Assembly: GCF_963921235.1 (NCBI RefSeq) | Contig: NC_086104.1 | Location: forward strand, 137,330,001 to 137,394,000 | DNA length: 64,000 bases | Direction: 5' to 3' | Origin: Mobula hypostoma | Lineage: Eukaryota | Part shown: positions 1-64,000 of the stretch, one piece after another | Position numbering within the stretch: position 1 is the first letter of the stretch | Layout of the letters: each line of letters opens with the position of its first letter | Made by a program: the position numbers and the translations under genes | The notes under the pieces: generated by a model | What the model saw: only the letters and a program-made list of their open reading frames with translations | What the model was told of the DNA's origin: nothing | Databases searched by the model: none

Positions 1-1470
1 CTTCCCTTGTCAGCCACGATTGCCTCATCCTCCTTTTAGAATACCTCTCTATGTTTGGAATACATCCATCCTGCGCCTTCCAAATTGCCCCCAAGAACTC
101 CTGCCATTGTTTCTCTGCCATTATCCCTGCTTGCGTCCCCCTTCAATCAACTTTGGCCAACTCCTCTCTCATGCCTCTGTAACTCACTTTACCACACTGT
201 AATACTGATACATCTGACTTTATCTTCTCCTTCTCAAACTGCAGGGGGAATTCTATCATAATATGATCACTGTTTTATAAGGGTTCCTTTACCTTCAACG
301 CCTAATCAAATTTGGTGCCCAATCCAGACTTGACATTCCCCAAGTGGGCTCAAGCAGAAGCTGCTCTAAAAAGCCTTCACATGGGCATTCTACAAATCTC
401 CTCTCTTGGGATCCAAAACCAACCTGATTTTCCCAATCTACCTGTTTATTGAAATCCCCGTAACATTGCCCTTCTTACATGGCTTTTCGATCTCCTGTTA
501 TAATTTGTATCCCACATCCTGGCCACTGTTCGGAGGCCTGTATCTAACTCGCATCATAGTCTTTTCACCCTTGCAGTTTCTTAACCTCTATCCACAAGGA
601 TTCTACATCTCCCATCCTATGTCACCTATTTCGAAGGATTTGATTTCATTTTTACCAACAGAGTGATCCCACCCTCTGCCTATCTTTTTGATATAATGTG
701 TATCCTTGGATGTTAAACTCCCAATTATGATCTTCTTTTACCCACAATTTACTGATGTCCAAAACGTCGTACCTGACCAAACTCTCATTGAGCTACAATA
801 TCATCTACCTTATTCGGTATTCTGTGTGCATTCAAATATATACACCTTCAGTCCTGTAGTCATCACCCTTTTCAATTTTGCCCTTATGTTACACTTCAAC
901 TTATCCCACTGACTGCAATTTTGCCGTCATCTACCTGTTCTTCATCAGAGTCTCACTACACGATGCTTCTGCTTGTATTCCAACTGCCCCATCCTCAGCC
1001 CTATCATTCTGGTTTCCGTCCCCCCTGCAAACTTAGTTTAAACCGCTCCACAACACCCCTAGCAAACATGCCCGCAAGGATATTGGCCTCCCTCCTGTTC
1101 AGGTGTAACCCATCTTTTTTTGGATAGGTCATACCTTCCCCCGAGGAGACGCCAGTGATCCCCAGAAATCTGAAACCCTGCCCCTTGCGCCAATTACTCA
1201 GCCATGTGTTCATCTGCCAAGTCATCCTCGTCCTACTCTGACTGGTGCATGGCACAGGCAACAATCCAGAGATTGCTACCCTGCCTTTCAGCTTTCTACC
1301 TCACCCCCTTCAGGAGCTCCTCCATTTCCTACCTTTGTCATTGGTACCAATATGTGCCATAACTTCTAGCTGCTCACCCTCCCCCTTTAGAATGGTGTAG
1401 ACTCTGACAGAGACATCCATGACCCCGGCACATTGGAGGCGAAATTACATCCTGGTGTCTCTTTCATGAC
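1..1470 (-). mobile_element. CR1 LINE fragment (ORF1 esterase end and start of ORF2)
   Basis: KDGLHLNRREANILAGMFARGV matches the CR1 ORF1 SGNH-esterase motif. 1-420 is homologous to the CR1 copies at 27400-27800 and 41665-41900. Confidence 0.75.
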
Positions 1471-2619
1471 AAGTATCTCATTTGTGTTTCATCTCAATAA
1501 GGGCTTCGTCTACTTGTGTAGATACAGACAGAAAGCCATGACCTTGTCAGTTATTCACCAGCATGTTAGTTAGTTGGGTATCACTTAGGTATAGCTTAAA
1601 TTAATCCATTTAGCTTATTGTCACTTACGCTGTGTAATGAAATTCCTTGTCTGCATGAAGAGTAAACAGTAGACATGATAATAATAATTTATAATTGTAA
1701 TGTATAATGTTCTGTGTGTAGTTGTCTGAAACTATGTGCCCGACATGCTGGTGCAAGTCTTTAATTGTTCCTGTATCTCACCGTACTTGTGCACATGACG
1801 ATCAACTGAATTCGGTATGACTTGAACAACAAATGCGACGATAAGGCAAAACAACCGGACAGCGGAAAGAAATCTGAAGCAGCGCGAAAGGAAATGGTAC
1901 AAAAGCAGAAACCGGAGTGAAATTTTCATCTTTAACAAAAAAAAATGAAATCGTTCTTTGTGTGCACTGTGCCAAGCTGAAACTGAACAGCTGAGCGTGA
2001 CTGGCTTGTAACCATAAGGAAGATCCTCGTTACGGCGAGGTAATTAAGGCTTGAGAGTAAAGTGGAGGTTATTAAAGCGCCGCTGCTGGCAGCTGGTTCC
2101 TGGCTGTACTCCCACTGGCTCGGGAGCAGGTCAGCAGCACCCAAATTAATGGGTGCAAAACGCTGATAATAAAGAAGGCATTTTAAATACAGCATTGCAG
2201 CACTTTTGCACAAATGACACACTGTGCAAAATGCGGCTATTCAGCTGCTTGGGGTGGATGCTCAGTGGCAGGAAATCTAACAATCCTCGGTACTACCAGT
2301 CGAAATTACCGCAGCGCAGCTGAAGCTCTGTAATTTGTTTCAATCCCCCTGGTCGGGGAAAGCGAAAATCATGCTCTTGATTGTTGAAAATGTGTGCACA
2401 CTTCTCTCTGCCTTCTTTGGGTCAGATGCGGCAGGATATTGAGCGGGCAATCAACTCCCATCGTGTTTTGCTGTAGAACAGAACAAAGTCTTGACGGCCA
2501 CCTCAGCAAGGGGTTAATTCTGCAGGAAAGGAAGAAAGGAAAAAAAATGTTCTCCAAAGCTGCTGCCATTCTATCAGTTTTCGCAATCTCTGCAGAGGCC
2601 TTGCTATTTAATTTAGTTT

Positions 2620-2838
2620 AGAGAAACATCACGGTAACAGGCGCGTCCGGCCCAATTACACCCGTGTGATCGATAAATCTACACATCCCTACATCTTTGG
2701 AATGTGGGAGGAAACCGGAGGACCACGAGGGAACCCACGCTGTCACATGGAGAATGTAAAGACTCCTTACAGGCAGGGTCGGGAATTGAACCCGGAACGC
2801 TAGCACTGTAAAAGCGTTACACTAACTGCTATGCTACT
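2620..2838 (-). mobile_element. tRNA-derived V-SINE (HE1-like)
   Basis: A box AGCAGTTAGTG, B box GGGTTCAATTCC, V-domain ggtttcctcccacattccaaag. Confidence 0.75.
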
Positions 2839-3599
2839 CGAAGCAGTAAGTGCACCTGTACGAACAACATAAAGGGAACCAATTCTGTGCCAGCTCGTTC
2901 CACAATAATTTGTATGATTATGGAGCATCTTTAATGAAATAAAGGATGTGCTCTACAGAAGCATATTAAGTAAGGGCACACAAGCAGATGATGAAAAGCC
3001 TGAGGACTGCGGAAGATTTTAAGAGCTTCTTGACGGGCATGAACTTTAAGATTGGAATTCCACAGTTTAGAATCTGAGCAGCTGAGGTTATGAGTGCTGA
3101 TGTAAAGCATCTCTGAGAGAAACAAAATGCCTGAGCTTTGTCACATTTACAGGGAGAGAGAGAAAGAGATGAGACTTTGAAGGTATTCAAACGTTGGTGA
3201 AAACTTGCCTGAGCATGTCAGCATACCATTGACATAGCTAGTATAGTTATTTGTTCATTATGTGATCGGTTGTCAGTAGGAACACTTACACTTTCAGGTG
3301 CTCCTTAGGCTAGCTGTTAGTTATGGATGAGGAAGGACATCTTCATTCATCCATCCAATAGTTTTCCTATTTGTCTCTCCCACAATTCTACCCAGAGCAC
3401 ACAAGTGCAATATATTCTTCCCCGTGTCTGTAGATTGTCTTCACGACTCTTAAGTGCCATTGTGTCAGTCTATGTATTACAATAGAAATGTTGTGATTGC
3501 CTTTTGTTTCAGTTAATTAATTAACGGGTTAATTAAAACCTCCTGGGGAAGTGTCACCACAGAAGACGGATGCCAGTCAACAGTGAAAGGAAAGAAATT

Positions 3600-4332
3600 T
3601 AGACAACAGACAATAGGGTCAGGAGTAGGCCATTCGGCCCTTCGAGCCAGCACCGCCATTCACTGTGATCATGGCTGATCATCCACAATCTGTATCCAGT
3701 CCCTGCTTTATCCTCATAACCCTTGATTCTGCTATCTTTAAGAGCTCTATCCATCCCTTTCTTGAAAGCATCCAGAGACTTGGCCTCCACAGCCTTCTGG
3801 GGCAGAGCATTCCATATATCCACCACTCTCTGGGTGAAAAAGTTTTTCCTCAAATCCGTTCTAAATGGCCTACCCCTTATTCTTAAACTGTGGCCTCTGG
3901 TTCTGGACTCATCCATCGGCGGGAACATGCTTCCTGCCTCCAGCGTGTCCAATCCCTTAATAGTCTTATATGTTTCAATAAGATCCCCTCTCAGCCTTCT
4001 AAATTCCAGAGTATACAAGCCCAGTCACTCCAATCTTTCAACATATGATAATCCCGCCATCCCGGGAATTAACCTTGTGAACCTACGCTGCACTCCCTCA
4101 CTAGCAAGAATGTCCTTCCTCAAATTTGGAGACCAAAATTGCACACAGTACTCGAGGTGTGGTCTCACCAGGGCCCTGGACAGCTGCAGAAGGACCTCTT
4201 TGCTCTTATATTCAATTCCCCTTGTTATGAAGGACAGCATGTCATTAGCTTTCTTCACTGCCTGCTGTACTTGCATGCTTGCTTTCAGTGACTGATGAAC
4301 AAGAACACCTAGATCTCATTGCACTTCCCTAG
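3600..4332 (-). mobile_element. Young CR1 LINE 3' fragment
   Basis: VRPHLEYCVQFWSP...LEFRRLRGDLIETYK...NFFTQRVV; tail attgtctgttgtct. Confidence 0.9.
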
Positions 4333-4835
4333 GTTTTCTTCGACTATACTTCCACAAAAAGATGCAGCTCTGAGGGTGCCTCAAAGGTGGGGAGCAAATG
4401 AATTTGAAGAAACAATGCAACAGTGTGCTAATTATATAGACAGTATGACTATCGACAAAGATTTAGACCAGCTACATTGGTACAATTCCATCCCTTAAAT
4501 GATAAGTTATAAATGGTCTGAATCTGGTACAGTAAAATAGGGAACCAGGTATTAAAAGGAGGAAGAATCAGTTCGCAATGGGATGAAATCAAATAAAGGA
4601 ACTTTAGATGTTGGAAATCTGAAATAAAAATTGAAAAAAATGTAGCTGATTAGGCTGCATCCCCTGGAAAGAGGAATTGTCGGCAGTCCAGGTCTGTGAC
4701 CCTTCATTATATCTGGGAAGAGGTGCAGCAGGTCTTACACCATAGGACACGATCTGTGGATATTCCTTTGTGGAGCTGACAGTGAGATAAAATGAGTAAC
4801 AAAACTGCAGTAACAAAATGAACAACTGGACAGGT

Positions 4836-4853
4836 TTTATTAACCAGTTTATT
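4836..4853 (-). terminator. Tandem AATAAA polyadenylation signals with downstream GT/T-rich element (candidate distal LZTS1 3' end)
   Basis: tttatt at 4836-4841 and 4848-4853 on +. On - they are followed by ccagttgttcattttgttactgcagttttg. Confidence 0.35.
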
Positions 4854-5710
4854 TTAAAAGACTCTTACACATTGTGAATCACCAAGATTTCACGCCATTG
4901 GATCAGCCTTTCAGTATGGCACTTCAGAATGCTTTCAGATAGTTCCAACAGAAAAAAAACAGAAACAAATTCAGTTGGAAGCATAGTTACCTCCCAAAAC
5001 AAACATTAGCTTATGTCGCCTAAACAGTCCTCTGAGTATGATTGAGTGTTGCAGCATGTAACACATCCCTTGGGATTATGGCAATAGAAACTCGAAGCAA
5101 AGAAGAAAACTTGACCTGTTTTTCAAGAGCAGGTTCCTTGTACTAGCACCAGTACTTTATTACACCCACCCACATGTTGTTCAATGGAATAACACCGATA
5201 CAGTAAGTACACAGGCTAACTTGACATTAGTTAAGTCAGAGTAATAGAGCATGGAAACAAGCTCTTTGGCTCATCTAGTCCATGCTGTCCACAGCATCTC
5301 CCCATTACCTGCATTCAGCCCATAACCATTGTTGGAAAGAAAATGCAACTGAAGAATGAATAGTTTCTATGAAGGTGCAACTTTTTTGCTTTCTCTCCCT
5401 TAATTTGAATATAACCCGCCAATTCCCAGTGTCTTATGCTTCAGTGTCTGGTGCTCTCCCTTATAACAAAAATGATGAACCGAGCTGAAGCAATTAGATC
5501 CTTAGTGTTGGTGGACTATGTACTTTTGGCCATGAATCACTTCCTTAATAAATCAGAGAACTAGAAGAATAGATACATTAAATAAAAATTCTCAGGCTGG
5601 TTTGTACAATATTGAAGCCCTGTTTTCAGTGGCCAGTCATCCTGTCTCCTGGTTCAATTGGCTTAGAGCAGCTCTGCTCAAGATATAACTAATGGTCCAA
5701 AGCAGCCTTA

Positions 5711-6003
5711 TTTATTTATTTATTTATTTATTGAGATACGGTGTGAAGTAGGCCCTTCTGGCCCTTCGAGCCACGCTGCCCAGCAATCCCTTATTTGACC
5801 CTAACCTAATCACAGAACAATTGACAATGACCAATTTACCCTCTAACAGGTATGCCTTTGGACTGTGGAGGGAAACCAGAGCACCCGGAGGAAGCCCACG
5901 AGGTCACGTGGAGAAAGTACAATCTTCTTTTCAGTCAGCTGCTGGAATTGAACCCAGGTCATCGATACTGTAAAGCATTGTGCTAACCACTTCGCCACCA
6001 TAC
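5711..6003 (-). mobile_element. V-SINE (HE1-like) with CR1-type tail and (TAAA)n
   Basis: GTGGCGAAGTGGTTAGC, GGGTTCAATTCC, V-domain. Confidence 0.85.
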
Positions 6004-6929
6004 CACTATATTTAGTCAAGCCTAATGCAAAGCTAACAGCATAATACTTGCAAATCTGGTATTTATTTTGCAATAATGCTATATCCATTTAGCATTAAAG
6101 TTTGGCACCACAGAAGCAGCTGGATAATTTTCACTGACCACTTCGTTCCCATAAGGAGGTAATGTTGCATGAGCCAAGAATAGGTTTGAATACCTTGGTG
6201 CTGATTCTCCAGGTATGCCTCCCTCTTTATTGGAATTACTCCTCACATTAGCTTTGACTCACAAAATAAAATATTGGTGGGGATTTTCCTTTCAGATCAC
6301 GGATGGAGCACACCAATCTTACACTGACTTCTGAGGTTGAATACTGATCCTGCTAAGAGCAACTGGCAGATATTGAGCCTCATCAATAATATTTATTGCC
6401 TGTGCTCGAGGCTAACAGCTCCTGCCTTCAGTCACTCGTAAGTATTGGGATAGGATGCTGTGAAATACTGCAGCAGCTTTTTTACTGATTCAACTCTTTT
6501 GGGATCTGATCTCCTTGTGGAAGTGGACCAAGGGAGCTTTTGGGACAGACTTTCTAAAATTTAGACCCAGCAACAAGGCTGTGTGACTTGGAAGGGAATA
6601 TGCTGGTGTTTCAGAAGTGCTTGTTGCCTACAGTAGTGTGCGGTATACATTTAGGAGCCGTCCAGTACCAAAGGTGAGTAAGTGCACTGTATTTTGTAGA
6701 TATTGTGTACACTATGCATTGGAGGTGGAGAGAACCAATACGTAGTGTAGTGAATGAGTTACCTATTGAATGATGTGCTTTGTCCCCAAATGTGTCATGT
6801 TTCTTGAGTGTACTTAGAGATTTACATTCACCTGAGAGGAATGAAGGGATCTTGGCTCAACATCTCAGCTAAAGGCAGCATTTCTCAGAGTGTAGTAATC
6901 CTTCAATACCTTAATGGTCTATAGTCTAC

Positions 6930-7155
6930 AGGTTTGTCCAGAGAGTGGTGCATCTATGGAACTCCTTGCCACAGGCAGCTGTGGAGGCCAAGTCTTCATG
7001 TATATTTAAGGCAGAAGTTGATATTCTTGATTGGTCAGGGCATGAAGGGGTATGGGGGTGGGGGGAGGCGTGAGGCAGGTGATTGGGGATGAAAGGAAAA
7101 TGGATCAGCCGGGATGAAATGGCGGAGCAGATTTCTGCTCCTATGTCTTAAGGTC
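6930..7155 (+). mobile_element. CR1 3' end
   Basis: ccagagagtggtgcatctatggaactccttgccacaggcagctgtggaggcc. Confidence 0.75.
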
Positions 7156-8589
7156 TTTGTCCTTGGGTCGCTGGAGTAGATATTCCTGGACGGCTACCAC
7201 CCATCCATTCTCAGTTATTATAATTTATTACACCTTGTGTTCTGAACATGGAATGGCAGACTTCATTGCGAGACATACAACAGGCAGTGCAGTGTTCAAA
7301 GACCAATGTGCTGCTGTGGTCTTCCAAGCTGCAAGTAACAGACCCAGTCTGTTCCTCTGCCTTCCTTGGCAGGGTTGGTCAGAGAGCCTGCTGACTGCAC
7401 TGACTATTGCCAGTGTGGAAGGTGACTTGCCCTCCAGCCTCAACAAGATTAGGGATCAGATCACTGATGCTGGACTTCACAGACTTGTTGGTGCCCTCAG
7501 GCTGTGTCGGTGTTGGAATAGAGAAGCATGTGATAGGCCACAGACTGTTTCTGAATTCCATGCTTCAGTAACATTATAGGAGGAGGCTAAACTGGAGAAG
7601 CCTCCAAAGCACTTCTTCAGCACGTCTGCAGTGAACTCTGTAATTAAAACCAGCTCAGTGGAAGTGGGATTGATAGCTCTTACAGATACCTAAAGGGCTA
7701 GGGCTCATTGCCTTGAGCTTATAAAGCTTGTACCCCTCTTGGCAGTGTAACATAACCTTGAAAGGGGAACTGTTGCGCCAATTGCACTCCGATTGATGGG
7801 GAGGGCACATAAGCTTCAGCGTGCCTAGCTGCAGGGAAAGCCGGGAGCAACACATGGACAGCACCTGCACTTAGAGAACCTGTCATTTGGAAAGTTACAC
7901 AGCGCTCTCTGCTATTGTTAGCCTTTGTTAACAGAGGATGTGACCTCCAGGGGAGGTATCATTCCAATGCATGATGTAACTGCATTGTAACATGGGACTG
8001 GACTCAGGAAGGAGCCTGATGTGGAAAAATTGCCTTTTACATCACAGTGCTCAAGGAAGTGGGATACATCTGCATTTCTGATTAACGGATCATGGAGGAG
8101 AACTTCCCTTGGTGCGGCTTCATCTTCATTAGTTAAGTACTGCTTAGCTAATGCTGATGCCTTCCTTTTCTCTCACTTTGATGGAACATTAAGGAGTTAG
8201 TAATGTAAAATCTTGTGGGAGGTGGTGGTGAGAAAAGACATCTCAATGAAAAACTGAACAAAGCAGCTAAGTTGTTTAATCTTCTTTCTGTTTCGCTGCA
8301 AACAGGACAGGATGCTGTCCCTTTATCAGGGTGTCATCAGTGCTGGGCACCTTATTACCATGAATAAGGGCACAAGCAGTAAGCTCCTATAGACACCTGC
8401 CGATTGATGTGCCCATGTAACATACAGTGTTAAGAAGAGCCAGCTTGGCCTTGTCTGAGTTTAAATCTCCGGTAAGTGCATTCCATCCTGGGAGAGAGTG
8501 CCAGAAAACCCAGTTGGATAATTAAAAGTTAAATTGTAAGGTGAGTTTGTCACCTTTGTTTATTTGTGTATTGAAAGTGAAAGGGTAAC

Positions 8590-8850
8590 TTAATTATTTA
8601 TTTTATTTAGCGATACAGCATGAACTGGCCCTTCTGACCCAACAAGCAGCCCACTAGCCTAATTACAGGGCAATTTACAATGACCAATTAACCTACTAAC
8701 TGGTATGTCTTTGGCCTGTGGGAGGAAACCCACACATCACAGGGAGAACATACAACCTCCTTACATATAGTGACGCAATTGAACTCTGAACTCTTGAACG
8801 CCCCGAGCTATAATAGTGTCACGCCAACCGTTTCACAACGGTAGCGCCCC
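8590..8850 (-). mobile_element. V-SINE (HE1-like)
   Basis: Homologous to 5711-6003. Confidence 0.75.
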
Positions 8851-9286
8851 AAATTAGGAAATATAAAGGGGAATTGTTTCTGGAACCCAAATGGTGAAAG
8901 GCTGATATCAGGAAGTCTTTGCACGTACAAATGACAGTGGAACAGTGGAGCAGCTTCTAGTCTCACAAAATGGAATTGAAGTTGAAAGATTCTTTGTTTA
9001 GAAGCTCATTAAAGAGTAGACAGAGGGCAGAGAAGTGATGATCAAATTAAAATGCAGCATATTGCTTGTCTGGAGGATTTCTGCCCTGTCCTTATGATGT
9101 TTCTGGCTTCTGGATGCAGCTAGTGCTAACAATTAGATTTCTCTTGCTGTTCAGTGCTAAATCTCTAAATAAGAGCATGAAATGAAATCTATTTATTGGG
9201 ATAAATTAGCCTGGAAACAAAAGATGATTTTCTTTTAGCCGACTGCAGGACTTGTATCAGCAGTGACCATATCCGCAGAAGGCAGG

Positions 9287-9393
9287 CGTTGACTCTCTAA
9301 TCCTCTCCATAGATGCTGCCTGACCCATTGAGTTCCTCCAGCATTTTGTCTGTGCTACTCTGAATTTCCAGCATCTGCAAAATCTCTTGTGTT
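9287..9393 (+). mobile_element. PLE tail fragment starting near the hammerhead cleavage site
   Basis: cgtt|gactc...tccatagatgctgcctgacc...agttcctccagcattttg...ccagcatctgca. Confidence 0.65.
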
Positions 9394-10324
9394 TATGATT
9401 TCCAGCTGCTCTTTTATCACTGCAGGTACTGAGGTATTTTAATGTTTGAACTGAAGGTAGCTGATACCAGCCAGGATGGGATAGCCAGTCAGATTAACAG
9501 AAGGATTGAGGCCAATTAAATGATTAAAACTTAAACAAAAATTCTCCCCCACTCCTTCCACCCAGCACCAGCTCTCAATGAGCCAGCTGCTCCAGATGTT
9601 TTTGCTTTCAATACCTTTGCTTTTCAGTAATCCTTTCACTCAGCAGTCTTTCAGGTCCCTGAAGACCTAAACTCAATGCGCTGTGGGCTCATGTCTAGAC
9701 AGAACCTTTGAAAGTACTATTAACAACTGGTGCTACGGTCATGCTAGTGCAAGCAATGTTCTTTGGCATGAGGTACAATGCCATGTGCTTACAAATGTGT
9801 TTCTGTTCTCCCTGAACCCCACCTTTATCAGGTGGGCTTGTAGTGTAAGTGGCTTAGTTCTGCTTGAAGCAGATAAGCATGTAAACATTAACAGTTATAA
9901 TTCTCAACTCGTGCTGCTTTTACCTTAACAGCAGTACCAGTAAACATTTAGCAACAGCGGCGCAATGTGATTAAAAGGCAAACAATCAACTTGAAACTTA
10001 AATCCAGGGGAAGCAAAATGCCAAGCACTTTGATTCATTTGTAGTTCGAAAGTGCCATCAGAATGTCGAGAATGCACTCCCCTCGCCACAAACAAGCCCC
10101 ATTATCAACACTGGGCTTCACTGATGCCCGTATATAACTACAACCCTTTAACCAATCAGAGTGGAGATGATCGGGCAATTTCTTTGTCAGCTAGCCTTGG
10201 TGATAACATTACTCTAAGTGATTAAGGCTGATTTTCACATAGGTAATTTTCAAGTATCTATCCTTTATTTTCCTGGAGAAGTTTCCGTTTTAATCAAAGG
10301 TACTACGGTAGCCTTCTCCAAGGA

Positions 10325-10670
10325 TCGTCACCTTGTCGTGGTGGGAAGGCTTGTGAGTTCCTGAGATGCCGTCTGGAGTTTGGCCGTCTGGTGCTTCGCT
10401 CCTGATGGGGTTACACATGGTGGTAAGGTCAAGGGGGAGATTTCAGACAAAGAGCAAGCCAACTAAGACCTCAATGATGGAGCTGGCAGAAGATAATGAC
10501 ATATCACAATGGCAGCGAAGGCGGAGGAAGGCTGCAGCAGTAAAGGGTCCTCAGTCTTCTTGCTTCCATGCCAATGTCCCTGACCCTGATCAGTCAAGGA
10601 CAATGTAGTAGTGTCCATACATCAGCCTCCCCATGATAAACAAAGTTGTGAGCAGGTTCTTCTCCATTAT
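10325..10670 (+). mobile_element. RTE (Rex3/Expander-like 5' end) derived element, just downstream of the LZTS1 stop
   Basis: caccttgtcgtggtgg...cagacaaagagca resembles recalled RTE 5' UTRs. Confidence 0.45.
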
Positions 10671-10928
10671 GTACCAGAATATGTGGATTCTGTATCAACC
10701 TCTACAGCTACATGTGACCTACCAATAGACAACTTCTTAGGAGGACATTATGCCCAACTCAAGTGATCTCAAGAAAAAGACTGTGGTAGGTTGTCTCCTT
10801 AGCTGGTTAAATAGACCTTGTTTTCTGAGTAAATTAATTCTGTTTTCACAAGCCCTCTCACCACTTCTCCACCTTTGAACTCATTGGCTGATGTGGGGTC
10901 TTTCTCACTGAAGTGAGTTTTACTTTTG

Positions 10929-11624
10929 TTATATCACAGTGGCAGCGATCTCCTCAAAAGCATCGACAACTTGTCCCACTCTCTCCACCGAAGCCCTGGG
11001 TCCGAGCTGGACTGAGAGCTGCCGGACAGTCCTCTCCAGACTGTGGTTCTGACGGTGCACGTGAAGGTAGCTCTGCTGAAGCTGTTTCTGGTACTGAATC
11101 ACCCTCTCCTTCTCCGCACACCACAGCAGCCGCTCCTTTTGAAAATCCAGCATAAGCGCCTGGTTCTTCTGCTTTTCGTGCTCCAGCTGGGCTTTCAACT
11201 TGTTGACTTGCCCCTGCAGTGTTAAGGAGGCTTGCTGAGTCCGCTGCGGAGATGACGCCGGTTCAAGCTGGGAGCAGTTGGGAGAAATGTCATTTTCATC
11301 TCCACAGCCTTGTCCTTTCCAGCCCGACGAGTTCTGCTTGGAATCGAGGATCCTGCACTGGAGCAGGCTGACCTTCTCTCTCAGCAGGTCGGCCGCATTT
11401 TTCATGCGCTGCAGCTCGTTCTCGCACACCTCCAATTCTCTCACCTTGGTCTGGACTGAGTTCTGCAGCTCCTCGACCTGCAGCTCTCGAGAAGACAGCT
11501 TTCCTTTGGCCTCCCTCAGCTGGTTCCTGAAGGTCAAGGCCTCATTGGTCTTGTGCGTCAGCTCCGTCTGCGAGTCCTTCAGCTGCTGTTTCAGAAGGGA
11601 GATCACCCCAGACTTCTGGCAGAC
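10929..11624 (-). CDS. LZTS1: LZTS1-like last coding exon (Fez1 coiled coil, C-terminal PDZ-ligand-like ATVI)
   Basis: Acceptor tttctgtttcag|GTC gives VCQKSGVISLLKQQLK...ELEVCENELQR...EKERVIQYQKQLQQSY...FEEIAATVI*. Spliced total is 609 aa. Confidence 0.93.
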   Translation of the reverse strand, partial: VCQKSGVISLLKQQLKDSQTELTHKTNEALTFRNQLREAKGKLSSRELQVEELQNSVQTKVRELEVCENELQRMKNAADLLREKVSLLQCRILDSKQNSSGWKGQGCGDENDISPNCSQLEPASSPQRTQQASLTLQGQVNKLKAQLEHEKQKNQALMLDFQKERLLWCAEKERVIQYQKQLQQSYLHVHRQNHSLERTVRQLSVQLGPRASVERVGQVVDAFEEIAATVI

Positions 11625-11824
11625 CTGAAACAGAAATGAGGTGTTGTCTGTAAATATATACACGTGGACAGCAATTTGCAACAATAGAGCGCCTTTAACA
11701 CTGCTACACAACTGCGTTTTCAAATTAGGTTTGACACCAATCAAAGCTTGATCAGAGCAAGATTTTAAACAGAGAAAGGAGATACTTCCTGAAATTCCTC
11801 TAACAGCAACATAATGTTACAGCT

Positions 11825-12358
11825 CTAAAAAACCCTGGTTAGATGATACTTGGAATATTGTGTTTAGTCCGGGTCCCCTCATTATAGGAAGGATGTTGAA
11901 GTTTCAGATAGGATACCAAGGAGATTTACCAGGATGCTGCAGGATTGGAGAATATGTCGAATGAGTCAAACAGACTAGGGCTTTTCTCTTTGGAGTGAAG
12001 GAGGCCGAGGAGAAACTTGATAGACGAGTACAAGTTGATAATTGATCGAGAGAAAAGTCAAGAATCATTTTCCCAGGGTGGAAATGAGGAGGCATAATTT
12101 TTTTGATGATTGCAGGAAATTATAAGGGGTATGCCAGAGGCAAGCTTTTTCTACAGAGAGTGGTGGGTGTGTGCAATGCATTGCCAGGGGTGTTGGTAGA
12201 GGCAGGTACATTAGGGACACTTAAGAGATGCTCAGATAGGTGCATGGAAAGCAGGAAAATAGGGGGTTATGTTGGAGAGAGTTAGACTGATCTTAGAGTA
12301 GGTTAAAAGGTCAGCATAACATTGTGGACCAAAAGGGCCTGTAATGTTGTATGTTCTA
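11825..12358 (+). mobile_element. CR1 3' fragment
   Basis: FLQRVVGVCNALP-type end with CR1 3' UTR. Confidence 0.75.
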
Positions 12359-12424
12359 CAGTCCTGTACAAAAGTCTATATATATATATGTATCTAGGGT
12401 GCTGAAGACAATTGCACAGTACTG
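12359..12424. mobile_element. Tc1/mariner-type micro-MITE
   Basis: TA|CAGTCCTGTACAAAAGTCT...AGACAATTGCACAGTACTG|TA. Confidence 0.65.
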
Positions 12425-12504
12425 TATTTGTCAACGTGGAGTGGAAAGTGAGTTTGTAATTATTGTGGGAGTAAAGGACGTTGGGAACGGCGAGGGTGGA
12501 GTGA

Positions 12505-12727
12505 CAATGGACAATAGGTGCAGGAGTAGACCATTCGGCCCTCCGAGCCAGCACCGCCATTCACTGTGATCATGGCTGATCATCCACAATCTGTATCCAG
12601 TTCCTGCCTTATCCCCATAACCTTTGATTCCGCTATCTTTAAGAGCTCTATCCATCTCTTTCTTGAAAGCATCCAGAGACCTGGCCTCCACAGCCTTCTG
12701 GAGCAGAGCATTCCACATATCCACCAC
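12505..12727 (-). mobile_element. CR1 3' end, same subfamily as 3600-4332
   Basis: Near-identical to 3605-3830. Confidence 0.85.
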
Positions 12728-13051
12728 TGCAGAAGGGGCGTGGGACAGATGGCAGAGAAGGAGTGTCAGGGGTGGGGCGTGGTGCGGGTGCCAACACACC
12801 CATCCCAGCGTCATCAGGCAAGGTCATTTGTTTCCAAGCAATTGGTTTATTGATCATTACAGAAGGTATCTCTGGTGCTTCCACTCCCTCCACTCTTCCT
12901 TCTCCTTTTCCCGACCATGATTCCCCTCTCCCTACCCCCTTCCCACTCTCAGTCCACAACAGAGACCCGTATCAGAATCAGGTTTATCATCACTCACATA
13001 TATCATGACTTCTTTTGTGGCAGCAGTACAGTGCAATACATAAAATTACTA

Positions 13052-13118
13052 CAGTACTGTGCAAATGTTTTAGGCACCATAGCTCTATATCTGTGCCCAA
13101 GACATTTGCACAGTACTG
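13052..13118. mobile_element. Tc1/mariner-type micro-MITE
   Basis: TA|CAGTACTGTGCAAATGTTTTAGGCAC-15 nt-GTGCCCAAGACATTTGCACAGTACTG. Confidence 0.7.
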
Positions 13119-14637
13119 GATGTTCAAAACCCTGAGCTGTCAATGTACATAAAATACAGGGAAGATCAAGAGACTGGAGTTAGAATGACATGGACCTTGG
13201 AGAAGATTACAAAGAAAGGGTGGGGTGGAGAGATTTGAAAGAATGGCGTTGGCTGTTATGTGATCCATGGTCTGCTGGAGCTCTACATCCAGGCTGCCGT
13301 GTAGGGACGGCCAAGTAGAAACCTGAAGGTTGTGGCCACCGCACCCAGGATCATGCAGGGGCACAGAGTCAGCCATGTTACCTTGTCCAAATGATGAAAT
13401 GGTTTGAAAATGGTTCTATGGTCCAAATGGGAATTGAAAGCCAATGAGACCCGAATCAGAATCAAGTTTAATATCACTGGCACGTTGTGAAATTTGTTGT
13501 TTTGCAGCAGCAGTACATTGCAGTACATTGTACTAATAAACCTACAGATTACAATAAGAAAAGTATTTTTAAAAATCTAATTAAATAAGCAGTGCAAGAC
13601 TAGAGCAAAAATTAGATTCTGAGGATCAATAGATTTTTTAAATGCCTTAAAACAATGTTGCTTACTGCATTCCCATGGCTGTGACTGTAGATTTCAGCTG
13701 TAGTAGTCCAAGACGGGAATATCTGAAGACTCCCATCGGAGCTGCGCACAATGCATCACCACTTATCAGTGCCACCTTAGGGTCAATCACATTATCCCCT
13801 CCTGTCTTATCACGTAGACACTCTTATTACATGATCAGATCAGATCATACCCATTTCTAAACGACACATTTTCTATAAATATCAAATGTCTTAATGGCTG
13901 CTTGAAAGTTTCCGTCATCCCACTTCCACTGTTTTACTCCAGACATAGGTGGTTCTGCTATAACATGACAATTCCATTCCCAAGAAATCTCACATTATAG
14001 AAAATTGTATTACATCTGAACAGTTTTCTTCAAAGCACAACATTTGACAGGTTTTTTCCCGATCGCAAGTGTGCTATAACCGCTTGTGCGCTGTCCTGGA
14101 CTGCAAGAAATTGCAGAAAGTTGTGAGCAGTCTAGCAGGAGAATAAGTAATGACCACTCTTGCCCCAACGATTCTATCTTTTCACCCTCTCCCACCTTCC
14201 CACCATCGGGGAGAAGATACAAAAGCTTGAAAATCAGGTTGAAGGACAGCTTGCACCCTGCTGTCAACAGACTCTTGAACAGACATTTTACAGGTTAAAG
14301 ATGAACTCTTGATCTCACAAGCTACCTCATCAAGGCTGGTGTACCTAATTGTACCACACCAGACCTTTTCCTGTAACTAACAATATATTCTGCATTATAA
14401 TACTACTTTTCCCTTGTACTAACTTAAAACATCAATGTTTTTAAATCATCAGTATGGATGGTGTGCAAAACAAAGTTTTGACTGTGTCTCAGTACCTGTG
14501 ACAAGGATAAACCAATTCAATTCAATCCAGCCCACAGAATGCAGATAGTCCTCCCTAATGCAATCACATCATAACCATTTAGTGTTCTAGGAGTATGCAC
14601 TTCAGCAGGACTACCTGTACAGAAATATATTTCACTG

Positions 14638-15082
14638 ACACAAGAAAGTCTGCAGATGCCGGAAATCCAAAGCAGCACACACCAAATGCTGGAGGAACTC
14701 AGCAGGTCAGGCAGCATCTATGGAGATGAATAGATAGTCGGCGTTTTGGGCCGAGACCCTTCTTCAGGACTGAAGGGGAAGGGGGCAAATGCCAGAATAA
14801 AAAGGTGGAGGTGGGTGGGAAGGGGAAGGAGGACAGCTAAAAGCTGATAGGTGAAGCCAGGTGGGTGAGAAAAGAGCTGGAGAAGAAGGAATCTGATAGG
14901 AGAGAAGAGTGGACTATAGAAGAAAGGAATGATGAGGGGACCCAGAGGGAACTAATAGGCAGATGAGAAGAGGTGGGGAACAGAGGAAGTGGGGTGGTGG
15001 GGGGGGAACTAGTTTAGTGGAAGGAGAAATCGATATTCAGGCCATCAGGTTGGAGGCTACCCAGAAGGAACACAAGGTGTTG
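14638..15082 (-). mobile_element. Penelope-like 3' remnant with degenerate hammerhead (14735-14772), in an LZTS1 intron
   Basis: End of GIY-YIG (LGSLQPDGLNIDF); CAGTC-CTGAAGA-AGGGTCTCGGCCC-AAAA-CG-CC-GACTA. Confidence 0.8.
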
Positions 15083-16010
15083 AAGCTCTGAAGCACTTTT
15101 GGATTTGCTTGCAGTGCACTTGTCTGGTACCAATTGCAACTTAGGAGCGGTTGTCAGCTACCTGGCCCTCAAGCGTGCCTCACCGTCCAATACAATACTG
15201 GCTGATCTATCACAGAGCTCGATCTCTTCCCTGGGCCAGATCGCGACCTCCTGATCCTTCAGAAATATACCCATCTCCATTTTAAATAGTTCTGGCAATC
15301 TCATCCGAACAAGCCTCTGGGGCAGAGGGTTACAGAGATTCATCACCCTCTGCCAAATAGCCTATACCTCTGCTGGCTGGTTGCAGCCCCGTTTGGTGTG
15401 CAGGGACCAATGCGTAAGATCAGAAAAAGCGTTGTAAACTCAGCCAGTTCCATCATGGCCACTTGCTTCCCCAGCATTGAGAACAGCCTCAAAACGTGAT
15501 GCCTTAAAAAGGCGGCCTGTATTGTTAAGGACCCCCATCACCCAGGGCACATCACATCATAGAAAGTTGTGTTAAACAAAAGTTCCCTTCCAAGCACAGC
15601 ATTTGACAGGTTTTTCCCATCACAATTGTGCTAAAACCAATCATAATCTGTCCTGGACTGCCAGAATTGCAAAAAGTTGTGAACGGAGCACAGCCCAGCA
15701 AGGGAATATATATATATATATTTCTTATTGTAATTTATAGAATATTTTATGTTTTGCACTGTACTGCCACCAGGAAACAACACATTTCAAGACCCAGTCA
15801 GTGATAATAAACCTGATTCTTATCCTGGAAGATTATCAACCAAAAACACTAACTCTTTTATTCATTCAGGGACCAACTGCACACAATTTCATGGAGAAAA
15901 AGAAAAATCAAATGTGGCCAGATTTGCAAACTTATTCTCCTCACAATTCAAAACTCTAGGTTAAGGTTAGTAATATTATTTTCTCCCCGAATAAACAGTG
16001 GTGTTCCTAC

Positions 16011-16808
16011 CTCCCATTTAATTTCTTCAAGCTTTGGACCGAGTTCATTTTGTTCTCTTTCATAGGTTTTGCATTTGGCTTTGAGGCTGTTGCACTCCTG
16101 AAGAAGTCGAGCAAAGTTGTCCTTCAACTGCTGCTTCTCCTGTTGGAGCTGGCTGACTTGGAGTTGGAGGAACTGCTGGTCTCCATGCATCTTCTCAGAG
16201 GCCTGAATTGAATTGGCATCAAGCCTCCGCTCGGGGCTGCCCGTCCCCTGCACACAGTGTTGCGGATTTTCATTGCCGGTGGGGGCGCTGCCCGCCTTCC
16301 CCTTGCACAGGGCTTGCTGGAGCCCCTGAGATCCCCCTCGCTTCCCTGCGGATTTCCCTTCACATTCCGGAGCTTCAGGTCGGCTGACGGAGCACGATCG
16401 ATGGAGGCAAGAACTTGAGTCTTGGCTGACGGGGCAGTGACCCCCATCAGAGGCAGACGTGCTGCTTCCATTTCTCAAGGTGCCCGCGACGTGTTGAGCC
16501 GAGCCTCCGAACTTCTTGCGCAGGCTGGTGGGAGCTCCAGTGTGCTCGGTCCCATGGCTGCATCCTGTGCTGTGTGTAGGCAGGCTGGACATGGAATTTC
16601 TACCTGAGTCGGACAATGTTCCCGAACAGCTTGTGTGCTGCCGGTCTTGACCCTGCTGATTTTCTGAGTGGCTTCCTGGTTTCAGAGCATTTCCCTGGAA
16701 CGTAAGCTTCACACTCATCTGCGAACCCAAGGGACCATTGAGATTGGTGCCATTCCGAGGTACCACAGCCTTAAAAGCCGTTGGCCTGACGACACTCATT
16801 TCACTGCC
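16011..16808 (-). CDS. LZTS1: LZTS1-like coding exon 2 (266 codons)
   Basis: Acceptor ttttttttcag|GGC gives GSEMSVVRPTAFK. Contains SDSGRNSMSSLPTHST and LQVSQLQQEK..LEEIKWE Fezzin motifs. Donor GAG|GTAGGA, phase 0. Confidence 0.93.
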
Positions 16809-16894
16809 CTGAAAAAAAATGGCTCAGTTAGTCTGCGTAACATTATACCTTTTCTATATTCCCACTTCTTAGTCTACTGTCTATCAGAGAACCA

Positions 16895-17180
16895 GCATTT
16901 CAAATGAGGAATTATTCAGAGGTCGGATCTGTGCTCTTCAATGCATTGTAAAGAATCCCAAGGCACTATCTTGCCAGAGGCTCTTCATTATTCTCAGCAT
17001 TTTAGCTGATAATTGCCCATTAAATCAGCAGATTAGCTATTCAGCGTCAAATTGCTGTTTCTGAGACTTACAGTACACAAAAATTTCTGCTGTCAAGTTT
17101 TTCCACCATCACAGCTGTGATTAAACTTAACAGTGACTGTGAGTACTGCGGCTCGGAAACATGTTCTGGTGAAAGTTTAC
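16895..17180 (+). mobile_element. Ancient DeuSINE-like relic
   Basis: tttcaaatgag...gtaaagaatcccaaggcactat...attgctgtttctgag matches the recalled Deu-domain order. Confidence 0.55.
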
Positions 17181-17489
17181 CTTGCCTTATTCCAGAGTTT
17201 TTTGCTTTTATTTCAGATTTCCAGAAGACATTCTATTTTAGCATAAAGGCAGATCTCCCTTTAAGTTCTAGCTAGGCTCAGTAAGGGATGTTCTCATCCC
17301 AAAGGCTTGGATCTTGACCTGATACAGGAGTGGATAGATCCCGCAGAGGATCTAGGTGAAGGGTTTCTGTGAAGGTTTGCTGAGTTTACCTGTAGCGACA
17401 CCTACCCCACTGATTCTCAGTTACAACAGAGCCTGACAAACCTCAAAGGAAATCTACCTTTTGAAGAGAAATCTAAATGAGCCCTTGAA

Positions 17490-17783
17490 TGAGTCTTTGG
17501 GGTACTGCAAGTCTATGCTTTTATTGATGCTTTGCTGCACGCTTGAGTGCTCAATGGAGGGCACCAATGCTTTTTTTCCTGCTGGGGGTGGGGGGGATCG
17601 TTGCTTTACTGCTGCATATGCGTCGGAGGGGGGAGCTGGGGGGCTTTGGGGTTCTAACATTTAACTGTCATTCATTCTTTGGGGCACTCCTCTGTTTTAA
17701 TGGATGTTTGCGAAGAAAACGAATTTCAGGATGTATATTGTATACATTCCTCTGACATTAAATGGACCTTTGAAACCTTTGAA
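17490..17783 (+). repeat. Interspersed repeat with (cctttgaa)-type tail; other copies at ~35180-35610 and ~44140-44560
   Basis: Shared ggctttggggttctaacat...tcattcattctttggggcact...tgtatattgtatacatt...ttaaat. Confidence 0.7.
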
Positions 17784-18289
17784 TAGCCTGATACAGAAAG
17801 ATCCCCAGTGACACTCACCATCCTGATCAATATTCCTCCAGTCAGCAACTCTACCACTATATCAAAAGCTCACAAAGTGTAAGTAAACTTGGGTGTCACA
17901 CTTGCTTGCCTAGAAAAGTCAACACTGGTAAGTCAATAGAGAAATGAGACAAAATTATAGGGCTTTAGGGCTTTCAGAAACAAACTTGAATATTGAACCC
18001 AATGACCGGGGCTGTGGAGAGGATGAAAGGATGTCCAGGTGAAGCATAACAGCTTAGTGGGCTGTTTATTATTCACGTACAAGCCTGAACATTGGCTAGA
18101 TGAACCGAGGGGCAGCATGGTCTTCAACATCGATAACTATCTTGTGAATCACTGATGTCCAATATGAGCTCTGCTTGGGAGTGGTTAGTGGGAAGGGTTC
18201 ACTCTCTGCTGAGAGACAACTGTGTGATTTTCGTCAGTGGAATTTTTCAGCTGTTCACAGAACACACAACAGTATCGTACAGGACAATT

Positions 18290-19260
18290 TTGGTCCCCAT
18301 ATCTCAGAAAGGATGTATTGTCACTGGAAAGAGTCCAGAGGAGGTTCACGAGGATGATTCCAGGAATGAAGGGGTTAACATATGAGGAGCGTTTGGCAGC
18401 TTTGGGCCTGTACTTTGGGGGATCTCATTAAAACCTACCAAATATTGAAAGGATTAGATAAGGTGGATGTGGAGAGGATGTTTCCTATGGTGGGTGTATC
18501 CAGAACTAGAGGGCACAACTTCAAAACTGAGGGGCGACCTTCTAGAACAGAGACAAGGAGGATTTCTTTTAGCTGGAGAGTAGTGAGTCTGGGGATGCTC
18601 TGCCACAGACTGCGGTGGCGGCCAAGTCCATGGGTATATTTAAGGCGGAAGTTAATAGTTACCTGATGAAAGGATATGGTGAGAAGGCAGGTGTGAGTGG
18701 GATCCAGGATCAGCCATGATATAATGGCAGAGCAGCTTCGATGGACTGAATGGCCTAATTCTGCTCCTAATTCTTATGGTCACAGGAACAAGCCCCTTCA
18801 CCCCTTTGGCCTTGCTGTTGTACCAAAGTGATCAAACTAGTAATTAAATGCCTAACTAAACGAATCCCTTCTGCCTACACAAGTTCTATATCCCTCTTTT
18901 TTCTGCACATTCATATCCTTAAGAACCTCTATCCTAATTACCACCCCTAGCAGTACCCCAGGCACCAGCCACTCGCTGTAAAAAAAAATTGTCCTGCACA
19001 TCTTTAATCTTACCCCGACCCCCCACCCCGCCGACCTCACAGTAAATGCATGCCCTCTTGTATTAGACATTTCAATCTTGGAAAAAAGATACCGGTTTTC
19101 TATTCTCTCTATGTAGTCCTATAATCTTATAACCCTCTGTAGGCCTCCCCTCAGTATCTGCCATTCCAACTCACTGTCTAATACAAGCAACAGTCTCTTA
19201 AATTTCTTCAGCACCCTCTCTACATCCTTTCTACAATGGGATGACCAGAACAAAATGCAA
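18290..19260. mobile_element. Two CR1 3' fragments, tail to tail
   Basis: + strand QFWSPYLRKDVLSLERVQRRFTRM; - strand SNTRGHAFTVR. Confidence 0.8.
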
Positions 19261-19267
19261 TACTTCC

Positions 19268-19926
19268 GTTACCTCTCTCCTTCTTCTCACTTACCCATCA
19301 CCTCCCCTGGTTCCTTCCTCCTTTCTTTCTTCCCATGGTCTATTCTCCTCTGCTATCAGACTGTTTCTTCTTCAGCTGTTTACCTTTTCCACCTATCATC
19401 CCCCAGATGATCACATAATCCCCCCTCCCTCACCCACCACCTTCCCCCTCACCTGGTGTCACCCATCACCTGCCAGCTTCTCACTTCATCCCATCCCCAC
19501 CTTCCCTCCTCACCTGGTCTCGCTGATCATCTACCAGCTTCTCACATCAACCCCCTCTCCCACCTACTCACCTTCCCCTCTCACCTGGTCTTACTGATCG
19601 CCTGCCAGCTTCTCACATCACCCCCCTCCCCCACCTATTCACCTGGTCTTACCAATCACCTGCCAGCTTCTCCCTTCATCCCCTCTCACCTGGTCTCACC
19701 GATCACCTGCCAGCTTCTCACTTCATTCCCCTCCCCATCCACCCACCTTCCCCCTCACCTGGTCTCACCTGCTAGCTTGTACTCCTTCGCCTCCCTCCAC
19801 CTTTATATTCTGGCTTCTCCCTTCCTTTCCATTCCTGATGAAAGGTCTCGGCCCAAAAGGTCAACTGTTTATTCCCCTCCATAGAAGCTACCTGACCTGC
19901 TGAGTTCCTCCAGCATTTTGTGCGTC
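19268..19926 (+). mobile_element. PLE 3' remnant with internal tandem expansion and degenerate hammerhead (19830-19867)
   Basis: CT-rich UTR homologous to the other PLE copies; CCTGATGA-AAGGTCTCGGCCC-AAAA-GG-TC-AACTG. Confidence 0.75.
19440..19780 (+). repeat. Degenerate minisatellite, ~6 units of 45-70 bp
   Basis: Repeated cacctggtctcaccgatcacctgccagcttctcac. Confidence 0.8.
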
Positions 19927-20408
19927 GCAGTACCCACATGCAGCCTAACTGGAATTTTATGAAGCTACAGCATAAATTCCCAACACTTTAACTCAGTGCC
20001 TCGGCTAATAAATGTATCACGCGCTTCTTACGACCCTTGCTGCTTCTGATTAGTTATATGTTGCTGATTATGGGGGAAGGGAGTCTTCCTTAGTTCCCAC
20101 TCATTCAGACATCTCTTGTCTGCAGAATGTTCTTGCTTGTTCTAAAGGATGTTTTCTGGCCGTCTGTCCAATTGTCCATCGTCTGAACTACTGGAACTGA
20201 AACCTTACCGCTAAACCATCCCGTGGTGACCCGTTAATCTCTTTGAGGGGCTTGTTGCGGATGGTAATGCTTTTCTCCCATAATGAAATAGAAAGGGATT
20301 CGCTTTTCCTACTGCCAGAGCACAATGAAGAACTCCACAGCCAATGAATTAGTTTTGGGCCACGGCCAAGGTTGAGATGTGGGGCACCTGGCGGAAGAGG
20401 AGACTCAC

Positions 20409-20744
20409 CTTCTCCAGCTGGCCAGAGAAGGGCACCAGGACAGGCGGAGGTCCTTTGATATCCATTACGTCTTTTGGAGGTGACAGGCTGGAAGCACGGT
20501 TCCTACGCTTGCCTGCGGTTGCCAGTCTGTTCCCTTGGCTAATGCTGATGTAGAAGAAGTCCTCAGCTTTCTCACACCTGGACCGATTGCCAAAAGGCTC
20601 ATGGCCGGCACTGAACTTCAGCAGCCCGTCCTGTTGCCGGACAAACTTCTGGAGGTGGGAAGGTTTCCTGCTCCTGGACTCAAACGCCCTACAGTGTTTG
20701 TCGTGGAAGCTGCCACCTGGTATGAGGCTGCTCACGCTTCCCAT
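20409..20744 (-). CDS. LZTS1: LZTS1-like coding exon 1 (112 codons), N-terminal myristoylation-type MGSVSS
   Basis: MGSVSSLIPGGSFHDKHCRA...DGLLKF...EDFFYI...PPVLVPFSGQLEK resembles the vertebrate LZTS1 N-terminus. Strong Kozak context (ATCATGG). Donor AAG|GTGAGT at 20409/20408, phase 0. Confidence 0.92.
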
Positions 20745-20881
20745 GATGCCCTTGGCTGGATAAAGTACCAGAGGTGGGGGCGACCCGAGTTTATTCTGCT
20801 GAGAGCGAGGTTTGGGACGGATGTCCCAGACATCCTCAGCTGCTGAATGAACTCCAACTCAGCATGTTGAATCCATTGACC
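20745..20881 (-). other. LZTS1: 5' UTR part of the start-codon exon, containing three uATGs
   Basis: Candidate acceptor ccttttgtttcctggcag|G at 20882/20881. In-frame TGA upstream of the main ATG at 20861-20859. Confidence 0.6.
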
Positions 20882-21009
20882 CTGCCAGGAAACAAAAGGA
20901 ATCCAATGAATTGAAAACACAAGAAACTTGGCAGCATCAGGAGTATGTAGCCAGCTTCACCGACACCCATTCACTTGCCTAAATATTCACTGCCTCGTCC
21001 TCCAGTGAG

Positions 21010-21580
21010 TACGATCATACATTCTGAGAAGGTTGAAGTGTGTAACATTCCTCGCCCCCCATTTTACCAACTTTCTACAGGAGCACCATCAAGTGTGTCC
21101 TGTCCTGTATCAGTGTGTGGTACGGAAACTGCAAGACCCTACAGAGGATAGTAAAAACCACCAAGTGGATCAGTGGGGTCTCTCTCCCCCCCAGTTGTGA
21201 GATTTATCAGCAGCATTGTATATGAAGGGCCCAAAGCATTGTTAAGAATCCCCATACCAATCCCACAATCTCTTTGACCCACTACCATCAGGAAGGAGGA
21301 CTAGGACTGCCAGACAGGGTAAAAGCTTCTACCTTCAGATTGTTGGACTAACGTATACCCTGCCATCACCAGGGCCTCATCACCAGGACATCGTGCTTTT
21401 TACTGTTTCCCTGTGCTGCACACCTTACATGCATTTTGAATTATATTTCATTAACTTATTCGTAATGGTATCTTGTTTTATGTGCTGTGTGTGATACTTG
21501 TATTGGGGGTACAATGTGGTCTGGAGGAACGCTGTGTGGTTTGATCGTGTATACGTACAATAATCTTGAACTTGAACTTA
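21010..21580 (+). mobile_element. Rex1/Babar-like LINE 3' fragment
   Basis: ILPTFYRSTIKCVL...WYGNC; tail ttgaacttgaactt. Confidence 0.6.
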
Positions 21581-21599
21581 AGCTAGAATCCTAAAGTCA

Positions 21600-22180
21600 T
21601 AGAGCACTTCCCATAGGCCCTTTGGCCTATCTAGTCTATGCCGGCCTGGTTTTCTGCCTAAACCCTCCTACTTTCCCCTGTACCACAGCCCTCCATACCT
21701 CTCCCATCCATGTACCTTAAGACCTTAAGGTATAGGAACAGAATTAGGCCATTTGGCCCATTGAGTCTGCTCTGCCACTTCACCATGGCTGATCCAGTTT
21801 GCCTTTCAGTCCCAATCTCCTGCCTTCTCCCTGTATCCCTTCATGCCCTGACCAATTAAGGAATCTATCAACCTCTGCCTTAAATATACGTAAACACTTC
21901 GCCTCCACAGCTGCCTGTGGCAAAGAACTCCACAGCTTCATCACTCTCTGGCTAAAGAGGTTCCTCGTCATTTCCATTCTAAAAGAATGCCCCTCTATTC
22001 TGAGTTCCTCCTCAGATTCCCCTTAAATATTTCACCTTCCGTCCTAAACGTATGACCTCATGTTCTAGTCTCACCCACCCTAAAGGGAAAAAGCTGGCAT
22101 ACATTCACACTACCTCTACCCCTCATTATTTAGTATACAGACCTTCTACAGGATCCCCCCTCATTCTCCTGTGCTTCAGA
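21600..22180 (-). mobile_element. Nested CR1 3' fragments
   Basis: RNLFSQRVMKLWSSLPQ; CR1 3' UTR present twice. Confidence 0.75.
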
Positions 22181-22919
22181 AGAGAGTATTGCTACAACTT
22201 TTGATGGCTTATTGGTTAACACTTTTCAAACTCCAACTTTTTCCACTATAAAGTTCAAGGGCAGTAGGCATGTAGAATCTTCAACAAATCCCCTCTTGTG
22301 ACCTCCTTACTTGGAAGTCTGTCACTGTTCCTTCATTGTCACTGGATCTACCTCTTGGACCATTCCTACTCAGCAGTCTGGTGGGAAGATCTTCACCATA
22401 CAGGTTGCAGCAGTTCAAGGAAGTGACTCAGCTCCAAATTGCCAAGATCACTCAGCGATGGATGATAAATGCCTTTGCCTACAATGCTCACAGCCCAAAA
22501 AGTGAAAAAAAACAAAGTGAAGGTTATCAATCAACTGATAAAGTAAAGACCCCCATAGTCCATTTATTCTAAACTGCTTCAGATACTACAGGGACAAAAT
22601 GCTGATGGGTCACAGTATTAATCACACTGTAATTCCTTGAATATTCCTGTGATTTCCCAGTTTTTGAAACAAGGGACCACCCAGTAACTCAAGACCGTGC
22701 AATTTGTTTCTGCAATTTTATTAGTGCAGCTGCTGACATGCCAAGAAAGGCGGATGCCTTGGTACATTCTCCCAGAGAAAGCATTCAATCCAGAGGCTGG
22801 TCGTACAAAATATGCCAGCCTCCCTCCTGTGTCATTGTACTGGGACACGCTGAACAAGAATTCCCTTCTGCTGGAGTGAATTATAGGGTAGGCAGTAATT
22901 TGACCAGGTCCCATGTGAA

Positions 22920-23098
22920 GAGAAAATCTGCAGATGCTGGAAATCCAAGCAACACAAAATGCTGGAGGAGCTCAGCAGGCCAGGCAGCATCTATGGAAAA
23001 GAGTACAGTCGGCGTTTCCCAAGACCCTTCAGCAGGAATGTGCTCTTTTGCATAGATGCTGCCTGGCCTGCTGAGTTTCTCCAGCATTTGGTGTGTGC
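22920..23098. mobile_element. Fold-back PLE end: hammerhead (minus, 23006-23040) between inverted tails
   Basis: Arms ~22952-23007 and ~23039-23094 are reverse complements. Confidence 0.75.
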
Positions 23099-23283
23099 CC
23101 CAGGTGAAGAATTTTAAATTCAATGCACTCAGTCCTACCATCCCCTACTCCACATTTATTCCAGAATCTATTGAAATGGTCAATGCAGACATACTGTGAT
23201 ATAATTACCACCGCCCGACACTGCTGGTTCTGTAACAGGGGCCTCCAGGAGAACATGAGTGTGTTCCTCAAGATGGCCAACAT

Positions 23284-23956
23284 TTAGATTATGAGGACAC
23301 TCAGTCCTCGTTTATTGTCATTTAGAAATGCATGCATTAAGAAATGACACAATGTTCCTCCGGAGTGATATCACAAAAAAAACAAGACAAACCAAAGACT
23401 AACACTGACAAGACCACATAATTATAACATATAGTTACAGCAGTGCAAAGCAATACCATAATTTGATAAAGAACAGACCATGGGAACGGTAAAAAAAAGT
23501 CTCAAAGTTCCGATTGACTCCCAATAGTCCCCGATAGCAGGCGGCAGAAGGGAGAAACTCTCCCTGCCATAAACCACCAGGCACCGACAACTGCCGATGC
23601 ATGGAAGCACCCGACCACAGCCGATTCTGAGTCCGTCCGAAAACTCCGAGCCTCCGGCCAGCCCTTTGACACCCAGCACCGAGCACCATCTCTGCCGAGC
23701 GCTTCGACCCTGGCCCTGGCAGCTGAGCAACAAGCAAAGCCAAGGATTTGGGGCCTTCCCCTCCGGAGATTCTGGATCACACAGTAACAACGGCAGCGAA
23801 AAAGGCATTTGAGAAGTTTCTCCAGATGTTCCTCCGTTCTCTCACATCTGTCTCCATCAAATCAGGATTGTGCAAGGCACTCTACTTGACAGATTACAGA
23901 TATCATTCACCGGAGTGGCCACGCAAGCTGTGTCGCGCCGCCATCTTTCCCTCCTC
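23284..23956 (-). mobile_element. ~670-bp non-coding retro-element (AAGATGGCG head, LINE-like tail)
   Basis: Highly similar copy at 52966-53636. Confidence 0.8.
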
Positions 23957-23994
23957 TTGCAGAATCTCTTGTAATTTTAAAATATTCCTGTGAA

Positions 23995-24645
23995 TCCAGT
24001 GGGTGTCAGTATCTCTGAGGACCTAACCTGGATGCAACATACTGATGCACATATAAGGAAGGCAAGGCAGTAACTATATTTCATTAGGAGTTTGAGGAGA
24101 TTTGATTTGTCAACTAAAATACTCATGAAGTTCTACAAATGTACCGTGGAGAGCATTTTGACTGGCTACATCAGCATCTGGGATTGGGAGCGGGGAAAGA
24201 GGGCTACTGCACAAGATCAAAATAAGTTGCCGAAACTTGTAAAATTAGTCAGTTCATTCATGGGTAACAGCCTTCGTAGTATCCAAGACATTTTCAAGGA
24301 GTGGTGCCTGAGGAAGGCAGTGTCCATCATTAAGGAGCCCCAACACCCAGAACATGTTACCGTCAGGAAGGAGGCACAGAAGCCTGAAGGCTCGCACTCA
24401 GTGATTCAGGAACAGCTTCTTCCCCTCTGCCATCCGATTCCTAAACGTATATTGAACCTATGAACACTACCTGACTACTTTTTTTATTTGTATTACTTTG
24501 CACTATTGATTTTAACTCAACTATTTAATAGACATATATAAATTTTTTCTCTATATTTTTATCATGTATTTAATTGTACTGCTGCTGTAAAGTTAACAAA
24601 ATTTCATAGCACATGCCACTGATATTAAATCTGATTCTGATTCTG
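23995..24645 (+). mobile_element. Rex1/Babar-like LINE 3' fragment
   Basis: FYKCTVESILTGYISIW; tail (tctgat)n. Confidence 0.75.
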
Positions 24646-26275
24646 AATCCTATGAAATGTGCAAACACTCTGAATTTGCCCAGGATTACACTCATGTTCC
24701 TGACCTGACACCCTGACCTTTTCAATCTGGCCCAGCACTTAAACTGATCAAACAATATGTCGATCCACGCTGTCAGATCCCAACTTATCACTTCGATACA
24801 TTCTCAGGCCCAGGACCCGCTGCCTCGATTCAGCCTACACTCAACCTTTCCAATTCCAATTCCTGGAGTTTAAATCAGTCCATATTCTCCCCGCTCTTGG
24901 GCATGGGCCTACCACCTCAACTCAAGCTTTCAGTGGCCTCCACATCTGCTGCAAAACATCGGTTCATTTCCCGCTCTAGGCCCGAGTCCGGGCCCCACCA
25001 CCTCAATTTGACCTGCACATGCCATGCCACAACCATCCCGTGCCTTCAAGATTCCAATTCACAGCTCAAATAACATTCAGACAGCTCAAAAGCTTGACTC
25101 TGAAAGGGAAGTTACAGGCTATTGATTGTTTTCAAGAAAAAGTGTGATTAAGTAATTAATTAATAGTTGTTTTTGCTGCCAGCAAGTTGTCGCAGTGCTT
25201 CACCAGCACTGTCTTAAACTGCCATCTTAAGATAATTGGCAAAAAGTCAAGAAAATTAAGGAATATTTTTCCTTGGCAATGATCTGGAATCGACACCTTA
25301 CTGTGGAAGCAACTTCAAGAGAAATTTCAAAGGAGAAGTCAATAAATCCTTCAAATGGAAAATTGTGCAAGGTATCAGCAACTCATGATAATGCTGGGGG
25401 CAGTGAGATTAACTGGCTCGCTCTTACAAAGACTTGAAAGGCTAATGTCGCCTTTACCTTGTGTTTGGTCACAAGTACATTCGGATGATAAATTCTAAAT
25501 GCAGCTTGAATGCAGAAACTTTGTAAATGTTTAGTGAAATGTTCGCTTTCATCGTTAACTTTGCACATGGGTGCACACAGCAAATAATTTTCAGAAGGAA
25601 AGTTGGGTACATTAGATATTTGCTCTGCTTTTCTGACTGGCTTCAGTTACCACAGAACAAGTTCTGTGACTTGTGTATGCTTTAGGATTCTGCCTGTCAA
25701 ATCATTTCGAAGACAGAAAGGACCCCGGGTTTTGTTCTTTCAGATTTATTGCCACAGTCGTGGTTAAAAAAACTCTGACAAATGCTGATGATCTTAAACT
25801 TTTTGATGACAAAATTAACGGCAGAGCAAGATCTGAGGGGCTTCATGAACTACAGCAACACCTTAAACTTTGCTTAAGGAGTATGCGTTATGAGGGATTA
25901 AGTAGGTTTACAGTGAAATAAAAGAGCAGCGTTCTCTAAGCTAATACTGAATATGTTACTAGCAACAACAGGAATGCACAGTTTGTGTTACATTGCTGTG
26001 TCAGGTTAATTAAACCGACATGTAACAATGCTAACTTCAGAAAACCTGCCAGAATTAGGGGTGGGGTTAAAGGCAAATAAAATTCCTACATCACCCCTTA
26101 AATATGAACCCTAACAAGAGTTAGTAATTATCTGATGAAATGAATAATACCTACCGCTAACAGAAATGGAATTCTTCTCATACACTGACTGTAATGTGTC
26201 ATTTCTTAATCCAACTCAAAATTAAATGATTCATCTCACCTGGAAGCACTTTGGAATCTTAATGGGACATATTAC

Positions 26276-26550
26276 AGGGTGGCATGGCAGCGTAGTGGTT
26301 AGCACAACGCTTTACAGTACAGGCAACCCAGGTTCATTTCTTGCCGCCATCTATAAGGAGTTTGTGCGTTCTCCCCGTGACCACGTGGGTTTCCTCCGGG
26401 TGCTCCAGCTTCCTCCACAGTCCAAAGATGTACTGGTTGGAAGGTTAATTGGTAATTGTAAATTGTCCCATGATTAGGCTAGGGTTAAACGAAGGGATTG
26501 CTGAGCTGTGCGGCGTAAGGTGTCGGAAGGGGCTACTCTGTGATAAGTAA
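26276..26550 (+). mobile_element. V-SINE (HE1-like)
   Basis: gtagtggttagc...gggtttcctccgggtgctcc...tccaaaga. Confidence 0.85.
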
Positions 26551-26604
26551 GTAACATAATTGTAAGATTGAATGCAGATCTGTATTGTTTTACGCTTATG
26601 TTAT

Positions 26605-28100
26605 AAGAACATAAGATATAGGAGCAGAATTAGACCATCTGGCCCATCGAGTCTGCTCTATCATTTTCTCATGGCTGATCCATTTTTCCTCTCAGCCCCA
26701 ATCTCCTGCCTTCTCCCCATTTCCCTTCATGCCCTGACCAATTAAGAATCTATCAACCTCTGCCTTAAATATACATAAGAACTTGGCAAAGAATTCCACA
26801 GATTCACCACTCTCTGGCTAAAGAAATTCCTCCTCATCTCCATTCTAAAAGGACACCATCTATTCCAAGGCTGTGTCCTCTGGTTTAGACTCTCCCACCA
26901 TTGGAAACATCCTCTCCACATCCACTCTATCAAGGCCTTTCACAATTCAATTAGGTCACCCCTCATCATAACTAATGCCTCCACAATCTCTTCAGCCACC
27001 TCTTTCAGAACTGTAGGGTGTACACCATCTGGCCCAGGTGACTTATCTACCTTCAGACCTCTCAGTTTCCCAAGAACCTTCTCGCTAGTTACGATAACTT
27101 CACACACTTCATGACCCTTGACACCTAGATCTTCCACCATACTGTGAGTGTCTTCCACAGTGAAGATTGATGCAAAATACTTACTCAGCTTGTCTGCTAT
27201 TTCATTGCCTACCATCACTACCTCTCCAGCATCATTTTCCAGTGGTCTGATATCCACTCTCACCTCTTTTTTACACATTATATATCTGAAGAAACTTTTA
27301 GTATCCTCTTTAGTATTATTGGCTACCTTACTTTTGAATTCCATCTTTACTTTCTTAATTAATTTTTTTTAGTTTTTTAGTTGGTTTTTAAAAGCTTCCC
27401 AAACCAATCTTCTAACTTCCCACTAATTTCTGCTCTATTATATGTCCTCTCTTTGGCTTTCATGTTGGTTTTGATTTCCCTTGTTAGCCTCAGTTGTGTC
27501 ATCTTTCCTTTAGCATACTTCATCCTCTTTGGGATGTATTTATCCTGTGCCTTCCGAATTGTTTCCAGAAATTCCAGCCATTGCTGCTACTGTTCAACAC
27601 CCAATCCAGAATAGTGGGCTCAACCACGAGCTGCTCTAAAAAAACCATCCTTTAGGCACAATTCCCCCTCCTGTAATCCAGCACCAACCTAATTTTCCCA
27701 ATCTACCCGCATATTGAAGTCCTGCACGACTATTGTAACATTGCCCTTTTGACATGCACTTTCTATCTCCCGTTGTAATTTGTAGGCCACATCCTTACTA
27801 CTGTTTGAGGACCTGTATACAACTCCCATCAGGGTCTTTTTACCCCCACAGTTCCTTAGCTCTTTAGCTCTAACAACAATGACTCAAAACCTATGTCACC
27901 TCTTCCTAATGATTTGATCTAATTTTTTACCAACAAAGCAACGCCGTCCCCTCTGCTTTCCTGGCTATCTTGTTAATACAATGTGTATCCCTGGACATTA
28001 AGCTCCCAGCTATAATCTTTCGGCCAGGATTCAGTGATGCCTACAACATCATACCTGCCAACCTGCAACTGTGCTGCAAGTTCATCTACCTTATTCCATA
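26605..28100 (-). mobile_element. Internally deleted CR1 ORF2 fragment
   Basis: ADKLSKYFASIFTVED...KSPGPDGVHPTVLKEVAEEIVEAL joined directly to RGDLIEL and the 3' end. Confidence 0.85.
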
Positions 28101-29747
28101 TAAGTTATTGGCTTTTATTGTACCATGTCTCTTAGTAGTCAAAGGTTCATTTATTATTAAAATATCCAACTCTGAAATTCTTCTTCTCTAGATAGCCTTG
28201 AAACCAAGAAAGAAAAGAACAGCTGTATTATCATGAACCCCTAAATCCCGCTTCCCCACACTGAAGAAAGACTGAAAAATGATATATAGTCCAAGTCCAT
28301 ATCCATAATGCAGAAAACCTGGGTAACATTCTCTGGGCACAGTGGCAGCCCCTTCCCTCTCCAGCAGCAGAGTGATCTCACCAGCAATCAAAAGGCAGTC
28401 TCCCCTCTCCGGTAGTAAAGTGATCCCTCAGTGATCAAGAGGCAATCTCCCTTCTCTGCCAGCTGAGTCACCTCAGCACTGTTCAAAATTCAGGCAGCTG
28501 GCATTCACCCTCTGCATTCGTCTCGATGTCTCAATCACCCTTGTCGTGTTAATTGGCAAAAAATGGAAGCTTTAGTCAGTGAAATGGGGTCAAACATCAG
28601 CTCGTGTCCCATCCCGCAGTCTTCTCACCATAAGGTTTGCGCACGTTGCTTCTCCCTCCCAGAATCCCCTTGGAGACTGCATCATGCTGAAACACCCACT
28701 CTGCAAATCGCAGGCTCCAACGGTGCCAGAATCACATTCAAGATGAAAAATAAGTGTAAAAGACCTCAATCTCGCCAACCACACATCTCCCCTCATATTC
28801 CTCCCCGAAACACACCTCCCCTGAACCGATGGAATCAAATTGCAATACCACCTCCCTGTCCCACAATTTCTGCCATTTTCTAATCCCAGCCAACCTAATA
28901 CAAGACTTGGCTACATATTTTCCTAGGTGGACTATAATATCCACCTCTGAATTAGTAGGTGCCTATTTGCTTTATCATCTGTCCTTTCATTACCCAATAC
29001 ACCCACACGTGCAGGCACCCAATAACACTGTACTACTATTCCTGCACTCACCAGAACATATAAATTACTCACCTCTTTCAGCTTTAATTTAGACCCTTCC
29101 CTCCCCTCAGCTCCTCCCCTGCACTTACATTCCCAATCAGATCCCTACCTTCAGATTCTGTGCAAAACATACTTACATCATACCTCTCAGCTGCACCTGA
29201 CTGTAATACAGTGCAAGGCACAGGACTGAGCTTGTCAGTATAATTAAGAGAATTAGCTCTGGGGGAATAAGCTGCAACAGGACATACTGTCTGTCAAAGG
29301 ACCTGGCACATTGTCAGGCTGGCCCATATTTCCCTGCAGATGTCTCAAGCTGCAGGACTCGGGCTTGAGCTGACTGTGGCCTCTTCCACTCTGCTGCCAA
29401 CTGCCTGATGCTGGGTCACTGCGAGTCCCCACGGAGTCCAGCGGGAACTGCCACCCTCCCAACTTCCAGCAGGAGCGGTGTGGTCCAAGTGAAGGCAGTC
29501 AACAACTTCCAGGGTCAGGGGATTTGTGACAAATTCCAACATTTCACAGTCCTGTCTAGCCAGGTTTTATTTCAATTTGTCTTCAAGGTGTTATCCCACA
29601 TTAAAAAAAAATCACTTGATATGAGAAATGCGATTAAAATGGAGTCAAAAGGGATTGTACCCCACAAGTTCAAAACATAATCCATTTTTGGAGCTGCTCA
29701 GCTTATCTCAATATGTCAACCCAAGACAACTGTAAAACCCTTCAAAG

Positions 29748-30000
29748 AGACACAAGAGACTGGAGACATCGGAATGAAACAAGGAATCTGCTGGAAGAAC
29801 TCAGTACTTCAGGCACCATCTCTGGAGGGGAGTGGACAGTCGACATTTTGGGTCGAGACCCTTCATCTGGTCTCAAAGACCATGCATTGTAACTGATACC
29901 TCTCCATTCCAGACCTAACGCAGCATATTGACCCGAAACATCTGCAATTCCTTTCCTCCCATAGAAGCTGCTTGATCCGCAGAGCTCTTCCAGCAGATTA
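29748..30000. mobile_element. Inverted pair of PLE ends with degenerate hammerhead (29837-29873)
   Basis: cagtcgacattttgggtcgagacccttcatctgg, followed by gacccgaaacatc...ctcttccagcaga in the opposite orientation. Confidence 0.65.
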
Positions 30001-30147
30001 TTTGACGTTGAGTCATCCTTCAGAACTGTGACGTTTAACTTACCTCTGCACCTTTGCCTTCGCTCGTCTATCTTAAAACTTATTCCTTGGTGATCACATC
30101 CATCCTAAAGTTACCTTTCCCCAGTTTGACAGTCTGTTCTCTTGTGA

Positions 30148-30422
30148 CTGGGCAGCACAGTTGTGTAGTGGCCAGCTGTAAGATCGGGGTTCAACTGCTG
30201 CTGCTGTCTATAAGGAGTTTTACATTCTCCCCATGACCACGTGGTTTTCTCCAGGCGCTCCAGCTTCCTCCCACATTCCAAAGGCGTACATTGGGGTTAG
30301 GGAGTTGTGGCCATGCCAGAAGCTTGGTGACACCTCAGGGCTGCCCAACACAATCGTCGCTGGTTTGATTTGACACAAACGATGCATTTTACTGCATGTC
30401 TCCACGTATATGTGACTAATCT
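30148..30422 (+). mobile_element. V-SINE with alternative tail
   Basis: V-domain followed by gggctgccc...aacgatgcattttactg...tgtgactaat. Confidence 0.7.
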
Positions 30423-30484
30423 TCACTGCATCTTACGCAAGTGAGTCGCTATAATGTGGACTATTACTGGCAGGTGTGCAGAGA

Positions 30485-31020
30485 ATCAGAATTGGATTTA
30501 ATATCGTTGGCACATGTTTCAAAATTTGTTAACTTTGCGACAGCAGTACAATGCAATACATAATAATAGAAAAAATGTATTACAGTGTGAATATATATAT
30601 ATATATATATATTAAATAGTTAAATTAAATAAGTAATGCCAAAAAAAGTAGTGGGGTAGTGTTCGTGAGTTCAATTTGAATTCAGAAAGCAGATGGCAGA
30701 GGGGAAGAAGCTGTTCCTGAATCATTGATTGTGTGCCTTCAGGCTCCTGTACCTCCCTGATTTGCAGCATTAAGAAGAGGGCATGTCCTGGATGATGGGA
30801 CATCCTAATGATGGACGCCACCTTTTAGAGGCACCACTCCTTGAAGATGTCCTGGATACCATGAAGTCTAGAGCCCACGATACAGCTGATTAATTTTACC
30901 ACTCCTTACAGCTTACCTTGATCCTGTGCAGTAGCCATCACTCCCCCTTACCAGACAGTGATGAAGCCAGTTAGAATGCTCTCCACCGTATATCTGTAAA
31001 AATTTGTGAGTTTGGTGACA
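30485..31020 (-). mobile_element. Rex1/Babar-like LINE 3' fragment
   Basis: ASIIRMSHHPGHALF; same tail. Confidence 0.7.
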
Positions 31021-31519
31021 TGCTAGTGATATATGTAAGTCCTTCACTGTGATTCAGCATGGAGAGAAACATGCTGTTAGTACAGACAGCCTGCCTTACC
31101 CCAGCATCTGCACTGGCATCAATGTACTCTATATAATTTATCCATTTTTATTGTCCAGAACAAGATATATAACAAAATCAGTAATTATTATAACCTCTTT
31201 CACGTTGCTGGCTCTGCTACTCATTAATATCACCAGCTCTGCATTCCCTGCATCACTGCCAGCTTTTTGGCTGAGCATTAATTTTATTGTCTCACAGTTT
31301 ATCAGCTGACATAACATAGCAGGAAGTTTGTTGAATAAAATCACTCTGGGATTACACCGAGAGTAGCACATTTTGTTGAAAGGCACAAAGGAAGACAGTC
31401 AAGTGTTCAGAGCAGACTTGCCGCCAAAAGGGCCTCTTCATTCTGCTAACATTGGCTCTGATCCACCCTCAATTTCCCACCAATGGCTGAGTTCACAGAG
31501 AGTGAACTGAAACAGCTCA

Positions 31520-31912
31520 GAACAAGTCTTTCCCCTCCCCCATCCTGTCCATCACCCATACATTCCTCCCATTGGTTCTCCTCCTCAGCCCTACCCCTTT
31601 ATCCTATGGTCTACTCTCCTCCCCTACCAAGCCTTCAGCCTTTTGTCACTTCCACCTATCACCTCCCATAAGCTTACATCATTCCCACTCCCCTCCCCGT
31701 CACTGTCTATCATCCCCCTTCACTAGGATCCACTCATCCACCTGACAACTCTCACTCCACCCCTCCCCTCCACTCTTGTACTGGCTATCAGCCCTCTTTC
31801 TTTCCGGTTCAGATGAAGGGTCTCAGCCCAAAACATCAACGGACCATATCCCTTCACGAATAATCCCCGAGTGTGTTGCTCCAGATTCCCAGCATCTACA
31901 GTCCCTTGTCTC
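31520..31912 (+). mobile_element. PLE 3' remnant with degenerate hammerhead (31805-31842)
   Basis: CAGATGA-AGGGTCTCAGCCC-AAAA-CA-TC-AACGG, then tail gtgtgttgctccagattcccagcatct. Confidence 0.7.
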
Positions 31913-32074
31913 AGCACAAGTCTTCTTGCTATTAGTTATTACTTCTTAGTGATGAAGGAGCGGTCATGATCACACTCCATGTGCACAGAGTTGCCACAGC
32001 AGTAAAATCCCTATGACTGTCCAGAAGAATGCGAGAAAGTGAAACATAATTGCTCTTCCTGTGCAGGGCAGCCT

Positions 32075-32560
32075 CCATACAAGGGTGTAAGGGGTGTCTG
32101 GGGAGAGGGGAGAACCTCTGGTGAAAGGGCTTGTCGTACCCGTTCTGGGACAGTTCCACCAGACACTCACCTCTCACCTGTGACTCCAAGTAGCTGTTGG
32201 CAGGTGACAGCGGCCACACCCCAGTACACCAGTTTGACAAGCCGGCTAAACGAGGTGAGAGGAGCCAGGGGTGCCTCATACCCCAGTGAGATAGGGACTA
32301 GCCTGCGAAGCCAGCCCCGGTGGTGTGGGCGGATGAGATCTACAGTGAGGTCTAACGGCCAGGAGGGCCGTTCTGCATCATTTCGTGGAGAGCGAAGGGC
32401 TTGACAAGGAAGACCCCAGTTTGTGACACTTGTCCGTACCACTGGACCTGGACTTCTAAGTTTGAGAGAGTGGAACTGTCCCACTGCAATGGCTTTACCA
32501 CTTTAAAAATTCTCACACACAGGTTTCCTGTCATCATCGGACATGATTTACATCCATCAC
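32075..32560 (+). mobile_element. ~500-bp interspersed element, probably RTE-derived and non-autonomous
   Basis: Colinear second copy at 62160-62695. Confidence 0.65.
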
Positions 32561-32744
32561 GGGCAGCCTGACATGAGAGTAACAGGATGATGGAGCACAG
32601 GAGGAGGTCATTTTGTCATAAGACTCCATCCAACCTTTTGTTCAATCCCGCCTAGAGTCTTACAGCTAATAAACAGGCCCTTCGGTCCAACTTGTCCAAG
32701 CTGACCACACAAGCTAGTCCCATTTAAGGAAATTAAAGATTTTT

Positions 32745-33068
32745 TTTTAAATATTAGCGCTATTTGTCATATTGTCATCAAAACATATAATGAAATGTGT
32801 TACCTGCATCAATGAGCGACACAGACCTGGGTCATGCTGTGGGCAGCCCAGAAGTGTCACCATACTTCTGGTGCTAACGTGGCATGCCCACTGCTAACCC
32901 TGACCATACGGCTTCCTGGAGTGTGGGAGGAAACCAGAGCACCTGGAGGAAACTCTTATAGACACAAAGAGGACGTACCAACTGCTTGCAGACAGCAGTG
33001 GGAATTGAACCCCGATCTTCCAGTCACTGGTGCTGGAAGGAGTAAGGCTAACTGCCAGTCTACCCACG
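32745..33068 (-). mobile_element. V-SINE with alternative tail
   Basis: Homologous to 30148-30422. Confidence 0.65.
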
Positions 33069-34109
33069 GTACCCATATTTGACCCCCCTGAATAGTTCCT
33101 ATCCACATACCTGTCTAAATCTCTTGAATGTTGTTATTGTACCCACCTCTACCACTTTGTCTGGCTGCTCAAACCATATATTCATCACCCTCTGTGTGAA
33201 AGAAGTTCACCCTTGGGTCCCTTTTAAATCTCTCCCCACTGACCTTAAACCTATGTCCTCGAGTTTTTGATTTCATTCCTCCGGGAAGTAGACGGTGTAA
33301 ATTCACCCTGTCTATGTCCATCATGATTTCATACAATTCCATAGTTTCACCCTTAGATTCTTAAGCTCCAATGAACACAGGTCCTATCCTGGCTAATGTT
33401 TCCCTATACCTTGAGTCATAGCAACAATCTCATAAATTCACTATGAACTGAAACTTATGGATCACAATTTAATGCAAGGGGTGGGCCATCTGTGGTGTTA
33501 GCCATTGCTGTTGCTTGCTCCTTATCCAGGTAAGCTCCTTACCACTTTGGCGGCCGTCCCACCTACTCTCTGACGCAACCACATAACACAATGGGTGAGC
33601 ACTGTACATCTCCAGGCCAGATGCCAATCACTCCCATTCTCAGGATGGGTTTCTACCTGGGATAACGACTAAAGCAGCCAGAACGACACCTTTTTTTTTG
33701 TGTGGGACAGGCACACCTCGAAGGGCTTTAGAAAGCACAACTAGAGATATTCTAAAAGTAAAGGCACATAATCCTGATTACATAAAGACGGTTTCTTCTC
33801 AGCAAAGTACACAGATTTGCTATAACCCAGAGACACTGCCTTTGCACACCCCACTTTTATCCATTCACAATGTGGTTCACAGGCCTGACAGCAAACTCCC
33901 GAAGCCCTCTCTAAACTCAGTACCAATAAGAGGCCTCAGGTTGTCAGAGTGGTACCTGGTAATTGGCTCATTACTGTCACATGTACCAAGCTACAGTGAA
34001 AAACTTAGTTTGGTGTGCCATTCATACATATCACTCCAAATATAAGCAGATCGAGGTAGTACGATGGGACAGATTTCAGAATATTAGTGCCACAGTGACA
34101 GATACAGAG

Positions 34110-34380
34110 AAGCCTCCTTGAAGGACCGTATCCCCTGCTGACTTCCGGAAATGATCGCTCAGGATGGGAAAGGAGCATTTGGGAAGGCTTTGAGAACCTT
34201 GAATCCATTTGTTGGGAATACACAAGCCCGGTGTAAAGAGCAAGAGATGATAGGCCCTCCAAAATTATCCTACCGCCTTCCATATCCCAGCTGTAGACAG
34301 TCAGTGGGTCCCATATATTCCTCACCTGCTATCTCAGAACCCACAGAATGAAGTCTCACAGCCCACCATCAGAGGAAAAA
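34110..34380 (+). mobile_element. RTE LINE 3' relic
   Basis: DRSGWERSIWEG...C..GSHI.LT..LRTHR-type C-terminus. Confidence 0.5.
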
Positions 34381-35628
34381 TTACTCTTTCCACCAATTAA
34401 TTTTTAAATCCCCTGGTTCACAGAACCAGTTCTCCCACAGTCAGCATGATGTGATCTTGTCAAAATAAGTGCAAGTTTACAGAACTCTTGAATCCACCAC
34501 CCGAGCGTTGGAAAGGATTGCCTCGGGTGGGGGAGGCACCTCCTGGACCAGTGGAGGACTTGAAACTGCAATGAACTCAGCCCATACCAGCCTCGGATTT
34601 TCACACGAGGAAACACGACAGAACAGTGCAACGGCAACAGCAGTGAGAGGGTCATTTGTCAGTATTTTAAACGGCTACAATTTCAGGCCAGATGGTCAAT
34701 TCTCTTACAACGTAGAAGAATGTTGTTCAGTCAATTAAATCTGTGCTCTCAGTGCAACCCCAGGAATCCCATTCCCCCACAGATTGCCTGTAACCTTTCC
34801 TCTCTCACATGCCCATCTGCAGAATCCTAACTGCTCACTGACACTGGAATCACCTGCCAGCCAGCCAATGTTCTGCACGTGGGGGGAGATGTAAATGTGC
34901 TCAATGTTGGGGAGGGTGTTGCCTGTGATGTACTAGGCTGTATCTACCATTGTCTCTAGCCTTTTCCACTCCAGGGTATTGTTATTCGTCAATTTCCTTA
35001 CCAAGCTGTGATGCCCCAGTATCATAACTGTGGTCTGGTTCAAGAACAGTTCAACCATCAGACTTCTGAACTGGCATGGATAACTTCAATCACTACTATT
35101 CTGAATTGATTCTACAGCATGCAGACTCATTTTCAAGGAATCTTTACAACTCATGCTCTCAGTACTTCTTCTATCTGCACAATTTCCGCGTCAGTCTTTA
35201 AAAACCGTAATCAGCAAGCTTTTGTTTTTGTTGGTCTCTCCTCTCACTGTGAAAGGGAGAAACCTCTCTGTCCCTTTATTAGGGAGGGACAGAGCCTGCG
35301 GTAGGTCGAATTGTGGAGTGAATGATTTGCCTTTGTGGTACTGATCATGGTCTGTCTTGGGGACTTTGCTATTGCATGTTTGATGGTTGGAGGGTGTTGA
35401 TGTCTTTTTTTTGTTGAAACAAGTTGGGGGGGGATTGTTGTTTTGCTGCTGCTTGTGCATGGGAGGGGGAGGGGGGCTTTGGGATTCTAACATTTTTCTG
35501 TCATTCATTCTTTGGGGCACTGTTCTGATTTCGTGGATGTCTGCAAAGAACAAAAATTTCAGGTTGTATATTGTATACATTTTCCAATATTAAATGGAAC
35601 TATTGAACTATTAAAGTATTTGTGAAGT

Positions 35629-36090
35629 GAGGGGGAGAGAGAGGGGGAGAGAGAGGGGGAGAGAGAGGGGGAGAGGGGGAGAGGGAGGGGAAGAGGGNNN
35701 NNNNNNNNNNNNNNNNNNNNNNNNNNNNNNNNNNNNNNNNNNNNNNNNNNNNNNNNNNNNNNNNNNNNNNNNNNNNNNNNNNNNNNNNNNNNNNNNNNNN
35801 NNNNNNNNNNNNNNNNNNNNNNNNNNNNNNNNNNNNNNNNNGAGAGAGGTGGAGGGAAAGGGGGAGAGAGAAGGGGAGGGGGGAGANNNNNNNNNNNNNN
35901 NNNNNNNNNNNNNNNNNNNNNNNNNNNNNNNNNNNNNNNNNNNNNNNNNNNNNNNNNNNNNNNNNNNNNNNNNNNNNNNNNNNNNNNNNNNNNNNNNNNN
36001 NNNNNNNNNNNNNNNNNNNNNNNNNNNNNNNNNNNNNNNNNNNNNNNNNNNNNNNNNNNNNNNNNNNNNNNNNNNNNNNNNNNNNNNNNN
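35629..36090. other. GA-rich repeat with two assembly gaps (35698-35841 and 35887-36090)
   Basis: N runs flanked by (GGGGGAGAGAGA)n. Confidence 0.95.
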
Positions 36091-37595
36091 TGTGCGGGGT
36101 CTATCATTCATAAACTGCGGACAGACTGCACAAGAAACATCCAACTGGTTTTACATAGTACCTTGGTAAGTCCACACTTGGGACCGCCTGTGCAGATCTA
36201 GCCTCCCTACCTTAAGCAGAATATACTTGCAAATGAGGGACTGAAGCCATAACTTCACCAGAATCAATCCAGTGAATCCAGGAAGTTTCAGCAGGTTGTC
36301 CTATGGTGAAATATGAAGCAATGAGACTTCACTCTTTTAAATTTAGAAGTACAAGAGACGATCTTATTGAAACATTTTTTAAAATCCAAACTACTTGGCA
36401 GAGTAGACGCAGGGATAATGTTTCGCTGGCTGCACTGGCTGAAAGCAAAACAAGGTGTCAACCGTTTAGGTTTCAGATTGGGAGTAACTTCATCCAGTGG
36501 ACATTGAATCTTCGGAATTCTCTGCCCCGGAGGCCTGAGGAGTCAGCTACTGAGTACATTTAAAGAAGAGATTTTTGAATATTAAATGAACAATGTCTGT
36601 TTAATACAGGAAAGGGCACTGTGATAAATCAACCAAGATCTTAATGAATACCTGGCTATTAAACACTGCACATCCATAAGGAAAGAGCACAGGAATAAGA
36701 TCAAAGGATGTTTCTTCCAACGAGCTGAAATACACAGATACTCAAATCAAACGCACAAAGGCAAGAGCAGCCCCTTCGCTTGCAGAATCGTTTTTGCTTC
36801 AGTAGACACAACCTGAATCCTTAAGCAGATGGTCAGGCTTGTGCCCCACTAATTGGAAAATTATCAGGCATGTTACTGTGGATTCTGATTTCATGCTTCT
36901 ACTGGGCTCGACAGCAGGTCACCTCCTGCCTGCATTTGCCAGTGGGAGACTTAACAGGGAACGAATAAGTCTTCAGATGGAGTATCACTTATTTCATTCG
37001 ATATGAGCACAAAGTGTATGAGTTGTGGTCGTAACAGAAGCGTTCAAATTTACTGAGACTACAGGCAAGGACAGAGGGTGGCAGGGGAGGACGTGTCTAG
37101 CTGAGGTGTTTAGTTACCATAAGCAGAAGGAAAGTCCTCCTATAGATAAACTACCTTCCCTACTTGTTCACTGCTCACAAGAAGTGGAAGCTAAAACAAT
37201 ACCCCCCCCCCACTGATGCCGAGTCCGTCCAGCAGATTGTTCATTGCTTGAGATCTTCTATCTAATTGAGTGATCAGCTGATCAGCAGGGGTTTACTCTA
37301 CAGTGATAGCCTATGGCAACGCCAATGGGAGAAGTAGACGATCTGCCAGAATGGACCTAATATGTATTTGTGTACTTACTTTGATAATAAATGTACTTTG
37401 AACCAAGCCTGACCGTTCATTCAACTTGTCCGCCTCACCTCTCAATGTAGTCAGCAGAAGCCGGTATCTGTCACGCTGAGGTAGGTGCCGATACCCTTGC
37501 AGTTTGTCACTCAGCTTGTGATCTATATCTGATGTATACTTGGACAGCGGTTGTTGCCACATGCTTGACTCTCTGACCAAACAAGAGTGTTGGTC

Positions 37596-37990
37596 AGAAT
37601 CAGATTTATTACCATTTGCTGATAAGATGTGAAATATGTTTCTTTGTGGCTGCAGTACAGTGTACAGACATTAAATTACTATAAATTACAATAAATAAAG
37701 TGAATAAAAGGAATAACAAGGGAGCTTTGTGGGTTCATGGAGGAGGGGTCAAAAGCTGTTCTTGAGTCGTTGAACGTGAGTTTTCAGGGTCTTGTACCTC
37801 CTCCCTGAAGATATTAATGACAGTAAGGCATGTCCAGGTGGCAAGTGTCCCCAATGATGGATGCACGTTCCTGAGGGCGTCCTTGGTGGCGAGAGGGTTT
37901 TGCCTGAGATGGAGCTGGCTGAGTCTACAACCCTCTTGCAAACCTGTGCACTGGGGCCTCCATACCAGCCAGTGACAACACCGTGCTGCA
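37596..37990 (-). mobile_element. Rex1/Babar-like LINE 3' fragment
   Basis: PGHALLSLISSGRRYKTLKTHVQRLKNSF. Confidence 0.7.
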
Positions 37991-39299
37991 AGTGTTTTGT
38001 CAGGAGAAGAATCCGATGGGAATTCATACAGTATCCCCTTTTCCTTCCTCCAAGTGAAATCACCCATTTGGATCTGATCGTCTCTGTTTGGGATGTGCAC
38101 CAGGAATCTTTCCATGTTGTTGTTTCCCTTGGGCTGATCAGTAGTTTCCAGGGTGGAGAAATTTACAGTGACATACGTTTGTTGGGTTGTGTGAGAGTGT
38201 GCCACAGGGTCAAGAGGCGATTGATTAATTCCACAGGGAATTCTAGTTGAGATGACGGACAAGTTCCTTCCGGAAGGGGATGCCCGCTCACAGAATATGG
38301 TTTTCCTCTTCTAATTTTCTCCTCCAGAAGCTGGTTTACCTGCTCCTCAGTCCTGATCCATCACACTTCACTCAGGGTGATGTCAATATCAAAGTGTCTG
38401 TGTGACTGAGGTACAAGAGCAGAGCCATAATCTACCACAAGAACAGATTAGCAATAGGACAGAGCTTCTACGGTGTTCTCAAAGCCTCTTTGAGAAAACG
38501 CAGCATCCACTGACCCACGATCAGTCACCATAGGGAAGCTGCATTTGGGATAAAAATTAGGACCTTGATTCCATTTAGTAACTGAGGGAGGAGTGCACCA
38601 CCTCACCTGTCTGTGGAAGAGTGTGTGTAATCCCCACATTTTCTCCAGTCACCCCGTAAGCCAAAGAACCGGAAAGTTACTCTCAGTTTTAATCCTGAGG
38701 AACTGCCCAAGACCAAGTCCCATACAGAATTTCTCCTGTCTTATTATATAAGAATCCCCATTAACTTATTGCTAACCTTTCTTTACACTGCAGACTATTT
38801 TGCAATCTGCTTCTATGCCTCTTATTAAAATACCTTCATGTTCTACCTGATTAATGTCGTGGCCCTCCTTTTCTGAACTCTGAACACCTCCCTAGTCTCA
38901 GACATATAGCTCTTTCTGACAACATTATGACTGAAAAGGTATAGGTTGAGTAACCCTTATACAAAAATTTTTTCGAGCACTGACATGACGTCACAAATGG
39001 AAAATTCCACAAGGCGCTTGGAAGGTTATCAGGTGATGAGCAGGTCTCTGCACACCACAGACAATTCTGCAAAGTGACCTCACACATGGAATGAACAGAA
39101 GTTAATGAAAAACAGAAAAACACTACATAAAGCAAGAAATGAAGATCTTGATCGTGTATTGAAAGAGTGGATTGGTCAGCATCGGAATAAACATACCACT
39201 TAATAGTATGCTGATCATGAAACAAGCAAAGATCTATTATAATAAACTGAAAATTGAAGGTAATTGTGAATATTCAGTAGGCTGGTTACAGTCATTTAA

Positions 39300-40387
39300 G
39301 GCTACGTCCACACTACGCCAGATAATTTTGAAAACGCCGGTTTCAAGTAAAAACAACAGGCGTACACACTAAGTGTTTTTCAAAATATCTCTGTCCACAC
39401 TAACACGGATATTTGGGCAAATCTCCTCTACTGGGCACGCGCAGGACACACAGAAAACAAGTGAAGAGGAAACCGTATACTTGGTGCGCGTTTGTCCAGT
39501 TACAGAATAGAAAAACTTAAAAGGAATTGCTCTTGGCTCTCGTGTAGGAGGACTTAAAACTAAAAAAAAACAAATACTGAAGCGTATGGAGGCAACCGAC
39601 AGGGAGTTCACGGACAGTATGACCCGGCTGACGACGAACATTGAAAAACTGACTAACTCTGTTGCATTAATAAAGCACCTTGTTAAATGTATAAAACATG
39701 TCTGCATCAGTGTTATCTTGTATTTCCATACAATATTACATTAGGCTATTACACTACACTTGCATAAATAGGTAAACCACCTTCATACAGGCAAGAACAG
39801 AAAACAGGGCAAAGTGGGTATACTTATTTATTCAGTAAGCTATTGGTCAAAGTATTTGGTGAGTACATTTCTAACTCTTCTGGCTTCAGTCTCATTGCCA
39901 TCTGTTCTGAAATTGTTAGGTTCTGCGAAGCGCAGAATCAAATATCGCTGTGATGATTGTACGCTCTAGTATCAATTGTTTGGTGACAATAAAGTAGTAG
40001 TAATAATAATAATAATAATAAAAAGAAGAAAACAATGAAATGCCGGGCTGCCGCCATCTGTTCAGAATGTCTGGAACAGATGGCGGCAGCCCGGCATTTC
40101 ATTGTTTTCTTCTTTTTATTATTATTATTATTATTACTACTACTTTATTGTCACCAAACAATTGATACTAGAGTGTACAATCATCAGACAGCAGTTTTAA
40201 GAAGCTGCAGGTACCCCGTATACACTACAACGGATATTAGGCGTTTTCAGATTTATTCACTCTGGAGACCGTTTCTGAAAATCTCTGTTTTCGGGGATTG
40301 AAAACGCTGTTTTAGTGTGGACAGAGGGTCAAAATGAAGAGAAAAAGCTTTGTTTTCAAAATTATCTGGCATAGTGTGGACATAGCC
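39300..40387. mobile_element. PIF/Harbinger-type non-autonomous element
   Basis: 36-bp TIRs GGCTACGTCCACACTACGCCAGATAATTTTGAAAAC (2 mismatches) with TAA TSD. Confidence 0.9.
39951..40186. repeat. Near-perfect palindrome, 113-bp arms, 10-nt spacer
   Basis: 39951-40063 versus 40074-40186, one mismatch seen. Confidence 0.95.
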
Positions 40388-41664
40388 TAAGGAAAGGCAT
40401 GGCATTAAATGTTTAAAGGTTTAAAAAAGAAAAATTCATTGATGACTTTGCCAAGATTGTCACAGATGAAAATCTAGCACCAGAACAAGTTTACAATGCT
40501 GATTGTTTTTGTACCTTACATAAAACCTAAAACAAAGTAAAATACAAACACAAGGTACAGTATTCTATCTTTTTAATCAAAACACAGCGTCGTAGGTGGA
40601 GACGGAAAGCATGCTGTTGTTTGACAGCTGATTCAGGTACCCTCCCGATGTGTCCGTGCTGCTTTTTTCACCCTGCACACATTATATTAATTCATAATTC
40701 TTACTGTTAAATATATATGTGTGATGAACAAGTGTAAGACAAAAACTGCTTACCAGTAGCATGTAAATTCAGAGAATTTACAAACTATTTTATTATATAT
40801 TCCAAAATCTGGAACACTTCCAGCCCCAAGTATTTGGGATAAAGGGTAGTCATCCTATATTAAAATATCTTTTCCTTACTTCATACCATCTTAAAGTTCT
40901 ATTGTGAGCCACACCTGCACCATTCCTCCTGTGGGAAATGTGATTAAACAGACCACTTTGGTAAAGAACCAGCGAAACCATAATCATCTGAATGGCTGTC
41001 TTCTTTGTCTATGAAATCAAACTTAATTAATTACACTTGAAAACGAAACACAAACGAAAACCTTTCAATTCTGTTCACTGTAAGTATAACATTAAGCTAA
41101 ATCAAAAGTACTTTTGCCCCATAATTTGGAACATTTTCTCAACTTCTGCAACCGGTCTGAATGACGACCAGCAATTTGATAGCAGCAGATCGTGTCTCTA
41201 TAGAGTAAAATAAAGGCAAGCTTAATTAAATTAAAAGAATTAGAGTACTCCATAAGTTAATTTTCATTTAAAGTGGAAGGCGTAAGCTGGTACTTAATCA
41301 GGATGAAAATTTTAACCAGCCTTCTTTGAATAGACTACGCTGTTTAATTCAATCTGTATGACATTTGGTGAATAGCAAGCACACTTAAACCAAATGTTTC
41401 TTCAGCTTAATTTAAAATGCACTCAGTGATGCGTACAGCCCTGCTAATGTTATTGGAATGCAAATGAAGGGGAATTGGGACCCAGCCCTGCCTCTCCCGC
41501 ACAAAGAATGAATTTGCCTTGTAATTGTAGCAGGACATCACAGGACTCACATCTGTACTTTTGGGGATAATGGACCTCTCCATGTGGCCTCATTGAAAAT
41601 GAATATTTTTGAATATACACCAGGCAGCTTGTAAAGGGAGGCAGAATTGGCTTAAATTTCCTGC

Positions 41665-43470
41665 ATTTACTCCTGTTGGAAAATGTTGGCCAAAGCTGGC
41701 CAAAGTAAACTGGAAGGAGCTGCTGGCAGGGATAACAACAGAGCAGCAAAGGACTGAGTTTCTAGGAAAATGAGGAAGGTGCAGGATAGATGTATTCCAA
41801 AAACAAAGAAATACTCAAATGGCAAAATAGTACAACCATGGCTGACAAGGCAAGTCAAAGCTAATGTAGAAGAAAAAAAAGAGGGCATACAACAAAGCAA
41901 AAATTAGTGGGATACAGAGGATTGGAAAGATTTTAAAACCCTCCAGAGAGCAACTAAAAGAATCATTAGGAGGGAAAAAATGAAATATGAAAGCAAACTA
42001 GCAGACAATATCAAACTGGATAGTAAAAGCTTTTTCAAGTATGTAAAAATAAGAGACGAGAGTGGATATAAGACCATTAGAAAATGGGGCAGGAGAAATA
42101 ATAATGGGGGCCAAGGAGATGGCAGATGAACTAAATGAGTATTTTGCATCAGTTTTCACTGTAGAAGACACCAGCAGTGTGCCAGATGGTGAAGAGTGTG
42201 AAGGAAGAGAAGTGGGTGCAGTTACTATTACAAGGGAGAAGATGATCTAAAAGCTGAAAGACCTAAAAGTACATAAGTCACTCAGGCCAGATGAACTGCA
42301 GAAGGTTCTGAAAGGTAACAGTAGAGATTGTGGAGGCATTAGTAATGATCTTTCAAAAATCATTGGACTCTGGCATGGTGCTAGAGGACTGGAAACTTGC
42401 AAATGACATTCCACTCTATAAGAAAGAAGGAAGGCAGCAGAAAGGAAACTATAGACCAGTTAGCCTGACCTCAGTCGTTGGGAAGATGTTGGAGTCAGTT
42501 GTTAAGGATGAGGTTATGGAGTACTTGGTGACACAGGACAAGATAGTACAAAGTCAGCATGGTTTCCTTAAGGGAAAATCTTGTCTGACAAACCTGTTTG
42601 AATTCTTCGAGAAGATTACACATAGGATAGATAAAGGGGATATAGTAGATGTTGTATATTTGGACTTTCAGAAGCCTTGGATGAGGTGCCACACACGAGA
42701 CTGCTTACCAACTTAAGAGCCCATGGTATTACAGGAATGTTACTAAAATGGTTAGAGTATTGGCTGATTGGTAGGAGGCATCGATTGGGAATAAAACAAT
42801 CCCTTTCTGGTTGGCCGCCAGTGACTAGTGGTGTTCTGCAGGGTCAGCGTTGAGACCACCTCTTTTTATGCTGAATATAATTGATTTAGATGATGGTATA
42901 GATGGATTTGTTGCCAAGTTTGCAGATGATATGAAGATTGGTGCAGGGGAAGATAGTGTTGAGGAAGCAGGTAGGCTGCAGAAGGATTTAGACAGATTAG
43001 GAGAATGGGCAAGAGAGTGGCAAATGAAATACAATTTTGGAAAATGCATGGTCATGTGCTGGAATTTAGAAGGTTGGGGGGATCTCATTGAAATCTTTCG
43101 AATCTTCAAAGGCCTAGACAGAGTAGATGTTGAAAGGATGTTTCCCATGGTGGGGGAGTCTAGGACAAGAGGGCACAACCTCAGGATAGTGGGGCGACTG
43201 TTTAAAACAGAGATGCAGAAGAATTTCTTTAGCCAGAGGGTGGTGAATTTGTGGAATTTATTACCACAGGCAGCCGTGAAGACCAGGTCGTTGGGTGTAT
43301 TTCAGGCAGAGCTTGATTGGTTCTTGATTGGACACGACATCAAAGGTTACAGGGAGAAAGCTGGGGAGTGGAGCTGAGGAGTGGAAAAAGGCTCAGCCAC
43401 GATTGAATGGTGGAGCAGACTTGATGGACCAAATAGCCTAATTTCTGCTATGTCTTATGGTCATAGAAAT
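41665..43470 (+). pseudogene. Decayed CR1 ORF2 (reverse transcriptase) with 3' UTR
   Basis: GNYRPVSLTSVVGKMLES, SQHGFLKGKSCLTNL, VYLDFQK, AKFADDMKIG; frameshifts and an internal deletion. Confidence 0.92.
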
Positions 43471-43649
43471 TTCCAACAGATGATTTTCACCGAATTTTCA
43501 GCAAAGAAAATATTTTTCTATGGGCTAACAAATGTGCTCAGTGGGATTAAGAAAGGTTCCCAGCTTTGAGTTGTAAGATTTCCTGGAGATTTCTACAAAT
43601 CCTGGAACTACTTGACCTATGATCACTCAAGATGGAGAAGTAGCTGAGG

Positions 43650-44970
43650 AGGGTTGGGAGGGTTGAAAATGGCAGGAGGGTGTAAGCAAGTTCCACCAAA
43701 AGTTGGGCTGCAAGCTCCCCTTTGATGGCAGGCAAAAGCCTGCTCACCAGAAGCGGTGTGTTCCTGGTGTTGCTTTATGTGACCCAGGTATGGTCCGTAT
43801 CCCACTCCTGTCCCATCACAATCATCCAAACAATCTTCCGTTTCACATGGACATCCAAGATAGAATACATTCACGTGGTTTGCGATGTCTAAGCCTCTGG
43901 AGAACGGAGGGAAGCATTCCCAGCATAGTCCTTTTCCTGACGGCCATCACTGCATCTGGCTGCATCAAGCTGTACATAAAACAAATGTGCACGAGAACCA
44001 AGTGTCACTCCAAGCCAAGGTTCCACCTGTCTCCCAGGTTACAAAGGATGGGTCTGGCCTCGTTGTCGCACAATTTCCACATGGTTAGATATTATCTCAC
44101 TACCTGTCCTTAATGGAGACCTTCTTTCAGAGAGCTAAGTAGTTATGACGCCAACGGTGATGCCTTTGCTTGCATCTTCAAAAACAGTTCTATTTCCATC
44201 TTTATTATCTCTATTTTTCCCTTTCAGGGTTCTTCTGAAAACCCTGACCTGAACTTATCGGGTGAACAATGTAGCCTTTGGAGTAAATGCAAATCTATGT
44301 CTTTGTTATTGCTTTGCTCACGTTTGAGTGCCAATAGCAGGTGAGCTTTATTTTTGCCGGTGGGGGGGAGGGGGATTGTTGCTTGCTGCCGTTTACGCTA
44401 GGGAGGGAGGGGAGCTGGGGGGGGTACTTTGGGGTTCTAACATCTAACTGTCGTTCATTCTTGGGATACTCCTCTGTTTTCGTGGATGGTTGCGAAGTAA
44501 AAGCATTTCATGTTGTATATTGTATACATTTCTCCGATATTAAATTGAACCTTTGAAAACACCTTTGACCACATCCATCAGGCAGTGGTCAGCATGAAAT
44601 GACCTGCAGGCTCTGCAGGAGAAGGACATAATGGATCCAGTAGGTTGAGTCACTGAGCAGATGTCAAAACCATTTGATGGAATGACCCATCACCGGAGCT
44701 CACCAAGAGCCCACTGGTCTGGGAGTAAAAGGAGGTCTCTGTGAGGTCTTTCCTGCTTGTTCAGAATCTCACTCCAAACAGTCACTACCCTCATGAGAGC
44801 AGCAGCGAGGATGAGGCGATCACCCACCTCTTTGTGGGACTGCTCACTTGCAAAGAAGGTCTGGGAAAGGACGCGAGGGTTCTTGTTGATGTTCATTTCA
44901 AGCAGCTCTGTACCAGGGGACCCTCAGATCTATGGGCTGTTCCCAAGGAGGCATACCAAACTTACACTTG
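43650..44970 (+). pseudogene. L1/Tx1-clade LINE ORF2 C-terminal relic, interrupted at ~44140-44560
   Basis: LLYVTQVW...IFRFTW, MSKPLENGGK, RFHLSPRLQRMGL, then the zinc-knuckle-like DEAITHLF...CSLAKKVW. Confidence 0.65.
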
Positions 44971-45149
44971 AAGTTTCTCCCACAGTCTCTCTTATAGAAC
45001 TGCATCAGGTATCTTCTAATTAATATCAGCGGGCATTCCCCTACACAGGTTGTGTCAGCACTTCAATAAATATGATCAGAGGAAAGCACGATCTGACAGC
45101 AGTGGGCCAGTCTGTATTTTGAGACTGTTCCACCATGCAGTATTCATGT

Positions 45150-46500
45150 ATGATCTGCATCCAGTCTTAACTCTACATCCCAACCTATCCCCACCACCAC
45201 ACCCCCCGTAACCTTTCAAACCTTACTTTTCAAGAATTGTTCAACCTGCCAAATATATATTTTTTAGAGATCGACTGCCACTTTCCTTCATGTTCCAAAG
45301 GCAAACACCACTGCAAGAAAATCATTTGCCTTAAAGGAGAACCTCGGATATTTAAACGATGACTCCTAGTACTAAATTTTCTCACGGGACATCCTTACCT
45401 CATCCTCCTTGCCAAAAGACCCCAGGATCTTATGCATTTTAATCAAGTCTTCTATATCCCTCTCTTTCTCTCATTCACTCTCACTGTCTCATAAACTCCA
45501 ACAGATAGCACCCTGTCCTGTCTAATCTTTCCTCCCAGAACAAACTGTCCACTGAAGGCATTAACATGGTAAATCTTCTCTCAACTGTTATCATCCATCA
45601 TTAATAAGGGGTATTAAGGGAAGAATACATTACAGAGCACTCCAGATGTGGGTACATCAGTGCCCCAAATAACTAAGTATAGATTCCCTACTCCAGCAAT
45701 CAATTTCCTTTGCAAAATATGATAACATTCTGTTAGCTTACCTAATTACTGGCCACACTTGCACATTTGCTTCTTAAGAATCATGAACTGGGAACCTCAA
45801 AAGTTTTGAGAGAAAATTATTGTTCAGATAATAAGCTTTCACTTTCCTGCCAAGATGGATAATTTTCCAATTTCCCACATTATAGTACACTTGCCAGATC
45901 TTTACCCATTCGCTTCATCGATCCACATCTCATTATGATCTCCTCGTGTCCTCTTCATAGCTTGCTCTTTACCTATCTTTGTGTCACGAGCAAAGTTGAC
46001 ATCTGCATCTTCGAATGGCAATGTGTGGATATCTCAAAAATGAACCCTGTGTCACACCACCCTTGACATCTTCTCAACCAGAAAATTATGCCTCTCATTA
46101 GCCAGCCACTTTGGTGTGTTATTTCGCACACTGTGATAACTCTAGATATGGCAACATAATTAATGCTTTCTGGAGATCAAAATATCATACTTCTTTGAAG
46201 AACTGCAACAAATGGTAAAGCATTTTACATCCCTTTCACGACCTCACTGACTTTGCATCATTACCTTCAATTTTTCCGGTGCTCTACAATAATTTATTTA
46301 ATAATAGTTTCTAATATCTTACCAATACCAGAAGTTTAACTAATTAATCTATAGCTCCCAGCCTTTTCTCTTGCTATTTAAATAAAGGAATTACAATTAC
46401 TATCTCCTAATCTAACAGAGCTTTCTACTAATTGGGCAATTTTGGAAAATTAAAAACAATGCATCAACTATCACTCAAACCACAATCTGAAACCTTAGGT
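45150..46500 (-). mobile_element. Old degraded CR1
   Basis: Patchy similarity to CR1 RT and 3' sequence. Confidence 0.5.
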
Positions 46501-47706
46501 TATAAACCCTCGCTGTGCTCTGTCTAATCGTCTGAAACATTTCAAGGTGTCAGTTACTCTATCCTTAATTATACACTTCAGCAACTTCCAGAGAGCAGAT
46601 GTCATGCTAGCTGGACTTCAATTTCCTGTTTTCTCCCCCTTTCCTTCCCTCATTAGAGTATTGTGCAATCCTCCAGTTTAAAAGGCTAATACTTTACTAA
46701 CTGTGGAGGTTAATACATATTTTACATTTCTTGTTACTCAGCACAGGGTCGGTGTCTGCTTACCTCTGCAGCCTGGCGATCTGACTACCTGTGTTGTCCA
46801 TTGTCACACTGACTCACTAGTTTGGGGTCAGATTTCTGGAAGAAGGTGGTTGTCTGTGTTCCTTCTGTCACTGTGCCTGACTCTCTTCATCCTCTCGTCC
46901 TTTTCCTTTTATACCCATCCGCAAACCACCCCCTCCCCACAAACCCAACGTATCTACTTTATTTACTATGATACTGAAGGTGGGCACAATGACTCGATGG
47001 GTCGGTGCCAGCTCCTTGCCAAGCAATTCCATCAGATGCATTCCACTCACCCTATACCACTGTCACCCCTCAAACTATCCTCTCTTACTCATGCCCATCA
47101 TTTCTTCTTCTATTATTTTTTTTTACTGCTATTAGACATCACTAATGGATAATTTACTAACCAACCATCCTACCAGCACAGCTTTGGCACTGTGCTCTAT
47201 AGCTGCTAGTTGGAAGGTAACTTGGCCTCAAAGGCCAAGACCATTAGGAACATACAGTAATAATGGACAGCAAAGGAGCTTTTTCTCCATTCAGTCTGAC
47301 TCACTAAACTTAATGTCTTGTGTCGGATCCCCATTACACCCAAAGGTCATCCAATTGGGGCTAGGGCTTTTCTCTTTGGAGCAAAGGAGGTTGAGAGGTG
47401 ACTTGAGTGATGTACAAGATTGTAAGAGGCATAGATGGAGTAGAGGCCAGCACCTTTTTCCCAGGGTGGCTATGGCTAATACCAAAGGGAATGCTTTTAA
47501 GCTGAGTGGTGGAAAGGTTAGGGAAGCTGTCCGAGGTAGGATTTTCTTTGTACATAGAGTGGTAGGTGGCTGGAACGGACGGCTAGTGCTGGTGGTAAAG
47601 GCAGATACATTAGGAACATTAAAGAGGCTCTTAGTTGGATGAAAGAAAAATGGTTATGGGTTACATAGGGTGGAAGGTTTAGGTTGATTGTGGAGTAAGT
47701 TTAAAG

Positions 47707-48415
47707 CAGCAGTCCCCAGGTACTGGGCCACAAAGCAAGTGCTACCGGGCCGTGAGGAAACCATATGAGTCAGCTGCACCTTTCCTCATTCCCTGTCACG
47801 CACTGTTGAACTTGAACATAGGGTTGCCAACTGCCCCGTATTTCCCCTGCTAAGGTAGAGCGTTCCTATGAAACCTTTCATGCCGAAATGGCGTGAAGTG
47901 AAGAAGCAATTACCATTAACTTATATGGGAAAAAGTTTTGAGCGTTCCCAGACCCAAAAAATAACCTAACAAATCATACCAAATAACAATAAAACCAAAA
48001 ATAAATAACACTAACATATAGTAAAAGCAGGAATGATATGATAAATACACAGCCTATATAGAGTAGAAATAATGTACATACAGTATAGTGGGGGAGATGA
48101 AGGCAAAACTGATTTGTGGGGAAAAAAATCGGCACGTACGCGCATGCGCACATCACATGTGCATGTCACGCAAGCGCACACAGGTGCCCGCGCAAGGCTT
48201 CATGGTTATGGTAGTCTTTCCTGGGGTAAAGTGTCCCGGGTTTCGACTGCTACTTTTGTCCTTTATTTCGGAGTGAGAAAGTTGGCAACCCTAACTGTAA
48301 AAGACATGTTGAGGTGAGTTTAACCCTACCTGAACACTCCCCCCGGTCGGCCGGTCTGCAAGAATATTGTCAATATTGAACTAGTCCGCGGTGCAAAAAA
48401 GGTTGGGGACCCCTG
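47707..48415. mobile_element. hAT-Charlie-type non-autonomous element
   Basis: CAGCAGTCCCCA...TGGGGACCCCTG termini with 8-bp TSD GTTTAAAG. Confidence 0.85.
47819..48293. mobile_element. Inner TIR element (hAT-like) carried within the Charlie element
   Basis: Perfect TAGGGTTGCCAACT/AGTTGGCAACCCTA TIRs; no clear TSD. Confidence 0.7.
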
Positions 48416-48809
48416 GTTTAAAGGATAGCACAACATGATGGGCCAAAGGGCCTGTACTGTGCTTTACTGTTCTGTGTTCTATGAATTATGTCCAAGTGAC
48501 AAAGGCAGCAGATGAGAGTGCTCTGACTGTGATGCGCTATCCACCTTTTGTATGATGTCCATTGGAAACATCCTTACCTATCAATTCAGGTCCTAAACAT
48601 ATATAAAAAAAATAGGCTGGCACTACAAAGGGAAGACCTACTTTCAACAGTGAAGGATCACTACAAAGGTAGCAGGTCAAAAATGTACTAAATGTCATTA
48701 AACAGTTTCTCTCTCTCTTTGATCACATTACTGCTGATGGAATTGCTGTGTAACATTTGGTTTCCTACATCATAACAACTATTCAACTGGCTACGTTTAA
48801 CAAGTACTC

Positions 48810-48945
48810 AATTCCTGATGACGGGTCTCAGCTCACAACGTTGACTGTTTACTCCCCTCCATAGATGTTACCTGACCTGCAGATTTCCTCCACTATTTTG
48901 TGTGTGTTGCTCTGGATTCTCAGCATCTTCAGAATCGCTGAAGTA
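48810..48945 (+). mobile_element. PLE-end unit with degenerate hammerhead
   Basis: CCTGATGA-CGGGTCTCAGCTC-ACAA-CGTT-GACTG followed by the conserved tail. Confidence 0.7.
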
Positions 48946-49104
48946 CTTTACTGGCGTTATACTAGAAGACAAAGGGTGACAGTGGAGGGTTATTTTTGTG
49001 ATCGAAAGCCCGTATCCAGTGATGTCCAACAAGGACCAGTAATGGAGCATTTACTGCTTGTTATGTACATTAACAAATCAGATGTTCATGTAGGGAGCGA
49101 CTAA

Positions 49105-49705
49105 AGCTGGGATTTCCCATGGCTACCCATCCATTTCCGTTCCGACATGTCGGTCCATGGCCTACTCTATGGTCACGATCAGGCCACTTTCAGGTTGGAG
49201 GAGCAACGCTTCATAGTCCGTCTGGTAACCTCCATCCTAATGGCATGCACATCGATTTCTGTAACTTCTGGTAATTTTTCCCCCTTCCACTTATCTCTTT
49301 TTCCGTTCCCCATTCTGATTCCCCTCGTACCCCTTCTCTTCTCCTCACCTCCCTCTGGTGTCCCTCCTCTTTCTATTTCTCCCATGGTCCACTGTCCTAT
49401 CCGATACCTTCCTCTTCAGCCCTTTATCTCCTCCATCCATCATCTTCCAGCTTCTCTCTTCATCCCCTCTTCCCCCACCTATCCACCTTCCCCTTCACCT
49501 CATCTCACCTATCACCTGCCGGCTTGTACTCCTTCCCTTTGCCCCACCTTCTTATTGTAACTTTTCCCCCCTTCCGCCCCAGTCCTGATGAAGGGCCTGG
49601 GCCTGAAACGTGGATAGCTTATCGCTCTCCATCGATGCTGCTTGACCCGCGGAGTTTGGGAGTGTTGCTCTGCATTTTCCAGCACCTGCAGAGTCTCTTG
49701 TGTTT
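49105..49705 (+). mobile_element. Penelope-like 3' remnant with hammerhead motif (49580-49617)
   Basis: MSVHGLLYGHDQATFRLEEQRFIVRL; CT-rich UTR; CAGTC-CTGATGA-AGGGCCTGGGCCT-GAAA-CG-TG. Confidence 0.8.
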
Positions 49706-49749
49706 GTGATTTTAAGTTTGCACATCAGATAACACAAAAGAAAATCGTG

Positions 49750-50930
49750 TTTGTTGTGGATATTGAGAAGGATAGGTTCAGGCTACCGAAAGATACCCAC
49801 CATTTGGTTAGCTGGGTAGAGCAAGGGCAGATAGAATTTAATCTTTGTAAGTGTAAAGTCATGGACTTTAGGAACAACACAAGGAGTGATAGGACAACAT
49901 AAAGTACTGAAGAACAGAGGAATCTTAGTATGTAAGTCCAAAGAACCCAAGTGAAAACAGAGAAGTACAGAAGATGTATATGGAATCCTTGAGTCATTAG
50001 TCAGGGCATCAAGCAGAACAACAGGGAAACGCTATGGTACAGCATAATAAATCACAAGACCACATCTGGGATATTGTGTGCAGTTCTGAATATCATGCAA
50101 CGGGTAAGATAAGATTCTGCTGAAGAAGCTACAAAGCTGATTTACCTGGGATGGATTGTTTCAGTTTGTAGGGGAGAATGGACAGGCTTTGCTTTCCTTG
50201 GAGTGGAAAAGGCCGAGGGGCTGCCTGACAGAGTTGTACAAAGTAATAAGCAGCAGAGATACGGTAGGCAGTTGTTGAATTTTCCCATTAGCAAAAATAT
50301 CTATAAGCATAGGTTTATGGTAAGAAGCAAGAGGTTTAGAGGAAAATTAAATGGAAAAATTTACCCAGAGGCAGAGACACTAACAAACTTTAAGAAATAT
50401 CTTGATGAGCACTATGTCACCAGGGCAACGAAAGCTACGGCCCAAGATCAGATTCATGTACATTGAAACATACAGTGAAACGCATCGTTTGCGTTAACTA
50501 CTAACACACCCAAGTACTGGCCAATGGGATTATTATTGATGGTCAGCATGGAACATAAGACACAGGAGCAGAATTAGGCCATTCAGCCCATCAAGTCTGC
50601 TCCACAATTCCATCATGGTTAATTTATTATCCCTCAACACTATTCTCCTGCCTTCTCCCCATAACCTTTGACCCCCCTTCCTCATCAAGAACCCATCAAC
50701 CTCCATTTTAAATATAACTAATTAGTGGTCGGTGCATTGAATTTAAAGGTAGGGAAGTCATGTTACAGCTGTATAAAACTTTGATCAGGCCATGTTTGAA
50801 ATACTGTGTGCAGTTTTGGTTGCTACATTACAGGAAGGATGTTAAGGCTTTGGACCAGGTGCAGAAGAGGTTCACCAGGATGCTGTCTGGGTGAGAGAGT
50901 ATTAGCTCTATGGAGAGGTAGATATAAAAG
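49750..50930. mobile_element. Cluster of older CR1 fragments
   Basis: WVEQGQIEFNLCKCKVM; tgtgtgcagttttgg; CR1 tail at 50540-50720 on the minus strand. Confidence 0.6.
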
Positions 50931-51944
50931 ACAGTTAGGCTGAAGGGTATGTTTCTATATTGCGTGACACCTGGGGAAAAAGGGAAAAAACACACACGCA
51001 CGCACGCTGAAAGTGAAAACTCCACAAAGAAAACACCTCAAATCATCAATGAACACAGTAAGTTAACTCTACGATATGTGGGAAATTAGAGGCTGATTTA
51101 TGCGCATTGAACTCTAACACATATGAAGGAATAAATATTCTTCCCAGGAGAACTCTCCAGCTTCTTCTTAGAAACAGGACAGTAGGATGGAATCCTCGAC
51201 ACCAGCTGTTCTTGGTCATCTGAAAGGTGTTTTCTTCGATAGGGCATTATATTCCCCCAGTACTGGCAGTAGAGAATCTCTGGATTTATCAAATGAAGTG
51301 TGACAAATTGAGATGTTCCAAAAATCAACAATTAGGATTAGAAAGTGACTCGCACTCATTCGCAAATCCCAGTAAAGGCTGGCTGGTTTAATGAGCCCGC
51401 AGATCAGCTTTTAAGATTTGTTGCAGTCAAGTGGCTAAAGCCTCATAATGAAACCCTGAAAGATTTTTCTTCTAAGAAACTGCAGGGTTCTCAAATGCAA
51501 CAAACAGCATTTAATTTGCTGTTTAAATGACATCACCAAGTAATAACAGTTAGGAAGAGAAAGTCAATGTACTCAGTGAAAAAGACTCACGCTCAGCATG
51601 CTGGAAGCAGTTACCTCTGGAGTTACAGACTTAAGCACTTGCATTTAATCTGTGCAATATAAAACACTTTCTCAAGTACCTTTTGTCAAGGATTTAAAGA
51701 ACAATTATAGAATTTGCAATTCCATGCTCAGAACTGAATCTAGTAGGCTGACTAATTGTCACTTAATATTAAGTGGGACCTGGAGAACAGACACCAAAGA
51801 TAAGTGAACAAGGAGCCAGGAAGAGAGAGAAAATTTGCTTTCTTCATAAGTTGAAGAGAGCCAGGGCAGTGGGACTTTTCTAAAGGCAATATCGATAGCA
51901 GGGTGGACTTGGTGAGTTGGATCCTGCACAGTGGTTTCTAACTC

Positions 51945-52490
51945 AAAAACTTCTATAGTTGTACAGTGGAGAGCATTCTGACAGGCTGCATCACTGTCTG
52001 GTATGGAGGGGCTGCTGCACAGGACCGAAAGAAGCTGCAGAAGGTTGTACTAGCCTACAAAGTCCCCAGGACATTTTCAGGGAGCGGTGTCTCAGAAAGG
52101 CAGTGTCCATTATTAAGGACCTCCAGCATCCAGGGCATGCCCTCTTCTCACTGTTACCATCAGGTAGGAGATACAGAAGCCTGAAGGCACACACTCAGCG
52201 ATTCAGGAACAGCTTCTTCCCCTCTGCCATCCGATTCCTAAATGGACGTTGAGTCTTTGGACACCACCTCACTTTTTAAAAAAATATATAGTATTTCTGT
52301 TTTTGCATGTTTTTTAAAATCTGTTCAATATATGTATACTGTAAATGATTTACACATTTATTATTATTTTTTTAATATAATTTATTATATATTTTTTCTC
52401 TCTGTTAGATATGCATTGTATTGAACTGCTGCTGCTAAGTTATCAAATTTCACGGCACACGCCAGTGATAATGAACCTGATCCTGACTCT
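51945..52490 (+). mobile_element. Rex1/Babar-like LINE 3' fragment
   Basis: ESILTGCITVWYG...HPGHALFSLLPSGRRYRSLKAHTQRFRNSFFPSAIRFLN. Confidence 0.8.
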
Positions 52491-52729
52491 GTTGTTCCAG
52501 GAACTTGGATCCTGTTTAGCCAAGGTTCCATATTTGCTGTTTCACGATTTTAAACCCAAGCCCTTCCCACCCCTCCCACTTAGAGTGGGTGGTCTAATAT
52601 CAGCACTGAGACAGATTCAGTTTAATTAAAGTTCCCAACTTCGCTGCTGCATCAAGTAACTGTGTCACAAAGTGTCTATGTCTGCTTTCCTGACTGCCAG
52701 TTCCATCCAATAACAAACACAAGCTAGGT

Positions 52730-54045
52730 TAGCATCGGTGAGACTTGGCGCAGATTGGGGGACCGCTTTGCTAAACACTTTCACTCTGACCACTGCAAAA
52801 GGCGAGATCTCCCCATGGCTTCCCATTTCAATTTGACTTGCAATTTCCATTCTGATGTGTCTGCTTTTGGCCTCCTCTGCTGCCAGGATGAGACCAAACT
52901 CAAGTTGCAGGAGCTACAACTCGTAATCTGAGTAGCGTCCAACCTGATGGCACGAACAACGATTTAGATTATTAGATTATGAGGACACGCAGTCCTCTTT
53001 TATTGTCATTTAGTAATGCATGCATTAAGAAATGATACAATGTTCCTCCAGAATGATATCACAGAAACACAAGACAAACCAAGACTAAAAAAACTGACAA
53101 AACCACATAATTATAACGTATAGTTACAACAGTGCAAAGCAATACCGTAATTTGATAAAGAACAGACCATGGGCATGGTAAAAAAGTCTCAAAGTCCCGA
53201 TAGTCCCATCATCTCACGCAGATGGTAGAAGGGAGAAACTCTCTTCCTGCCATGAACCTCCAGCGCTGCAAACTTGCTGATGCAGCACCCTGGAAGCACC
53301 CGACCACAGTCCGACTCTGAATCCGTCCGAAAACCTCGAGCCTCCGACCAGCCCTCCGACACCGAGCACCATCTCTGCTGAGTGCTTCGACCCCGGTCCC
53401 AGCAATAGGCAATAGGCAAAGCCGAGGATTTGGGGCCTTCCCCTCCGGAGATTCTCGATCGCACAGTAGCAACAGCAGCGAAGCAGGCATTTCAGAAGTT
53501 TCTCCAGATGTTCCTCCATGCTTCTCACGTCTGTCTCCATCAAATCAGGATTGTGCACAGTACCTACTTAACAAATACGATACCATTTTGGAGCGGCCGC
53601 GCACGCTGTGTTGCGCCACCATCTTCTCCTCCCCTCCAATTTCTCTGACTCTCAGTAATTTCTCTCCCGCCCACCTCTCTTTTGCTATTTCCCTATTCTG
53701 GTTACCCTCTTCTTTCTTTTCTCATCACCTCCCTCTGGTTCCCCTCCTCCTTCCCTTTCTTTAATGCTTTACTATCCTCTCCTATTAGATTCCTTCTCTT
53801 CAGCCCTTTACCTCTTCCACCGATCATCTCCCAGCTTCTTACTTCATCTCCCTCCTCCTTCCCCTCAACTTACTTATCACCTGTCAGGTTGTACTCCTCC
53901 TCTTCCACCAATTTCTTATTCTGGCTTCTCCCCGTTCCTTTCCAGTCCTGATGAAGGGTCTCTGTCAGAAACATCAACTGCTTATTCCCTTCCATAGATG
54001 CTGCCTGACCTGCTGAGTTCCCCTGACACTTTGCATCTGTTACTC
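52730..54045 (+). mobile_element. Penelope-like GIY-YIG remnant plus 3' end with hammerhead (53943-53980), interrupted at 52966-53636
   Basis: IGETWRRLGDRFAKH...DLPMASHFN...GLLCCQDETKLKLQE. Resumes after the insertion. Motif CAGTC-CTGATGA-AGGGTCTCTGTCA-GAAA-CA-TC-AACTG. Confidence 0.8.
52966..53636 (-). mobile_element. Second copy of that element, inserted into a PLE
   Basis: Flanked by CGATTT/CAATTT (probable TSD); the PLE sequence rejoins across it. Confidence 0.8.
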
Positions 54046-56624
54046 TAGGTTTGAAGGATTCAGTGTTTCTTCGTATTCGATTATCAGGCTGTGGACACTG
54101 GAAAAACATCCCAGTGCATTTCATGAAAGGAAGAATGCAGAAACAGATCTTCACTCAGCATGGGCGTGACATTGAGTGTACTGTCTGAGGGCAGTGGGAG
54201 TAGGTTCAAGAGGGGCCTTCCGAACAGAATAGGATGAGAAAGGTGTGCTGGAAAGTTCAGGGATGCTACAGGGCAGCAAAGGGTGGCGGGGCTGAATGGC
54301 TCTCTACCCAGCTGCTCAGAGGATCTGGCAAGAATAAATTCCGCTCCAGAAGAGGAGACACTCAGAGCTTTGGTCAAAAACGCTGCAACATTAGTAAGAT
54401 GTCAGCTGCAGGTTGGAAGAAAACAAAATATTTAACAACAGTTCAAGTTCTTAAACTCAATCTGCCATTCAGCTGGATCATAAACGATTACAATCTTATG
54501 TTCTTTAACCTTACTATACATCCTCATGACTTCAGCCAGTAAAATGTACTAATTTCCAATCTGGTCCAGAGTCATCTGGGGGAAAAACAGGACCAACTAT
54601 TTACAAAGCCACTTGTGGTAGCGTAGTTCCTAACATCGGTCCTGACCGACCTGGTTCTAAGTTTACGATCATGACCCTTTGCTCCAGGTTGCTGAAGCAG
54701 GGAGTACATAGTGTTGTGCCCACAGAGTGCTGCACTTCCAGGTGTACGAGGTTCCAAGTTATCTTCCACCTTGCCACGAGGGAGAAATAGAAGTCAGTCA
54801 CAAGATATGAGATGAATAAATACCTACTAGTTCTAAGGGATCTGGATCTTGATGAAACAAACTCAAAGGTTACTACATGGAGAAGGAATCACTTCCACCC
54901 ATGCTGTCAATAATTTCTCCCTTTTTTGTCAATCCCCCAATCCAGTAATTACACTCACACTCTGGGAGGAAAGTGCTCACATCACTCACTTCAATTACTA
55001 GATTAAAACCTCCCTTAGTGCGAGAATATGGTGTATTTTGTTGTCTGAACAGAAATTCAGGTTGTGAGTTTAAATGAGTTGGGTTCAAATGATTTGCAGA
55101 AAGCTAACACTGTTCCTGATAGTAATCCTTTGAAACCCTTCGGATATTTATAAAAGGCAGTACTGTATTATGTGCAAAAATTGTCTTGCTAGAGTCCGCA
55201 GTGTATTTTTAGATGGACTTTTTAAACATAGAATAGACTTTCTCCTGCATCCATCTTTTCTTTCTCGCCTCTTTGAAAGTAAGTTGAGCTAAGACCAGAC
55301 GAGTCTGAGCTCCTATAAGTATTGGAGCAGAATTAAGTCATTCTTCCCTTCTAGTCAGCTTGGCGATTCAACGATACCACATTTATTTTAATTCTATCCT
55401 CCCACCATTCCCTGTAACACTTAACCCCCTTACCAATCAAGAACCTATCATGCTCTGTCTTAAGTACACTCTGTACACCTGGGTGTATCAATAATACCAA
55501 GGACCCAAGGCGAGGGCGTGCCTGCCTGGGGGAAGGTGCAAGAACGAGGATTTACACAGTATGGAAACAGAATCTTCAGCCCACTGAGTTGTGCTGACTA
55601 TCATGCTCCAGTCAACATGAATCCCAATTTATTCTCCCATTTTCCTATCAATTCCCTCCAGGTTCTACCATAAGCGTAGTGTGGAGTCCCGGGGAGTGGT
55701 TGACATGATCTATCTGGATGCTTGTAAGGGGAAGCTGAGGAGTAAGGGATTGCAGGTTGAGTCAGTGTAATGAGACAAAGAGTGGTGGGGGAGGGATGGG
55801 AACAGTTAAGCAGAATGAGACACTTCTGTGCTGGAGTTCAAAGTTCACCAATGTGCATCTCTTTCCTCATTCAAGGCTCGGATATCTACCTGCACCCACA
55901 ATAGGCCTACCTCTGCCTAACTGTTGCCAACACACACTCTCACACCAATGAACATTTCCAAATGTGAAGTTGCTCTGTTAATCTACTTTGCAACCTTGCC
56001 AACTAAACAGCCTGACTGCCAGCGTTCAGTCTGAGCCACCTGGTTCACTCTTAACCCGTGCTGTGATACATATTGCAGATTAGTGGGATGAATTTAATCC
56101 ACTGCATTGTCCTTTGTAGTTTTCAAAGGTCTGAGACTCTTTTATGCTTTTCCCCAGAGCTACAACGCTTCGGCTAAATCTTACTGTCTGACCACGTGCA
56201 GTCTACTTAATTTCCTGGATACACTTATTCCATAACGATGGTGCTGTTTGTCGATTAAAGCAGCCTCTCCCCAGGAGAACCTTATTGTGGGGAGGAATGG
56301 GCAAAAAAAAACTGAAAAAGTGATTTAGGATTGAGAGCAGACTTTACTTGCTAGAGGGCTGGGAATCTGCAGAATGATAATCAGAAATGGTAAATAAAAC
56401 TGTGTCAAAGTTGAGGTTTAGATGTTGGTTTGAAGTGAAAGAGAACGGGATGTGTGTGGATGGACAGGAACACTGCACTGTGGAAAAGGAACAGCTAAAG
56501 TTCATGGGATGGAACAAATGGCTTCTGTGTTGTGAATTTTCTTTGTTTTACTATCTTTACTGAAGTAAAATCTATATTAGGCATTAAAAAAATCAATTAG
56601 TTGCATTTCTGAAAGAAAAGTTGC

Positions 56625-56806
56625 AGGGGAGGCAGGAGAGAGAGAGAGAGAGAGTGGGGGAGGAGGGGGAGAAAGGGGGAGAAGGGAGTGGGAGAGAGGG
56701 AGAGGAGGGGAGAATTGGGTGGGAGAGAGGGGAGGAGGGGAGGAGTGGGTGGGAGAGAGGGGGAGGAGGGGAGGAGCAGGTGGGGAGAGAGAGGGGAAGG
56801 GGGAGG
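56625..56806 (+). repeat. Polypurine GGA/GA tract
   Basis: Almost pure G/A with repeated gggagagaggggaggagggg. Confidence 0.9.
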
Positions 56807-57639
56807 AGTTTGTTGAACTTAATCATATTTTCCTCTCATGATTGAATAATAAAATTAACAAGAGATTAAAGATTAAAATGTATCAATCTAATAATTTGCA
56901 CTTTTAACCATGTAAGGACATTGTAAGAGCAATACAAAATGGTACTTAAGGTAGTGACTACAAGTTGAGTCAAGGAGCAAGGATTTACAGGCAGAGAAAT
57001 GGCCAGAGAGATTAAGGCAGAATTTTCAAATCTTGGGTACGGCAGCTGAAGGCATGGCTTCAATCTTACAAATCAAATCCTTCTTAAATTTTAAACGTTT
57101 AGAGAACTTGGTGATTATGGGACCAAGTGCCCAAATGTCACAAACTCCTCCATACAGATATTTCAACCATGAGCTACTCGTGGCATTGGTCACTTCCTGA
57201 TAAATTATATGTGCTATATGTTCCTTGTGCTGTGTATGACTGTTGGTATTGTGTTTTGTACCCTGGCCCTGGAGGAATGCTGTTTTGTTTGGCTGTATTC
57301 ATGGGTATGGTTGACTGATAATTAAACTCGAACTTGAACTTTCAGTCACCTGCCCTGTGTCAGCTGACAATGTTGGCGCCCATCCCAGTAACACTGCCTG
57401 GAACTGCGCCCATTGTGGGTCGGGCAAAACAATATCCTGACAGCCAGACCCAGAACACCCCAGCTACCGAGAAATCTTCTCTTTCTGACATGAGGCGTTA
57501 CAGAATGAAGGAGCATCTCTGACTTACACAGGCCCACACTCTCTTCCCTGTTCTTACCCAGTCTCTCCTGCAGCATTTGGCCTTTCCTCCTGATCTCCTG
57601 GGTCGAAAGACTGAATAAAACTTCCTGTCCCAGAATCAA

Positions 57640-57905
57640 CCTCAACAGTAACGTAGCATCCAAGTTTGGAGTTCAGTTCCAGCGTCGTCTTTAAGGAGTT
57701 TGAATATTCTCCCCACGGTCACGTGGGTTTCCTCTGTGAGCTCAGTGTTCCTCCCACAGTCCAAAAACATGTTAGTAGGTTAATTGGTCGTTGTTAATTG
57801 TCCTGTGATAAGTCGGTGGGTCACTGGATGTGCAGCCCATTGGGTTGGAAGGACCCATTCCACACTGTATCTATCTATCAATCAATCAATAACCTAATTA
57901 ATTAA
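57640..57905 (+). mobile_element. V-SINE (HE1-like)
   Basis: gagttcagttcc, V-domain, (tcaa)n tail. Confidence 0.7.
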
Positions 57906-59437
57906 TTAATTTCACCATTATTGTTAAGATTTAAGCCCTGACTCTCTTGGTGGGCAGTTCATACAACAGCATTGAGCTGTCAGTCCAAACACTCATCAAA
58001 GCCAATTCATCTTGGTTTATCCTGACCGACAAAAAATTTGCACAATTTGGAGTAAATTGTTCAAAGTGGGGAACTTGCAAGCCATTCACTATTGTAATGT
58101 CGTTTTTGTACTCTGATTATATATTTTGTAGTTTCTTATGACGTAGGAAGCCAATCGGTGTGTAGATTCGATGGCAGCTCGCAGGGGATTCTCATCAGTC
58201 CCACTCCCCCACTTATTTTCTGTGACCCAATACCACTTATCATCAGAGGTCGTCAGGCTTTTGATTGGTCAGGGGATCACGTGTTACTGGGAGAAGGTGG
58301 GAGAATGGGGTTGAAAAGAGCATCAGCCATGATTGAAAGATGGAGCAGAATCGAAGGACCAAATGGCCTAATCCTGCTCCTATATCTTATGGCCTTATGA
58401 TCAAGGATTACTGTCACCCGGGCCATGCCCTCTTCTCACTGCTACAAAATACAGGACAAAAACCAGAAGGCCCACCAGGTTCAAGAACAATTCCTTTTCT
58501 TTCATCAGGTTCTTGAACCAACCAGTACAACCCAAATCACCAGCTCAGCAACTAAACAGCCAGCCCACCATTTGTACTACAATAGAATTGTCTTTGATTG
58601 TGTCTTATTTTTGCACTAAGATCTTACAGTCCTTATCTCACGGTATGGTATATTTTCACAGTTATTTTCCGTGTTGTTTTATTTTCTGTATGTTGCCTGT
58701 CCCTCTGTGCCTGTAACGCCACTACAAGCAAATGATTCACTGTATCTGCAACTTACTGTACTTGCACACGAGACAACAAACTTGACTTGGTTCATACAGA
58801 ACACCTATCACATACCCATGAGCCCAAATCTCTTGCTACGTGGTTGGACCAGGGGCAATTTGCAGTGGTCAGTTAGCCTACAGCATGCTTTAGGACTGCG
58901 AGGGTGGTGGGGTGGAATAGAATTCATGTAATCACACAGGAAAACTGTGCAAACTCCACACAGTCAGTACCAAAGGCCCAAATTCAACCCGAGTCATTCA
59001 CTGCTGCACAACCACACCACGGAAAGCCCTGGAACAGATTTCTCCCCACCTTTCCCCAAAGTCTAAGATGCCAGACAGAATTATGCCAGATAGGATTGAA
59101 TGTTCACCTCAGAATTCCATTGGGATTCATCGATTTTTGGATGCTTTTATTGCAGTTCAGAAACTAAAAGGTTGGAAACCCTTCATTCATTGGAAAGCGC
59201 CTGATGGGTAAGGATGGACAGGAAACATTTTAATAGAAGTGTATAAAGCAGTGGGAGGTCTCAGCCTGTCAAACAGAAAGGAGCTATTTCCCTTACAGAG
59301 AAATTAGTAAAGAGGGGTCACAAATTAAGGTCAATCGGTAGGAGGAGGAGAGTGGAACTGAGCAAAGAAATATTTCATCCAACAAATGGTGACGGGGACC
59401 ACATTACATTTATAAAATATCTGAATTTCCACAGAGC

Positions 59438-59616
59438 TTTAAGCTACAGGTCTGTGAAGTGGGGGGAGGTGGGGTTGGTGTGATGTTTATGCCAGTATGG
59501 ACATGATGGGTCAAATGGCCTCACTATTGGCCCATTTGACCCATCATGCCCATGCTGGCATAAACATCACACCAAACCCACCTCCCTGCACTTTATCCAT
59601 AGACCTGTAGCTTAAA
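59438..59616. repeat. Inverted duplication of a CR1 3' end (~80-bp arms)
   Basis: tttaagctacaggtct...gggtcaaatggcc / ggcccatttgaccc...agacctgtagcttaaa. Confidence 0.85.
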
Positions 59617-59829
59617 TTTGCTGTAAATTTCCAAGACATGTTTGAACTCTGAATTGGAGCTGCCAGTAGAGATTTAAAGGTACAATTAAGTGGGATGAAC
59701 CTATTGGGAATTCAGGTACTTTTCCAGCCAAAATTGCCGTAAGTGAAGTTTGGATCAGCTTCAGTATGGATGAATGACTTCCTGATGGGTTTCACGCTGA
59801 AATGATTTCCATTAGATTTTTAAAAACGC

Positions 59830-59964
59830 AAACACGAGGAAATCTGCAAATGCTGAAATCTCAAGCAACACACATCAAAGTTGCTGGTGAACGCAGCAGG
59901 CCAGGCAGCATCTCTAGGAAAAGGTACAGTTGACATTTCAGGCCAAGACCCTTCGTCAGGACTC
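59830..59964 (-). mobile_element. Second copy of the same mini PLE-end subfamily, hammerhead with CpG-type changes
   Basis: Nearly identical to 63263-63392. Core GAGTC-CTGACGA-AGGGTCTTGGCCT-GAAA-TG-TC-AACTG at 59927-59964. Confidence 0.75.
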
Positions 59965-60139
59965 ACATGTTAATGAATTTCTGTACAACACACTCAGCCA
60001 CACCCAAGCACCGTGCCCCAAACTAAAGAAATGCACTGTTTATCTTTCTGTGATGGGTTGGGACTTCCCCAGGCTCTGGGGACACTGATACGTATGGGAG
60101 TCAGCAGCTTCTCTGGCCGAGCGTTTGAGACCCACGGTG

Positions 60140-60860
60140 TTAAATGGGGGAAGACAACAGAATAATACGGTGGGGGGAGGGGAAGGAGGATAGCTAGAAG
60201 CTGATAGGTGATGCCGGGTGAGTAGGAAAGGTAAAGAACTGGAGAAGAAGGAATCTGATAGGAGTGGAGAGTGGACCATAGGAGAAAGGAAAAGAGGACC
60301 CTGGTGATAGACGGGTGAGAAGAGGTAAAGGGCCAGAATGGGGAATAGAAGAGGAGGGGGAGGGGAAGGGATTTTTCTTTTTAAAACTAGGATGCAAAAT
60401 CGATATTCATGCCATCAAGTTGGAGGCTACCCATACGAAATATCAGGTGTTGCTCCTCCACCCTGAGGCTGGCCTCATCTTGGCACAAGAGGAAGCCATG
60501 AACCGACGTATCGGAACAGGAATGAGAATCAAAATTAAAATGTCTGGCCACCGGCAAGTTCCGATTTTGGTGGATGGTGCGGAGGTGCTCGACGAAGCGG
60601 TCCCCCGATTGACGAAGGGTCTCACCAATGTAGATTAGGGTGCATCGGGAGCACCGGACACATTAGACGGCCCAGTAGTTTCGCAGATGAAGTGTTGCCT
60701 CACGTGGAAGGACTGTTTTGGGCCCTGAATGGCGGTGAGGGAGGGGGTGAATGGGCAGGTGTAGCATTTTGGCTGCTTGCAGGGATGAGTGCCAGAAGGA
60801 AGATTAGTGGGGAGGGACGAATAGACAAGGGAAGCACAGATCCCTGCATAAAGCAGGGTA
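60140..60860 (-). mobile_element. Penelope-like element remnant, GIY-YIG endonuclease region plus 3' UTR
   Basis: Frameshifted translation FHVRQHFIC...LIYIGETLRQ.GDRFVEHLRTI...LPVARHFN...LRVEEQHLIFRMGSLQLDGMNIDF. Confidence 0.85.
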
Positions 60861-62159
60861 GGGCGTGGTGTAGAATAAAACCACCTGGCATAACATAATA
60901 ATGGAATTTGGAGAGTTCATAGTTACTGACTATATTGTTGCTAGATCTAACTTGCTTGCTAATAGCACTGTGGGAGCAATTTCACCAGCGAAACAGTACA
61001 ACAAAGAATATGTAGGTATATTGGTACACAGCAGAATTTTTGTGCACAATAACGTCACAAATATCCACTCCTCAGCCATCCAATTGATTGTGTGTATGTG
61101 TAAGCCGCAAATCTCCCAACACTTTTACAGGTCCAGGTGTTGTCATGGCAACAGTATACAAACAATTTGGTTACCTAAATAAAATAATTACATTGAACAC
61201 TGTGGGAACCCTTTGAGTATAATCCCTATTCGAGATGTGTGGTAGCTTGATTGAAAAGACACTGAATTACTAGACATACACTGTGTTATTATGTGCATAC
61301 ATAATAAAGAACTTCAGTTCCCAATGTGCAATGGGGGCAGTTCAGGGGATATGGGAAGTGATGTTGGTGAGCTGGTTGCACACGCTTATGTCAGACTGAA
61401 GCCATTTCACTAAATAAACATGTATTAGTTTTACCCATACCTAAGTTTGTCTTTTATCAAGAACAAACATAACACACACTGTGCTGAGAATCACAGTCTG
61501 TGTTGAAGTTTGAGTGCCGTGCTCCATTACAGCATCCATTTGTCTCAACACTAGAGGATGTAGGGACATGAACCTCCAGCAAGAAAAACCGAAAATGTGC
61601 ACCCACGAGTTTCGCAACCCTGCAGAAACATGAAGGGTAAGGGCAGACACCTGTTCCCTTTCAGCCTGATGCATTCACAGAGAATGAGTCCACATGACAA
61701 AACATGCTGGTGTCAGATTTTTGAGAACTCTCCAACTAGATCCACGCCTCTGCTCGTACTCCACAGCCAATTTACGGTTATGTTTAGCTCATCCCTTTGA
61801 AAGTTGTGGCTAAACTTTCTTTCACCACCCTGTCAGGCAGCCTGTTCGAGATCACTGCTCCTTCATGTTGCCTCTCGTCCTTCAGCCAATTCTGGTAAAT
61901 CACTGACCATTCAGTTGCTGGAAGCAAATTGTCCAGAGGAACAGATAACGCTGCAGTACAGAGAACTCAACGACAGCTTGTGTACAGTCAGATTCCACAA
62001 CAGCAAGGTGAAAATGACCAGCTATTCTTTTCTCAGTGCTGGAAGGACAAATATGGACTACAATAATCAGATAATTAGTTGTCAACAATTCTTTCTCATG
62101 CACAGCTAAATGACCCACCACAAGGTAATTGCAAAATTCTGAGCGATTACTATCATTGC

Positions 62160-62695
62160 AAGGGCGTATGGATGTCGCAGAGGGGTAGTACCTCTGGTGA
62201 AGGGGCTTGTCGTGTCCAGTCCAGGGCAGCTCACTCACCTTTGGGCCCCACCAGACACTCAGCTCTCACCTGTGGCTGCAAGTAGCTGTATGCTTCTGAC
62301 AGCGGCCGCTCCCTGGTACACCACTTCAACAGGCGGGGTAAATCAAGTGAGGGTAGCTGGCGGACCTCATACCGCGGTGAGATAGGGACGTGCCTGCCCT
62401 AGAGTGCAAAGTCAACTCTGGTGGACTGGGCAGATGAGATCTACAGTGAGATCCAGCGGGCAGGAAGACGGTTCTGCAGTGTTTCGTGGACAGTGAAGGG
62501 CATGGCAAGGCACAGAAGGAGTCATGGTCCTCCACTGCAACCAAGGAGGACCCCAGATTGTGCCGACTAGTCATGCCACTGGGCCCAGACTTCTGAGGTC
62601 AAGAGAGTCACACTGCCCCACTGCAATGGTTTTTCCACTTTAAAAACTCTCCCGCACAGGTCTCCTCTTATTGTTGGATACTACAGACAACCAAT
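62160..62695 (+). mobile_element. Second copy of the 32075-32560 element
   Basis: Shared acctctggtgaag, caccagacactca, gatgagatctacagtgag, ccactttaaaaa. Confidence 0.65.
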
Positions 62696-63262
62696 GCTAC
62701 CTTTTCAAAGGTCCCATCTTTCAGATGAGAGTACAGATCATTCAGTTTAATGGAAGATTTAGTTGCACAGATGGAGTAAAGCAGAGAGGTGTTGCACCTT
62801 GAACAGGCAGAGAAAACAGACTGTGGATCTGTTTCATCTGAGCCTCACACCATTCTGACTTGGAAGTATTTCACTGGCCTGGTAGGCTCTGCCAGCAGTA
62901 ACACAGAAGCACATTCACTAGGACTGCGGCGGTTCAAGCTACCTCAACAGCACCTTCCAAAGGACAACTGGGAATGGGCAAAACATCTCCCAGATCACAT
63001 CACAAATAAGGAATCAAAAGTCTTTCAGTTTATCTGAAATTTCTTTTTTTTTAAACAGTTGAATGAAGTTTTTACTTATAGCACCTCAACATAGCAATAA
63101 TGCAAACAAGCGTTTTCCAAGCAACTTTCAGTCACAATTCATCAAGTTCACAAAATGTATTTTTTTTTAACATTACAGTTTAGAACAGAATCAGAACAAA
63201 GTTGCCAGTGAAGTGATGCTTTGATAGTGTGTTCAAGCAAGAGAACAAGTTGAGCATCCTTC

Positions 63263-63416
63263 CACGAGGAAATCTGCAGAGGCTGGAACTTCAAGCAACA
63301 CACATCAAAGTTGCTGGTGAACGCAGCAGGCCAGGCAGCATCTATTGGAAGAGGTACAGTCGACGTTTCGGGCCGAGACCCTTCGTCAGGACGAACTGAA
63401 AGAATGTGTGTTGCTC
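63263..63416 (-). mobile_element. Mini Penelope-derived unit (hammerhead + 3' tail + short inverted tail) with 11-bp TSD
   Basis: GAGCATCCTTC at 63252-63262 and 63417-63427. Terminal tgtgtgttgct is the inverse of internal agcaacacaca. Confidence 0.75.
63357..63394 (-). ncRNA. Minimal type-I hammerhead ribozyme motif, intact core
   Basis: Minus strand reads GTC-CTGACGA-A-GGGT-CTCG-GCCC-GAAA-CG-TC|GAC-TG: all core nucleotides, stem II, palindromic ACGT stem III and a GUC cleavage triplet. Confidence 0.8.
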
Positions 63417-64000
63417 GAGCATCCTTCTTCCGTTTTGGGGTAATCTGTCCTGCATTGCCCTGTACACTGTCATATTGGTATGTTTCTGCATCACAGTATC
63501 ATTACAAAGCATAGCATTTACGAAGTGAAAAGTTTAAACAATCACAAATTTGGTCCATGCTCTTGTCCCCTCTTAGCAACTCACTTGCCCACTCACAGAA
63601 CAAGATGTACTTGCAAAGTTTATCTATTCTGTGGAAACATCACTGCAGAGTCATGAAACGAAGAAACAAAAGACAGATACACAGACTTGACATTACCGTT
63701 TAATGTACAATCCAGCGAATAAACAGAATGAACTACAAATTACATAAAAACCATCCAATGTTTACTGTCAATGTTTTACTGTTACAGATCATTTCTTCTG
63801 GCCAGTAAAATAATGACAAAAATACTGAAGTATTGAAAAAGCTTTAACTCAGGTACTGGAACAAGATGACTTCTGTCTACTCAAACTGGTCAAGCTGTGA
63901 TTTAGAAACATAGTGTACTTAACTATCTCTTTTTTTTTAAAGTGGAATGTGTGCCCAGGATGCCTGTTATAAGATAATGAACCTTACAGCAGTTTATCTG

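What the first reader, a model, noticed from the sequence alone, without database searches (positions are those of the whole stretch)
63252..63427. Intact minimal hammerhead ribozyme in a ~154-bp stand-alone, TSD-flanked mobile unit
Seen: the minus strand reads GUC-CUGACGA-A-GGGU-CUCG-GCCC-GAAA-CG-UC|GAC, with predicted cleavage between 63362 and 63361. The unit has no coding sequence, ends in a short inverted tail and is bracketed by an 11-bp direct repeat (GAGCATCCTTC). A near-identical unit lies at 59830-59964. Known: Penelope-like elements carry minimal type-I hammerheads whose palindromic stem III (ACGU) is thought to need a dimer to cleave. Inference: a very small ribozyme-bearing non-autonomous retroelement (retrozyme-like mini-SINE) mobilised by PLE machinery in this lineage.
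Basis: partly seen in the sequence, partly recalled or inferred. Interest (0 to 1): 0.8.

Follow-up and report, generated by a model that had tools for sequence, protein, structure and literature searches.

The report
Truncated Penelope retrotransposon tail with hammerhead
The 154-base, repeat-flanked unit is an ordinary 5'-truncated insertion of the tail of a very abundant Penelope-like retrotransposon, which always carries a minimal hammerhead ribozyme motif there; it is not a separate miniature mobile element.

Summary
The sequence observation is correct. The minus strand 63392-63359 reads a complete minimal type-I hammerhead (C17 = 63362). The 154-nt insert (63263-63416) is flanked by an 11-bp duplication. 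A paralogous locus in the same genome holds the target once and has no insert.

In 50 family copies sharing this 3' end, 5' ends are scattered from 79 to over 1,400 nt. Longer copies run upstream into a reverse transcriptase plus GIY-YIG endonuclease ORF of about 1,016-1,058 aa, the hallmark of an autonomous Penelope-like element (PLE). The junction that defines this particular unit occurs once in 3.48 Gb. No tandem, retrozyme-like arrays were found.

The unit is a miniature standard PLE insertion. It has a 142-nt direct arm ending at the usual 3' site. It also has a 12-nt inverted arm starting 31 nt further in, at the point where most inverted arms of the family end. This matches the published PLE "tail" and two-strand priming.

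The identical 34-nt hammerhead occurs 6,605 times in this genome. Ribozyme activity is untested, and published minimal PLE hammerheads are inactive as monomers.

This scan has already noted such tails elsewhere in this genome. Known kind, low interest.

The parts
63252..63262 (.). Left copy of the 11-bp target-site duplication GAGCATCCTTC
   Evidence: Present once at the paralogous empty site on C2.
63263..63404 (-). Direct arm: 142 nt of the PLE 3' region. It comprises the last 43 nt of 3' UTR before the cleavage site (which include the 5' part of the hammerhead) plus 99 nt downstream of the cleavage site, and ends at the family's usual 3' end ...CCTCGTG ('site 1')
   Evidence: 95-97% identical to 40 scored genomic copies over exactly this span. 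Those copies extend further 5' into 3' UTR, GIY-YIG and RT sequence.
63359..63392 (-). Minimal type-I hammerhead motif: helix I GUC/GAC, core CUGACGA, unpaired A, helix II GGGU-CUCG-GCCC, GAA, palindromic ACGU in place of helix III, C17 at 63362
   Evidence: The features match the published min-HHR of PLEs (PMC4209133). The identical 34-mer occurs 6,605 times in the genome, with 0 for the reversed control.
63294..63315 (-). Stem-loop AGCAAC-N10-GTTGCT. Its 3' strand is the inner initiation zone ('site 0') where inverted arms and some direct arms of the family end
   Evidence: L044 and L076 direct arms end here. 15 of 20 inverted arms end 29-42 nt upstream of site 1.
63263..63293 (-). 31-nt 'tail' between site 0 and site 1, present on the direct arm only
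   Evidence: It corresponds to the 30-40 bp PLE tail present at one end of insertions (PMC8557442) and to the stretch between the two RT start sites (PMC11167929).
63405..63416 (+). Inverted arm: 12 nt, element-sense on the + strand, reverse complement of 63305/4-63294. Its outer end lies 31 nt upstream of site 1 in element coordinates, the family's modal position
   Evidence: The junction with the direct arm is unique in the genome.
63417..63427 (.). Right copy of the 11-bp target-site duplication
59819..59962 (-). Second, older copy of the same family: 130-nt direct arm starting at the first hammerhead base, plus the 14-nt extension TTTGCGTTTTTAAA. Its hammerhead is degraded by CpG transitions

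Best explanation
The element's endonuclease has Neptune-type motifs. In this family the hammerhead lies about 330 nt after the ORF stop. The sequence downstream of the cleavage site continues, in pLTR or tandem arrangements, into the 5' UTR and ORF of the next unit. Reverse transcription starts inside that downstream region, not at an RNA 3' end.

For this copy, cDNA primed from one nicked target strand started at '...CCTCGTG' (site 1). It ran 142 nt back through the uncleaved hammerhead and then stopped. A second, 12-nt cDNA in the opposite orientation started at the inner site 31 nt upstream (site 0), presumably primed from the other target strand. The two were joined at one base of microhomology, and the 11-bp staggered cut was filled in to give the duplication.

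The hammerhead is therefore a passenger. In the parent element it probably processes the multi-unit transcript, as a dimer or with help from the element's protein. In this promoter-less solo copy it has no role in mobility. As a monomer it cannot form helix III.

Shown: anatomy, family membership, 5'-truncation series, parent ORF, pLTR arrangement, empty paralogous site, and uniqueness of the unit. Inferred: the order of priming events, two-strand priming, and any ribozyme activity.
For: (1): 40 scored copies are 95-97% identical over insert positions 13-154 only, and their homology continues upstream for 142 to over 1,413 nt.
(2): a sample drawn with the last 70 nt only, so unbiased for 5' length, gives 79 to 1,367 nt with no shared 5' boundary.
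(3): in L032 the same copy is preceded by GIY-YIG (1.7e-4) and RVT_1 (5e-7) on the same strand.
(4): RT relatives gave 62,617 first-look candidates with open frames up to 1,058 aa. In L044 the open frame 3276-6449 ends with CX4CX2C, then GVIY-CxxCxxC-LYIGET, and the hammerhead unit follows at 6736-6844.
(5): in L056 the hammerhead unit is contiguous with the element body (90.6% to L044 3351-4849), which is a pLTR.
(6): 20 of 50 copies carry an adjacent inverted arm, 15 of these end 29-42 nt before site 1, and TSDs are 9-16 bp. The window copy fits with 31 nt and 11 bp.
(7): a paralogous empty site has the target once.
(8): the arm junction is unique in the genome.
(9) Literature: min-HHRs lie in PLE pLTRs, and most genomic motifs are solo and ascribed to truncated PLEs (PMC4209133). 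PLEs show 5' truncation, inverted 5' copies and a one-sided 30-40 bp tail (PMC8557442). In an Anolis PLE, RT initiates internally at two sites downstream of the HHR, both strands are cleaved and extended, and uncleaved RNA is the dominant template (PMC11167929).
Against: No RNA data could be obtained, so neither transcription nor cleavage is shown. The priming order and two-strand model rest on analogy with one Anolis element of a different PLE clade. The Neptune assignment rests on motifs only, with no phylogeny. Pfam scores for GIY-YIG are just below the gathering cut-off (22.3 against 22.6), and RVT_1 reaches 30.1 against 29.6 in L032 but only 23.8 in L044. The copy samples (50 unique) come from the best-scoring hits of a capped search, not from a full census. 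Fifteen of 30 unbiased copies are shorter than 150 nt. That is expected from strong 5' truncation, but a full histogram might still show modest peaks, for example near 130 nt at the base of the hammerhead.
Confidence: 0.93

Rival explanations
1. One reading: a discrete, very small non-autonomous retroelement (a retrozyme-like mini-SINE) that carries its own hammerhead and is mobilised in trans by PLE proteins as a unit.
For: It is TSD-flanked, non-coding and carries an intact hammerhead core. Short copies of 79-157 nt make up about half of an unbiased sample. Animal non-LTR retrozymes are reported to derive from PLE pLTRs (bioRxiv 10.64898/2026.07.22.740005).
Against: 5' ends are scattered and no two sampled short copies share both boundaries. 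The unit's defining junction is unique in 3.48 Gb at up to 3 mismatches. Homology of near-identical copies runs on into the RT and EN ORF. The head-to-tail junction pattern gave one hit, which is a chance resemblance of a target site. Rfam gave no match at all in the window at gathering thresholds, so no tRNA-, 5S- or 7SL-type SINE head. The second window copy differs at both ends.
Confidence: 0.03
2. A domesticated or host-relevant ribozyme: the solo hammerhead cleaves a host transcript that runs through it, alone, with a neighbouring copy or with PLE protein.
For: The catalytic core is intact. At least 6,605 identical motifs exist, so two copies in one transcript are plausible. A PLE protein has been reported to assist its hammerhead in vitro (PMC11167929).
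Against: The monomer has no helix III and only a 3-bp helix I. Its predicted MFE (-12.0 kcal/mol) is a non-catalytic hairpin that sequesters the core, against -7.7 for helices I and II alone. A double hammerhead can be drawn but scores -14.3 against -32.3 kcal/mol for the dimer MFE. Published min-HHRs show no monomer activity and weak dimer activity (PMC4209133). About 60% of young copies have already lost the strict motif, mostly by CpG transitions, which looks like neutral decay. The paralogous locus lacks it.
Confidence: 0.02
3. Chance motif or assembly artefact.
For: Rfam finds nothing. The region is a high-copy repeat.
Against: The pattern gives 6 hits against 0.4 expected in the window and 6,605 exact copies against 0 for the reversed control. 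An independent run set holds a contig that bridges the unique right junction without a mismatch (X23 record 7, 63375-63800).
Confidence: 0.01

Closest known systems
Minimal hammerheads (min-HHR) of metazoan Penelope-like elements (Cervera & de la Pena 2014, PMC4209133; dimer cleavage by Lunse et al. 2017 as cited in PMC6765202)
   Same: Type I. Full core. An unpaired nucleotide between A9 and G10.1. A G10.1-C11.1 pair. Palindromic 15.2-16.2 with no loop III. Located in the pLTR region. Thousands of solo genomic motifs ascribed to truncated PLEs.
   Different: Helix II is 4 bp with a 4-nt loop rather than the 7-8 bp reported for Schistosoma families. Helix I is only 3 bp in this copy (5 bp in the sister variant with A at position 2.4). 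The host is a ray, and no paper I found describes PLE hammerheads in rays. The count of identical motifs (6,605) is as high as or higher than whole min-HHR sets reported for coelacanth (about 4,000) and Xenopus (about 9,000).
Poseidon PLE of Anolis carolinensis, PAc (Frangieh et al. 2024, PMC11167929)
   Same: The hammerhead lies upstream of the RT initiation region. There are two initiation zones a few tens of nt apart, and the stretch between them is the genomic 'tail'. Here they lie 68 and 99 nt after the cleavage site, against about 85-92 nt in PAc. Insertions contain the uncleaved hammerhead. The signature fits extension from both target strands.
   Different: In PAc the ORF starts inside the hammerhead and RT starts 111-118 nt into the ORF. 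Here the likely start codon lies about 50 nt downstream of site 1 (L044, ATG at 3399). The endonuclease has the extra CX2-5CxxC linker motif of Neptune/Nematis, which Penelope/Poseidon lack (PMC8557442). There is a further variable 0-14 nt extension beyond site 1. Nothing has been tested biochemically here.
Animal non-LTR retrozymes and Schistosoma SINE-like hammerhead elements (PMC7229834; bioRxiv 10.64898/2026.07.22.740005; PMC6765202)
   Same: Short non-coding DNA with a type-I hammerhead that needs a partner copy, evolutionarily tied to PLE pLTRs.
   Different: Retrozymes are tandem arrays giving unit-length circular RNAs, and the Schistosoma elements have a promoter and fixed ends. This unit is single, has idiosyncratic ends, and is continuous in sequence with the autonomous element.

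Membership tests
PLE minimal hammerhead (min-HHR) | Conserved core C3-U4-G5-A6-N7-G8-A9, G12-A13-A14, A15.1-U16.1, H17 | tested here: met
   CUGACGA ... GAA-A ... U-C at 63389-63362, minus strand
PLE minimal hammerhead (min-HHR) | Unpaired nucleotide between A9 and G10.1, and a G10.1-C11.1 pair closing helix II | tested here: met
   A at 63382, then GGGU/GCCC. Criteria from PMC4209133.
PLE minimal hammerhead (min-HHR) | No closed helix III; palindromic 15.1-16.1 segment able to pair between two copies | tested here: met
   ACGU at 63366-63363. A nested double-hammerhead drawing is possible.
PLE minimal hammerhead (min-HHR) | Helix I of 4-5 bp | tested here: inconclusive
   3 bp (GUC/GAC) in this copy, because position 2.4 is C. 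It is 5 bp in the common variant with A.
PLE minimal hammerhead (min-HHR) | Self-cleavage (as a dimer or protein-assisted) | not testable with these tools
   Only contig-level runs were available and none is on record as RNA. The thermodynamic model does not favour the catalytic fold.
Rfam hammerhead families | Match to a curated covariance model | tested here: not met
   No hit at gathering score or at E<=10. I read this as expected for a motif without helix III, but did not test that.
Endonuclease-positive Penelope-like element (5'-truncated copy) | Parent element encodes RT followed by a C-terminal GIY-YIG endonuclease with two Cys between GIY and YIG | tested here: met
   RVT_1 and GIY-YIG upstream of the same copy in L032. 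GVIY-CVRCSRC-LYIGET in the L044 ORF.
Endonuclease-positive Penelope-like element (5'-truncated copy) | Copies share the 3' end and are variably 5'-truncated; TSDs of variable length | tested here: met
   Lengths 79 to over 1,400 nt and TSDs 9-16 bp.
Endonuclease-positive Penelope-like element (5'-truncated copy) | pLTR or partial tandem arrangement with the hammerhead in the pLTR | tested here: met
   L056: hammerhead unit contiguous with the element body.
Endonuclease-positive Penelope-like element (5'-truncated copy) | Inverted 5' copy and a 30-40 bp tail at one end only | tested here: met
   20 of 50 copies have inverted arms, and 15 of these lack the last 29-42 nt. The window copy has a 12-nt arm lacking 31 nt.
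Neptune clade of PLEs | CX2-5CxxC motif in the RT-EN linker plus CCHH in the EN; RT phylogeny | tested here: inconclusive
   CKRNKCYTC is present. No phylogeny was made and Nematis shares the motif (PMC8557442).
Non-LTR retrozyme / SINE-like hammerhead element | Discrete unit with fixed ends shared by many copies | tested here: not met
   Scattered 5' ends. The unit junction is unique in the genome.
Non-LTR retrozyme / SINE-like hammerhead element | Head-to-tail tandem repeats, each with a hammerhead | tested here: not met
   The junction pattern gave 1 hit at up to 2 mismatches, which is a target-site coincidence.
Non-LTR retrozyme / SINE-like hammerhead element | Unit-length linear or circular RNA | not testable with these tools
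   No raw RNA reads were available.

The most novel reading that the evidence does not exclude
With at least 6,605 identical, intact minimal hammerheads scattered through the genome on solo tails and fold-back copies, pairs of copies in one host transcript, or the PLE protein acting in trans, could make these tails conditional RNA-cleavage sites in host pre-mRNAs. Short tail copies such as this one could then occasionally be re-used as templates by the PLE machinery.
Probability: 0.06. Interest if true: 0.55.

Novelty: new member of a known kind. Interest (0 to 1): 0.15.

Why it matters
It matters little for this locus. The copy is a textbook by-product of PLE integration, and such solo hammerheads have been known since 2014. 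Its modest value lies elsewhere. The family is very large and young in a cartilaginous fish. Its copies give a clean natural record of PLE integration: direct arms ending at one site, and inverted arms ending about 31 nt further in. That record agrees with the internal-initiation and two-strand model so far shown only in vitro for one lizard element. The case also shows why 'TSD-flanked ribozyme-only units' in this genome should not be scored as new mobile elements.

Tried and rejected
(1) Rfam at gathering score and at E<=10 gave no hammerhead or other family.

(2) RNA evidence for cleavage: no run is on record as RNA and only Logan contigs are available, so starts and ends cannot be seen.

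(3) Orthologous or allelic empty site by laying DNA contigs. A joint skipping exactly 165 nt (154 + 11) appeared in four runs from three organisms. I first read this as heterozygosity in the source species and absence in two relatives. I retract that. All 9 differences of the X23 'empty' contig are the bases of a paralog on C2, which is identical to the window over 63219-63263, so that contig is a chimera of this locus's left flank and the paralog's right flank. The contigs from the other organisms are also paralog-like. Only the paralogous empty site stands. Polymorphism and presence in sister species remain undetermined.

(4) Tandem 130-nt units were suggested by 'goes back 130' joints in contigs. 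The assembly has a single such junction, and it is a chance resemblance of a target site.

(5) Structure of the 99-nt region after the cleavage site: a hairpin with an apical AGCAAC/GUUGCU stem, but z = -0.19, no better than shuffles.

(6) Double-hammerhead energetics: it can be drawn but is not favoured. This neither supports nor excludes activity.

(7) Solved structures related to the ORF: none.

(8) A literature search for PLEs in elasmobranchs found nothing specific, and the Lunse et al. paper is not held.

Full report
**1. The observation**

On the minus strand, 63392-63359 reads GTC-CTGACGA-A-GGGT-CTCG-GCCC-GAAA-CG-TC|GAC, with C17 at 63362. The + strand 11-mer GAGCATCCTTC stands at 63252-63262 and again at 63417-63427, and 154 nt lie between them. 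The first 12 nt of the insert (63416-63405, with one more ambiguous base) are the reverse complement of 63305/4-63294 in the same insert. No ORF of 70 aa or more touches the unit. A loose hammerhead pattern hits the window 6 times against 0.4 expected, and every hit lies in a related repeat copy. Rfam gives nothing at gathering thresholds or at E<=10. I read that as expected for a motif with no closed helix III, but did not test it.

The 'near-identical' second unit (59962-59833 plus 14 further nt) is 90.8% identical. It starts at the first hammerhead base rather than 12 nt upstream of it. It ends 14 nt later. It has lost four CpGs of the motif.

**2. The insertion is real**

The sequence flanking the unit is a two-copy sequence in this genome. 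The other copy, on C2, matches 63055-63263 (93.8%) and 63417-63997 (92.3%) as one contiguous stretch. It carries the 11-mer once and has no insert. So 154 nt plus one copy of the 11-mer were added at this locus after the duplication.

**3. What it is a piece of**

The genome is 3.48 Gb in 200 contigs, and the window is C22:137330001-137394000.

The 40 scored genomic matches to the unit are 95-97% identical, but only from insert position 13 onward. Their own sequence continues upstream, and the homology runs from 142 to more than 1,413 nt. A second sample was drawn with only the last 70 nt, so it is unbiased for 5' length. It gave direct-arm lengths of 79, 79, 103, 107, 110, 113, 117, 118, 125, 130, 130, 139, 142, 145, 145, 178, 197, 268, 274, 378, 389, 414, 430, 490, 516, 769, 796, 1,109, 1,260 and 1,367 nt (refined in 49). 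That is a 5'-truncation series with a common 3' end.

In L032, the copy that is 95% identical to the window unit is preceded on the same strand by a GIY-YIG fragment (E = 1.7e-4) and an RVT_1 fragment (E = 5e-7). RT relatives are very numerous: 62,617 first-look candidates, with open frames up to 1,058 aa.

In L044 an open frame (3276-6449, likely ATG at 3399) ends with CKRNKCYTC followed by GVIY-CVRCSRC-LYIGET. This is a GIY-YIG endonuclease with two cysteines inside the core and a CX2-5CxxC linker motif, which Craig et al. list for Neptune/Nematis-type PLEs. The hammerhead unit follows about 290 nt after the stop. In L056 the hammerhead unit is directly continuous with the element body, so it forms a pLTR.

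The 154-nt insert therefore spans the junction of two units of a tandem or pLTR transcript. It holds the last 43 nt before the cleavage site and the first 99 nt after it.

**4. Architecture compared with the family**

I surveyed 50 unique copies.
- 20 have an inverted arm abutting the direct arm.
- In 15 of those 20, the arm's outer end lies 29-42 nt upstream of the direct arm's 3' end, in the 3' strand of the stem-loop AGCAAC-N10-GTTGCT.
- Some direct arms also end there (L044, L076).
- Beyond ...CCTCGTG the 3' junction varies by 0-14 nt of TTTGCGTTTTTAAA.
- TSDs are 9-16 bp.

The window copy has a 12-nt arm ending 31 nt upstream, a direct arm ending at CCTCGTG, and an 11-bp TSD. It is the same design in miniature.

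This is the published PLE signature. Craig et al. describe frequent 5' truncation, an inverted 5'-truncated copy, and a 30-40 bp 'tail' at one end only (PMC8557442). Frangieh et al. explain that signature by reverse transcription starting at two internal sites downstream of the hammerhead, with both target strands cleaved and extended in vitro (PMC11167929). Because the cDNA crosses the cleavage site, the template was uncleaved there. The same paper reports unprocessed RNA as the dominant substrate.

**5. Is it a discrete unit?**

No.
- The junction between the inverted and direct arms occurs once in the genome at up to 3 mismatches.
- No two sampled short copies share both ends.
- A head-to-tail junction pattern gave one hit, which is a target-site coincidence.
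- Rfam found no family at all in the window, so no tRNA-, 5S- or 7SL-type SINE head.

**6. The hammerhead**

It has every feature that Cervera and de la Pena list for metazoan PLE min-HHRs: the core, the extra nucleotide after A9, the G10.1-C11.1 pair, and palindromic ACGU with no loop III. Helix I is only 3 bp here, against 5 bp in the sister variant with A at position 2.4.

The identical 34-mer (N7 free) occurs 6,605 times in the genome, against 0 for the reversed control. Only 15 of about 40 young copies that reach the motif keep it strictly, and the losses are mostly CpG transitions. That looks like neutral decay of inserted copies.

The predicted monomer MFE (-12.0 kcal/mol) is a hairpin that buries the core. 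A nested double hammerhead can be drawn, but it scores -14.3 against -32.3 kcal/mol for the dimer MFE. Published min-HHRs are inactive as monomers and weak as dimers, and the Anolis one needs its protein. Activity here is untested.

**7. A corrected false lead**

DNA contigs from four runs showed a joint skipping exactly 165 nt. I first read this as an empty allele in the source species and in two relatives. The C2 paralog explains it instead. The nine differences of the 'empty' contig of run X23 are exactly the paralog's bases. The paralog is identical to the window over the last 45 nt before the insertion point, so a de Bruijn contig can cross from one locus to the other. No statement about polymorphism or about sister species can be made. 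What remains is that an independent run set holds a contig bridging the unique right junction without a mismatch (63375-63800).

**8. Abundance**

Besides the 6,605 exact motifs, related tails occur at about 17 per 134 kb of unselected sequence (the window plus downstream flanks). About 4 of those are at least 90% identical. This suggests on the order of 1e5 copies of related tails. The figure is very rough.

**9. Verdict**

This is an ordinary 5'-truncated insertion of an abundant, young PLE, with a short inverted arm suggesting priming from both strands. It carries the family's minimal hammerhead as a passenger. The kind has been known since 2014, and this scan has already noted the same tails elsewhere in this genome. 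Interest is low.

Noticed in passing
window 63055-63997 (at least) and G000 C2:118107138-118107902 (L078 1314-2078): The sequence around the insertion is a two-copy duplication, 92-94% identical. The C2 copy lacks the PLE tail. This paralog makes short-read contigs chimeric at this locus and mimics an empty allele.
   Followed up: yes
window 9309-9379(+), 14639-14770(-), 19833-19915(+), 22920-23037(-) with 23052-23097(+), 29789-29870(-), 48813-48933(+), 49582-49656(+), 53945-54033(+): At least eight older tails (73-81% identical) of related PLE families lie in the same 64 kb. Their sequence upstream of the hammerhead is different (CT-rich ...ccttcc...ttattctggc...), and their hammerhead cores are mostly mutated. 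The pair at about 23 kb is a fold-back.
   Followed up: partly
G000 genome-wide: There are 6,605 exact copies (3,287 + 3,318) of the 34-nt hammerhead GTCCTGANGAAGGGTCTCGGCCCGAAACGTCGAC. This single variant is comparable in number to the whole min-HHR sets published for coelacanth and Xenopus.
   Followed up: partly
L076 1440-1640 (G000 C18:118198947 region): A 98-nt tail copy runs from the first hammerhead base to the inner site ...GATGTATGTTG. It is inserted, with TSD TTTCCTGGTGG, into a sequence that looks like the GIY-YIG coding region of another PLE (by eye; not tested).
   Followed up: partly
L044 1446-3071 (+): A 542-aa open frame with a strong RVT_1 match (4.4e-29) lies just upstream of the PLE copy. 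It belongs to a different, LINE-like retroelement.
   Followed up: no
L045 3142-3329 and 6498-6671: An ORF-bearing PLE copy (open frame about 1,058 aa) has its 5' end abutting an inverted tail copy, so inverted hammerhead-bearing repeats flank the whole element.
   Followed up: partly
window, whole: The window contains 348 N (gap or masked). I did not examine or fill them.
   Followed up: no
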